Shown here: in pieces, positions 1-14,504 of the stretch | How the letters are laid out: the number at the start of each line of letters is the position of its first letter | Position numbering within the stretch: position 1 is the first letter of the stretch | Sequence record: NC_042564.1 | Strand: one strand, 5' to 3' | Origin: Escherichia phage Bf23 | Length of the DNA: 14,504 nt | Program-made: the position numbers and the translations under genes | Notes under the pieces: generated by a model | Databases searched by the model: none | What the model saw: the letters and a program-made list of their open reading frames with translations, nothing else | What the model was told of the DNA's origin: nothing

Positions 1-35
1 TGATCACCAGATTGTTTACGATAAGTACGGCTCAT
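1..35 (-). CDS. 5'-partial CDS (N-terminus only, continues beyond window start)
   Basis: ATG at 33-35 on minus strand with GGAGGT Shine-Dalgarno (revcomp of 39-44); reads MSRTYRKQSGD... leftwards out of the window. Confidence 0.35.
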   Translation of the reverse strand, partial: MSRTYRKQSGD

Positions 36-82
36 ATTACCTCCATTAAGTCTTTTAAATTAACCTAATGTGGATGAATTTT

Positions 83-112
83 ATTATACATAAATTATTT
101 ACCTGTATGCAG
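83..112 (-). promoter_or_regulatory. putative sigma70 promoter (weak -35) for the partial gene at 1-35
   Basis: minus-strand TATAAT (revcomp of attata 83-88), 17-18 nt spacer, -35-like CTGCAT/TGCATA; weaker match than the other promoter copies. Confidence 0.3.
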
Positions 113-114
113 AA

Positions 115-152
115 AAACCCCAGACTACTTATTCAATAGCTGGGGTTTGTTA
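115..152 (-). terminator. putative rho-independent terminator downstream of CDS 157-471
   Basis: inverted repeat ccccag(117-122)/ctgggg(140-145) with A-run on plus strand before it = U-run after hairpin on minus strand; loop is long (17 nt). Confidence 0.5.
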
Positions 153-156
153 TTAA

Positions 157-471
157 TCACAGATCGGGGCGTTCATCTTCGAAACAGCCTGAGCTAATTC
201 CTTCTCCGAATCCTACAAAGCCATCAAATTCATCATTTGAAATATCCGTAATCATTGCTTCCATTTTCCTAATTTCCGAGGTTTTCATACCTGCTTTACT
301 ATTCTTAAAGTGTTTGCGAGGGTTCCCACACATCCAACAAGAACAGATGCAAGGAGTAGTAGTGATAATACCTAACCGTTTAGGGCTTTCTTCATGTGGG
401 AAGACTGTCCAATACTTCTTGCGGTTGTTCTTTACACGTTGCCGGTGATGACGTCTTAATGCTCGATCCAC
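157..471 (-). CDS. hypothetical basic, Cys-rich protein (possible zinc-binding), 104 aa
   Basis: ORF track; ATG at 469-471 with AGGAGA SD 7 nt upstream; Arg/Lys-rich N-terminus followed by CxCxCxxC cluster; terminator-like hairpin downstream. Confidence 0.6.
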   Translation of the reverse strand: MDRALRRHHRQRVKNNRKKYWTVFPHEESPKRLGIITTTPCICSCWMCGNPRKHFKNSKAGMKTSEIRKMEAMITDISNDEFDGFVGFGEGISSGCFEDERPDL

Positions 472-552
472 ACATTTCTCCTAAAACTTGGGAGATAAAT
501 GGAGTTTGCTCGACTACCTTACGTAGTTCGTAGAAACCGTATCCAAGCCCCA

Positions 553-921
553 TTACATCGCCTGAGTAAATGTACGACTAATAACGTCGTTCTGCTGTTC
601 ACGTGTCAGTGCGTTAAAGCGCACAGCATAACCAGAAACACGAATGGTTAACTGAGGGTATTTTTCAGGATGTTTCTGGGCATCCAAAAGCTGATCACGA
701 CTTAACACATTGACATTTAGGTGTTGACCACCTTCAATTTGAGGGGCGACCTCCACCTTGACTTCACGAAAGGATTCAGAGTCAAAGTGAGGTGTGATAC
801 CTTCTAGATCTTCAACTAGAACTTTTTGTTTAAGTTCACCATCTTTAGAGTACAGTTGAATAATCTGATTATCATGAACAAGATTAATTACGCCAGACTT
901 AAGATTTTGATATGCTTTCAT
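553..921 (-). CDS. grcA: GrcA/YfiD-like autonomous glycyl radical cofactor (pyruvate formate-lyase C-terminal domain homolog), 122 aa
   Basis: translation contains [11 protein letters not shown]...[40 protein letters not shown], matching the glycyl-radical motif RVSGYAVRF and C-terminus of PflB/GrcA as I recall them; ATG at 919-921 has AGGAGA SD; the longer ORF-track start at 996 would overlap tRNA 935-1011. Confidence 0.85.
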
Positions 922-934
922 TAGCTCTCCTGTT

Positions 935-1011
935 TGGTAGTTAGTAGTGGATTTGAACCACTGTAGTCGCTCCGTATGAAGGAGGTGCATAACCACTCTG
1001 CCAACTAACTA
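935..1011 (-). tRNA. tRNA-Met (anticodon CAT; could be elongator Met, initiator or Ile2-lysidine type)
   Basis: minus strand; encoded CCA (tgg 935-937), T-arm agtgg/atttgaa/ccact, acceptor 939-945 pairs with 1005-1011, anticodon loop TTCATAC with one mismatch in the anticodon stem. Confidence 0.6.
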
Positions 1012-1106
1012 TTATGTTTTACTAGACTAAGTAAGTATTCTTTGTACTCTTTAGACCAATTAGCTTTTTTAAACTTTCCTGGACGCATAGTCTTAATTCC
1101 TAGATT

Positions 1107-1183
1107 TGGTACTCCGGGAGGGATTTAAACCCCCGATCTCTCGGTTATCAGCCGAGTGCTTTAGATCGCTAAGCTACCGAAGT
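1107..1183 (-). tRNA. tRNA-Ile (anticodon GAT)
   Basis: encoded CCA, T-arm with loop TTTAAAT, perfect anticodon stem ctcgg/ccgag with loop CTGATAA, D-stem gctt/aagc, 7-bp acceptor with one G-U. Confidence 0.75.
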
Positions 1184-1184
1184 A

Positions 1185-1391
1185 TTAACATTTAATTGCA
1201 GAACGTTTACCATTTCTAGGCGCACCTGGAAGTCGTGCACGTTCTGCCATTCTTCGCTTAATCTTTGAGATATTTTCTAGTGTTTGTTCTTCAGGCTTAA
1301 TACCTGAAACACTACACCACTGATTACCATCCCATGCGGTAATGATCATAACACCATTACTCATGATCTTTTCTGTAAAAGTAATCCTCAT
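1185..1391 (-). CDS. hypothetical small protein (68 aa), translationally coupled to upstream ORF
   Basis: ORF track 1185-1412; ATG at 1389-1391 overlaps the TAA stop of ORF 1391-1684 (TAATG); longer start would require in-gene initiation. Confidence 0.4.
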   Translation of the reverse strand: MRITFTEKIMSNGVMIITAWDGNQWCSVSGIKPEEQTLENISKIKRRMAERARLPGAPRNGKRSAIKC

Positions 1392-1684
1392 TATAGCAAC
1401 TCGTCTAAGCAAGAGGTATAATGGAATTTAGCTTCTCCAGTCTTATCTATTTCTACCTCAGTTCGTGGTACTTGACGAACTACACCATGAATCATCTTAT
1501 AGCGAACGCCTTTAGCTGGTTCATGATCTTTTGGAAATACTTGTTTGACCGTTACTACTTTATACTCTTCACGCGGTGTTAATACAACTACTTGATCACC
1601 CTCTTTGATTTTCCAGGAAGATGGAAATTCATAGGTATACCTTTGGCCACCAGTTTGGAATACTACAGAAAGATAACGTTTCAT
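1391..1684 (-). CDS. hypothetical protein, 97 aa
   Basis: ORF track; ATG at 1682-1684 with GAGGG SD; located just downstream of promoter 1715-1743. Confidence 0.55.
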   Translation of the reverse strand: MKRYLSVVFQTGGQRYTYEFPSSWKIKEGDQVVVLTPREEYKVVTVKQVFPKDHEPAKGVRYKMIHGVVRQVPRTEVEIDKTGEAKFHYTSCLDELL

Positions 1685-1714
1685 TTGGTTTCCCTCTCAT
1701 TAATTTATATAAAT

Positions 1715-1743
1715 ATTATAACAAGAAATAAGAGAGAATGCAA
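1715..1743 (-). promoter_or_regulatory. sigma70 promoter (T5 early-promoter-like)
   Basis: minus strand TTGCAT (revcomp 1738-1743) - 17 nt - TATAAT (revcomp 1715-1720), A/T-rich UP region, conserved motif aatgaatttttaa shared with other copies. Confidence 0.65.
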
Positions 1744-1758
1744 ATGAATTTTTAAGTT

Positions 1759-1833
1759 TGGTGCTCCCACTAGGAATCGAACCCAGCTCAGATGCTTACA
1801 AGGCAACTGCATCGCCAACAATGCTTTAGGAGC
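1759..1833 (-). tRNA. tRNA-Thr (anticodon TGT)
   Basis: encoded CCA (1759-1761), T-arm ctagg/aatcgaa/cccag, D-stem GCAT/ATGC, anticodon loop CTTGTAA, acceptor with one G-U; one U-U mismatch in anticodon stem. Confidence 0.6.
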
Positions 1834-1843
1834 GATAATCCCA

Positions 1844-2008
1844 TTATTTCAATGGGATTTCTTTTTCAAATACAGGGGATTTATCTGACATTACTGTCAT
1901 TGCCAACTGCTGAAGAAACTCGAAAGTTAGCTTTAAACGTTCTTCGCCTAATTCAACCTCAACGTATTTCTTTTGTTTGTCAACCTTTAATTTTAGGTTA
2001 TCAGCCAT
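1844..2008 (-). CDS. possible small ORF (54 aa), overlapping stop of upstream ORF
   Basis: ATG at 2006-2008 overlapping TGA of ORF 2001-2222 (ATGGCTGA); weak SD; below ORF-track size cut-off. Confidence 0.3.
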   Translation of the reverse strand: MADNLKLKVDKQKKYVEVELGEERLKLTFEFLQQLAMTVMSDKSPVFEKEIPLK

Positions 2009-2222
2009 CTTCGGATTCTCGTTGCTCAGCTACTGCTAGCCAGTCTGGTAAAAGAAACTTAGTACGAAACTCTTCATAAGATTCTTCTGGATAAAAGCTA
2101 AAACCTCCTTTCTCATCATTCAAGATAACAGAGCCGTCAGTTTGTTCATATGCTCGATATGTTTCTCCAATAATGATAACTCGCTTATCAGTACTTTTAT
2201 TACGAAACTCAAAAACGTGCAT
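2001..2222 (-). CDS. hypothetical protein, 73 aa
   Basis: ORF track; ATG at 2220-2222 with AAGGAAA SD. Confidence 0.5.
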   Translation of the reverse strand: MHVFEFRNKSTDKRVIIIGETYRAYEQTDGSVILNDEKGGFSFYPEESYEEFRTKFLLPDWLAVAEQRESEDG

Positions 2223-2238
2223 AACGTTTCCTTAAAGT

Positions 2239-2314
2239 TGGAGCGGCTAGAGGGAATCGAACCCTACTCAGCGAGGCTTGGAAGGCCTGCGACACAACCC
2301 GTGTGCTTAACCGC
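2239..2314 (-). tRNA. tRNA-Gly (anticodon TCC)
   Basis: encoded CCA, T-loop TTCGATT, anticodon loop CTTCCAA (plus-strand aggc/ttggaag/gcct), acceptor 2243-2249 pairs 2308-2314 with one G-U. Confidence 0.6.
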
Positions 2315-2322
2315 TTATTGTT

Positions 2323-2398
2323 TGGCTGGAGAAGGAGGAGTCGAACCTACCATTAACGGAGTCAAAGGCCATTGTGTTAACCGTTACACTACTCTCCA
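2323..2398 (-). tRNA. tRNA-Gln (anticodon TTG)
   Basis: encoded CCA, U1-A72 and G73 as in bacterial tRNA-Gln, D-stem GTGT/ACAC, anticodon loop CTTTGAC; anticodon stem has C31-U39 mismatch. Confidence 0.55.
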
Positions 2399-2404
2399 AT
2401 TATT

Positions 2405-2480
2405 TGGCTGGAGTGCCTGGGATCGAACCAGGAACCTTCGGAGTCAGAGGCCGACGATCTGCCAATTGATCTACACTCCA
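2405..2480 (-). tRNA. tRNA-Gln (anticodon CTG)
   Basis: encoded CCA, perfect T-arm cctgg/gatcgaa/ccagg, perfect 7-bp acceptor (2409-2415/2474-2480), D-stem GATC/GATC, anticodon loop CTCTGAC; same C31-U39 mismatch as its neighbour. Confidence 0.6.
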
Positions 2481-2489
2481 AGAATGCTA

Positions 2490-2726
2490 TTAACTAGACA
2501 CTGGTTCTGCTGGCTGAGATACGGCAGGCTGTTCTAATGTATCTGGTGCTGATACAGAGAAAAGAGCTTGTAATGCTGCAATATCACGCTCGTAAGTTTC
2601 AATACGAGTAGTAAGAGTATCTACCATCTGTTTATGATAGGCTAAGTTATTCTGAGATTCATCTCGAAGAGTTTGCAGTTCTGCAAGACGTGTTAACATA
2701 ATTTCACTAATTAAAGCATTACTCAT
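2490..2726 (-). CDS. hypothetical coiled-coil protein, 78 aa
   Basis: ORF track; ATG with AGGAGA SD; start overlaps stop of 2719-2916 (coupled). Confidence 0.5.
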   Translation of the reverse strand: MSNALISEIMLTRLAELQTLRDESQNNLAYHKQMVDTLTTRIETYERDIAALQALFSVSAPDTLEQPAVSQPAEPVSS

Positions 2727-2916
2727 TTGTTTCTCCTAAATTTTCCGGTTCTTCTAAACGTTTGCCTTCATGATCTACTCGAATAACTCCGCATCCTTCG
2801 CAAACCACAACTGCACCATAACCTTCTTTGACTTCGGCTTCTGTAATCAGACCAGATAAGTCACCAGTATCTCTGCCCCACATATCAATGGAGCATTGTT
2901 TGCAGAAATCAGCCAT
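2719..2916 (-). CDS. hypothetical zinc-ribbon-like protein (two CxxC pairs), 65 aa
   Basis: ORF track; ATG at 2914-2916 with AGGAAA SD; CKQC ... CEGC motif. Confidence 0.55.
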   Translation of the reverse strand: MADFCKQCSIDMWGRDTGDLSGLITEAEVKEGYGAVVVCEGCGVIRVDHEGKRLEEPENLGETNE

Positions 2917-2941
2917 ATTTTATTTCCTATTTAAGTTAATT

Positions 2942-3018
2942 TGGGGTGGCTAGTGGAATTCGAATCCACATAGGCCTGATTCACAATCAGGATCATTAAC
3001 CAATTATGATATAGCCAC
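2942..3018 (-). tRNA. tRNA-His (anticodon GTG)
   Basis: encoded CCA, C73 discriminator, perfect T-arm gtgga/attcgaa/tccac, perfect anticodon stem cctga/tcagg with loop TTGTGAA, perfect acceptor 2946-2952/3012-3018. Confidence 0.8.
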
Positions 3019-3132
3019 AATTGAAAACTCGCAGGGTTAGCGAAACCATCCTCAATTAGCATGTTCTAGAATACTAATCAAGTTATCTCCTATTGCACGC
3101 AGCTCAAGACGAGTACGAATTTTCAATTGTGG
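3015..3132 (-). ncRNA. candidate structured RNA / precursor-processing stem flanking the 5' end of tRNA-His
   Basis: 17-nt inverted repeat ccacaattgaaaactcg (3015-3031) vs cgaattttcaattgtgg (3116-3132), one mismatch, enclosing 84 nt with no credible ORF; the first arm includes the first 4 nt of tRNA-His. Confidence 0.3.
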
Positions 3133-3247
3133 CGGCTCTCAGAAACTCTTCTATTCTAGCCCCAGAAGCTTACCCCCGAACGCCTGTCGGGAAAGTCTTT
3201 CCAAGAGCATCAAATAGCACCGTTACACTTTGAGCCATTGATATATC

Positions 3248-3332
3248 AAGGAACAGAAGGATTTGAACCTTCACGAGATAGACCATTTATCTCAACCGCT
3301 TTTAAGGTATATTTCTAGGAGTGGATGTTCCT
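3248..3332 (-). tRNA. tRNA-like gene, class II length (85 nt), isotype undetermined (possible Leu-TAA) or pseudogene
   Basis: perfect T-arm gaagg/atttgaa/ccttc and perfect 7-bp acceptor (3249-3255/3326-3332) but no canonical anticodon stem; CCA not encoded; contains hairpin agata/gaccatt/tatct. Confidence 0.35.
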
Positions 3333-3386
3333 AGTAAACCTATTCGGCAGTCCCGTCTACCAATTCCGGCATATTCCAAGAATTTT

Positions 3387-3560
3387 TTATAAACCAGCAG
3401 AAGCCTCATTTAAAGCATCAACAATAGCTTCACGCTGGGTCATTCCATACCCGGTGGAGTCTAGGTGAGGCAAATAGGCTGCCCACCCATTATCTGTTTC
3501 ATGAAGGAATGCTTTAAATTTTTTACCGTCCTTCATTGTTACAGTAACTGTTTTGCTCAT
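3387..3560 (-). CDS. small ORF (57 aa), possibly HicB/UPF0150-like fold
   Basis: ATG at 3558-3560 with AAGGAA SD; translation ...ETDNGWAAYLPHLDSTGYGMTQREAIVDALNEASAGL resembles the HicB N-terminal domain pattern; below ORF-track size cut-off. Confidence 0.4.
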   Translation of the reverse strand: MSKTVTVTMKDGKKFKAFLHETDNGWAAYLPHLDSTGYGMTQREAIVDALNEASAGL

Positions 3561-3580
3561 AAGGATTCCTTATAGTTAAT

Positions 3581-3670
3581 TGGAGGAAGGTAATGGAGTC
3601 GAACCATCACCGTATCACTACAGCGGGCTAGTTTTCAAGACTAGTTGCGTACCACTACGCCCTACCTTCC
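3581..3670 (-). tRNA. tRNA-Ser (anticodon TGA)
   Basis: 90 nt with long variable arm; encoded CCA; perfect anticodon stem ctagt/actag with loop CTTGAAA; perfect acceptor 3585-3591/3664-3670. Confidence 0.65.
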
Positions 3671-3677
3671 ATTTGTT

Positions 3678-3768
3678 TGGCGGAAGAGGAGAGATTTGAA
3701 CTCTCAAGCCGTTTTACCAGTCAGCCACTTTCCAAGCGGTTTTCGTCGCCAATTCGATTTGCTCTTCC
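3678..3768 (-). tRNA. tRNA-Ser (anticodon GGA), tentative
   Basis: 91 nt class II; encoded CCA, G73; perfect T-arm gagag/atttgaa/ctctc; perfect acceptor 3682-3688/3762-3768; anticodon loop TTGGAAA with one mismatch in stem; 3-bp D-stem. Confidence 0.5.
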
Positions 3769-3801
3769 AATAATAAGATGATGCCTCTATCACACCAGGC
3801 A

Positions 3802-3880
3802 GTTACGCCTCGCTGGGATTCGAACCCATTAAAACAGCTCAACCGAGATAGTAGGTTTAATTTACTCTGACCATCAAATT
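3802..3880 (-). other. orphan T-arm-like element (degenerate tRNA remnant?)
   Basis: tggg/attcgaa/ccca T-arm-like hairpin at 3814-3828 but no pairing partner for an acceptor stem and no anticodon arm. Confidence 0.25.
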
Positions 3881-3957
3881 TGGTGCGTGACAAGGGATTC
3901 GAACCCTCAAAACCCGACTTCTAAGGACGGTATGTATGCCAATTCCATCAATCACGC
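3881..3957 (-). tRNA. tRNA with anticodon TAG (Leu-type anticodon) on a short-variable-arm scaffold; isotype uncertain
   Basis: encoded CCA, T-arm aaggg/attcgaa/ccctc, acceptor 3885-3891/3951-3957 with one G-U, anticodon loop CTTAGAA with one U-U mismatch in stem, 3-bp D-stem, only 5-nt variable loop. Confidence 0.4.
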
Positions 3958-3962
3958 GTATT

Positions 3963-4036
3963 TGGTGGAGAAAGAGGGAGTTGAACCCTCGTTTTCTGCG
4001 TGCAAAGCAGATGTTCTACCATTAAACTATATCCCC
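3963..4036 (-). tRNA. tRNA-Ala (anticodon TGC)
   Basis: encoded CCA, perfect T-arm gaggg/agttgaa/ccctc, perfect anticodon stem tctgc/gcaga with loop TTTGCAC, acceptor shows G3-U70 (Ala identity pair) plus one mismatch. Confidence 0.65.
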
Positions 4037-4062
4037 AAATTCTTTAGTTTACTAAGGCTATT

Positions 4063-4230
4063 AGCTCGGCGTAACTATAGCACCTTCGCTTCGAGCGGAA
4101 GGAACTACGTCATCTCGCAAACCCGATACACTATTCAGTTGCCGCTGAATCTAGTGGACTAATCTAGAACCTCTCCCAAATCGTAGGGATCGTGCTTTTT
4201 GGCAGCCAGTCCTAGGTCGAGCTAATACCT
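4063..4230 (-). ncRNA. candidate structured RNA in promoter-proximal leader (no ORF)
   Basis: long-range inverted repeat ggctattagctcgg (4063-4076) vs gtcgagctaatacc (4217-4230) enclosing about 140 nt with internal hairpins (ttcag/ctgaa 4133-4148; ctag/ctag); no ORF with RBS. Confidence 0.3.
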
Positions 4231-4274
4231 TAGTGAACTATGATGAGGATTTCCCCTCATCAATTTATATAAAT

Positions 4275-4303
4275 ATTATAACAAGAAATTAAGCATTAAG
4301 CAA
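4275..4303 (-). promoter_or_regulatory. sigma70 promoter (T5 early-promoter-like)
   Basis: minus strand TTGCTT (revcomp 4298-4303) - 17 nt - TATAAT (revcomp 4275-4280); A-run upstream; 8-bp hairpin tgatgagg/cctcatca (4241-4262) immediately downstream of predicted start. Confidence 0.7.
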
Positions 4304-4409
4304 CTGCGTTTTTGAAATTTCTTGGACTTGGTACTCGGTGATAGAATCTAACTATCGCAACCGCCGTGTAAAGACGGGGTTCTCTCATTAAACTAACCGA
4401 GCAAAAATT

Positions 4410-4487
4410 TGGTGGATTGCCTGGGATTCGAACCCAGAACTGACGGATTAAAGGTCCGCTACTCTTATCCAGTTGAGCTAGCAATCC
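4410..4487 (-). tRNA. tRNA-Lys (anticodon TTT)
   Basis: encoded CCA, perfect T-arm ctggg/attcgaa/cccag, perfect acceptor 4414-4420/4481-4487, D-arm GCTC/GAGT, anticodon loop CCTTTAA (C at position 33). Confidence 0.6.
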
Positions 4488-4951
4488 AAATTCTCTACTA
4501 ATAGTTTGAAAGCGTCTAACAGAGGTACTTCAAACCATTCTCCTGATACTTTGTAGTCTTTCAGAAGATTATGTAATGCTTTTTCAGTTCTTCTCTTGTC
4601 CGAGGAGAATCTAAAATGGTATAACTTGTAATCACGATATGGCGAATATGTTTGATAACTAGACAGTCTTTCATTTACGTCTACTGTCATACCTATCTTA
4701 TAGAGTCCAGGCCATGCTGGGTTACCTATTACATATACAAACCCTTCTGTTATAGGGATTTTATGCTCCCTTTTATACTTCAGCAGGTTTAACGCTGCCA
4801 TTCTATAACAGAACTTAAACTCTGAGGATTTTAGTTTACCTTCTTTACCAGATATTTCGTTATACTTCTCCATATACCTACGTATTAAGGAGTCAGTAAT
4901 AGTAAAGTGCTTTGGAAGATCCAGGGCTTGAAGTACACTGTTAATAAGCAT
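4478..4951 (-). CDS. T5orf172-family (GIY-YIG-like) domain protein, 157 aa; putative homing-type nuclease
   Basis: ORF track; motif GFVYVIGNPAWPGLYKIGMTVDVNERLSSYQTYSPYRDYKL typical of the T5orf172 domain; AAGGAAG SD; paralog of 6749-7267; 3' end overlaps 5' end of tRNA-Lys. Confidence 0.8.
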   Translation of the reverse strand: MLINSVLQALDLPKHFTITDSLIRRYMEKYNEISGKEGKLKSSEFKFCYRMAALNLLKYKREHKIPITEGFVYVIGNPAWPGLYKIGMTVDVNERLSSYQTYSPYRDYKLYHFRFSSDKRRTEKALHNLLKDYKVSGEWFEVPLLDAFKLLVENLDC

Positions 4952-5105
4952 AAACTTCCTTAATAGAATGGACTTTTAAGTAAGAATGATTAATCCCAAA
5001 CTCCGCCATTACTTCTTTTTCATCTTTTCCATAATGTGCAAGTAAGGATCTTGAGGTATTATTACCTAAACGTTTGTCACTTACTACTAATCGAAATACT
5101 TTCAT
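4941..5105 (-). CDS. possible small ORF (54 aa)
   Basis: ATG at 5103-5105 with GAGGA SD 7 nt upstream; stop overlaps start region of 4478-4951; below ORF-track cut-off. Confidence 0.35.
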   Translation of the reverse strand: MKVFRLVVSDKRLGNNTSRSLLAHYGKDEKEVMAEFGINHSYLKVHSIKEVYAY

Positions 5106-5125
5106 TTCGAAATCCTCTATTAAAA

Positions 5126-5203
5126 TGGAAGCGGGTGCAGGAATCGAACCTACCTCTTTCTAGCTTATGAGACTAGCGATCTCTACCAGAGATCTAACCC
5201 GCA
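5126..5203 (-). tRNA. tRNA-Met-type (anticodon CAT), possibly initiator-like (position 1-72 unpaired)
   Basis: encoded CCA, T-arm gcagg/aatcgaa/cctac (one G-U), anticodon loop CTCATAA, acceptor 6 bp plus unpaired terminal pair. Confidence 0.55.
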
Positions 5204-5209
5204 ATTGTT

Positions 5210-5285
5210 TGGTCAGTGCGGCAGGACTCGAACCTGCGACCCGAAGCATCCAAGGCTCCCACGCTACCAACTCCGCTACGCACTG
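5210..5285 (-). tRNA. tRNA-Pro (anticodon TGG)
   Basis: encoded CCA, perfect T-arm gcagg/actcgaa/cctgc, perfect acceptor 5214-5220/5279-5285, anticodon loop CTTGGAT. Confidence 0.65.
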
Positions 5286-5316
5286 TTAATTTTTGTTAAC
5301 TCACTTTATAAAATAT

Positions 5317-5345
5317 ATTATACAGATAATTAAGCATAATAGCAA
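5317..5345 (-). promoter_or_regulatory. sigma70 promoter (T5 early-promoter-like)
   Basis: minus strand TTGCTA (revcomp 5340-5345) - 17 nt - TATAAT (revcomp 5317-5322); conserved flanking motif cagataattaagca / aatgaatttttaa. Confidence 0.7.
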
Positions 5346-5372
5346 ATGAATTTTTAATAAATTTACTTATTG

Positions 5373-5472
5373 TGTAGGCCACCTGGGGGCTATCAACCCC
5401 ACGGCTGACAAAGAAGTTTGCGAGACTTCTCTTAAAAGCCAGAATAGACCCGCCGATCTATCGGAACCTACA
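5373..5472 (-). ncRNA. tRNA-like cloverleaf element (about 100 nt), noncanonical; strand uncertain
   Basis: outer stem tgtagg(5373-5378)/cctaca(5467-5472) enclosing three hairpins: ggggg/cccc (5385-5400), agaagt/acttct with 7-nt loop (5412-5430), ccga/tcgg (5453-5464); no TTCGA T-loop, no CCA. Confidence 0.3.
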
Positions 5473-5620
5473 TAATAAGTAAACTTTCGTTTACTTACAC
5501 CTACTTGGTCAGGAGGATTTTCAGCGACTAGAACCGGCCGGAAACTTATCGCCTTGTTTTACTACCACCTTACGGACGCACAAGTTGTTACACGAATGCG
5601 CAAGCTCGGTTTGGTAGATT

Positions 5621-5694
5621 TGGTGCGGTCGGAGGGAATCGAACCCCCAACTTCTGGTTGGCAACCAAAAATTATACCCTTTAACTACGAACGC
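5621..5694 (-). tRNA. tRNA-Gly (anticodon GCC)
   Basis: encoded CCA, T-arm gaggg/aatcgaa/ccccc, anticodon loop TTGCCAA with G-U in stem, acceptor with one mismatch. Confidence 0.55.
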
Positions 5695-5703
5695 AAAATA
5701 AGT

Positions 5704-5824
5704 CATTCTAGGCAGGATTCGAACCTGCTATCACTTGTGCGGACTTACGAGAACCATTCTTTCACTCGAATCGAACGAGCTTCTGCCCTAGCCAAGCTGG
5801 TTTCCCCATCAACCACGCTAGAAT
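5704..5824 (-). ncRNA. composite tRNA-like element with two T-arm motifs (disrupted or expanded tRNA?)
   Basis: perfect T-arm gcagg/attcgaa/cctgc (5712-5728) and perfect 7-bp acceptor-like pairing attctag(5705-5711)/ctagaat(5818-5824), but 121 nt long with a second T-arm-like ctcg/aatcgaa/cgag (5765-5779) and no canonical anticodon arm. Confidence 0.3.
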
Positions 5825-5946
5825 GTTTGATTGTTTTCAGTGCAAGAGTCCGAGTCTTGGACACGACCGCTTCGCAAGTACATAGGCAGCTTATCATGAG
5901 TCAGCACTTCCGAATTGCTAGCTCCGTGTTCTGCACTGAAATTTTA

Positions 5947-6294
5947 TTAGTTTAACCGGAAAGTATTATCTACTTCACCATTAATTGTTCGGCATTCCTC
6001 TGGGATTGTCGGAGTGGCCTTGTATTCCCACCACTCAGCACCGTCATACTCCCCACGTTCTAGCCAAGTTCCATCGGCAAACCATACATTACCATAAAGT
6101 AATTGTCCACCGTATCCAGAATCATATTCAAAGTCTAGGTTATTAAGAAAATCCTCAATATCTTCTTCTGTATAGCCTAAAGGTAGTACCCAAACTTTTT
6201 TATCCCCATAATACCCGAATTCTATTTTAATACACTTAACTTCAGAATTAGTATTTTTTAAGGCAAGTAACAACTCTTCTTTGGCATTACGCAT
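5947..6294 (-). CDS. hypothetical protein, 115 aa
   Basis: ORF track; ATG at 6292-6294; Trp/Tyr/Gly-rich; weak SD. Confidence 0.55.
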   Translation of the reverse strand: MRNAKEELLLALKNTNSEVKCIKIEFGYYGDKKVWVLPLGYTEEDIEDFLNNLDFEYDSGYGGQLLYGNVWFADGTWLERGEYDGAEWWEYKATPTIPEECRTINGEVDNTFRLN

Positions 6295-6319
6295 AGTATA
6301 TTCTCATACTGAATTATTT

Positions 6320-6396
6320 TGGCGCGACCGATGGGATTTGAACCCACATTCTCTCCCGTGACAGGGGAGTACCATTACCAAGCCAGCCCCGGTCGC
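6320..6396 (-). tRNA. tRNA-Asp (anticodon GTC)
   Basis: encoded CCA, G73, T-arm atggg/atttgaa/cccac, perfect anticodon stem ctccc/gggag with loop CTGTCAC, perfect acceptor 6324-6330/6390-6396. Confidence 0.75.
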
Positions 6397-6405
6397 ATAA
6401 TTTAT

Positions 6406-6591
6406 TTACTCAGCTTTGAGTTTTTCAATAGCTGCATTAAGTTCTTTAAGAAACTCTTTTCGTACATTAAGACGATTGAGACTTACTAGTATATCATGTT
6501 TAAGTTCTTCGATGTATTTCTTCTCAACTTCAATATTGTTGATAGTGCTATCACGATGAACCTCTAGCTGTGCAATTACGTTCTTAGACAT
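6406..6591 (-). CDS. hypothetical coiled-coil protein, 61 aa
   Basis: ORF track; ATG with GAGGAAA SD. Confidence 0.5.
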   Translation of the reverse strand: MSKNVIAQLEVHRDSTINNIEVEKKYIEELKHDILVSLNRLNVRKEFLKELNAAIEKLKAE

Positions 6592-6694
6592 ACTTATTTC
6601 CTCAGTTATTAATGAAAATGGTATCTGTGGCTGAATTCGATGTCAGCAATGATAGCTGGTTTGGCTACCGGTTTACTTAACTCTACACAGAATT

Positions 6695-6772
6695 TGGCGG
6701 TTCCTGCTGGATTCGAACCAGCAACCCTCAACTTAACAAGATGCCGCTCTAACCAATTAGAGCTAAGGAACC
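6695..6772 (-). tRNA. tRNA-Asn (anticodon GTT), tentative
   Basis: encoded CCA, perfect T-arm gctgg/attcgaa/ccagc, perfect acceptor 6699-6705/6766-6772, D-arm GCTC/GAGC, anticodon loop TTGTTAA but two mismatches in anticodon stem. Confidence 0.5.
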
Positions 6773-7267
6773 ATATAAGTCAGAACTAGAGTTAATACGT
6801 TCTAGATATTTACTAAGATCTCTAGAATTTATACTAAACCACTCATGTTCTTTTAAATCTTTGAAATACTGGTGAATTAGTTTTTCACCTTTTCGTTTGT
6901 CAAACCAAAAAGACCAATGCTCTAACTTATAATCCCTATAAGGGGAATAAGTCTGATATTGAGCTAATCTCTCTTTTGGATTTTGACTCATGCCTATTTT
7001 ATACTGATTTTTCCATGCAGGATTACTAATACAGTATACAAAACCTTCAGAAATAGGAAGTTTATTTTCCTGCTTAAACTTTATAAAGGAAAGTGCAGCA
7101 AGTTTTCTCGAATACATAGTATTTGTATTCTTTTTGGTATTACCATTGGTTCCTGAAAGATTTATATATTCTTCCATAAATCTTTGGATTAGTTCTGCAG
7201 TTATATAGAAGGGCTCATTAGTAACAACGCCTTTCTTTACCAAACTATCAAAAACTTTTGTATGCAC
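6749..7267 (-). CDS. T5orf172-family (GIY-YIG-like) domain protein, 172 aa; paralog of 4478-4951
   Basis: ORF track; GTG start with AAGGAAAGG SD; motif GFVYCISNPAWKNQYKIGMSQNPKERLAQYQTYSPYRDYKL; 3' end overlaps 5' end of tRNA 6695-6772; the T5orf172 domain is, as I recall, named after a 172-aa ORF of phage T5. Confidence 0.8.
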   Translation of the reverse strand: MHTKVFDSLVKKGVVTNEPFYITAELIQRFMEEYINLSGTNGNTKKNTNTMYSRKLAALSFIKFKQENKLPISEGFVYCISNPAWKNQYKIGMSQNPKERLAQYQTYSPYRDYKLEHWSFWFDKRKGEKLIHQYFKDLKEHEWFSINSRDLSKYLERINSSSDLYGSLALIG

Positions 7268-7288
7268 TACGCCTTTCCTTTAGTAATT

Positions 7289-7364
7289 TGGACGACCGCA
7301 TGAGATTTGAACTCACATAAAAAGGATTTGCAATCCTTCGCCTAAGCCATTCAGCCAACGGTCG
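7289..7364 (-). tRNA. tRNA-Cys (anticodon GCA)
   Basis: encoded CCA, T-arm atgag/atttgaa/ctcac, perfect anticodon stem aagga/tcctt with loop TTGCAAA, acceptor with one G-U. Confidence 0.75.
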
Positions 7365-7542
7365 ATTTATCTTGTTTTTCGAGATCTTCAAATTCTAAAT
7401 CATTGAAGTTCCCTAGAGTACGGGAGTAGAACCCGTCTCCTGCGTCATAGCCTGATTTGCCACAATCACACATTTTAAATTCACGAAGATGTGTAAAAAC
7501 ATGTTCAGAACCACAACACTTAAATCTAACTAATCGTTTCAT
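7351..7542 (-). CDS. hypothetical Cys-rich (zinc-finger-like) protein, 63 aa
   Basis: ORF track; ATG with GGAGAAG SD; KCCGSEH ... CDCG; 3' end overlaps 5' end of tRNA-Cys by about 14 nt. Confidence 0.5.
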   Translation of the reverse strand: MKRLVRFKCCGSEHVFTHLREFKMCDCGKSGYDAGDGFYSRTLGNFNDLEFEDLEKQDKSTVG

Positions 7543-7570
7543 TAGCTTCTCCAGTTCAATTTATGTAATT

Positions 7571-7599
7571 ATTATATAGAACTTTTGGAAACTAAGCAA
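7571..7599 (-). promoter_or_regulatory. sigma70 promoter (T5 early-promoter-like)
   Basis: minus strand TTGCTT (revcomp 7594-7599) - 17 nt - TATAAT (revcomp 7571-7576), A-run upstream. Confidence 0.7.
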
Positions 7600-7870
7600 C
7601 TACATTTTTTAAGAATTTGATGCCTTTCTTTTTCTTCTTATATTTCCACGTTAATGGATTTTGTCGATTATGAACGCTTGAGATCTTTGTCTCGTCAAAG
7701 TTCTTCAATATCATGTAATCACAGGATAATTGTTTTAGTGGAATGTGATCCCCGTCAAAAGCGTATACATAAGGCTGTTGACTAGCACGATAATGATAGA
7801 CTTTGTTAATTCTACGTTTCAGCGACTTATCCGCACAGTAAATAAAGAAGTTTTCAGGATGCACTAGCAT
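7592..7870 (-). CDS. hypothetical protein (about 90 aa); start codon ambiguous
   Basis: ORF track 7592-7879 begins with TTG lacking SD; in-frame ATG at 7868-7870 abuts an AAGGAG SD, GTG at 7862-7864 has 6-nt spacing; C-terminus reads through the promoter A-tract. Confidence 0.4.
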   Translation of the reverse strand: MLVHPENFFIYCADKSLKRRINKVYHYRASQQPYVYAFDGDHIPLKQLSCDYMILKNFDETKISSVHNRQNPLTWKYKKKKKGIKFLKNVVA

Positions 7871-7881
7871 CTCCTTCAATT

Positions 7882-7956
7882 TGGTGCACCCTGTTCGAAT
7901 TGAACGAACCTCTCAAGCTCTTCAGGCAAGCGCTAATCCATCTCAGCTAAAGGTGC
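7882..7956 (-). tRNA. tRNA, tentative Phe (anticodon GAA); weak stems
   Basis: encoded CCA, perfect T-arm gttcg/aattgaa/cgaac, acceptor 7886-7892/7950-7956 with one G-U, anticodon loop CTGAAGA but two U-U mismatches in stem and only a 3-bp D-stem. Confidence 0.4.
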
Positions 7957-7962
7957 AAATTT

Positions 7963-8033
7963 TGGCAGGGGTAAAGGTATTCGAAACCTTTTCATGGGTT
8001 TTGTAGGCCCATTTGCAACCTATGCGTACCCCA
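7963..8033 (-). tRNA. tRNA-like gene (71 nt) with 9-nt anticodon loop; isotype undetermined
   Basis: encoded CCA, perfect T-arm aaggt/attcgaa/acctt, acceptor with unpaired 1-72, perfect 5-bp stem ATGGG/CCCAT closing a 9-nt loop CCTACAAAA; short D region. Confidence 0.35.
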
Positions 8034-8042
8034 ATTGTTAAT

Positions 8043-8119
8043 TGGCGTCCTGTGCGGGGATCGAACCCGCAAACCCTACCTTGAAAGGGTAGTGACTTTA
8101 CCCGTTTGTCTAACAGGAC
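8043..8119 (-). tRNA. tRNA-Glu (anticodon TTC)
   Basis: encoded CCA, perfect T-arm gcggg/gatcgaa/cccgc, perfect anticodon stem ctacc/ggtag with loop CTTTCAA, perfect acceptor 8047-8053/8113-8119. Confidence 0.8.
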
Positions 8120-8125
8120 TTAAAT

Positions 8126-8213
8126 TGGTAGGGGAGGATGGAGTCGAACCACCCGAGTCGCAATGACAACTAATTTACAGTCAGCTCTGCTACCACTTAC
8201 AGAATACTCCCCC
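8126..8213 (-). tRNA. tRNA-Tyr (anticodon GTA)
   Basis: 88 nt class II, encoded CCA, A73, T-arm gatgg/agtcgaa/ccacc, acceptor 8130-8136/8207-8213 with one G-U, anticodon loop CTGTAAA with two G-U pairs in stem. Confidence 0.55.
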
Positions 8214-8338
8214 ATATTTGAATGAAAAGTAAGTCGGTTAAACTCAAGGTGGAATATTTCAGGATTTCCTGACTTTACCCCTCAAAGCAGCTCGCTTAGT
8301 TACTTCTCATTCAGATATGTTTTCCAAATTAGATAACT

Positions 8339-8367
8339 ATTATACCAAGTTTTAGGGCACTGAGCAA
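8339..8367 (-). promoter_or_regulatory. sigma70 promoter (T5 early-promoter-like)
   Basis: minus strand TTGCTC (revcomp 8362-8367) - 17 nt - TATAAT (revcomp 8339-8344); -35 lies inside the 8358-8396 inverted repeat. Confidence 0.6.
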
Positions 8368-8396
8368 GTCAGATTTTGAAGAACTTGCTCAGTGCT
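8358..8396. repeat. 12-bp perfect inverted repeat (hairpin) downstream of CDS 8404-8679, overlapping promoter -35
   Basis: gcactgagcaag ... cttgctcagtgc with 15-nt loop; no clear U-run on either strand, so a terminator role is uncertain (possible processing or regulatory site). Confidence 0.5.
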
Positions 8397-8403
8397 GTAT
8401 TAG

Positions 8404-8679
8404 TTAGTCGAACTTAGGAGTGACAGCTAAGGAAAACGGAAGTTCAAAAATTTCTTCGCCCTCATTACTAACGGTAACTACACGACCTTTAAGTTCAGAC
8501 ATTGAAATATCAATATCAGCTTTTGCATCTGGAGCCATGCCAGCTTCAATACACTTAGCTTTAACTTCCGGTAAAAGCTCTACATTATAGAGATAGAGCC
8601 ACTCAATCTCACCTTCCCAGTCTTCCCAGGATTTACAGATTGCACTTTCAATACCAGTTGCTACAACACGATTTTGCAT
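8404..8679 (-). CDS. hypothetical acidic protein, 91 aa
   Basis: ORF track; ATG at 8677-8679 with GAAGGAG SD 7 nt upstream. Confidence 0.6.
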   Translation of the reverse strand: MQNRVVATGIESAICKSWEDWEGEIEWLYLYNVELLPEVKAKCIEAGMAPDAKADIDISMSELKGRVVTVSNEGEEIFELPFSLAVTPKFD

Positions 8680-8709
8680 TAGTTAACTCCTTCATCAATT
8701 TATATAACT

Positions 8710-8739
8710 ATTATATCAGAAATTTAAAGCAAAAGGCAA
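8710..8739 (-). promoter_or_regulatory. sigma70 promoter (T5 early-promoter-like, weaker -35)
   Basis: minus strand TTGCCT (revcomp 8734-8739) - 18 nt - TATAAT (revcomp 8710-8715); A-run upstream. Confidence 0.55.
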
Positions 8740-8769
8740 GTACATTTTTAAAAATTCTATTCGGAGGAG

Positions 8770-8976
8770 CTAAACTCCAGATTCTTCGGCCAAGTCTAGG
8801 CTAATAAGAGTTATAGCCATAATTGCTGCACCGTGTTCTTTTTCTCCGGTGTTTTTAGCAGAGTCTATAATATCCTTAATCTGCTCGTAATAACTTTTTA
8901 CTTCTTGTTCAATGCCCGCCTCGGCTATCATGCCTTTAGTCATGAGTCGTTGCATGGTAATTTCAGGATTAGCCAT
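8770..8976 (-). CDS. hypothetical protein, 68 aa
   Basis: ORF track; ATG at 8974-8976 with GGAGAAA SD. Confidence 0.5.
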   Translation of the reverse strand: MANPEITMQRLMTKGMIAEAGIEQEVKSYYEQIKDIIDSAKNTGEKEHGAAIMAITLISLDLAEESGV

Positions 8977-9136
8977 GTTGTTTCTCCAGTTTCATTTTTA
9001 ATAGTTTACAAATGAAGTCAATATCTTCATCTGTGCCTAAGTCTCTATCCTCAAGGGTCGCCTTGAAGTTTTTCGTCAATTCCATGAGGATGACCTCTCT
9101 AGAACGACGTGTTGGTGGCGGAGGAGGTCTATACAT
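8969..9136 (-). CDS. possible small ORF (55 aa, or 38 aa from an internal ATG)
   Basis: ATG at 9134-9136 with AAGGAA SD; stop overlaps start of 8770-8976 (ATGGCTAA); Pro-rich N-terminus makes the longer form doubtful. Confidence 0.3.
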   Translation of the reverse strand: MYRPPPPPTRRSREVILMELTKNFKATLEDRDLGTDEDIDFICKLLKMKLEKQHG

Positions 9137-9165
9137 CTTAATTCCTTAATTTGGTAGGGGTTATA

Positions 9166-9849
9166 TCATCTATTTTTCTTAATACTTTTAGGATCTTTCC
9201 CTGTTAGGGACTTATACCTTTTCCTTAATCCAGTATCAGACAATCCTAGTTCTTTGGAGGCACGAATCCAGGAATATTTAGATACCCAGTACTCTATTTG
9301 CTCCACAGTAATATCTGGATTTATAGTTATCTCTTTAGGAGTACATGATTTACAGTGTGTTGCTCTTGAGCTAATTTCGCAGTGACAAATAGCACACGTA
9401 TTTACAGTCCTTTCTGTATACCTGCCAATATTTTTGCCTGCATGAGTAGGTGTTAGTGCATGGCAATTTGGGCATAGGAGGGCTAAGTTATCCCATTCAT
9501 TATTATAGTGATTTCCATCCTTATGTTCAAGTTCTAAAGGAATTGGTTTATCTAACCAACTTTCTAAGCCACAACTCTCACATTTATGTGGTTTTAGCCC
9601 CTCGTTAAGAATTTTATTCTTTAGTTTATAGGAAGAAATAGGGCTGCCGTTATATAAATACTCTGTTGCAGACTTATATTTATTATCATACTGCCTATTC
9701 GCAGGGATAACTACTATTCCTAGTTTTCCTAAATATGCTTCCAAAGTGTTCGAGGAGCAGGATAGCATTCTTGCTATCTCTGCTTTAGATTTTCCCTGAG
9801 CTATCCACTGAGCTATTTCTTCCTTTCTATCTAGTATATCAGTTCTCAT
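9166..9849 (-). CDS. HNH homing endonuclease with HTH-like regions and an extra Cys/His cluster, 227 aa
   Basis: ORF track; HNH motif CESCG ... LELEHKDGNHYNNEWDNLALLCPNCHA; additional CAICHC ... HCKSC; helix-turn-helix-like segments at both ends. Confidence 0.85.
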   Translation of the reverse strand: MRTDILDRKEEIAQWIAQGKSKAEIARMLSCSSNTLEAYLGKLGIVVIPANRQYDNKYKSATEYLYNGSPISSYKLKNKILNEGLKPHKCESCGLESWLDKPIPLELEHKDGNHYNNEWDNLALLCPNCHALTPTHAGKNIGRYTERTVNTCAICHCEISSRATHCKSCTPKEITINPDITVEQIEYWVSKYSWIRASKELGLSDTGLRKRYKSLTGKDPKSIKKNR

Positions 9850-9872
9850 AGTTTATGACTTTTTAATTAAGT

Positions 9873-9950
9873 TGGTGGCTCCCCGAGGATTCGAACCTAC
9901 GTACCTTCCAGTTATGAGCTGGGTGCTCATACCATATGAGCTTGAGAACC
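9873..9950 (-). tRNA. tRNA with anticodon CAT (Met, initiator or Ile2 type)
   Basis: encoded CCA, acceptor 9877-9883/9944-9950 with two G-U, D-arm gctc/gagc, anticodon loop CTCATAA; T-stem has only 3 good pairs. Confidence 0.5.
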
Positions 9951-9956
9951 AGAATT

Positions 9957-10045
9957 TGGCGGAAGAAGTGGGAATCGAACCCACAAGGCTATATTTCAAA
10001 CCGACAGATTAGCAATCTGCTGCAATACCGTTATGCTATTCTTCC
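9957..10045 (-). tRNA. tRNA-Ser (anticodon GCT)
   Basis: 89 nt class II, encoded CCA, G73, perfect T-arm gtggg/aatcgaa/cccac, perfect acceptor 9961-9967/10039-10045, anticodon loop TTGCTAA. Confidence 0.65.
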
Positions 10046-10059
10046 GAATTTATAAATAT

Positions 10060-10088
10060 ATTATATTAGAAATTTAGCTTCATAGCAA
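10060..10088 (-). promoter_or_regulatory. sigma70 promoter (T5 early-promoter-like), inside 3' end of CDS 10066-10584
   Basis: minus strand TTGCTA (revcomp 10083-10088) - 17 nt - TATAAT (revcomp 10060-10065); A-run upstream. Confidence 0.65.
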
Positions 10089-10584
10089 GAAAATTTTTCA
10101 AGTTTTCGGTAGACATCTCATCCACATCTACAGGGGAAACAAACCCATTTAACTGTCTAGCAAACTTTTCGCCAGCAGGATCATTATCCCCAACAGCTAC
10201 CAATTTAAAAGGTAGTAATTTCAATTGCTTTAATAGCGCTTTTCCTGGAGAAGAACCCAACATTGCCAGGGCTGGATAACCAGCGTTATGTAACGCAACT
10301 GCCTTAAATACAGATTCAGCAATCAATACTACTTTTTCATCTCCATTGAGAGTTTCTAGTCCCCATACACACTGTGTAGTAGAATAAGTAAAATATCTAG
10401 CCTCAAAGGGGCACTTACCATGACCTTTTGGAGCAGAAGGATTATAAGTCTGATAGCCTCTCAACATCCCAGAGAAGTCATACAATGGGACTGTTAGCCA
10501 TCCTTCCGGGCTTAACCAGCAATGATATTTATCTGTATCAAATCCTCTAGATAAGAGATGTTCTGTTAGTTCATCAACAGTCAT
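10066..10584 (-). CDS. Toprim-domain protein (DnaG/OLD/RNase M5-type fold), 172 aa
   Basis: ORF track 10066-10635; ATG at 10582-10584 has GAGAGAGGAA SD and lies downstream of the promoter start, whereas the ORF-track ATG at 10635 lies within the promoter; motifs VVLIAESVFKAVALHNAGYPALAMLGS and LVAVGDNDPAGEKF (conserved Glu and DxD). Confidence 0.7.
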   Translation of the reverse strand: MTVDELTEHLLSRGFDTDKYHCWLSPEGWLTVPLYDFSGMLRGYQTYNPSAPKGHGKCPFEARYFTYSTTQCVWGLETLNGDEKVVLIAESVFKAVALHNAGYPALAMLGSSPGKALLKQLKLLPFKLVAVGDNDPAGEKFARQLNGFVSPVDVDEMSTENLKNFLAMKLNF

Positions 10585-10614
10585 ATTAGATTCCTCTCTC
10601 AAATTTATAAATAT

Positions 10615-10643
10615 ATTATACAGAGAATTTAGCATTCAAGCAA
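10615..10643 (-). promoter_or_regulatory. sigma70 promoter closely resembling classic coliphage T5 early promoters
   Basis: minus strand reads aaaaaattcaaTTGCTTgaatgctaaattctctgTATAATatatttataaatttgagagaggaa; as I recall it, T5 PN25 shares TTGCTT -35, CTGTATAAT, and the initial transcribed motif ATAAATTTGAGAGAGGA. Confidence 0.8.
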
Positions 10644-10759
10644 TTGAATTTTTTAACTTTTTAGAGGAAAATCACAGGATGCTTAAGGGTAGCAGGTAAG
10701 TGGTCAGGACCGAAATTTGTGACCCCACTAAAAATCTGGGGGCAATTTTTAAAGACCCC

Positions 10760-10788
10760 TTGACATTTTAGCCGGGGTAGTATAAAGT
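10760..10788 (+). promoter_or_regulatory. putative sigma70 promoter of the plus-strand cassette (divergent from 10615-10643)
   Basis: perfect -35 TTGACA (10760-10765); -10 candidates TATAAA (spacer 15) or TAAAGT (spacer 17); about 60-nt leader before AGGAGG SD. Confidence 0.55.
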
Positions 10789-10850
10789 ATATGTTATGGA
10801 TGAGTGATCAAAGAGACACACATTTTCTATATACTAGGAGGTGTCAAAAA

Positions 10851-11831
10851 ATGACAGAAGAAGTAGCTAAGAGTCCTGAAACCGTCGCTAGCGTAGCAGC
10901 AGAACTGCATCGTCACGAGGAATCAGATAAGAAAAAGTGGGAGAACGTCAAAGCCTACGAAGAAGAACATCGTGTTCACGATGATAAAGATGAAGAAGAT
11001 GACGATGATGAACATTGTCATAAATATGGAAAACATAAAATGCAAGAACCAGTAAACGTATTTACTAACGGCTTCCCTGGCATGGGTGCATTCCCAGCTA
11101 ATGCAAGTGCTTTCGGTGGAGAAGGTATGGGCCTATTCGGAGCTATCCTAATCGGTGCTCTATTAACAGGCGGATTTGGTGGTTTTGGTGGTTTTGGTCG
11201 CGGTGCTGGTGTTGCCGCTGAAGGAACCGCTGTGGACGCGATCCTTTCTAACCAAGATACTGCAAGTATTCTAGCTGCAATCAATACTACTCGTACAGAA
11301 GCTAATCAGGGCACCGGGGCTGTTCTAAGCGCAGTAAACGGTGTGGGAGCTGCTCAAGCTGCTAGCACTCAGCAAGTTCTGACTACTATCTACGGTACAG
11401 GTGCTAATCTGTCAAACCAGATCTGTGCTGAAACTCGTAACGTTATTCAGGGTCAGTTCGATCTTTCTCGTCAGATGGATCAATCTTTCGCTGCTAACCA
11501 GATCGCACGTGCTCAAGATAAGTTTGACTCTGCTCAGATTGCTTTCCAGCAGTCTATTCAGACTAACAACCAGTTTGCCGCTGTTCAGGCTCAGATGTGT
11601 GCTAACCAGAATGCTATCGAACGTCAGCTTGCCGAATGTTGCTGTGAGCTTCAGACTGCGATCGCTGGTGTAACTACTGCACGTATCCAGGACGAACTGA
11701 ATGAATGCCGTCTGCGCGAAGCAATCGCTGCAGGTAGCGGTGCAAATGGTCAGGTAATCAACCAAATCGCTGTAAGTCTTGGTGCTATCACTCAGACTCT
11801 GGCTGGTCTGCAGGCTAAACTGCCGGCTTAA
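10851..11831 (+). CDS. hypothetical low-complexity protein, 326 aa: acidic His-rich N-terminus, Gly-rich hydrophobic segment, Gln/Ala-rich helical C-terminal region with Cys cluster (ECCCE)
   Basis: ATG at 10851 with AGGAGG SD 9 nt upstream (ORF-track start 10791 lies within the promoter/leader); GGFGGFGGFG segment; opposite-strand ORFs 11018-11284 and 11412-11894 look like antisense artefacts; codons look E. coli-optimal by eye. Confidence 0.7.
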   Translation: MTEEVAKSPETVASVAAELHRHEESDKKKWENVKAYEEEHRVHDDKDEEDDDDEHCHKYGKHKMQEPVNVFTNGFPGMGAFPANASAFGGEGMGLFGAILIGALLTGGFGGFGGFGRGAGVAAEGTAVDAILSNQDTASILAAINTTRTEANQGTGAVLSAVNGVGAAQAASTQQVLTTIYGTGANLSNQICAETRNVIQGQFDLSRQMDQSFAANQIARAQDKFDSAQIAFQQSIQTNNQFAAVQAQMCANQNAIERQLAECCCELQTAIAGVTTARIQDELNECRLREAIAAGSGANGQVINQIAVSLGAITQTLAGLQAKLPA

Positions 11832-11852
11832 AATTAAGGGGAGGAGCCCATT

Positions 11853-12269
11853 ATGAGTAAATATGGTTTTGTAAACAACGGATTTAATCAACAAATGGGC
11901 TCCCAGCAGCCCGTTCCTGGTCTGGATAATCCTTACCTACAACAGTTGCAACAGCATTTAGCAGAAGCGCAACAGATGCAGCAACAACTCCAGCAAAACC
12001 CTGGAAGTGTGAGTCCTATGCAAATGATGCAGCAAATGAGCGGGCAGTCGCAAATGCCTCAACAAATGCAGCAACAGGTGCCTCAGCAGCAAGTTCAGCA
12101 ACAAACCCAACAACCGCAGGTTTCTGCGGAAGGACAGGCAGTACTAGCCCTTTTCGAAGATTTCGCAAAGACAGAGGATGGGAAACAGCTTGTATCACTT
12201 ATGGGTAAGTTTAATAGCTTCTGCCAAAGCCAAGTTGCAAAAGCTCAAAATGGTGGTAATAACTCCTAA
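11853..12269 (+). CDS. hypothetical Gln-rich (prion-like composition) protein, 138 aa
   Basis: ORF track; ATG with GGGGAGGAG SD; 21 nt after the stop of the upstream gene; long Q/M/P-rich tract then short structured C-terminus. Confidence 0.65.
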   Translation: MSKYGFVNNGFNQQMGSQQPVPGLDNPYLQQLQQHLAEAQQMQQQLQQNPGSVSPMQMMQQMSGQSQMPQQMQQQVPQQQVQQQTQQPQVSAEGQAVLALFEDFAKTEDGKQLVSLMGKFNSFCQSQVAKAQNGGNNS

Positions 12270-12278
12270 GGAGGAATT

Positions 12279-12473
12279 ATGTGTTGCAGAAAATCTGTTT
12301 CGTGCTGCCCAATGCCTGTAGCACGTTGTTGCTCTCCAGCAATGTTTACACAAATACCGGCGTTCAATCCCTTTGCCTTTAAGCCTACTCTTATCCTGCC
12401 CCCTAGAGTAGATTTTCAGTCAAGATTGGCCTCCCGTATGGGTGGTTGCTGTAATAAGAGTATATGGTTCTAA
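12279..12473 (+). CDS. hypothetical Cys-rich small protein, 64 aa (four CC doublets)
   Basis: ORF track; ATG with AAGGAGG SD that overlaps the TAA stop of the upstream gene; followed by rho-independent terminator. Confidence 0.55.
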   Translation: MCCRKSVSCCPMPVARCCSPAMFTQIPAFNPFAFKPTLILPPRVDFQSRLASRMGGCCNKSIWF

Positions 12474-12488
12474 AGAACCAAACAATAA

Positions 12489-12524
12489 AGCCCCTAGTCG
12501 AAAGACTTAGGGGCTTTTCTTTTA
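12489..12524 (+). terminator. rho-independent terminator of the plus-strand cassette
   Basis: GC-rich hairpin agcccctagtc / gacttaggggct followed by TTTTCTTTT. Confidence 0.7.
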
Positions 12525-12536
12525 TCTTAAGTACAG

Positions 12537-12576
12537 AAAAGCCCTGCGCTCTCCAGGGAACGCAGGGCTTACTTCG
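12537..12576 (-). terminator. rho-independent terminator downstream of SPFH gene (convergent with 12489-12524)
   Basis: hairpin agccctgcg / cgcagggct; on the minus strand it is followed by TTTTCTGT. Confidence 0.65.
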
Positions 12577-12593
12577 AATATTACGTGTGGGTA

Positions 12594-13541
12594 TTACTTG
12601 TTACGCATATCCATAATCATCTGGCCATCGTAACCAGTGCCAACTACTGTTTGCGGTACACCACCTTGATATTTCTGAGCACGAATCATTTCAACTTCTA
12701 GTTGTTTCCAACGAATCATCTCAGGAGTAATAGTACGTTGCAGAGCGGCGTTAGCTTCAGCTTCTTTCTTAGCTGCGTACAGTTTAGCATCTGCATCACG
12801 TTCGTTTGCAATAGCTTGGTTGTTACGAGCTTCACGATCTGCTTCTGCTTGTTTAACCTTCTGCTGTGCTTCTTGTTCAACACGAGCCAATTCAGCTTTC
12901 GCAGCATTAACTTGTTCTTCACGAACTTTGGTATTCTGTACCTGTTCCATAATTACCGGTGGCAATGTAATATCCTGAAGGAACACTTGCTTAACTGTGT
13001 AACCATAAGGGCGTGCGTACTCTTCAACTTCCTGCTGAATTGCAGTTTGCAATTGTGCTTGAATTTTAGCATCAAACAAATCTTGTGCTTTAGGTACAGA
13101 CTTACCAAACTCACGAATAGTAGATAGTAATTTCTCAGTTACATACTTATCTAGAGCCTGATCCTGGGTGCCTGCGTTAATACGGTTAATCGGTGCCTTA
13201 GAACCATCAAATTGTAACATAACAGTCAGGTCAACAGTGGATTTAAACTTATCCTGGCTAGGAACCTGAAGTTTATCTAATTTTACAGCAATATCTTTTG
13301 TACTAAAAGTATCGAAAGATGCAAATGGGTTTACAAGATGGAAACCAGGTAATACTGGGTTAGGATCTACTTTACCTAGAAATGTTTGGGTTTTAACCGT
13401 ACCATCAGAAACAATAGTATATGAATTAAAAGCTAGGATTAAACCTGCTAAACCAACTACAGCACCAATACCCCAACGTTTAATAGTGCGAATTACTTTT
13501 TGCTCAGAAGTCAGTTCTTTCATATTTTTAGTATTAAACAT
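12594..13541 (-). CDS. SPFH/band-7 (stomatin/prohibitin/HflK-HflC-like) membrane protein, 315 aa
   Basis: ORF track; ATG with AAGGAA SD; N-terminal transmembrane helix (WGIGAVVGLAGLILAF), SPFH-like core, C-terminal Ala/Glu/Gln-rich coiled coil. Confidence 0.8.
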   Translation of the reverse strand: MFNTKNMKELTSEQKVIRTIKRWGIGAVVGLAGLILAFNSYTIVSDGTVKTQTFLGKVDPNPVLPGFHLVNPFASFDTFSTKDIAVKLDKLQVPSQDKFKSTVDLTVMLQFDGSKAPINRINAGTQDQALDKYVTEKLLSTIREFGKSVPKAQDLFDAKIQAQLQTAIQQEVEEYARPYGYTVKQVFLQDITLPPVIMEQVQNTKVREEQVNAAKAELARVEQEAQQKVKQAEADREARNNQAIANERDADAKLYAAKKEAEANAALQRTITPEMIRWKQLEVEMIRAQKYQGGVPQTVVGTGYDGQMIMDMRNK

Positions 13542-13575
13542 ATATTTCCTTTGTTTTAGTTACAGTTAATAAAAT

Positions 13576-13650
13576 TGGCCGAGGTGACAGGATTCGAACC
13601 TGCATAAAGGAATTTAGAAGACTCCTGCCTCTCCCTTAGACTACACCCCG
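13576..13650 (-). tRNA. tRNA-Arg (anticodon TCT), tentative
   Basis: encoded CCA, T-arm acagg/attcgaa/cctgc, acceptor 13580-13586/13644-13650 with G-U, anticodon loop CTTCTAA with G-U in stem; D-arm poorly defined. Confidence 0.5.
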
Positions 13651-14152
13651 TTTAAGTATTTTTAAGAACTCTCGTAAAAACTCTTAAAAATACAGACGAT
13701 ACCGGGAGAGTCATAAGTCTCACTCATTAAGTATTTCAAGACAAAATACAGTAACGTCTATTATTTTCCAGTTTAAGTCAAGGTGACTTAGTGGTTATGT
13801 CCTGCGGTATGCTGAGGACTCGGTTAGGCTAGGGTCATGACTCCCCACCTTTTTGCTGCTACTCAACAGGAGTTATCGCGAATTACCTGTGCTATTGTGC
13901 ACCATTAGTGGCATCTCTCATGCCAGCATTTCCCACTTTGTGGATAGTTTGAAAAACTACTCCGATATGGAGAAAGAACTTCACTATCCTAGAATACCTT
14001 CTAAAGTTCTTCTTTAGCCTGGACATAGTTAAATCGTAATAAAACTATTCAGCAGACTGGTTGGTTAGTCTGGAACCAACTACCGCGTGGTTTAGGCAGT
14101 GCGCAACTAACCTCGGAAGCTTTTACGTTAAAAGCATCAGTTATCCAGTTCT

Positions 14153-14224
14153 TACCGTCCGTAGGATTCGAACCTACATCTTCCACCAGTTACGGCTTGA
14201 TAATACCAATTATACTAGGACGGC
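14153..14224 (-). tRNA. tRNA-like gene, isotype undetermined (possible pseudogene)
   Basis: perfect T-arm gtagg/attcgaa/cctac (14161-14177) and 6-7 bp acceptor pairing (14154-14160/14218-14224) but no recognizable anticodon stem; CCA not encoded. Confidence 0.35.
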
Positions 14225-14447
14225 AGTGTTACTACATAAGTGATTTCCACACCCCACTATTTATAAATTAGAGAAGAGTTTAGGGGAGAGGTTTCAGACG
14301 CCCCATTTTATACGTTCTAGCCACTAACCGGGATTGCCGCCCCCTGTGTACTAGTTTTACAACTAACCCACCGACTCTATTCAGTGCACTCCGGTTGGGA
14401 TTCTGCACTCAGCGTAATCGGCTCGCTGTTCCCTAATTTATGAATAT

Positions 14448-14476
14448 ATTATACAGAATTTATAAGCATTTAGCAA
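14448..14476 (-). promoter_or_regulatory. sigma70 promoter (T5 early-promoter-like)
   Basis: minus strand TTGCTA (revcomp 14471-14476) - 17 nt - TATAAT (revcomp 14448-14453); conserved motif cagaatttataagca / aatgaatttttag. Confidence 0.7.
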
Positions 14477-14504
14477 ATGAATTTTTAGAAAAATTCACTA
14501 GCAG

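What the first reader, a model, noticed from the sequence alone, without database searches (positions are those of the whole stretch)
5704..5824. Composite tRNA-like element with duplicated T-arm
A perfect acceptor-like pairing spans 121 nt and encloses two TTCGA-type T-arm motifs but no anticodon arm. This pattern would fit a tRNA gene disrupted by an internal duplication or insertion, possibly linked to nearby homing-endonuclease activity.
Basis: seen in the sequence. Interest (0 to 1): 0.45.

Follow-up and report, generated by a model that had tools for sequence, protein, structure and literature searches.

The report
Phage T5-type tRNA-like stable RNA2
This is not a broken tRNA gene: it is phage BF23's copy of T5 "RNA2", a conserved tRNA-shaped RNA in which a structured module replaces the anticodon loop; it occurs in many unrelated phages and its function is still unknown.

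Summary

The window is the phage BF23 tRNA region. The element is the ortholog of T5 "rna2", which GenBank annotates as a "tRNA-like stable RNA with unknown functions".

It is not a decayed tRNA. A covariance model finds it in T5-like phages, Acinetobacter T4-like phages and dozens of uncultured phage contigs. Across 65 distinct sequences, 94.8% of cells pair (59% when shuffled), and RNAalifold independently recovers the fold.

The most conserved part is the module that replaces the anticodon loop: GGG-Y-N-G ... C-GUAAN-UCC-GCA.

- It is co-oriented with tRNA arrays.
- It lacks the encoded CCA that 21 of 23 BF23 tRNA genes carry.
- It has no Rfam family.
- It was not found in cellular genomes.
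- A viable T5 variant lacks the region.

Best reading: a non-decoding tRNA mimic, processed like a tRNA, that engages an unidentified tRNA-binding factor. The locus is already known. The breadth of the family and its consensus fold appear undescribed.

The parts
5701..5825 (-). Whole RNA2 gene: C(-1), positions 1-121, plus the 3 trailing nt (ACU) that correspond to the 3' end of the 125-nt T5 rna2 annotation
   Evidence: Aligns without indels to T5 rna2 (NC_005859 32959-33083) and to phage 5 rna2. Model R1 scores it 112 bits.
5818..5825 (-). Acceptor stem, 5' strand (A1-G7 = 5824-5818), plus C(-1) at 5825, which can pair with G121
   Evidence: Inverted repeat I1. All 7 pairs covary in the family, with 4-6 pair types each.
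5704..5711 (-). Acceptor stem, 3' strand (C114-U120 = 5711-5705), plus G121 (5704) at the discriminator position. It is followed by ACU, not CCA.
   Evidence: The EH2 homolog has G followed by CCA at this position.
5798..5815 (-). D-arm: UGGUU / AACCA stem with loop GAUGGGGA, which contains the conserved GG
   Evidence: The stem covaries (for example UGCCG/CGGCA in Kamaji and GCUC/GAGC in many others). The G at the G19-like position is 92% conserved and A22 is 98% conserved.
5793..5797 (-). Anticodon-stem-equivalent helix, 5' strand (G28-G32)
   Evidence: Pairs with 5733-5737. All 5 pairs covary and 96.9% of cells are paired.
5733..5737 (-). Anticodon-stem-equivalent helix, 3' strand (C88-U92)
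5782..5792 (-). Conserved core module, 5' half: internal loop GCUA (A36 is 80% conserved), G37G38G39, C40 (Y in 100%), A41, G42, A43
   Evidence: GGG is 98-100% conserved and G42 is 100% conserved, although neither was imposed by the retrieval pattern. N43 covaries with N75 (UA 24, AU 14, GC 13, CG 5).
5738..5750 (-). Conserved core module, 3' half: U75, C76, bulge G77-U78-A79-A80-G81, U82C83C84 (pairs with GGG), G85C86A87
   Evidence: Variants L132 and L060 keep this module while replacing the inner hairpin. Part of this conservation was imposed by the search pattern. Acinetobacter-phage members found by other routes have CAUAAGUCCAUA or CGUAAGACCAUA.
5764..5780 (-). Inner T-arm-like hairpin: GCUCG-UUCGAUU-CGAGU
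   Evidence: Present in 60 of 65 distinct members. Its three variable pairs are 100% paired with 4-6 pair types on the unfitted alignment. The loop UUCGAUU is 90-100% conserved.
5751..5763 (-). Purine-rich junction strand GAAAGAAUGGUUC. The AUGG at 5754-5757 is a candidate D-loop-like partner of the inner T-loop (inferred).
   Evidence: AUGG follows the inner hairpin in 40 of the 60 members that have it. The strand tolerates a roughly 55-nt insertion in L044/L056.
5712..5728 (-). Outer (true) T-arm: GCAGG-UUCGAAU-CCUGC
   Evidence: The stem covaries.

Best explanation
SHOWN. The element is the BF23 ortholog of bacteriophage T5 'RNA2'. It belongs to a structured RNA family found almost only in phage or phage-like contigs. 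Members have an authentic tRNA body: a 7-bp acceptor stem (plus a possible -1:73 pair in T5-like phages), a D-arm with GG, a T-arm, and a 5-bp anticodon-stem equivalent. The anticodon loop is replaced by a conserved module: a 3x3 or 4x3 internal loop (NNA/GCA), the helix GGG:UCC, a 5-nt bulge GUAAN, and a G-C pair followed by a covarying pair. This is usually capped by a second T-loop hairpin followed by an AUGG strand.

INFERRED.
1. It is transcribed within the polycistronic tRNA operon transcript. The tRNA-processing enzymes cut it out, with RNase P acting at the 5' end, which explains why it accumulates as a stable RNA.
2. It cannot decode, because it has no anticodon. It probably is not charged by any one synthetase, because acceptor pairs and discriminator vary freely.
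3. It most likely works as a tRNA mimic. The tRNA body gives it stability and access to tRNA-binding partners. The invariant module, and where present a second 'elbow' formed by the inner T-loop and AUGG, binds, sequesters or recruits a conserved tRNA-recognising factor. That makes it an accessory host-takeover or counter-defence function, not a core replication function.

The partner has not been identified.
For: Identity:
- 99.9% identical to BF23, and 97% identical to T5 over the aligned 80% of the 1.1-kb query, in the same position.
- Colinear with T5 and phage 5 'rna2: tRNA-like stable RNA with unknown functions'.

Structure and selection:
- Covariation on an unfitted MAFFT alignment: 91.1% paired against 60.3%, score 0.755 against 0.18, slid controls 0.10-0.16.
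- Covariation on 65 distinct model-aligned sequences: 94.8% against 59.2%, score 0.84 against 0.17.
- RNAalifold independently returns 30 of the same 31 pairs.
- Core nucleotides are 97-100% conserved, including GGG and G42, which no search pattern imposed.
- Variants keep the core but swap the inner hairpin for a GAAA tetraloop (L132) or a plain hairpin (L060).

Distribution:
- 436 phage records, mostly Demerecviridae, plus Acinetobacter phages 133, Acj9 and AB1I1T.
- 96 model hits in viral and metagenome loci.
- Only 1 of 36 pattern matches in 185,579 species genomes is a member, and it lies on a 167-kb, tRNA-rich contig.
- No match in 5,426 complete E. coli genomes.

tRNA-like processing context:
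- Co-oriented with flanking tRNAs wherever tRNAs are present, often 3-10 nt away.
- U at position -1 in 36 of 63 members.
- No promoter-like site of 10/12 or better between it and the upstream genes. The strong P13a-type promoter lies downstream.

Not a chargeable tRNA by design:
- 21 of 23 BF23 tRNA genes encode CCA, but RNA2 has G|ACU. Only 4 of 65 members encode CCA.
- The discriminator varies (A 43%, U 25%, rest G or C) and every acceptor pair varies.

Accessory role:
- T5Mos carries the deletion 30661-38625, which spans rna2 at 32959-33083, and still grows on laboratory E. coli (PMC11464382).
- Phage tRNA regions are documented counter-defence loci: tRNA-Lys against PARIS (same paper) and tRNA-Tyr against retron Eco7, as cited in PMC10644984.
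Against: - No binding partner, RNA ends, modification or phenotype was examined here. Everything beyond 'conserved, structured, tRNA-shaped and phage-restricted' is inference.
- 'Stable RNA' rests on a GenBank annotation. I could not read the primary papers.
- Conservation of CGUAANUCCGCA is partly an artefact, because that string was used to harvest most distant members.
- No conserved neighbouring protein exists across the family, so a phage-encoded partner is not general.
- A decoy role would require high abundance, which is untested.
- Near-CCA tails (CUA, CAA, ACA) are common, and the host CCA-adding enzyme could complete the 3' end, so charging is not excluded.
Confidence: 0.55

Rival explanations
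1. Disrupted tRNA gene or pseudogene. A tRNA was inactivated by an internal duplication or insertion, possibly caused by homing-endonuclease activity, and is now decaying.
For: - The tRNA framework is real, and the insert carries a T-loop-like hairpin.
- T5orf172/MUG113-domain ORFs are within 1 kb.
- BF23 lacks tRNA-Trp (PMC10644984).
Against: - The insert is the most conserved part.
- Compensatory changes maintain every helix, including the inner hairpin.
- It is conserved across unrelated phage groups and 436 isolates.
- It is annotated as a stable RNA in T5.
- It stays intact while its flanks are rearranged.
Confidence: 0.03
2. Pure processing punctuation. The tRNA-like fold exists only to attract RNase P and 3' processing enzymes, so that neighbouring mRNAs, tRNAs and rnaIV are separated. 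The excised RNA itself would have no function.
For: - It lies between an ORF (5947-6294) and tRNA-Gly/rnaIV inside a polycistronic unit.
- The acceptor stem varies freely as long as it pairs.
- U at -1 is the commonest base.
- tRNA-like punctuation is an established principle (mitochondrial transcripts, MALAT1 mascRNA; my own knowledge).
Against: - RNase P needs only the acceptor/T-arm minihelix and the elbow. That does not explain 97-100% conservation of about 20 nucleotides in the anticodon-arm module across very different phages.
- It also does not explain why minimal variants retain that module (L132, L060).
- Ordinary tRNAs already flank many copies at 3-10 nt, so extra punctuation would be redundant.
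Confidence: 0.15
3. Chargeable tRNA-like RNA. After CCA addition it is aminoacylated and used outside normal decoding, in a tmRNA-like or amino-acid-donor role.
For: - An intact acceptor/T-arm minihelix and elbow.
- A few members encode CCA, including the close relative EH2 (G+CCA).
- Near-CCA tails are common.
- T4 tRNAs lacking an encoded CCA are completed by the host enzyme (my own knowledge).
Against: - No conserved identity set. Discriminator and acceptor pairs vary without restriction, and G3:U70 occurs only in Kamaji.
- The would-be anticodon region lies more than 8 bp further from the elbow than in a tRNA.
- No ORF or tag-like segment is present, and ARAGORN calls no tmRNA.
- CCA is absent, although 21 of 23 neighbouring tRNA genes encode it.
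Confidence: 0.07
4. Intron-containing tRNA. The GGG...UCC hairpin is excised and the halves are joined to give a decoding tRNA.
For: - Removing positions 37-84 would leave a 5-bp stem closing a 7-nt loop in BF23 (GCUA|GCA).
- ARAGORN calls the minimal member L132 'tRNA-Pro(ggg)'.
Against: - The residual loop would be 6 or 7 nt depending on the member, with C at position 33 and C at 37 instead of U33 and a purine at 37.
- The implied anticodons are inconsistent (UAG, GAG, others).
- The insert is far more conserved than the exons.
- At about 48-55 nt it is too small for a group I intron, and Rfam finds no intron family.
- E. coli has no bulge-helix-bulge splicing endonuclease (my own knowledge).
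Confidence: 0.03

Closest known systems
Bacteriophage T5 RNA2 (gene rna2, T5s06; also annotated in Salmonella phage 5, AJ604531)
   Same: Orthologous. It has the same position relative to the T5.067-like ORF, no indels, and only a few substitutions, several of them pair-preserving (A-U to G-U in the acceptor stem, G-C to G-U in the T-stem). The annotation already calls it a tRNA-like stable RNA of unknown function.
   Different: In BF23 it is followed by tRNA-Gly(GCC) and about 140 extra nt before the rnaIV homolog, whereas in T5 rnaIV follows directly. The complete BF23 genome record OR083247 leaves the element unannotated.
Canonical tRNA (Rfam RF00005)
   Same: Acceptor stem, D-arm with GG, T-arm with UUCGAAU, a short variable loop and a helix at the anticodon-stem position. 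It lies in a tRNA array on the same strand. Many distant members even have the textbook UAGCUCAGUUGGUUAGAGC D-arm.
   Different: No 7-nt anticodon loop and no anticodon. About 55 nt of conserved structure takes its place. There is no Rfam tRNA hit and no ARAGORN call, and no encoded CCA, unlike 21 of 23 neighbouring tRNA genes.
Bacteriophage T4 species 1 RNA (rnaC), and species 2 RNA (rnaD)
   Same: Small stable RNAs of unknown function encoded at the end of a phage tRNA cluster. rnaC ends in a tRNA-like T-arm (CCGGG-UUCGAAU-CCCGG) and an acceptor-like pairing.
   Different: No detectable homology. Model R1 hits only the true tRNAs in the T4 region, and the RNA2 core motifs are absent or not colinear. 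This is an analogy, not family membership.
tmRNA tRNA-like domain
   Same: An acceptor/T-arm mimic without an anticodon. In the Acinetobacter-phage members the D-arm is reduced to a GG-containing loop, as it is in tmRNA (comparison from my own knowledge).
   Different: No mRNA-like reading frame and no pseudoknots, and it is about one third of tmRNA's length. ARAGORN finds no tmRNA. Rfam matches only the 17-nt T-arm at 9 bits.
Bacterial Y-RNA-like YrlA, a tRNA mimic bound by Rsr (comparison from my own knowledge)
   Same: A non-decoding RNA of about 100-130 nt that copies the tRNA elbow (D- and T-loops). Some are phage-encoded.
   Different: The topology is opposite. In YrlA the 5' and 3' ends form the Ro-binding stem and the tRNA-like part is internal. 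Here the ends form the acceptor stem and the special module is internal. There is no Rfam match at E<=10. I did not search for Rsr.

Membership tests
T5 RNA2 (annotated stable RNA of Tequintavirus) | Sequence orthology and synteny with T5 rna2 (NC_005859 32959-33083) | tested here: met
   Gap-free alignment with a few substitutions, and the same upstream ORF and leader.
T5 RNA2 (annotated stable RNA of Tequintavirus) | Accumulates as a discrete stable RNA in infected cells | not testable with these tools
   This rests on the GenBank annotation only.
Canonical tRNA | Acceptor stem, D-arm and T-arm of the cloverleaf | tested here: met
   All three helices are present and covary.
Canonical tRNA | 5-bp anticodon stem closing a 7-nt loop with U33 and an anticodon | tested here: not met
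   The stem is present, but it opens into a 55-nt module. There is no ARAGORN call and no RF00005 match.
Canonical tRNA | 3' CCA (encoded in this phage's tRNA genes) | tested here: not met
   G|ACU here, against CCA in 21 of 23 BF23 tRNA genes. Post-transcriptional addition was not testable.
tmRNA | tRNA-like domain plus tag-peptide reading frame and pseudoknots | tested here: not met
   No ARAGORN tmRNA call. RF00023 matches only the T-arm, at 9 bits against a gathering score of 47.
tRNA-Sec (8/5 architecture) | 8-bp acceptor stem with 5-bp T-stem, 6-bp D-stem, long variable arm, UCA anticodon | tested here: not met
   An 8th pair (C-1:G73) is possible in T5-like members only, and other members have 7 bp (L047, L215). 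The variable loop is 4-5 nt. No UCA loop exists, and RF01852 gives no hit on this element.
tRNA pseudogene / disrupted tRNA | Relaxed constraint: lineage-restricted, helices decaying, insert not conserved | tested here: not met
   94.8% of cells are paired with abundant compensatory change. The insert core is 97-100% conserved, and the distribution across phages is wide.
Intron-containing tRNA (group I or bulge-helix-bulge) | A recognisable intron fold, and canonical anticodon loop after excision | tested here: not met
   No Rfam intron match. The residual loop would be 6-7 nt with C33 and C37 and inconsistent anticodons.
T4 species 1 RNA (rnaC) | Homology to T4 rnaC | tested here: not met
   Model R1 finds no match to rnaC or rnaD in T4 66000-76000.
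YrlA / Y RNA | Ro/Rsr-binding terminal stem with an internal tRNA-like module. Rfam model match. | tested here: not met
   No Rfam match at E<=10, and the topology is reversed. The presence of Rsr was not tested.

The most novel reading that the evidence does not exclude
RNA2 would be the founding member of a widespread, phage-restricted class of non-decoding 'two-elbow' tRNA mimics. Their invariant anticodon-arm module (GGG-Y-N-G / C-GUAAN-UCC-GCA) would be a decoy or inhibitor for a tRNA-targeting host factor, for example an anticodon nuclease of an anti-phage defence system, or another universal tRNA-binding enzyme. In some lineages it would work with a phage YqeY-like tRNA-binding protein encoded immediately upstream. 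A second, unrelated class with a nested T-arm plus D-arm (L248 and others) would then show that phages evolved this design more than once.
Probability: 0.2. Interest if true: 0.75.

Novelty: already known. Interest (0 to 1): 0.45.

Why it matters
T5 and T4 have carried tRNA-like "stable RNAs of unknown function" in their tRNA clusters since the 1970s-80s, and none has been explained. Two things follow from the work here.

First, the BF23/T5 RNA2 is not a phage-specific oddity or a dead tRNA. It belongs to a strongly constrained family shared by T5-like phages, Acinetobacter T4-like phages and many uncultured phages from soil, water and gut.

Second, the constraint is concentrated in a small module that replaces the anticodon loop. 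That gives experimenters a precise target for mutagenesis (GGG, GUAA, GCA, inner T-loop/AUGG).

Phage tRNA regions have recently been shown to neutralise tRNA-cleaving defences (PARIS, retron Eco7). A conserved non-decoding tRNA mimic in the same operons is therefore an obvious candidate for a new kind of counter-defence or host-takeover RNA.

There is a practical consequence too. Genome annotation pipelines miss the element: the complete BF23 record leaves it blank, other records place hypothetical proteins over it, and Rfam has no model for it.

Tried and rejected
1. Rfam at gathering and permissive thresholds. Nothing was found but a 17-nt T-arm match to tmRNA.

2. An alternative fold in which GGUU/GUCC closes a 7-nt anticodon-like loop, CUCGUAA (C32-U33-CGU-A37-A38 in BF23). 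I rejected it for three reasons. Position 33 is A, C, G or U in other members and covaries with N43. GGG(37-39) is invariant. L060 and L132 lack the GG needed for that stem yet keep GGG:UCC.

3. K-turn, sarcin-ricin (bulged-G), UAA/GAN, GNRA-like and 11-nt receptor readings of the internal loops. By inspection, none fits the strand order or the conserved bases.

4. Resemblance of C-GUAA-N to the tRNA-Tyr anticodon loop or to the colicin-E5 YGUN site. Only GUAA is shared with BF23's own tRNA-Tyr arm (GCUGA-CUGUAAA-UUAGU). I estimated that a match of this size is not statistically meaningful, and keep it only as a lead.

5. Homology with T4 rnaC or rnaD. None was detected.

6. A conserved neighbouring protein. 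All-against-all BLASTP of ORFs within 4 kb of the 64 aligned members from fetched loci found none that is general. A YqeY-like protein recurs upstream in only 3 lineages.

7. A constant flanking tRNA identity. None was found.

8. Search patterns that gave mostly chance or coding matches: GGTTCRATTCCNNNGAAAGAA, my mis-spaced AATGGNTNCNCGTAANTCCGCA, and the two-T-loop pattern.

9. Literature searches for primary data on T5 RNA2. Nothing was found in the searchable library. The BF23 tRNA-region record NC_042564 is not in the collections.

Full report
**1. The observation**

All 23 tRNA genes that ARAGORN finds in the window lie on the minus strand, so the finding must be read on that strand. It reads C(-1)-AUUCUAG-CG-[UGGUU-GAUGGGGA-AACCA]-G-CUUG-GCUA-GGG-CA-GA-A-[GCUCG-UUCGAUU-CGAGU]-GAAAGAAUGGUUC-UC-GUAAG-UCC-GCA-CAAG-UGAUA-[GCAGG-UUCGAAU-CCUGC]-CUAGAAU-G.

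Both TTCGA-type hairpins are there (5712-5728 and 5764-5780). There is also a D-arm, and a helix exactly where an anticodon stem belongs, but no 7-nt anticodon loop. ARAGORN and Rfam do not call it a tRNA or a tmRNA. Taken alone, the fold is not better than shuffled sequence (z = -1.23). The case for reality is therefore comparative.

**2. What it is**

The window is the tRNA gene region of phage BF23, a T5-like Tequintavirus (99.9% identity to OR083247). The element aligns without indels to the feature that the T5 and Salmonella phage 5 records call "rna2 / RNA2: tRNA-like stable RNA with unknown functions". The T5 feature starts at the same C and ends 3 nt after the terminal pairing. The complete BF23 record leaves the stretch unannotated. 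The thing itself is therefore already known, and its function is not.

**3. It is a family under selection, not a wreck**

BLAST finds it in 436 phage records, nearly all Demerecviridae. It also finds the internal part in tRNA clusters of Acinetobacter phages.

Exact-pattern scans of viral, metagenome and genome collections brought in many divergent copies. I aligned 27 diverse sequences with MAFFT (A3), wrote down the structure, and counted pairs on that unfitted alignment:
- 91.1% of cells pair, against 60.3% in shuffles.
- 271 cells carry double-sided changes, against 87 in shuffles.
- The covariation score is 0.755, against 0.18 for shuffles and 0.10-0.16 for partners slid by 1-3 columns.

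RNAalifold, given only the alignment, returns 30 of the same 31 pairs.

A covariance model built from A3 (R1) finds 83 + 13 matches of 50-116 bits and about 92-167 nt in the fetched loci. Ordinary tRNAs score 47 bits or less. Two class II tRNA-Ser genes that happen to contain GCGUAAGUCCGCA in the variable arm reach 47-50 bits, so the boundary near 50 bits is not clean.

On the 65 distinct model-aligned sequences, 94.8% of cells pair, against 59.2% when shuffled. That alignment is fitted to the model, so the unfitted numbers are the safer ones.

**4. Anatomy and variation**

The acceptor, D, anticodon-like, inner-T and outer-T helices all show 4-6 pair types per position. The invariant parts are as follows:
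- the two T-loops;
- a G at the G19-like position and A22 in the D-loop;
- the module A36-G37G38G39-Y40-N41-G42 ... C76-G77U78A79A80-N81-U82C83C84-G85C86A87.

N43:N75 next to G42:C76 covaries through all four Watson-Crick pairs (UA 24, AU 14, GC 13, CG 5).

The inner T-hairpin is present in 60 of 65 members and is followed by AUGG in 40 of those 60. It is dispensable, though. L132 replaces it with a GAAA tetraloop, L060 with a plain hairpin, L176/L136/L117 with a different insert, and L044 adds about 55 nt. In every case the module is retained. That points to the module as the functional centre and the inner T-loop as an accessory. It also rules out the alternative "anticodon-like" hairpin I first considered for BF23.

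One caveat applies. The string CGUAANUCCGCA was my main harvesting pattern, so its conservation is partly imposed. GGG, G42 and A36 were not imposed. Members found by other routes (the Acinetobacter phages) differ at only 2-3 of the 12 positions.

**5. Context and maturation**

Wherever tRNAs are present in the fetched flanks, the element has their orientation, often 3-10 nt from a neighbour. There is no constant neighbouring tRNA and no constant neighbouring protein.

In BF23 no promoter-like site of 10/12 or better lies between it and the upstream ORF and tRNA-Asp. The strong P13a-type promoter lies downstream. It is therefore probably cut out of a polycistronic transcript.

U is the commonest base at -1 (36 of 63), as expected for RNase P substrates (my own knowledge).

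CCA is encoded in 21 of the 23 BF23 tRNA genes found by Rfam. RNA2 has G|ACU instead, and only 4 of 65 family members encode CCA. The discriminator and all acceptor pairs vary, so no synthetase identity set is conserved.

A T5 variant (T5Mos) with the deletion 30661-38625, which spans rna2 at 32959-33083, is viable on laboratory E. coli (PMC11464382). RNA2 is therefore dispensable there.

The family is essentially confined to phage or phage-like contigs:
- 47 of 49 pattern matches in viral contigs are members.
- 1 of 36 in 185,579 species genomes is a member, on a 167-kb tRNA-rich contig.
- None was found in 5,426 complete E. coli genomes.

**6. How it most likely works**

Shown: a conserved, structured, tRNA-shaped RNA without an anticodon, phage-restricted, accessory, and embedded in tRNA operons.

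Inferred: it is processed and stabilised like a tRNA, and it acts as a non-decoding tRNA mimic whose invariant module binds, titrates or recruits a conserved tRNA-recognising factor. The inner T-loop with AUGG would form a second elbow-like surface.

I put this at 0.55 overall. Identity and functionality are near certain, and the mimic mechanism is about one in three. A specific decoy role against tRNA-cleaving defence nucleases is attractive, because T5 tRNAs neutralise PARIS and retron Eco7, but it is unproven. The GUAA resemblance to the Tyr anticodon or the YGUN site is weak.

One lead: a YqeY-like gene (PF09424) sits 200-470 nt upstream on the same strand in three lineages. From my own knowledge, YqeY is a tRNA-binding domain related to the GatB tail.

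Rivals:
- Pure RNase P punctuation (0.15). It does not explain the conservation of the module.
- A chargeable tRNA-like RNA (0.07).
- An intron-containing tRNA (0.03).

**7. Comparison with known systems**

It is a member of "T5 RNA2" by orthology. It works like a tRNA mimic, but it fails the defining tests for the following:
- tRNA: no anticodon loop, no Rfam or ARAGORN call;
- tmRNA;
- tRNA-Sec: the 8th acceptor pair is lineage-specific;
- YrlA: opposite topology, no Rfam hit;
- T4 species 1 RNA: no homology, only analogy.

**8. Novelty and verdict**

The locus is already known, as an annotated T5 stable RNA. What I could not find described is the breadth of the family, its covariation-supported consensus and the conserved anticodon-replacement module (five literature searches; no Rfam family). 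I cannot exclude older literature that I could not read.

Interest is moderate at 0.45. It is a real orphan RNA in a model phage, with a clear experimental handle, but it is not a new discovery at this locus and it has no demonstrated function.

Noticed in passing
window 3248-3378 (-): A second elongated (131-nt) tRNA-like element. It has the acceptor GGAAUAU.., a class-II-like D-arm (GCCGGAAUUGGUAGACGGG) and a T-arm (AAGG-UUCAAAU-CCUU), with a long insert between them. The Rfam tRNA model scores it 25.9 bits, below the gathering score of 29, and ARAGORN does not call it.
   Followed up: partly
window 2242-2315 (-): A 74-nt tRNA-like sequence directly 3' of tRNA-Gln(UUG), with the T-loop GGTTCGATTCC at 2253-2263. 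It gets only a sub-threshold hit (tRNA-Sec model, 30.9 bits) and no ARAGORN call.
   Followed up: no
window 9876-9950 (-) and 14152-14225 (-): Rfam calls 9876-9950 a tRNA (38.2 bits), but ARAGORN misses it. The ARAGORN 'tRNA-Ser(act)' at 14152-14225 is one of only two of the window's 23 Rfam-called tRNA genes not counted as encoding CCA.
   Followed up: no
window 5826-5946 (-): The roughly 120-nt leader between the upstream ORF and RNA2 is almost invariant between BF23, T5 and phage 5. It folds with a long-range stem, UUUCAGUGCA.../...UGCACUGAAA (MFE z = -1.89). It is unannotated in T5 and could be another structured RNA or a processing element.
   Followed up: partly
window 5371-5694 (-): 5371-5473 is the homolog of the T5 stable RNA 'rnaIV'. 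BF23 carries about 140 extra nt (5474-5620) plus tRNA-Gly(GCC) (5621-5694) between rnaIV and RNA2, which T5 lacks. Phage 5 has an ORF inserted there instead.
   Followed up: partly
window 3790-3885 (-) and 4056-4230 (-): An orphan perfect T-loop, GGTTCGAATCC (3816-3826), lies between tRNA-Ser and tRNA-Leu with no tRNA called. The region upstream of tRNA-Ala corresponds in position to T5 'rna2H', another stable RNA of unknown function with a long terminal stem, and sits behind a strong promoter-like site near 4270-4300.
   Followed up: no
window 4478-4951 (-) and 6749-7267 (-): Two ORFs with T5orf172/MUG113 domains (GIY-YIG-related, homing-endonuclease-like) are interspersed among the tRNA genes. 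They are the nearest endonuclease-like genes to the element.
   Followed up: partly
L248 2674-2804 (-); also L249, L291, L293, L297, L300, L302, L315: A different class of tRNA-like RNAs of about 131 nt, found in uncultured phage contigs. They have a canonical acceptor, D-arm and T-arm, but the anticodon loop is replaced by a nested T-arm AND a nested D-arm (..GGUGG-AAGGU-UGAGAG-UUCGAUU-CUCUCA-..-UA-GCUU-AAUGGGA-GAGC-A-CCAC..). This is a second, apparently independent 'two-elbow' design.
   Followed up: partly
L009 3068-3508 (+); L055 10551-11000 (+); L125 247-696 (+); L132 1107-1604 (-): A YqeY-like protein (PF09424, E = 6.5e-16 for the L009 copy) is encoded 200-470 nt upstream of the RNA2-like element, on the same strand, in three distinct phage lineages. 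T5-like phages have no such neighbour.
   Followed up: partly
L141 1608-1708 (-); L082 675-761 (+); L128 11051-11137 (+): L141 carries a tRNA with an AU-rich insertion of about 27 nt after the anticodon position. Class II tRNA-Ser genes whose variable arm reads GCGUAAGUCCGCAAGG mimic the RNA2 core string and score 47-50 bits with model R1, so they are false positives near the threshold.
   Followed up: no

Follow-up and report, generated by a model that had tools for sequence, protein, structure and literature searches.

The 71-nt element at 7963..8033, on the minus strand of the window (the whole 14,504-nt stretch of Escherichia phage BF23 DNA that was analysed), is the BF23 orthologue of the T5 gene tRNAW(CCA), or T5t20, a structurally reduced 71-nt tRNA-Trp. 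Judged from its sequence, the gene is probably transcribed as an atypical tRNA-Trp whose BF23 copy, carrying the anticodon ACA, has lost the reading of UGG. The apparent 9-nt anticodon loop is the standard 7-nt Trp loop together with an open C31.A39 layer, with no insertion, and a frameshift or recoding function has no support. T5 annotations have included this gene family for two decades; what is new is the BF23 member, unannotated in the current genome record, and its private anticodon change.

The gene and its transcription unit

The window covers the tRNA array of BF23, a T5-like phage, in which ARAGORN called 23 tRNAs, all on the minus strand, and Rfam at gathering score likewise found 23. 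Between tRNA-Glu and tRNA-Phe lies a gap of 86 nt in which neither made a call. This gap is occupied by the 71-nt element (minus strand 7963-8033, UGGGGUACGCAUAGGUUGCAAAUGGGCCUACAAAACCCAUGAAAAGGUUUCGAAUACCUUUACCCCUGCCA), flanked by spacers of 9 nt and 6 nt such as are found between other tRNAs of the array. Two plus-strand open reading frames, 7881-8006 and 8035-8166, lie across called tRNAs, and a protein-coding reading of them is not credible. The element, its parts and the neighbouring features are as follows.

7963..8033, minus strand: atypical tRNA gene, 71 nt, orthologue of T5 tRNAW(CCA)/T5t20, with anticodon ACA in BF23
8027..8033, minus strand: acceptor 5' strand UGGGGUA, positions 1-7, pairing with 7967-7973
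8026, minus strand: linker C8, a single base 5' of the D arm
8015..8025, minus strand: shortened D arm GCA(U)-AGG-(U)UGC, three pairs and a U.U layer, GG of G18-G19 retained
8013-8014, minus strand: linker AA, 3' of the D arm
8008..8012, minus strand: 5' strand AUGGG of the 5-bp helix, A26 and positions 27-30, with its partner at 7994-7998
8007, minus strand: C31, facing A39 (7999) in a non-pairing layer; a non-standard pair in a 5-layer stem in Infernal, c.a in ARAGORN
8000..8006, minus strand: canonical 7-nt anticodon loop C32 U33 A34 C35 A36 A37 A38
8002..8004, minus strand: anticodon ACA; A34 (8004) is the BF23-specific substitution
7994-7998, minus strand: 3' strand CCCAU of the 5-bp helix, positions 40-43 and U44
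7991-7993, minus strand: variable stretch GAA, 3 nt, 5' of the T arm
7974..7990, minus strand: T arm AAGGU-UUCGAAU-ACCUU (Infernal and RNAfold)
7963..7973, minus strand: acceptor 3' strand UACCCCU, G73 (7966) and encoded CCA (7963-7965)
8339..8367, minus strand: promoter P14a, with -35 TTGCTC (8362-8367), a 17-nt spacer and -10 TATAAT (8339-8344)
8126-8213, minus strand: tRNA-Tyr, upstream in the P14a unit (ARAGORN, Rfam)
8043-8119, minus strand: tRNA-Glu, upstream in the P14a unit (ARAGORN, Rfam)
7882..7956, minus strand: tRNA-Phe, downstream in the P14a unit (ARAGORN, Rfam)
7289-7364: tRNA-Cys(GCA), a regular tRNA elsewhere in the BF23 array (ARAGORN)

In the RNAfold MFE structure the acceptor strands form a helix, the D stem has 3 bp and a loop of 5 nt, the T stem has 5 bp and the loop UUCGAAU, and a perfect 5-bp helix, AUGGG/CCCAU, encloses the 9-nt loop CCUACAAAA; the 3' end is G-CCA. 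The initial annotation had described a tRNA-like gene with T arm, CCA and acceptor, a short D region and a perfect 5-bp stem around a 9-nt loop. This description holds: RNAfold and Infernal give a canonical T arm, G73-CCA and a 7-layer acceptor, and the short D region and the 5-bp stem with its nine enclosed bases both come back in the RNAfold structure.

Compared with the parts of a cloverleaf, the acceptor has seven layers, six of them Watson-Crick pairs (G2-C71, G3-C70, G4-C69, G5-C68, U6-A67 and A7-U66) and the outermost a U1.U72 mismatch, and it continues into a discriminator and an encoded CCA. The T arm is a 5-bp stem with a 7-nt loop fitting UUCRANY, and the anticodon arm consists of a 5-layer stem, with C.A at 31:39, and a 7-nt loop in which U33 is present and position 37 is a purine. 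The D arm departs from normal size (U8, a 3-4 bp stem and a loop of 7-11 nt): C8 stands in the place of U8, and only 15 nt lie between A7 and U27. The U1.U72 mismatch had gone unmentioned in the initial annotation. It is possible that this mismatch, C8 and the truncated D arm impair folding or recognition of the RNA. Several of the oddities recur in the array itself. C31.U39 occurs in both tRNA-Gln genes of BF23, a Watson-Crick 26:44 pair in five called tRNAs and U1.U72 in one tRNA-Met, and all 22 regular tRNAs have an encoded CCA. Each of these four features of the element, the open 31:39 layer included, is thus present in confident tRNAs of the same array.

The programs differed in their response to the element. 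ARAGORN, which the initial annotation had named as a check, gave a divided answer: its bacterial model never called the element, even with thresholds relaxed down to 80% (-ps80), whereas its mitochondrial model, in which reduced D arms are allowed, called a 71-nt tRNA (aca in BF23, cca in T5). The BF23 call was labelled Cys(aca), and the accompanying drawing has five pairs, c.a and a 7-nt loop. We rejected the acceptor register of this call, shifted by one base, which gives a 9-nt T loop and loses the terminal CCA; the register of Infernal and of the T5 annotation, with a canonical T loop and G73-CCA, was preferred. With a permissive threshold the Rfam tRNA model (RF00005) matched at 21.9 bits (E = 0.01 on a 121-nt stretch), below the gathering score of 29 bits, and the fold energy of the element (z = -1.14) is not significant by itself. 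The element is nevertheless a real feature and not a product of chance, as follows from the mitochondrial-model call, the fit in the Glu/Phe gap and the 94-99% conservation in 116 phage records.

The orthologous 71 nt of T5 (RefSeq NC_005859.1, 35177-35247) are annotated as tRNAW(CCA), T5t20, tRNA-Trp, and the older curated T5 record, AY734508, gives the order of the unit as promoter P14a, tRNA-Tyr, tRNA-Glu, tRNA-Trp, tRNA-Phe and an ORF. The P14a region is 98% identical between BF23 and T5, and we found no promoter-like or terminator-like sites between the tRNAs of the Tyr-Glu-Trp-Phe unit on the minus strand. Across the 86-nt gap the two phages differ at two bases, both within the 71-nt gene (69/71 identical). 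One is position 70, where BF23 has C (pairing as G3-C70) and T5 has U (G3.U70). The other is position 34: against the A of BF23, T5 has C, so that its loop, CCUCCAAAA, holds the Trp anticodon CCA. Slot, ends, sequence identity and P14a all agree with T5t20, and the anticodon CCA is the one property that is absent in BF23. The T5 record carries the note that an anticodon-replaced version of T5t20 is not an amber suppressor, and the same note stands on the bona fide T5 tRNA-Glu and tRNA-Phe. In the literature searched, the T5 tRNA-Trp was found only in listings, and no expression, processing or charging data for the gene were found.

The anticodon arm

In the Infernal alignment the anticodon stem is formed by U27 G28 G29 G30 C31 and A39 C40 C41 C42 A43, with 31:39 flagged as non-standard, and the loop is CUACAAA. 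The first pair of the 5-bp helix, A-U, corresponds to tRNA position 26:44. The "5-bp stem and 9-nt loop" is therefore the same arm counted in another register. In a structure-based alignment the arm from 27 to 43 measures 17 nt, without gaps, in the BF23/T5 type, in the canonical tRNA-Trp genes of other T5-like phages (class 2, see below), in an unrelated viral contig (L040), in a jumbo-phage contig (L041) and in E. coli trpT. All of these outside BF23, T5 included, have the loop CUCCAAA, from which BF23 departs only at position 34. Since the arm has its canonical 17 nt without an indel, and since an ordinary 26:44 pair was counted among the five, there is no loop expansion.

The C31.A39 layer is itself compatible with an ordinary tRNA-Trp. 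The L040 gene has exactly the same 17-nt arm as the T5 type, UGGGC-CUCCAAA-ACCCA, and the standard bacterial model of ARAGORN calls it as a canonical 72-nt tRNA-Trp, with the C.A layer drawn beneath a 7-nt loop. A single base separates the C31.A39 of the T5 type from the U31-A39 found in class 2 and in E. coli trpT. The initial annotation had linked the expanded loop with frameshift suppression; this link is not supported, as the 17-nt arm has no insertion and the loop flanked by C31.A39 is exactly that of tRNA-Trp, CU-NCA-AA. The same annotation had named a canonical 7-nt-loop fold as evidence against its reading, and such a fold was indeed found computationally, both by Infernal and by the standard ARAGORN model on the identical L040 arm. 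More generally, an open 31:39 layer can mimic an "expanded anticodon loop", and any proposal of recoding should be preceded by a check of register and arm length.

Conservation and the BF23 anticodon

A search with the 86-nt gap as the query matched 116 phage records at 90-100% identity, every one of them from a T5-like phage. When 11 relatives were aligned over the block, the element was 94-99% identical to BF23, as compared with 47-97% for tRNA-Glu, 50-100% for tRNA-Tyr and 33-100% for tRNA-Phe; the element is the best-conserved feature of the block. A locus variable and degenerate in relatives, the other outcome that the initial annotation had set against its own reading, is thus not what the relatives have, and the comparison across related phages that it had suggested shows the C31.A39 layer to be invariant in the family. 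This conservation lies within one close phage group, and could in part be owed to recent shared descent rather than to selection. The match to BF23 ends exactly at CCA in mar003J3, SB9 and atrejo, beyond which the sequence is unrelated.

Only 5/71 positions vary among 11 distinct variants. Position 1 is U or G (G1 in bastian and mar003J3, giving a G1.U72 pair), position 26 is A or G (G still pairs with U44), position 70 is C or U (U still pairs with G3), one linker base varies, and position 34 is A in BF23 only. In all three helix substitutions, U1G, A26G and C70U, pairing is retained or improved. C31.A39 never varies, although the pair could be restored by one C-to-U change.

The same arm recurs outside the T5-like phages. 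The L041 contig (393 kb) carries, within an array of 14 tRNAs, a Trp-like gene of 71-72 nt that ARAGORN misses too; it has the same anticodon arm, a C-G pair at 26:44, A1-U72 and G73. For comparison, 26:44 is A-U in BF23 as in T5, and G.U in the falkor type. The D arm of L041, GUGC-AGG-GCAC, compares with GCAU-AGG-UUGC in BF23, with two pairs altered on both sides. As L041 was located by searching for the arm, the independent evidence from it consists of the D arm and the 26:44 pair only. In both L040 and L041 a tRNA-Phe follows the gene with the shared anticodon arm; a Trp-Phe module common to L040, L041 and BF23 was considered and rejected, since the Phe genes are only 52-64% alike and each resembles E. 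coli pheV at least as closely.

About 286 other T5-like records carry in the same slot a different, canonical 77-nt tRNA-Trp(CCA), which we refer to as class 2. With two gene types in one slot, the slot is a tRNA-Trp position that can be filled by either. In VEc33 the canonical Trp gene in this slot has the anticodon CUA, a change confined to a single lineage. By blastn the element had no match in any E. coli genome, and it is therefore not a recent copy of the host trpT.

We searched for the BF23 anticodon by megablast with a 34-nt query that has A34 at its centre, so that no seed word can miss this base, and the only match was BF23. The CCA version of the query matched exactly in 67 records, and diverged relatives and three metagenome contigs have CCA as well; altogether CCA is retained in 115/116 records and in the three contigs. 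The second BF23 sequence, OR083247.1, is 100% identical over the 401 bases around the element. Over 9.9 kb the window and OR083247.1 are separated by 6 mismatches and 2 indels, and the window has 4.26 kb extra compared with the 2023 genome. As A34 is found in both of these differing BF23 sequences, the base is real and older than the split of the two laboratory stocks. The initial annotation missed this anticodon, ACA in BF23 only and CCA in all relatives, which is the really unusual point of the gene.

The 2023 BF23 genome paper, which was based on ARAGORN, reported no tRNA-Trp in BF23 (PMC10644984). This is explained by ARAGORN missing the gene. The annotation is hereby corrected: BF23 has a T5-type gene with a mutated anticodon, and more than 100 T5-like genomes carry an unannotated CCA copy that standard tRNA finders overlook.

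Possible roles and known systems

The bacterial Trp identity elements are G73, the anticodon C34 C35 A36, the pairs G2-C71 to G5-C68 and, as a minor element, A1-U72 (PMC9976931). In the BF23 element G73 (7966) and all four pairs from G2-C71 to G5-C68 are present, 1:72 is U.U, and of the anticodon C35 and A36 are kept while C34 is replaced by A34, leaving 2/3. A tRNA-Cys, which would have U73 and the anticodon GCA, is not what the element resembles, with its G73 and ACA.

We propose that the RNA would be transcribed from the early promoter P14a within a Tyr-Glu-Trp-Phe precursor and excised, like its neighbours, by host tRNA-processing enzymes, with a CCA end that it encodes itself; the shortened D arm keeps its GG, which is required for docking on the T loop. 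In T5 and more than 100 relatives the identity elements suggest that the CCA RNA is charged by TrpRS and reads UGG. A34 removes one identity nucleotide as well as the pairing with the G of UGG, and the BF23 copy is therefore most likely non-working as a tRNA-Trp. This loss of function through A34, which we infer, would leave BF23 with a recently crippled, dispensable gene, still made but out of use as a tryptophan tRNA. Deletions are tolerated in the tRNA region of T5 (papers cited in PMC11464382), which makes a loss in a single lineage plausible, and the CUA anticodon of VEc33 is a parallel case. The initial annotation had left the choice between a recoding tRNA and a pseudogene; recoding finds no support, whereas pseudogene is a fair term for what the BF23 copy may be. 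BF23 is a natural anticodon mutant that can be compared with T5 on charging and use, and the T5-type tRNA-Trp is a rare conserved truncated-D-arm tRNA in a bacterial virus.

Other explanations were weighed against this one. That no gene exists, and that a decaying spacer folds like a tRNA by chance, would fit the z of only -1.14 and the score below the Rfam gathering score; the element is, however, the best-conserved feature of the block, has exact tRNA-like boundaries and is syntenic with annotated tRNA-Trp genes, and its conservation and synteny refute a chance fold. A truly open 9-nt loop, in a recoding or frameshift-suppressor tRNA with a 4- or 5-base or offset anticodon, we hold to be highly improbable. 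Thermodynamic folding does leave nine bases unpaired, C31.A39 is invariant in the family, and enlarged loops are able to cause frameshifting in mutant or engineered tRNAs, as stated in a review of frameshifting (PMC5009743). The same review holds that enlarged anticodon loops need not alter triplet pairing and that the natural exceptions named there are not known to frameshift, and it mentions phage with non-standard tRNA loop sizes (PMC5009743). In BF23, moreover, there is no inserted base in the canonical 17-nt arm, the loop is the exact Trp loop but for position 34, with U33 and A37 in place, the same arm occurs in the otherwise canonical tRNA-Trp of L040, two confident tRNA-Gln genes of the array have a similar open 31:39 layer, and no shift site is known. 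The phage tRNAs with odd loop sizes are, we believe, those of cluster M mycobacteriophages.

Two further readings take the RNA to be functional in another way. It is unlikely that the whole 71-nt T5-type family is a non-decoding tRNA-like RNA, in which A34 would be tolerated or irrelevant; such an RNA might act as a decoy or competitor for a host enzyme recognising tRNA-Trp (an anticodon nuclease, a modification enzyme or TrpRS), or as processing punctuation in the precursor. This would agree with the failure of standard tRNA finders to see it, with the reduced D arm, U1.U72 and C31.A39, the last invariant despite its one-step C-to-U repair, with the anticodon-replaced T5 version not being an amber suppressor, and with the known ability of phage tRNAs to counter host tRNA nucleases (PMC11464382, PMC10644984). 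It sits badly with the strict retention of CCA in 115/116 records and three metagenome contigs and with the intact acceptor-stem Trp identity elements. The other occupant of the slot, moreover, is a canonical tRNA-Trp, which indicates an ordinary decoding role, and no E. coli nuclease targeting tRNA-Trp was found in the literature searched.

Quite unlikely, in our view, is a BF23 tRNA re-specified by ACA (or deaminated ICA) and still charged, most plausibly with Trp via G73, the G2-G5 acceptor pairs, C35 and A36, so as to read UGU and perhaps UGC or UGA; a low level of Cys-to-Trp substitution or of UGA read-through would result. Apart from position 34, the whole gene is intact and the same as in functional-looking relatives, ARAGORN's mitochondrial model labels the element Cys(aca), and VEc33, with CUA, offers another single-lineage anticodon change in the slot. 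The loop CUACAAA differs from CUACGAA, the TadA substrate loop of E. coli tRNA-Arg(ACG), only at position 36; yet G36 is part of the TadA recognition motif, and the element has A36. The change is also found in one phage lineage only, C34 belongs to the Trp identity set, and Trp at Cys codons would be harmful. CysRS requires U73 and the Cys identity anticodon is GCA, and G73 speaks against this enzyme; BF23 already has a tRNA-Cys(GCA) at 7289-7364. A fully working Trp-charged A34/inosine tRNA, decoding UGU and UGC and as ICA also UGA, would be a phage-encoded missense or read-through tRNA. We consider this very unlikely, even when it is taken jointly with a milder version in which the T5-type family is a functional D-arm-reduced tRNA-Trp and C31.A39 tunes decoding or shields it from a nuclease of the host. 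Our preferred reading remains an atypical tRNA-Trp that has probably lost UGG reading in BF23.

Among known tRNAs the closest is T5t20 itself, which shares with the BF23 element the slot, the ends, the 71-nt length, the short D arm, U1.U72, A26-U44, C31.A39, G73 and the CCA end, and differs at position 34 (C instead of A) and position 70 (U instead of C). The class 2 genes (HdH2, TrudiRoth, Stitch and AKFV33 type) share the Glu/Phe slot with conserved spacer ends, and have the loop CUCCAAA, G73 and an encoded CCA like the T5 type. They are only about 55% identical to the element, have a full-size D arm and U31-A39, are called by ARAGORN, and have mismatches of their own, U2.U71, U3.U70 and U27.U43. 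E. coli trpT, at 59% identity, has in common with the element G73, G2-C71 to G5-C68, the loop CUCCAAA but for position 34, the 17-nt arm and the T loop UUCGA; it differs by A1-U72, a normal D arm, U31-A39 and A26.G44.

Two more distant comparisons concern architecture. Animal mitochondrial tRNAs with reduced D arms have a similarly short D arm, and it was only the mitochondrial model of ARAGORN that detected the element; unlike them, the element has a canonical T arm, a D-loop GG and an encoded CCA. The likeness is architectural only, the element being a gene of a bacterial virus without an evolutionary link to mitochondrial tRNAs. Frameshift-suppressor and quadruplet-decoding tRNAs (the sufD and sufA6 mutants and engineered tRNAs) likewise have more than 7 bases between the last Watson-Crick pairs. 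In those tRNAs a base is inserted in the loop, whereas the element has an arm of canonical length with a mismatched 31:39 layer.

Mosaic structure of the Tyr-Glu-Trp-Phe block

Judged from sequence comparison, the Tyr-Glu-Trp-Phe block is mosaic in T5-like phages (L019-L035). Its tRNA-Tyr and tRNA-Glu genes occur in these phages in highly divergent versions, with 47-80% identity, and the Trp slot is occupied by two unrelated gene types. In mar003J3, SB9 and atrejo, the sequence downstream of the Trp gene has ceased to resemble that of BF23, and similarity breaks off precisely at the Trp gene's CCA. Both mar003J3 and SB9 lack the tRNA-Phe or have a replacement for it, and that of atrejo is just 77% identical to its BF23 counterpart; in mar003J3 an HNH endonuclease gene (hegD) lies downstream.

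Unusual tRNA-Trp and tRNA-Trp-like genes in other phages

Two genes found among the compared phage sequences have unusual features:

L015 2294-2370: canonical 77-nt tRNA-Trp occupying the Trp slot of Escherichia phage VEc33 (MN316588.1; IMG/VR copy)
L041 6513-6582: tRNA-Trp-like gene (IMGVR_UViG_3300012980_000004, a 393-kb contig)

The VEc33 gene carries the loop CUCUAAA and hence the anticodon CUA, a version of the canonical 77-nt tRNA-Trp that was seen in this phage only. ARAGORN labels it tRNA-Pyl(cta); from its anticodon, it looks like an amber suppressor. The L041 gene is located within a 14-tRNA array and was not detected by ARAGORN; its top Rfam match is the tRNA-Sec model (25.8 bits). 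Its D arm is short (GUGC-AGG-GCAC), and it carries C26-G44, C31.A39, A1-U72 and G73.

Stem mismatches and doubtful calls in the BF23 array

Mismatched stem layers are common among the confident BF23 tRNAs: a C31.U39 mismatch lies beneath a normal loop in each of the two tRNA-Gln genes, and U1.U72 occurs in one tRNA-Met. These genes are listed here with two further calls that are doubtful or differ between finders:

2323-2398, 2405-2480 and 5126-5203, minus strand: two tRNA-Gln genes and one tRNA-Met gene, with stem mismatches
9876-9950, minus strand: tRNA, Rfam 38.2 bits, no ARAGORN call
14152-14225, minus strand: tRNA-Ser(ACT) according to ARAGORN, Rfam 39.6 bits

Since its loop is CUCAUAA, the tRNA at 9876-9950 is the third CAU-anticodon tRNA of the array, possibly of the Ile2 type. 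The predicted tRNA-Ser(ACT) lacks a CCA and has several anticodon-stem mismatches, and its anticodon assignment looks unreliable.

Additional small RNA genes are annotated in the T5 tRNA region: the whole-genome records NC_005859.1 and AY543070.1 list rnaX (RNAX), and AY734508 lists RNA3.

A segment missing from the 2023 BF23 genome

A 4.26-kb segment of the window (9901-14158) is missing from the 2023 BF23 genome, OR083247.1. It contains several ORFs and two tRNA genes:

9957-10045: tRNA-Ser(GCU)
13576-13650: tRNA-Arg(UCU)

The segment junction lies within a 15-nt T-arm repeat, AGGATTCGAACCTAC, with copies at 9886 and 14163. The absence of this segment, and with it of tRNA-Arg(UCU), from OR083247.1 probably explains why BF23 was reported to lack a tRNA-Arg (PMC10644984).

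Follow-up and report, generated by a model that had tools for sequence, protein, structure and literature searches.

The tRNA region of phage BF23, which is otherwise read from the minus strand, contains a plus-strand tricistronic unit (positions 10760-12524 of the window, by which we mean the whole 14,504-nt stretch analysed) that is a real, self-contained three-gene transcription unit and the counterpart of T5.077, T5.078 and T5.079. Going by their sequences, all three ORFs are real genes. The trio is mobile between phages and dispensable in the laboratory, the codons of its first gene are strongly adapted to Escherichia coli, and the product of that gene carries an invariant cysteine triplet. 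As a tentative explanation, and one that may well prove wrong, we favor a moron-type accessory operon whose products would build a cysteine-rich, metal-binding or redox-active complex at the inner membrane.

Results

A plus-strand unit with its own signals

All 23 of the tRNAs in the window lie on the minus strand, as do all long ORFs outside 10851-12473, so that the lone plus-strand cassette described by a sequence-only reading of this DNA is indeed alone. That reading had also assigned it a promoter with a perfect TTGACA, genes in close succession and a clean terminator, and each of these features stood up to closer inspection (Table 1). The -35 element (TTGACA, 10760-10765) is separated by a 17-nt spacer from the -10 element (TAAAGT, 10783-10788), and the two match the consensus at 10 of 12 positions. 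A promoter consensus scan by itself gave no more sites than chance predicts (3, against 3.6 expected); relatives whose gene 1 products are 40 to 75% identical nonetheless keep the -35 element, a gTAAAGTATA box and the A/T tract upstream, and the depositors of T5 records annotate the site as promoter P12 (or T5P21), of the early class. Genes 1 and 2 are 21 nt apart, and the gene 2 stop codon sits within the Shine-Dalgarno sequence (AAGGAGG) of gene 3. The terminator hairpin with its U-tract has a ΔG of -20.7 kcal/mol (z = -5.6; equally stable structures in 0 of 200 shuffles). It is described in T5 records as "efficient bidirectional," and in Pseudomonas phage KPP23 a hairpin with a T-run likewise follows gene 3. 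An Rfam scan of the region found nothing above chance. Annotation of the ORFs (as hypothetical proteins), promoter and terminator in T5 records goes back to about 2004, and as an annotated feature the unit is already known and not new.

Table 1. Features of the three-gene unit (positions in the window)
Feature	Position	Strand	Remarks
Segment missing from cassette-less DT57C and falkor	10698..12441	.	Homology stops at 10697 and resumes at 12442
Promoter	10741..10788	+	A/T-rich upstream tract, -35, -10; equals T5 promoter P12
Gene 1 Shine-Dalgarno, TAGGAGGT	10836..10843	+	Conserved in alignment of relatives
Gene 1 (T5.077 homologue, 326 aa)	10851..11831	+	ORF; PHROG 8119; dN/dS 0.13-0.15
Candidate second start, in-frame ATG (Met64, MQEPVNVF)	11040..11042	+	SD-like GGA(A/G)AA upstream
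Putative membrane anchor, MGLFGAILIGALLTGGFGGFGGFG	11127..11198	+	Gly-rich, hydrophobic; KD19 = 1.72
CCC motif, Cys263-Cys264-Cys265 codons	11637..11645	+	Invariant in family
Gene 2 (T5.078 homologue, 138 aa)	11853..12269	+	ORF; PHROG 7894
Gene 3 (T5.079 homologue, 64 aa)	12279..12473	+	Cys-doublet-rich, Pro/Phe-rich mini-protein
Intrinsic terminator	12487..12524	+	Hairpin 12487-12517, then UUCUUUU

Base composition and codon usage

Calculation confirmed that the cassette is GC-richer than its surroundings (0.468, versus 0.374 for the 19 other CDSs). The GC content is raised at all three codon positions, mainly the first and second, the rise at these two reflecting the Ala, Gly and Gln content of the products; we therefore attribute the excess largely to amino acid composition together with translational selection (the codon bias of gene 1). 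Comparably GC-rich genes occur in T5, among them those for the major head protein (0.447) and ltf (0.466). The E. coli-preferred codons that had been read across the cassette are in fact confined to gene 1, with a codon adaptation index (CAI) of 0.49 (0.486), where genes 2 and 3 reach 0.25 and 0.20. Gene 1 thereby ranks third of the 46 T5 genes sampled, behind the major capsid (head) protein and SSB, and uses ATC for 14 of its 18 Ile codons, compared with 15 of 118 elsewhere. The CAI weights follow Sharp and Li (1987), and the outcome is sensible, with capsid and SSB topmost. The suggestion of high expression accordingly survives for gene 1, whose product is probably abundant as predicted from codon adaptation, and lapses for genes 2 and 3.

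Conservation, spread and natural loss

Purifying selection acts on each of the three genes (dN/dS 0.10-0.20; 0.135 for gene 3 against locus L023), and no ORF of the trio is broken in any of the 12 loci read. Synteny extends well beyond BF23: the trio occurs in distant T5-like phages, in the lambdoid L010 (between the Q antiterminator and the holin) and in KPP23, on four backbone types in all, and the L010, KPP23 and T5-like backbones have nothing but the trio in common. Genes 1 and 2 are found in identical numbers of phage records (221 each). The N-terminal extension of gene 1, gene 2 and gene 3 occur together in every complete long-form locus examined and in none of four short-form loci (locus L022, which ends inside gene 2, was not counted among the complete ones).

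Within the T5-like phages the unit is patchy. In a DNA similarity search, 216 of 423 T5-like records covered at least 80% of the query, leaving about half without the unit. The cassette-less DT57C and falkor share a 1744-bp deletion with one and the same junction, between the same flanking genes, and both keep the last 30 nt of gene 3. Because this 3′ end is retained, the presence/absence polymorphism has the polarity of a deletion, and the common junction makes the cassette look ancestral in the group. The foreign origin that had been proposed therefore holds up in one respect, the occurrence of the trio on unrelated backbones, and not in the others, given this ancestral look and a GC excess that is largely compositional. 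The deletion in the viable T5st0, a phage that is short of other genes as well, also takes out the unit, of which blastn found no trace there.

The gene 1 family is much wider than the trio, with ~350 clusters at 50% identity, and reaches phages and prophages of anaerobic Gram-positive Clostridia. A scan of GTDB genomes gave only five distant matches, all in Clostridia or Atopobium MAGs, and IMG/VR scans returned T5-likes only. A search of E. coli prophages with the lambdoid copy, and a tblastn search of annotated phages with the short-form member P0039, yielded no match.

These data bear directly on the idea that the cassette is decaying foreign DNA whose ORFs have no present function. Such DNA could be dispensable and often deleted, as the cassette is, and might encode low-complexity products, but the idea is contradicted by the selection data and the intact ORFs, by a conserved promoter and Shine-Dalgarno sequence, and by the conservation of the trio across otherwise unrelated backbones, and we give it almost no credence.

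Sequence features of the three products

The extreme compositions noted at the outset are all present. The gene 1 product begins with an acidic, His-rich N-terminal extension, followed by the putative anchor (which includes GGFGGFGGFG) and a long, helical Ala/Gln/Asn-rich domain bearing the CCC motif, in the context ECCCE. AF2 modeling gave long helices, the full-length model being unusable at a pLDDT of 47. The Cys triplet is invariant in alignment A1, at least 90% conserved in A3 (60 sequences), and supplies the sole invariant columns of a 37-sequence family alignment. The hydrophobic segment is found throughout the family; it is short and Gly-rich, with a KD19 of 1.1 to 1.9 in many members. 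Rather than a transmembrane helix, it may be an insert that is peripheral or resembles a fusion peptide. A Gly-rich hydrophobic peptide (GLFGAI...) precedes the long helices, and in short-form relatives this peptide is N-terminal. Many N-terminal extensions carry His tracts (e.g., HHYHHHHHEHY) and a conserved HExxD; the tracts themselves are not conserved across relatives.

In gene 1 the N-terminal flank of the anchor is nearly devoid of Lys and Arg, and a single Arg follows the segment, a pattern that over the whole family amounts to 53 Lys/Arg residues after the anchor versus 14 before it. Just upstream of the anchor, the long form has a positive cluster (HKYGKHK in the window, KYRGKYRRMMKKAKKEGK in L010), and the segment from Met64 to the anchor contains 0 or 1 Lys/Arg. 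The internal ATG and its SD-like element are kept in seven of seven diverged homologues. Initiation at Met64 would give a possible 263-aa form with an architecture like that of the short form in the wider family.

The gene 2 product is 28% Gln; its N-terminal part is variable and rich in Pro, Gln and Met, and it has a conserved C-terminal domain (EGQAVLALFEDFAKTEDGKQLVSLMGKFNSFCQS) and one conserved Cys. Its similarity to a Gln-rich neighbor in locus L025 was not detectable. The gene 3 product has 8 Cys in 64 aa (12.5%), all of them in four CC doublets (an N-terminal MCC, two in CCPMPVARCC, and one in GGCC close to the C-terminus) that are conserved across backbones, in T5-likes, L010 and KPP23. 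Neither product has a signal peptide, transmembrane segment or hydrophobic N-terminus (maximum KD19 of 0.45 and 0.85, respectively).

That the products fall outside known families was also upheld. The three proteins matched nothing in Pfam, NCBIfam, PADLOC or the PDB, and PHROGs placed genes 1 and 2 in families of unknown function only (8119 and 7894). In PADLOC even E ≤ 1 gave no match to a known antiphage defense system, and the gene 3 homologues of L010 and KPP23 found nothing in NCBIfam or in PADLOC at the same threshold. Pfam searches with 37 gene 1 family members gave nothing useful, and a PDB profile search with the family returned only nonsignificant matches, to influenza HA2 (E 0.02-0.9), keratin and ClyA. 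Searching the literature under locus tags, accessions and topic turned up no study of the trio and no expression, localization or interaction data for it.

Some existing annotation could be corrected. In AY587007 and its copies, gene 2 is labeled "kapc" (cAMP-dependent protein kinase catalytic subunit); a 138-aa protein that is 28% Gln and has no Pkinase match in Pfam at E ≤ 1 is not a kinase. Gene 1 is split in AY587007, and gene 3 is in the wrong reading frame in KPP23, errors that have since been propagated. We also considered a copper-related role suggested by the Met-rich stretch of gene 2 and dropped it, because the Met richness is not conserved in relatives.

Discussion

In several respects the unit behaves like the accessory elements known as morons. 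As with lambda bor and lom, HK97 gp15, T5 llp and the Cor-like gene of DT57C, it forms a self-contained promoter-gene-terminator arrangement set against neighboring transcription, here with a promoter recognized in silico and a factor-independent terminator. Its composition is unlike that of its flanks, it is present or absent between otherwise collinear genomes (DT57C and falkor), and T5st0 grows lytically without it. Moreover, the L010 copy lies at a known moron hot spot, between Q and S. However, the cassette departs from the usual pattern in that three genes, not one, are co-conserved, the carriers are mainly virulent phages, and the T5-like presence/absence polymorphism arises by deletion rather than insertion. 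Nor do its products have any sequence relation to a characterized moron product.

How might such an operon act? In the scheme that we tentatively prefer, host sigma-70 RNA polymerase would transcribe the unit early, from its own promoter to its own terminator, into one tricistronic mRNA. Gene 1 protein would be made in large amounts, enter the inner membrane via its Gly-rich hydrophobic segment, and oligomerize through the ~200-residue coiled-coil domain that carries the Cys triplet. It would probably occur in two forms, the full-length protein with a charged 63-residue N-terminal extension and a shorter one starting at Met64. The products of genes 2 and 3 would stay in the cytoplasm, docked on the N-terminal extension of gene 1; this placement is suggested by the co-occurrence of the extension with both genes in long-form loci. 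The single conserved Cys of gene 2, the Cys triplet and the four gene 3 doublets would be brought together in a thiolate-rich assembly on the cytoplasmic face of the membrane. This assembly may bind metal or be redox active, and may alter the infected cell's physiology or envelope, with a benefit only under some conditions.

We place the cysteine chemistry in the reducing cytoplasm because the CCC motif is kept in phages of Clostridia, because genes 2 and 3 have no export signal, and because an Arg follows the anchor, although one Arg is thin evidence for cytoplasmic topology. Disulfide stapling outside the cytoplasm is unlikely in anaerobic Gram-positive Clostridia. In the Clostridia-type branch, gene 1 has as its neighbor a diverged ferritin-like protein (9 of 11 PDB matches are ferritins, with a best E of 0.0026; Pfam Ferritin E = 6e-4), a signal that is weak, lies under Pfam's threshold and belongs to a different branch of the family.

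Small metal-binding proteins with adjacent cysteines are well known, among them metallothioneins, Helicobacter pylori Hpn, the CCxC motif of Cox17 and the vicinal pairs of MerT and MerF. The gene 3 product resembles metallothionein and Hpn in its high Cys content, and the Gln-rich partner encoded by gene 2 and the His-rich tracts in gene 1 of many relatives recall Hpn-like proteins. However, the cassette products show no homology to these proteins in Pfam, NCBIfam or PHROGs, the gene 3 product, unlike metallothioneins, has much Phe and Pro, and neither His nor Met richness is conserved. It also counts against a metal-binding role that none of the three proteins has homology to metal-binding, redox or membrane families and that neighboring cysteines are poorly placed to chelate one ion.

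The topology could be the reverse. If the long form is oriented N-in/C-out, the domain with CCC would lie in the periplasm of E. coli, and gp077 might then be a type II inner-membrane protein whose periplasmic coiled coil is stapled at CCC by interchain disulfides, acting as an envelope barrier or in superinfection exclusion. A dense layer of this kind might block the DNA entry or receptor access of competing phages, or, much as PspA or SPFH proteins do, stabilize the membrane over the long course of a T5 infection. Precedents for Cys stapling of coiled coils outside the cytoplasm include lambda Rz. The positive cluster just upstream of the anchor in the long form would fit this orientation. 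The predicted abundance of the protein and an SPFH gene as convergent neighbor of the cassette also speak for such a role, and exclusion is a typical task for morons and for the early accessory genes of T5: a Cor-like exclusion gene lies in the DT57C tRNA region, and the annotation of T5 Llp is that of an exclusion lipoprotein. Yet export signals are absent from two of the three conserved proteins, the CCC motif is equally invariant in phages of anaerobic Gram-positive hosts, which lack a periplasm, the SPFH gene remains where the cassette has been deleted, and PADLOC gives no match. We regard this explanation as rather unlikely.

The anchor, helices and genomic settings also invite comparison with lysis proteins. 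Like the lambda Rz i-spanin, the gene 1 product has, as predicted, a hydrophobic anchor near its N-terminus, a long coiled coil and conserved cysteines. The L010 copy adjoins a holin-lysozyme-Rz cluster, an M15 peptidase gene lies 750 bp from the L025 copy, the L026 copy is ~1 kb downstream of an Amidase_3 gene, and in T5 a SleB-like hydrolase is encoded 2.6 kb away. Moreover, the influenza HA2 fusion peptide begins with an identical GLFGAI, and a Gly-rich hydrophobic peptide ahead of long helices is the arrangement of a class I fusion subunit. Finally, a predicted second start in the same frame, preceded by an SD-like element, in a long form that adds charged residues before the membrane segment and could thereby alter its topology, is reminiscent of lambda S105/S107. 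One might thus imagine a regulator of lysis timing, or a spanin-like membrane-fusing factor. We consider either role very unlikely. The holin, endolysin and both spanins (inner and outer) of T5-like phages are encoded elsewhere (PMC4342426, PMC11664485), for which reason we reject a spanin role, and L010 has its own Rz (PF03245). Unlike Rz, the gene 1 product has no lipobox-bearing outer-membrane lipoprotein as a partner in the cassette. Its promoter is annotated as early class, T5st0 lyses without it, and the family extends to Gram-positive phages, where no spanin is needed. The match to HA2 chains is not significant, with no detectable sequence or fold homology, and gene 1 lacks the C-terminal transmembrane segment of HA2; unlike S105/S107, it lies away from the lysis genes in T5 and encodes a 326-aa protein in which one anchor is combined with a large coiled coil.

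A component of the virion or of its assembly is a further reading. A CAI near that of structural genes might denote a structural protein, the composition is fibrous and coiled-coil-like, and the short-form homologue in L003 has genes for head-tail connector and sheath proteins a few kb downstream of it. However, T5st0 and about half of natural T5-likes form virions without the cassette, which, with the early-class annotation of the promoter, leads us to reject this role as highly improbable. T5 particle proteomics counts 16 virion proteins, and the gene 1 product is not among the major ones named (PMC8624392).

There is also a bolder extension of our preferred reading, in which metal or redox chemistry takes place on a thiolate-rich assembly at the membrane. 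The CCC family might be a large group of unrecognized membrane proteins in phages of both Gram-negative and Gram-positive hosts. In its T5/lambdoid/KPP23 branch, two starts would yield two isoforms of opposite topology, which would join the Cys-doublet mini-protein and a Gln-rich adaptor in a thiolate-metal or redox-switchable lattice at the membrane. We think this improbable as a complete picture. If true, it would amount to a new accessory system, such as a metal- or redox-gated superinfection barrier or a membrane-stabilizing coat, without counterpart among described morons, spanins, holins and defense or antidefense systems.

T5 and BF23 rank among the classical model phages, and T5-likes, about half of which carry the operon, are widely proposed for biocontrol and therapy. 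Going by its codon adaptation, gene 1 is apparently among the most strongly expressed genes of these phages, and the family to which it belongs, for all its size and its Cys triplet, is unannotated everywhere. Since a precise natural deletion allele exists, the phenotype that the operon confers is directly testable in near-isogenic phages.

Results

The 14,504 bp of the window make up the tRNA region of a T5-like phage and contain 23 tRNA genes, each on the minus strand; identity to T5 and close relatives is 97-98%. T5 annotation already covers the cassette as a sequence feature: in NC_005859, the three plus-strand ORFs are hypothetical proteins between "promoter P12" and an "efficient bidirectional rho-independent terminator." In AY587007, gene 1 is broken into two ORFs (ORF072 and ORF073) and gene 2 is labeled "kapc, cAMP-dependent protein kinase catalytic subunit"; this label, copied into many T5-like records, is unsupported, as the kinase domain is absent. 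The gene 2 product of the window matches FIU71_gp05 of phage BF23 at 100% identity. ARAGORN also called a tRNA-Ser in a region that T5 annotates as stable RNAX or pseudo-tRNA, and two paralogous ORFs, each adjoining tRNA genes, share GFVY.I.NPAW..YKIGM...RL..YQTYSPYRDYKL and are probably homing-type or T5orf172-like genes. The tRNA region of DT57C has a Cor-like superinfection-exclusion gene, so the region appears to be a common landing site for accessory genes across T5-like phages.

Coordinates of the cassette, neighboring features, and features of related loci
Feature	Locus	Position	Strand	Detail
Cassette	window	10760-12524	plus	tricistronic
Gene 1 (T5.077)	window	10851-11831	plus	326 aa
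Met64 codon	window	11040-11042	plus	in-frame ATG
Gene 2 (T5.078)	window	11853-12269	plus	138 aa
Gene 3 (T5.079)	window	12279-12473	plus	64 aa
Cassette terminator hairpin	window	12487-12517	plus	U-tract
SPFH-gene terminator hairpin	window	12539-12570	minus	GCGC at 12546-12549
Paralogous ORF	window	4478-4951	minus	157 aa
Paralogous ORF	window	6749-7267	minus	172 aa
tRNA-Ser	window	14152-14225	minus	anticodon ACT
Deposited ORF072	L012 (KPP23)	5969-6151		GTG start, 64 aa
Cor-like gene	L028 (DT57C)	165-392
CCC module	L003	6855-7748		Clostridia-type phage
CCC module	L025	8337-9599		Clostridia-type phage
CCC module	L026	4365-5191		Clostridia-type phage
CCC module	L007	2953-3246		Clostridia-type phage

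The coordinates, gene lengths, spacings, Shine-Dalgarno sequences, and motifs listed in the sequence-only reading were all reproduced, as were the promoter and terminator it had assigned to the cassette. The promoter (TTGACA-17-TAAAGT, 10/12 match) is supported by conservation and not by consensus scan, which returned 3 sites in the region versus 3.6 expected, not above chance; its -35 element, gTAAAGTATA box, and upstream A/T tract are kept in relatives with as little as 40-75% identity in the gene 1 product. The cassette terminator has a ΔG of -20.7 kcal/mol (z = -5.6), and an opposite-strand hairpin terminates the convergent SPFH gene. The latter hairpin contains a PuGCGC consensus marked in T5 records as a major single-strand nick (the 32.6% site), so that nick site and terminator stem coincide.

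The cassette had also been described as GC-richer than its surroundings and as using codons preferred by E. coli. The first point was borne out (0.468 versus 0.374 in 19 other CDSs), with the rise seen at all three codon positions and largest at positions 1 and 2; the second held for gene 1 but failed for genes 2 and 3. With Sharp-Li weights and 46 T5 genes sampled, the codon adaptation index of gene 1 (0.486) ranked third, exceeded only by the values of 0.630 for the major head protein and 0.554 for the D11 SSB, whereas genes 2 and 3 scored 0.25 and 0.20. That capsid and SSB rank highest suggests that the weights behave sensibly, and from the rank of gene 1 we infer that its product is needed in stoichiometric rather than catalytic amounts. 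Synonymous divergence from relatives L015-L019 is uneven across 10851-12473 (pS: gene 1, ~0.38; gene 2, ~0.10; gene 3, 0.02-0.07), suggesting either recombination with a breakpoint close to where gene 1 gives way to gene 2 or additional constraint at the nucleotide level in the 3′ half, for which an Rfam search returned no family.

Comparison with T5-like relatives gave dN/dS values of 0.13-0.15 (gene 1) and about 0.10-0.20 (gene 2); gene 3 had a value of 0.135 against L023, its most divergent comparable copy. By tblastn of phage records, genes 1 and 2 each occur in 221, with identical genus breakdowns. The trio keeps its order in four settings: the distant T5-likes L008 and L009 (gene 1 40-45% identical), L021 and L023, Pseudomonas phage KPP23 with a near-identical contig, and the lambdoid phage L010, where it lies on the opposite strand, flanked by the Q antiterminator gene on one side and the holin-lysozyme-Rz cassette on the other. 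L010 has an Rz of its own, and in T5-likes the holin, the endolysin, and the two spanins are found elsewhere (PMC4342426; PMC11664485), which makes it unlikely that the trio acts in lysis or as a spanin. Gene 3 retains its N-terminal MCC, CCPMPV-RCC, and a GGCC near the C terminus across these backbones. In KPP23 (AB910392), the deposited ORF072 is in the wrong frame; the conserved Cys-doublet gene is an overlapping ATG ORF of 60 aa (MCCNQPVPQCC...).

At the DNA level, a 1.9-kb query matched 423 phage records; in 216 of these the match spans at least 80% of the query, and the remainder match the terminator and SPFH end only. Homology to the window ends at 10697 and resumes at 12442 in both DT57C (Tequintavirus) and falkor (Epseptimavirus), and the piece kept codes for the end of gene 3 (G-C-C-N-K-S-I-W-F-stop). 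Because GGCC is conserved in the lambdoid homologue, this piece is a true remnant, which argues that phages without the cassette descend by deletion from an ancestor that had it and hence that the operon is apparently ancestral in the T5-like subfamily. It has been lost repeatedly, or its absence has spread as a deletion allele, and purifying selection acts on it where it is present. The heat-stable deletion mutant T5st0 lacks T5p067-078, the cassette included, and blastn found no cassette remnant in it. A virion role is contradicted by these natural and laboratory deletions.

Discussion

The sequence-only reading could place none of the products in a known family, and this stands: Pfam, NCBIfam, and PADLOC scans gave no match for any of the three. 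In PHROGs, genes 1 and 2 belong to families 8119 and 7894, both of unknown function, and a literature search by locus tag, accession, and topic found no paper on the three proteins. A profile of gene 1 retrieved 348 cluster representatives at E ≤ 1e-3, 63 of them at E ≤ 1e-10. Most members have 240-300 aa, with a short N terminus, a Gly-rich hydrophobic segment (KD19 of 1.1-1.9 over the family), and long Asn/Gln/Ala-rich helices; the sole invariant columns in a 37-sequence alignment are the three cysteines of the CCC motif (Cys263 to Cys265 in the window protein). Short forms are carried by low-GC phage contigs of 45-56 kb; the L003 sheath protein is closest to those of Clostridium phages, and a search of 100,044 species genomes matched only MAGs of Oscillospiraceae, Lachnospiraceae, Clostridia, and Atopobium. 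Short-form loci have different partners, namely, a conserved 97-aa beta-type protein (4/4) and a 175- to 189-aa protein (3/4; phrog_17879) that looks like a diverged ferritin (Pfam Ferritin E = 6e-4, below threshold; ferritins in 9 of 11 PDB profile matches, best E = 0.0026). This Clostridia-type module differs from the T5 trio and is equally uncharacterized.

AlphaFold2 modeled the full-length gene 1 product poorly (pLDDT 47); the core, with a 60-sequence alignment, reached 66.6 (70-88 around CCC), with helices of 37, 104, and 48 residues. A PDB profile search gave weak influenza HA2 matches alone (E of 0.02-0.9, from the fusion peptide on). The first six residues of HA2, GLFGAI, also occur in the window protein; we take this as compositional resemblance and do not accept homology.

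Across the family, lysine and arginine total 14 in the N-terminal flank of the hydrophobic segment, which hardly ever carries them, versus 53 after it, an Arg nearly always following; by the positive-inside rule, this favors an N-out/C-in topology for short forms, with a cytoplasmic CCC. Members of the T5/lambdoid/KPP23 branch have an additional charged N-terminal extension of 50-79 residues with a conserved HExxD and, in many cases, His tracts. Each of the seven diverged homologues with the long form has an ATG in frame at exactly the position where short forms start (Met64 in the window); GGA(A/G)AA, GGAGAA, AGGAGAA, or GAGG lies 7-10 nt upstream of it. Conservation of these elements despite differing encoded residues suggests a second start, which would yield a short form with an uncharged N-tail beside a long form with 7-17 K/R upstream. 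Genes 2 and 3 accompany the extension in all of the complete long-form loci that were examined (L022 ends within gene 2 and falls outside this set) and are found in none of the four short-form loci; given this co-occurrence, the extension may be a docking site for their products, which contain no hydrophobic stretch and are therefore predicted to be cytoplasmic.

The supported part of our interpretation is a moron-type accessory operon predicted to encode a coiled-coil protein that is abundant, oligomeric, and associated with the membrane, together with two cytoplasmic partners, conserved cysteines being common to all three. Tentatively, these might form a thiolate-rich assembly, metal-binding or redox-active, on the cytoplasmic side, a proposal that we regard as possible rather than probable. 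Such chemistry is favored because the CCC motif does not vary even among phages of anaerobic Gram-positive bacteria, because the partners are predicted to be cytoplasmic, and because His tracts and a ferritin-like neighbor recur. The chief alternative is an envelope barrier or superinfection-exclusion layer that lies in the periplasm and is stapled by disulfides; it suits the habit of morons and the positive cluster that precedes the anchor but fits neither the cytoplasmic partners nor the Gram-positive relatives.

As a genetic element, the cassette is one more moron, a known kind, and its proteins are orphan families. It is not a demonstrated new mechanism; rather, it is an unknown that is well defined and can be tested in a model phage.

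Follow-up and report, generated by a model that had tools for sequence, protein, structure and literature searches.

T5.080-family SPFH protein of T5-like phages: probably an accessory, host-derived, standalone scaffold of the inner membrane

The DNA analysed here, a 14.5 kb window, comes from a T5-like phage (Tequintavirus) and covers its tRNA region. It carries 23 tRNA genes on the minus strand (ARAGORN, Rfam) and is 93-98% identical to Tequintavirus genomes, among them T5, ESCO30, chee24, IrisVonRoten and OSYSP. The gene of interest is a 315-codon ORF with an ATG start (12594-13541, minus strand; Table 1), whose product is 99.4% identical in amino acid sequence to that of T5 gene T5.080 (YP_006908) and matches phrog_200 with an E-value of 1.7e-86. 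It is the T5.080 homologue of this phage and was already annotated; the gene is known from phage T5 and many other genomes, being called SPFH, band 7 or PHB domain in many GenBank records and 'prohibitin family' or 'PHB domain' in some database records. It occupies the same position as T5.080, between a bidirectional terminator and tRNA-Arg, with no difference of substance, as befits another Tequintavirus isolate.

Table 1. Features of the SPFH gene and its surroundings (window positions)
Feature	Position	Strand	Basis
SPFH/band-7 protein CDS (315 aa), T5.080 homologue	12594..13541	-	ORF, Pfam Band_7, phrog_200
Shine-Dalgarno AAGGA, 5 nt before ATG	13547..13551	-	read from sequence
Single hydrophobic signal-anchor helix, codons 23-41	13419..13475	-	Kyte-Doolittle, AF2 helix 12-39
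SPFH (Band_7) alpha/beta domain, codons 52-225	12867..13388	-	Pfam envelope, AF2, Foldseek
Ala/Glu/Gln-rich long helix, codons 195-270 (CC1 wall helix of SPFH cages)	12732..12959	-	AF2
Second helix and conserved C-terminal tail, codons 273-315; candidate cap/oligomerisation segment	12597..12725	-	
tRNA-Arg(UCU), 34 nt upstream of the SPFH start	13576..13650	-	ARAGORN, Rfam
T5 rnaX homologue (stable RNA), upstream in the same transcription unit; approximate boundaries	13651..14434	-	T5 annotation, alignment
Sigma-70-like promoter TTGCTA-17-TATAAT, equivalent to T5 P16-17	14448..14476	-	scan (10/12 matches), T5 annotation/alignment
Hairpin + UUUUCU, terminator of the SPFH transcript, 23 nt past the stop codon	12533..12570	-	folding, terminator scan
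AGCGC, T5 major single-strand nick site (32.6% position), inside the SPFH terminator hairpin	12546..12550	-	
Hairpin + UUUUCUUUU, terminator of the cassette transcript	12487..12526	+	folding, T5 annotation
Cassette T5.077/T5.078/T5.079	10851-11831, 11853-12269, 12279-12473	+	ORFs, T5 annotation

The SPFH gene probably lies on one transcript with tRNA-Arg. A promoter scan found no promoter-like site on the minus strand between the tRNA and the coding sequence, and the closest such site upstream of the gene is at 14476-14448, whose T5 counterpart, P16-17, precedes rnaX. On the downstream side, three plus-strand ORFs (the cassette T5.077-T5.079) end at 12473, and the 120-nt spacer between them and the SPFH gene holds two strong U-tract hairpins, one per strand. 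The hairpin on the SPFH side has 13 bp (-25.0 kcal/mol, z -4.0); that on the cassette side (-20.2 kcal/mol, z -4.5) is annotated in the T5 reference as an efficient bidirectional rho-independent terminator (12487..12526). The convergent arrangement and the back-to-back terminators proposed in the initial annotation are therefore real. The window contains only ten RGCGC sites, and one of them, the AGCGC within the SPFH-side hairpin, is where the T5 nick annotated at 39746-39747 falls (window 12549-12550).

Three hallmarks of the SPFH superfamily were found: a profile match, an alpha/beta fold with a long helix, and an N-terminal anchor. The Pfam Band_7/SPFH profile (PF01145) matches residues 52-225 with an E-value of 2e-17 and 64.2 bits, against a gathering cut-off of 23.6, and the match spans positions 13-176 of the 176 in the profile. 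Together with the Foldseek matches to SPFH structures and the Tequintavirus-like window, this bears out the first reading of the gene as coding for a phage-encoded SPFH/band-7 membrane protein. Nothing in NCBIfam matched the SPFH or cassette proteins, and a PADLOC scan of the same proteins (E <= 0.01) gave no match to defence or anti-defence families. The gene is under strong purifying selection, with dN/dS of 0-0.05 among T5-like phages: all nucleotide differences from JLBYU40 are synonymous (dN 0, dS 0.30), and dN/dS is 0.04-0.05 in the comparisons with T5 and SESL. Papers that mention phage SPFH genes call their role unclear (PMC7760394, PMC13239085), and literature searches on T5.080, on SPFH in T5 or Tequintavirus and on prohibitin with T5 found no functional study. 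In the CRISPRi-ART knock-down screen of T5, T5.080 and the three cassette genes were all scored 'Not Fit' (PMC11879866, supplementary file 16).

The layout of the protein is that of a complete SPFH cage subunit. Kyte-Doolittle averages over 19 residues reach 1.6 or more only at residues of about 23-41, giving a single hydrophobic segment, and an N-terminal hydrophobic anchor is present in all 36 aligned members of the family. The AF2 monomer model, built from a 36-sequence alignment (mean pLDDT 73.7, pTM 0.42, with the C-terminal tail below 50), has strands at 41-111 and 181-192 and helices at 113-179 within the SPFH domain, followed by the long helix as one continuous helix of 76 residues (pLDDT 75-90) and a second helix at residues 273-290. 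Across the 36 members the long helix measures 76, 87 or 98 residues, and its indels come in 11-residue steps only. The C-terminal tail carries the motif GGVPQTVVG...MIMDMR, and the columns W278, Y291, G293, V295, P296, T298, G301, G306, D311 and R313 are nearly invariant. The 11-residue steps and the conserved tail would agree with a wall of packed helices and a cap that closes it. The T5.080-family gene codes for a conserved, selected, single-pass membrane SPFH protein.

Structure and sequence comparisons place the protein within the superfamily at large. Foldseek matched the model over its full length, with a probability of 1.00, to erlin1/2, PHB1/2, stomatin, HflK/C, QmcA and flotillin (E 7e-15 to 1e-8). 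The top fold matches are erlins and prohibitins (E 7e-15 to 3e-12), to which identity is 15-19%; these eukaryotic cages differ in being two-paralogue hetero-oligomers of organelle membranes. By sequence, the best PDB match is QmcA, the stomatin-type SPFH protein of the E. coli QmcA-YbbJ complex (PDB 8z5g; E 1.8e-6, or 3.7e-7 with a profile), and the prohibitins match weakly, from 8.6e-5 (PHB2) to 7e-3. QmcA forms a homo-oligomeric cage, as is proposed for the phage protein, but it has an NfeD partner, whereas the phage gene has no NfeD gene nearby in the lineages examined. The comparisons do not assign the protein to a single SPFH branch, with sequence favouring QmcA and prohibitin and fold favouring erlin and prohibitin at similar significance.

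The charges around the anchor suggest on which side of the membrane the SPFH domain lies. The T5.080 homologue has six Lys/Arg and two Asp/Glu residues on the N-terminal side of the anchor, and two of each in the next 20 residues. Across the 36 family members the mean net charge is +2.6 before the anchor and +0.9 after it, and the N-terminal side is the more positive in 26 of them, a modest bias that fails in the other 10. Because of this bias and the positive-inside rule, we predict an N-in topology with the SPFH domain probably facing the periplasm, the orientation of HflK/C. QmcA is oriented towards the cytoplasm, and the charge distribution of the phage protein predicts the opposite.

The same segment bears on the name under which the protein often travels. 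NC_005859, many other records and phrog_200 carry the label 'lipoprotein', which would make it an outer-membrane or periplasmic lipoprotein, for example a receptor blocker like T5 Llp. However, the protein contains no cysteine, as is also true of 30 of the 36 family members, no canonical lipobox was found in any of the 36, and the hydrophobic segment, an anchor of 19-22 residues, lacks a site for signal peptidase II. The label is wrong because the cysteine is absent; we reject a lipoprotein identity, the segment being a signal anchor, and give a lipoprotein of the Llp type practically no chance.

The resemblance to HflK/HflC, which form a complex with FtsH, extends to the N-terminal anchor, the predicted periplasmic SPFH domain, the long wall helix and a candidate C-terminal cap segment, with a fold match at an E-value of about 1e-11. 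By analogy, the phage cage might mimic or compete with HflK/C, enclose FtsH hexamers and so alter the degradation of membrane proteins of host or phage. HflK/C-FtsH structures are indeed among the fold matches (7wi3, 7vhq, 9cz2), and the predicted N-in, periplasmic orientation agrees with HflK/C and not with QmcA. However, the HflK/C chains 7wi3 and 7vhq, although part of the PDB set searched, are absent from the phmmer matches at E <= 0.01 and the profile matches at E <= 0.001; the protein shows no greater sequence similarity to HflK/C than to the remaining SPFH branches, and it is not an HflK/HflC orthologue. It is also encoded by a single gene, whereas HflK and HflC come from adjacent paralogues and form a hetero-oligomer, and it lacks the long N-terminal extension of HflK. 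Finally, the T5 screen gave no phenotype for T5.080 (PMC11879866). We therefore consider a role as FtsH modulator rather improbable.

A second proposal made from the letters of the window was that the SPFH protein acts together with the convergent cassette. T5.077 (326 aa, with its true start at 10851) contains a Gly-rich stretch that is hydrophobic, T5.078 (138 aa) contains 39 Gln and T5.079 (64 aa) eight Cys. The cassette proteins match two families without an assigned function, phrog_8119 and phrog_7894; for T5.077, the AF2 model (mean pLDDT 47.3) is too low in confidence for a fold search. If the SPFH gene and T5.077-T5.079 were a functional module of membrane or periplasmic partners, one could point to the hydrophobic segment in T5.077 as well, and to the adjacency and shared terminator region in about half of the T5-like genomes. 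However, the two stand on opposite strands with separate promoters and terminators, that of the cassette being a P12-type promoter at 10760-10788 (scan, T5 annotation), and their distributions differ. By tblastn, the SPFH gene occurs in 740 phage records, of which about 437 come from T5-like phages, with an identity of at least 80%; the roughly 300 non-T5 records are mostly T4-like (Pseudotevenvirus, Slopekvirus, Biquartavirus, Angelvirus; 60-78% identity), with further carriers among Vibrio, Proteus and Erwinia phages. T5.077 was found in 222 records and T5.078 in 221, all of them T5-like genomes. At least 80% of the region is covered in 211 of 447 records, and the adjacency is restricted to close T5 relatives, where synteny is expected anyway and about half retain it.

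Individual genomes uncouple the SPFH gene from the cassette in both directions. In SESL, a clean deletion joins window position 10913 to 12283 and removes T5.077 and T5.078; the SPFH gene is intact there, and the promoter and the two hairpins remain. In T4-like carriers it is the tk-rI region that holds the SPFH gene, the genes following one another as tk, rI antiholin, DUF5856, SPFH and NadR-like, and the cassette is absent from these loci. Conversely, two metagenomic T5-like relatives keep T5.077 (37-46% identity) and T5.078 (48-52%) as a unit, which in one of them also includes a small Cys-rich ORF, and no SPFH gene was found within 6 kb of either of these divergent cassettes. Once the trivial synteny of near-identical genomes is set aside, the gene neighbourhood is not conserved in related genomes. 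The distribution largely refutes a module with the cassette, which we regard as very unlikely, and shows the SPFH gene to be independent of T5.077-T5.079.

We also looked for other partners. No NfeD-family or second SPFH gene was found flanking the gene in T5-like, T4-like, Aeromonas, Vibrio or Proteus phages, and a search for a conserved partner (NfeD, second SPFH or FtsH) found none in the phages Miller (Citrobacter), Miro (Klebsiella), 44RR2.8t and PX29 (Aeromonas), YP1 (Proteus) and K412 (Vibrio), or in Morganella and Methylophagaceae. Within the window, the Band_7 match is unique among the six largest ORFs scanned (9-13.5 kb), the other ORFs being 172 aa or shorter. No phage-encoded partner is thus conserved across the lineages examined. 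We weighed the adjacency to the rI antiholin gene, seen in Miller and Miro, as a hint at lysis control and set it aside; this adjacency was undetected in 44RR2.8t and may represent a single insertion at tk-rI.

The relatives of the gene point to a cellular origin and to exchange. Its T4-like and Aeromonas counterparts (RB43ORF139c, 44RRORF098c, Aeh1ORF064c) are 60-80% identical to it in amino acid sequence, and the Pfam SPFH matches of the T4-like counterparts were tabulated as early as 2006 (PMC1524935). SPFH genes recur in many large virulent phages, among them T5-like phages, several T4-like genera, and Vi01-like, RaK2-like and N4-like phages. A scan of bacterial species representatives found chromosomal homologues in Morganella and Providencia, with 57-59% identity and in non-phage context; their neighbours include an amino-acid decarboxylase, a TetR regulator, an alcohol dehydrogenase (ADH) and an ABC/HlyD exporter, and the ADH-SPFH context is kept in five Morganella loci. 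More distant homologues (33-41% identity) occur in Methylophaga-type Gammaproteobacteria, in the order accD-folC-SPFH conserved in 11 loci. No NfeD or second SPFH gene was found beside the Morganella and Methylophagaceae loci. The standalone proteins of Morganella/Providencia and Methylophagaceae have the same length and layout as the phage protein and likewise no NfeD; they differ from it in their cellular contexts, with ADH/TetR neighbours or accD-folC-SPFH. An exhaustive search of representatives gave 955 clusters at E <= 1e-3 and only 36 at E <= 1e-30. The small number of clusters at the stricter threshold and the chromosomal homologues therefore place the phage gene in a small, standalone SPFH branch that is both cellular and viral, and the gene has moved between Demerecviridae, Straboviridae and Morganellaceae chromosomes.

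What such a gene might do for the phage can be considered in the light of its surroundings. The T5 tRNA region holds anti-retron functions, Rad (T5.076) and tRNA-Tyr, according to a preprint (bioRxiv 10.1101/2023.03.15.532788). The SPFH cage could serve counter-defence or membrane protection, by preventing premature depolarisation of the inner membrane, whether by membrane-targeting abortive-infection effectors, superinfecting phages or early triggering of the holin. The gene borders this tRNA region, which has been described as an anti-defence island, with the Rad anti-retron gene 2 kb away, and, as conditional anti-defence genes typically are, it is conserved but can be dispensed with on a laboratory host. 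In Pseudotevenvirus and Slopekvirus it also lies two genes after the rI antiholin gene, but this adjacency was not detected in Aeromonas phage 44RR2.8t. Nor does the protein have a PADLOC match or known homology to anti-defence proteins, and ADI fragment 9, whose genes are not listed in the accessible text of the preprint, is not named there among those found to rescue phage from the three retrons under test (bioRxiv 10.1101/2023.03.15.532788). On balance we think membrane protection of this kind fairly unlikely. A fuller version, in which a periplasm-facing homo-oligomeric cage would conditionally insulate the inner membrane or a specific membrane protein against membrane-targeting abortive-infection effectors, superinfection or premature lysis, we hold to be a tentative idea with a low chance of being right. 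It would agree with the strong conservation of the gene, its place beside the T5 anti-defence island, its dispensability on a laboratory strain and the lack of an enzymatic domain. If true, it would amount to a structural anti-defence device common to T5-like, T4-like and other large virulent phages.

The explanation that we favour, with somewhat more than even confidence in it as a whole, is a standalone SPFH scaffold of bacterial origin that is exchanged among large virulent phages, forms a periplasm-facing homo-oligomeric dome and brings a conditional benefit. Under this proposal, the gene would have been acquired from bacteria and then passed among large virulent phages. It would be expressed early, at the end of a transcript that heads leftward from P16-17 through rnaX, tRNA-Arg and the SPFH gene to its own hairpin. 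The protein would insert N-in, with the SPFH domain on the periplasmic side as in HflK/C, and would self-assemble into a homo-oligomeric dome, which would enclose a patch of the inner membrane of the host. The enclosed patch may shield or sequester a membrane client, or stabilise the membrane during infection; an FtsH-type protease is the known precedent for an SPFH client. Since laboratory E. coli can be infected without the gene, its benefit would be conditional. In short, the model and the comparisons above suggest that the protein is probably an accessory, host-derived, standalone scaffold that self-assembles into an inner-membrane cage.

For this window, the outcome mostly tidies the record: the gene turns out to be the known T5.080, its common label is mistaken, and the proposed partnership with the cassette is not upheld. 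Three modest additions are made here: the label 'lipoprotein' is dropped, the SPFH domain is predicted to face the periplasm, and the wall helix is seen to vary in units of 11 residues. Between 2006 and 2026, several papers have described the role of phage SPFH proteins as unknown. Knowing that role would account for an accessory gene that is strongly selected and widely exchanged, and would furthermore supply a simple homo-oligomeric model for the biology of SPFH cages.

The terminator hairpin of the SPFH gene (T5.080 homologue) contains an AGCGC motif that lies at the exact position of the annotated major single-strand nick of T5, at 32.6% of the genome, so that the hairpin serves as a nick site as well. 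In the window, RGCGC is scarcer than expected, with 10 sites against about 25.

The convergently transcribed genes T5.077, T5.078 and T5.079 form a conserved unit, which we found in T5-like genomes only, including two metagenomic relatives with divergent versions. The N-terminal part of T5.077 is acidic/His-rich, and the protein also has a hydrophobic segment rich in Gly. Its helical region, rich in Gln/Ala, carries an invariant CCC, and its C-terminus (NGQVINQIAVSLGAITQTLA.LQ) is near-invariant. Gln makes up 28% of T5.078, and 8 of the 64 residues of T5.079 are Cys. Searches of Pfam and NCBIfam gave no support for the label ‘cAMP-dependent protein kinase catalytic subunit’ carried by T5.078, which probably stems from its Gln-rich composition. 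The AF2 model of T5.077 was poor (pLDDT 47), and the cassette scored ‘Not Fit’ in the CRISPRi-ART knock-down screen of T5. The sole ‘Semi-Fit’ gene of this neighbourhood in that screen was T5.076, re-annotated there as Rad, an anti-retron protein of T5-like phages; its Toprim-like homologue is 189 aa long as an ORF here, vs 172 aa as annotated in T5.

Features of the Bf23 window and of related loci (window coordinates unless a locus is named)
Feature	Position	Strand	Remarks
HNH homing-endonuclease gene (T5 hegA homologue)	9166-9849	-	
tRNA	9876-9950	-	Rfam, 38.2 bits
Toprim-like ORF (T5.076 homologue)	10066-10635	-	
AT-rich module, ~80 bp	10573-10661; 14429-14503		motif …TATATTATACAGA…TTAGCA…
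T5.077/T5.078/T5.079 cassette	10851-12473	+	also L072 6001-7278, L073 6001-7464 (metagenomic relatives)
AGCGC motif	12546-12550	-	inside SPFH terminator hairpin
T5 rnaX homologue	13651-14434	-	between promoter P16-17 and tRNA-Arg
Cellular SPFH relatives	L020 5968-6939 (Morganella/Providencia); L034 5974-6867 (Methylophaga-type)		

The tRNA listed from Rfam was not called by ARAGORN; its position beside tRNA-Ser(GCU) indicates that it is probably the T5 tRNA-Ile2(CAU). Located between tRNA clusters, the hegA homologue has a LuxR-type HTH domain at its N-terminus and is missing at the same position in some T5-like relatives (e.g. JLBYU40, ESCO30 and SESL). The homologue of rnaX, a stable RNA of about 0.7 kb in T5, differs from its T5 counterpart by indels of about 90 and 150 nt, and within it lies a tRNA-like element (14152-14225) reported as ‘tRNA-Ser(act)’ by ARAGORN and as a tRNA by Rfam (39.6 bits). 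The AT-rich module is repeated 5’ of several leftward transcription units, at positions corresponding to the annotated T5 early promoters P15a, P16-17 and P-D/E33.

Relatives of the SPFH protein are also cellular. In Morganella/Providencia the gene stands alone on the chromosome, its product sharing 57-59% identity with the phage protein, and across 11 Methylophaga-type loci the order accD-folC-SPFH is kept, with 33-41% identity. In our alignment of 36 family members the long SPFH helix measures 76, 87 or 98 aa, all length differences being multiples of 11; the steps map to reference residues 248-254 and arise by duplication of an A-x-x-A-x-K-x-E-A-E-like unit. These 11-residue steps suggest that the helices build a hendecad-phased wall whose height would vary in quantised steps.

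Follow-up and report, generated by a model that had tools for sequence, protein, structure and literature searches.

Comparative evidence that a non-coding stretch in the tRNA island of Escherichia phage Bf23 is the body of a conserved, modular, folded RNA orthologous to T5 RNAX

RNAX and other non-coding RNAs beside tRNA genes

The closest described counterpart of the RNA analysed here is RNAX of phage T5. GenBank has listed RNAX ever since annotation of the T5 genome, as a misc_RNA (AY543070; rnaX, 719 nt, complement 40848..41566) with the note 'stable RNA with unknown functions'; the label 'stable' comes solely from that note. The annotated RNA extends from promoter P16-17 to tRNA-Arg; the tRNA region of T5 has eight annotated 'stable RNAs' in all, RNAX included. 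RNAX is also annotated in the NC_005859 and DT57C records. It has no Rfam 15 family, either at the gathering threshold over the whole window or at E ≤ 10 over positions 13500–14504 and six relatives, and a literature search found no paper on RNAX or the T5 stable RNAs. The other T5 stable RNAs (RNAI, RNAIII, RNAIV, RNA1, RNA2, RNA2H, and RNA3) resemble RNAX in that they are non-coding, lie between phage tRNA genes, are co-transcribed, and are presumably excised by tRNA-processing enzymes. They are only 70–170 nt long, whereas RNAX spans 500–800 nt, and a search of the window outside RNAX found neither an RNAX motif nor a match to our RNAX covariance model (R1, see next section). An analogous arrangement is found in phage T4, where the species 1 and 2 RNAs (rnaC and rnaD) are non-coding RNAs among phage tRNA genes.

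Two further kinds of RNA invite comparison. The mascRNA at the MALAT1 3′ end and tRNA-linked spacer RNAs are tRNA-like punctuation elements. As at RNAX, mascRNA-type elements place a non-decoding tRNA shape at the boundary of a long non-coding RNA, the point at which cleavage by tRNA-processing enzymes would be expected; they are evolutionarily unrelated to RNAX, for which processing is a prediction. ROOL and GOLLD, like RNAX, are phage- or prophage-encoded RNAs of several hundred nt with many helices, often located beside tRNA islands (PMC12286853). GOLLD combines a conserved 3′ part with a variable 5′ part and sometimes contains internal tRNAs (PMC12286853). RNAX differs from both families in its hosts, which are enterobacterial lytic siphoviruses, and in its unrelated sequence and secondary structure. 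Although RNAX is likewise phage-encoded beside a tRNA island (23–24 tRNAs), the ROOL and GOLLD covariance models found no match at the gathering score, nor at E ≤ 10 over positions 13500–14504 on both strands, which excludes RNAX from those families.

The stretch of DNA analysed here (the window) comprises 14,504 nt of Escherichia phage Bf23 (NC_042564.1) and corresponds to the tRNA island of a T5-like phage. Megablast of the window retrieves T5-like phages (Demerecviridae, Tequintavirus), with 441 matching records. ARAGORN identifies 23 tRNA genes, every one of them encoded by the minus strand; a 24th comes from Rfam. Positions 13651–14150 are flanked by tRNA-Arg(UCU) and a weak tRNA-like element (Table 1). 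The 501-nt stretch is 92.8% identical to T5 over 100% of its length, and the match lies under the misc_RNA rnaX. By both homology and genomic position it belongs to the T5 RNAX orthologue group: the promoter, tRNA-like element, tRNA-Arg, and SPFH neighbours are all shared. The orthologue is read from the minus strand, and positions 13651–14150 are its 3′ 500 nt. On this sequence evidence, the stretch is the body of an already annotated RNA, to which the present analysis adds support for conservation of the fold, a map of its domains, the finding that the flanking tRNA-like element is non-decoding, and a connection with the T5 st0 deletion. The T5 version differs from that of Bf23 in carrying an extra hairpin of ∼87 nt with a duplicated motif on both sides, and its leader is ∼150 nt shorter.

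The promoter upstream of the tRNA-like element is the orthologue of T5 P16-17, which is annotated at the same place in T5, and predicts a transcription start near position 14441. It is one of seven copies of the T5-type early promoter repeat family D1 in the window, and a Pantoea phage retains identical promoter hexamers. A single minus-strand precursor would run from this promoter through the leader, the CCA-less tRNA-like element, the RNA body, and tRNA-Arg into the SPFH gene, which carries a Band_7 domain. A YqeY-like gene precedes the promoter. The same gene order is found in Epseptimavirus, Yersinia, and Pantoea phages; Klebsiella phages have no annotated YqeY-like gene and carry an endolysin gene upstream instead. 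The leader varies between phages. A segment of about 150 nt (∼14281–14429) is missing from T5, an HNH endonuclease ORF occupies the leader position in JLBYU43, S147, and mar003J3, and the leader folds no better than its shuffles (z = −0.33).

Table 1. Features of the RNAX locus in the Bf23 window, listed in the direction of transcription
Feature	Position	Strand	Basis or remark
Sigma-70-type early promoter, TTGCTA-17 nt-TATAAT	14448..14476	-	Promoter scan, 10/12 matches
Variable 5′ leader	14226..14441	-	No ORF; outside the conserved core
tRNA-like element	14152..14225	-	ARAGORN 'Ser(act)'; Rfam tRNA 39.6 bits (gathering score 29)
5′ sub-domain	13939..14151	-	Replaced by other modules in Stitch and Klebsiella phages
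Invariant GAUAACU	14145-14139	-	In 5′ sub-domain
Hairpin HA	14135-14119	-	Covaries across lineages
Module AAGAACUU/AAGUUCUU plus GGAUAGU/ACUAUCC	about 14015-13943	-	In 5′ sub-domain
Central conserved domain, 150 nt	13789..13938	-	Seed alignment A3, model R1, alignment A4
P1, GUGG/CCAC	13936-13933 with 13794-13791	-	Hand-drawn structure
H0	13925-13909	-	
H1, conserved loop UAAUUCGCGAUAACU	13890-13866	-	
H2, loop AGUCAUGA	13850-13826	-	
Invariant 8-nt loop AGUCAUGA of H2	13835..13842	-	Contains palindrome UCAUGA
CCGA linker		-	Between H2 and H3
H3	13819-13799	-	Covariation
AUAACCAC	13798-13791	-	3′ of H3
Hairpin H4, AAGUCA-CCU-UGACUU, then AAACUGGAA	13766..13789	-	Nearly invariant in alignments
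3′ three-way junction	13694..13759	-	Outer stem 13759-13755 with 13698-13694, hairpin a, UUAAU junction, hairpin b
AU-rich terminal hairpin, ∼17 bp	13656..13693	-	5 nt upstream of tRNA-Arg; no U-tract
tRNA-Arg(UCU), encoded CCA	13576..13650	-	ARAGORN; Rfam 49.3 bits

Conservation and fold of RNAX

RNAX orthologues occur in more than 500 T5-like phage genomes. A distant BLAST search finds the stretch in 502 phage records, and the Klebsiella version used as query returns 524; essentially all of the ∼500 natural T5-like genomes retain the orthologue. The hosts of the carrier phages include Escherichia, Salmonella, Shigella, Citrobacter, Klebsiella, Yersinia, and Pantoea. For the Klebsiella and Yersinia versions, homology is assigned mainly from shared motifs and synteny (model scores are weak, 16–26 bits). 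In Proteus phage PM135 (Novosibvirus), a more distant member of the Demerecviridae, the YqeY-like gene and tRNA-Arg are present but RNAX has no convincing match, and a scan of a genome collection found no bacterial genome with a relative of the YqeY-like gene. RNAX thus appears to be confined to T5-like phages of enterobacteria. Scans of IMG/VR and of metagenomes returned only 10 and 15 loci, respectively, nine of the latter being chance matches.

The conservation of RNAX is modular. Segments ∼13650–13790, 13790–13940, and 13943–14150 are kept or replaced independently, and helical modules are swapped between phages at sharp boundaries with the architecture retained. For example, Stitch and the Klebsiella phages have a different 5′ module. 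Insertions are found in YZU-L1, the Klebsiella phages, and T5, where the ∼87-nt insertion is bracketed by a duplicated 23-nt motif. In some phages HNH endonuclease ORFs lie at either edge of RNAX, never within the conserved core, and several phages carry an extra ORF between the RNAX orthologue and the downstream genes. Swapping on this scale might also reflect a tolerance of replacement over much of the RNAX length.

Examination of the central domain provides evidence for a conserved fold. We drew its secondary structure by hand and tested it first on a 14-sequence seed alignment (A3), in which 96.7% of cells are paired, compared with ∼40% when the partners are slid, and six pairs have changed on both sides. 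A covariance model (R1) built from this seed, which excluded the T5, Pantoea, Yersinia, YZU-L1, and Klebsiella types, was then run over 76 sources (531 kb). R1 matches the domain full-length in every T5-like lineage, with scores of 128 bits in T5, 87 in Pantoea, 27–37 in the YZU-L1 and 26175II types, about 25 in Klebsiella, and 16 in Yersinia. It has no match in T4-like phages, in ∼90-kb phages that have only the SPFH gene in common, or in the chance-match contigs. In a second alignment (A4) of 28 distinct sequences, 94.4% of cells are paired (26–43% in slid controls) and 21 of the 28 pairs have changed on both sides, values that none of 500 shuffles reaches; A4 was fitted to the model and its pairing is inflated accordingly, whereas the seed and anchor-based tables are independent but cover fewer lineages. 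Compensatory changes thus exceed the controls, as in a structured non-coding RNA. Helix P1 is invariant and so lies outside the reach of covariation, as do the invariant loops. In H3, by contrast, all five pairs have changed on both sides, and this helix, among the best supported of all, is the hairpin that the initial annotation had marked at 13797–13819. The comparative structure analysis that the same annotation had proposed as a check recovers covarying helices; the Rfam scan proposed alongside it yielded only tRNA and chance-level matches, even at E ≤ 10.

The loop of H2 combines an invariant sequence with a changing support. AGUCAUGACC is identical in every homologue recovered and occurs once in the window, and the stem beneath it takes the forms AGGCU/AGCCU, AGACU/AGUCU, and GUGAC/GUCAC. 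We consider the loop AGUCAUGA a candidate for contacting a partner or for associating with another RNAX copy. In the modelled fold, AGUCAUGA, CGCGAUAACU, CCGA, and AUAA would be expected to be unpaired or covered by a partner.

Over RNAX as a whole, the alignments show short invariant single-stranded motifs carried on helices that differ in sequence yet remain complementary. The invariant loops and junctions are GAUAACU (twice), AGUCAUGA, CCGA, AUAACCAC, AACUGGA (twice), and UUAAU, and a search of the window found no repeats of the RNAX motifs elsewhere. In the 5′ sub-domain, hairpin HA exists in five complementary versions (GCUUUU/AAAAGC, GCUUC/GAAGC, GCUUAU/AUAAGC, GGUUC/GAACC, and GGUUA/UAACC). 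Similarly, the 3′ three-way junction has at least four unrelated sequence versions with one topology, in which (C)UUAAU is kept; these comprise the window/T5 type, the Epseptimavirus type, two Klebsiella types, and Pantoea. Its arms covary (e.g., ACGGAAGG/CCUACCGU versus CAGUAGUG/CGCUACUG). The terminal hairpin is almost invariant in sequence and is predicted in all versions, with one compensatory U-A to C-G change in a Klebsiella type, and it stays with RNAX where an ORF intervenes before tRNA-Arg. The minus strand as a whole folds with z = −2.7 relative to shuffles, and the plus strand with z = −1.8.

Taken together, these comparisons indicate that the RNAX stretch is a conserved, modular, folded RNA. 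The initial annotation had suggested one or more phage small RNAs at this place. A phage RNA is indeed encoded here, as an RNAX orthologue with covarying helices, but it looks like one long modular RNA rather than several small ones.

Several candidate pairings were tried and set aside. Two candidates within the central domain, a closing helix UGCUG/CAGCA and a hairpin GUGC/GCAC, lack conservation in T5, the loci L020 and L026, and Pantoea, and the model omits them. A long-range pairing of GGGGAGUCAU with AUGACUCUCCC, suggested by a single-sequence fold, loses its partner in the Epseptimavirus and Klebsiella versions.

Predicted processing, dispensability, and proposed function

The tRNA-like element at the 5′ boundary of the RNA body is conserved in part. 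In relatives it scores 29–38 bits with the Rfam tRNA model and is called SeC(tca), Ser(cga), Ser(aga), or undetermined. Across lineages the acceptor and T arms persist, whereas the anticodon arm is degenerate and lineage-specific, differing in sequence, length, pairing, and loop size. CCA is encoded in 22 of the 22 genuine tRNAs of the window; the tRNA-like element has none and is followed by AAGAACUGG instead, with the invariant AAGAACUGGAUAACU directly at its 3′ side. Its cloverleaf score is that of a tRNA, but the variable anticodon arm and the missing CCA show that it is not a decoding tRNA. What is preserved is the part recognised by tRNA-processing enzymes, and the element is probably a signal for processing by which the 5′ end of the body is defined.

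We propose that RNAX is a modular, folded, early non-coding RNA of ∼0.5–0.8 kb that is excised by tRNA-processing enzymes and acts in trans, a reading to which we assign a probability of roughly 60%. RNAX would be made early in infection from the strong sigma-70 promoter, and the flanking tRNA-type structures would serve as punctuation at which host tRNA-processing enzymes free its body. RNase P processing is established tRNA biology, and a cut by this enzyme at the 5′ end of tRNA-Arg would give RNAX its 3′ limit. On the other side, a 3′-end tRNA nuclease or RNase E may cut after the tRNA-like element. RNase III might additionally cut at the terminal hairpin, which is possibly a site for a double-strand-specific nuclease or a protector of the 3′ end. 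Once freed, RNAX could act as a scaffold in trans, its invariant loops binding a protein, another RNA, or a second copy of RNAX. We conjecture that it gives a conditional advantage in natural hosts, like the neighbouring phage tRNAs and the Rad gene, and that basic replication would proceed without it.

A deletion in T5 bears on this last point. The T5 st0 deletion (AY692264) joins a truncated YqeY-like gene to the region beside tRNA-Asp, so a viable phage lacks the whole of RNAX together with tRNA-Arg and the SPFH gene. RNAX is therefore an accessory element, and its retention in natural genomes despite the viability of st0 is the pattern of an accessory, condition-dependent function. The phages T5n and SP15m carry similar ∼8-kb deletions of the tRNA-rich region, which may extend over RNAX, and are viable, though more sensitive to retrons (PMC11555353; preprint 10.1101/2023.03.15.532788). 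The retron sensitivity was attributed to tRNA-Tyr and ORF75/Rad rather than to RNAX (PMC11555353; 10.1101/2023.03.15.532788).

In T5, a classical model phage, the tRNA island was recently found to counter bacterial defences via tRNA-Tyr and the Rad protein. RNAX is now open to direct experiment: it is found in phages of at least five enterobacterial host genera, it has covarying helices and invariant loops, and it is dispensable in the laboratory. In a phage system whose genetics are easy, it offers a tractable enterobacterial-phage counterpart of ROOL and GOLLD. RNAX would matter more if it were shown to assemble or to counter host defence. Were it only a processed spacer, its value would be smaller; annotators should then stop calling 'hypothetical proteins' in the stretch and treat the 'tRNA-Ser/SeC/OTHER' call as a tRNA-like element.

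Alternative readings of the stretch

Several GenBank records annotate ORFs in the stretch, at most five 'hypothetical proteins', which raises the question of whether it encodes one or more small proteins. Most records annotate nothing there, and the ORFs themselves argue against coding. The longest, of 54 and 60 aa, are plus-strand ORFs in antisense orientation to the promoter and to each of the 23 tRNAs, and have no PHROG match. The sole minus-strand ORF (45 aa) does match one PHROG family, PHROG 19105, but it begins within the T arm of the tRNA-like element and its frame is interrupted by stops in six lineages (JLBYU43, YZU-L1, Stitch, the locus L013, the Klebsiella phages, and Pantoea), so the PHROG family reflects repeated over-annotation. 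No ORF is conserved across the homologues, as would be expected of a protein-coding gene. A mini-ORF (GGAG..AUG) in an invariant loop was also considered and rejected, as both its length and its Shine-Dalgarno-like stretch vary between sequences. The RNAX stretch is thus non-coding, in agreement with the absence of a credible ORF first reported for 13651–14150, and we give the small-protein reading almost no credence.

A second alternative is that RNAX acts in cis, as a switch, attenuator, or riboswitch whose hairpins at 14053–14080 decide read-through into tRNA-Arg and the SPFH gene. The initial annotation had described two overlapping stems at 14051–14084, only one of which can form at a time, and had called the arrangement switch-like. 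The description is fair for the Bf23 sequence: cagact (about 14053–14059) pairs with agtctg (about 14067–14073), gttggtt (about 14060–14067) pairs with aaccaac (about 14074–14081), and the two stems are interleaved (A-B-A′-B′) with connecting loops of 1, 0, and 1 nt. Pseudoknot geometry is well established, and connectors this short preclude coexisting stems, so the two cannot form together. RNAX also lies upstream of tRNA-Arg and the SPFH gene in one transcription unit. The comparison of seven distinct variants of the module nonetheless separates the two stems. The gttggtt/aaccaac stem, part of the 5′ sub-domain, is paired in seven of seven variants (100%), with one compensatory G-C to A-U change. 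The competing cagact/agtctg stem has 73.8% of cells paired, is broken in three of the seven variants (S147, YZU-L1, and 26175II), loses pairing at five of its six pairs with no compensatory change, and is found in Tequintavirus-type sequences only. Stitch and the Klebsiella phages lack the module altogether. Only one of the two exclusive structures is therefore conserved, against the interpretation as an attenuator or riboswitch. In addition, a minus-strand scan of 13651–14150 found no terminator-like site or expression platform, and no Rfam aptamer or leader family matches (gathering threshold and E ≤ 10). The stems lie ∼400 nt upstream of the next gene, and the ORFs that separate RNAX from tRNA-Arg in several phages do not suit control of a single gene in cis. 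With one stem unconserved, no terminator or Rfam leader, and ORFs inserted downstream, a conserved two-state regulator is unsupported; at the sequence level the comparison largely refutes this reading, and we judge it very unlikely.

Two other readings accept that the stretch is non-coding and differ from the proposed trans-acting RNA in what they make of its conserved motifs. RNAX could be a largely non-functional spacer, a mosaic pieced together from decayed tRNA genes, remnants of genes, and recombination junctions, in which the motifs are conserved as DNA, for instance as homing-endonuclease targets or recombination boundaries. The HNH endonuclease ORFs at both edges in several phages, the exchange of modules at sharp boundaries, the 23-nt motif doubled around the T5 insertion, the degenerate tRNA-like element, and the dispensability in T5 st0 are all consistent with such an origin. 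However, recognition at the DNA level can account neither for the compensatory substitutions seen in at least five helices nor for the adoption of one three-way junction by different sequences. The stretch also contains no hidden tRNAs (ARAGORN; Rfam to E ≤ 10 within 13651–14150), and essentially all of the ∼500 natural genomes keep it. We regard a spacer as unlikely. It is similarly improbable, in our estimate, that RNAX is a self-assembling 'ornate' RNA, in which the palindromic UCAUGA within AGUCAUGA and other invariant loops would form kissing-loop dimers or oligomers. The symmetric kissing loops of ROOL and GOLLD are highly conserved and hold the oligomers together (PMC12286853), and RNAX shares with GOLLD or ROOL the setting in a phage tRNA island, a 5′ part that varies beside a 3′ part that is conserved, and a tRNA-type element within. 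It also has an invariant loop on a variable stem with a 6-nt palindrome inside. Against this stand the absence of any match to the ROOL and GOLLD models, the rough estimate that a 6-nt palindrome arises in an 8-nt loop by chance in ∼5% of cases, and the invariance of the loop, which leaves no room for palindrome-to-palindrome covariation.

If the trans-acting reading proposed above is extended, RNAX might represent a further class of large 'ornate' RNAs of phages, with a function parallel to that of ROOL and GOLLD, which after excision from a tRNA precursor would self-associate by way of the invariant palindromic loop or capture a host factor. We consider this rather doubtful. The factors captured may include ribosomes, tRNA-modifying or tRNA-cleaving enzymes, or a defence nuclease. 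Were this so, RNAX would protect the translation supply of the phage in natural hosts, and the tRNA island of T5 would be a locus of RNA-based counter-defence in addition to a tRNA supply.

A minor observation concerns the motif of the H4 region, which is duplicated around the ∼87-nt insertion in T5 and in the locus L026. The Bf23 stretch contains AACTGGA at 13767–13773 and again at 14144–14150, where the second copy lies directly 3′ of the tRNA-like element. In the window as a whole this heptamer is mildly enriched, with six occurrences observed and 2.2 expected.

The leader and an insertion within RNAX

Between its promoter and the tRNA-like element, the structured non-coding RNA RNAX is preceded by a 5′ leader that does not fold better than shuffled sequences. 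Approximately 150 nt of this leader are absent from T5, and the position is occupied by an HNH endonuclease ORF in the T5-like phages JLBYU43, S147 and mar003J3. Within RNAX itself, T5 (L003 3139–3225) and the comparison sequence L026 have a ∼87-nt hairpin inserted. A 23-nt motif, AGUCACCUUGAC.UAAACUGGAA, is directly duplicated on both sides. The arrangement resembles either a repeated unit or a small insertion that duplicated its target.

Features of the tRNA island and of related phages
Feature	Position	Strand	Remarks
Inter-tRNA gaps and extra T-arm-like sequences	3019–3386; about 5286–5520; also 2232–2271, 3672–3702, 3813–3828	−	No ORFs in gaps
24th tRNA	9876–9950	−	Rfam, 38.2 bits; no ARAGORN call
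189-aa ORF	10066–10635	−	Toprim-like domain
138-aa ORF	11853–12269	+	
RNAX 5′ leader	14226–14441	−	Promoter to tRNA-like element; no ORF; relatively G+C-rich
Terminator-like hairpin	14386–14369	−	Weak; in RNAX leader
YqeY-like gene	14485 onward; L001 2485–2919	− (window)	Immediately upstream of RNAX promoter
186-aa ORF	phiR2-01 (L079) 1576–2136		Unannotated

Flanking genes and the st0 deletion

The gene upstream of the RNAX promoter is variously annotated as ‘tRNA amidotransferase’, ‘GatB domain’, ‘YqeY-like’ and ‘recombination related exonuclease’, and scores only 20.8 bits against Pfam YqeY (cutoff 27). It encodes a putative tRNA-binding-type domain, adjoining a tRNA-like RNA. The classical T5 st0 deletion ends within this gene (AY692264, L083 2501–2680) and fuses it to the region adjoining tRNA-Asp, with loss of RNAX, tRNA-Arg, the SPFH gene, Rad and several tRNAs. 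On the other side of RNAX, the SPFH (Band 7) gene 3′ of tRNA-Arg has homologues at 75–80% amino-acid identity in phage genomes of ∼90 kb and 140–180 kb that lack RNAX (L061–L073), which suggests that the SPFH gene moved alone by horizontal transfer.

The same interval in a Yersinia and a Proteus phage

In Yersinia phage phiR2-01, the interval from the YqeY-like gene to tRNA-Arg spans about 1.6 kb (L079 480–2097); its annotation is empty, and it contains the tRNA-like element and the motifs of RNAX, along with the 186-aa ORF. Proteus phage PM135 has an ORF-poor gap of ∼800 nt between the same two genes (L084 3424–4237). The RNAX covariance model finds no match in this gap; an RNA that is unrelated, or has diverged strongly, may lie there.

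Other elements of the tRNA island

The 24th tRNA corresponds in position to the T5 annotation tRNA-Ile2(CAU). The inter-tRNA gaps lie where T5 has RNAIII/RNAI/RNA1 and RNAIV/RNA2, which are annotated there as ‘stable RNAs’. Extra T-arm-like sequences, none called as a tRNA, are also present; neither these nor the other ORF-free inter-tRNA gaps of the window contain RNAX motifs. The 189-aa ORF, annotated T5.076 at the equivalent T5 position, matches Rad/ORF75 of the T5-like phage SP15 in length and domain; Rad/ORF75 is an anti-retron protein (preprint 10.1101/2023.03.15.532788). The 138-aa ORF contains a run of short tandem-like repeats (11940–12076, plus strand), with the sequence GCAACAGATGCAGCAA or variants of it.
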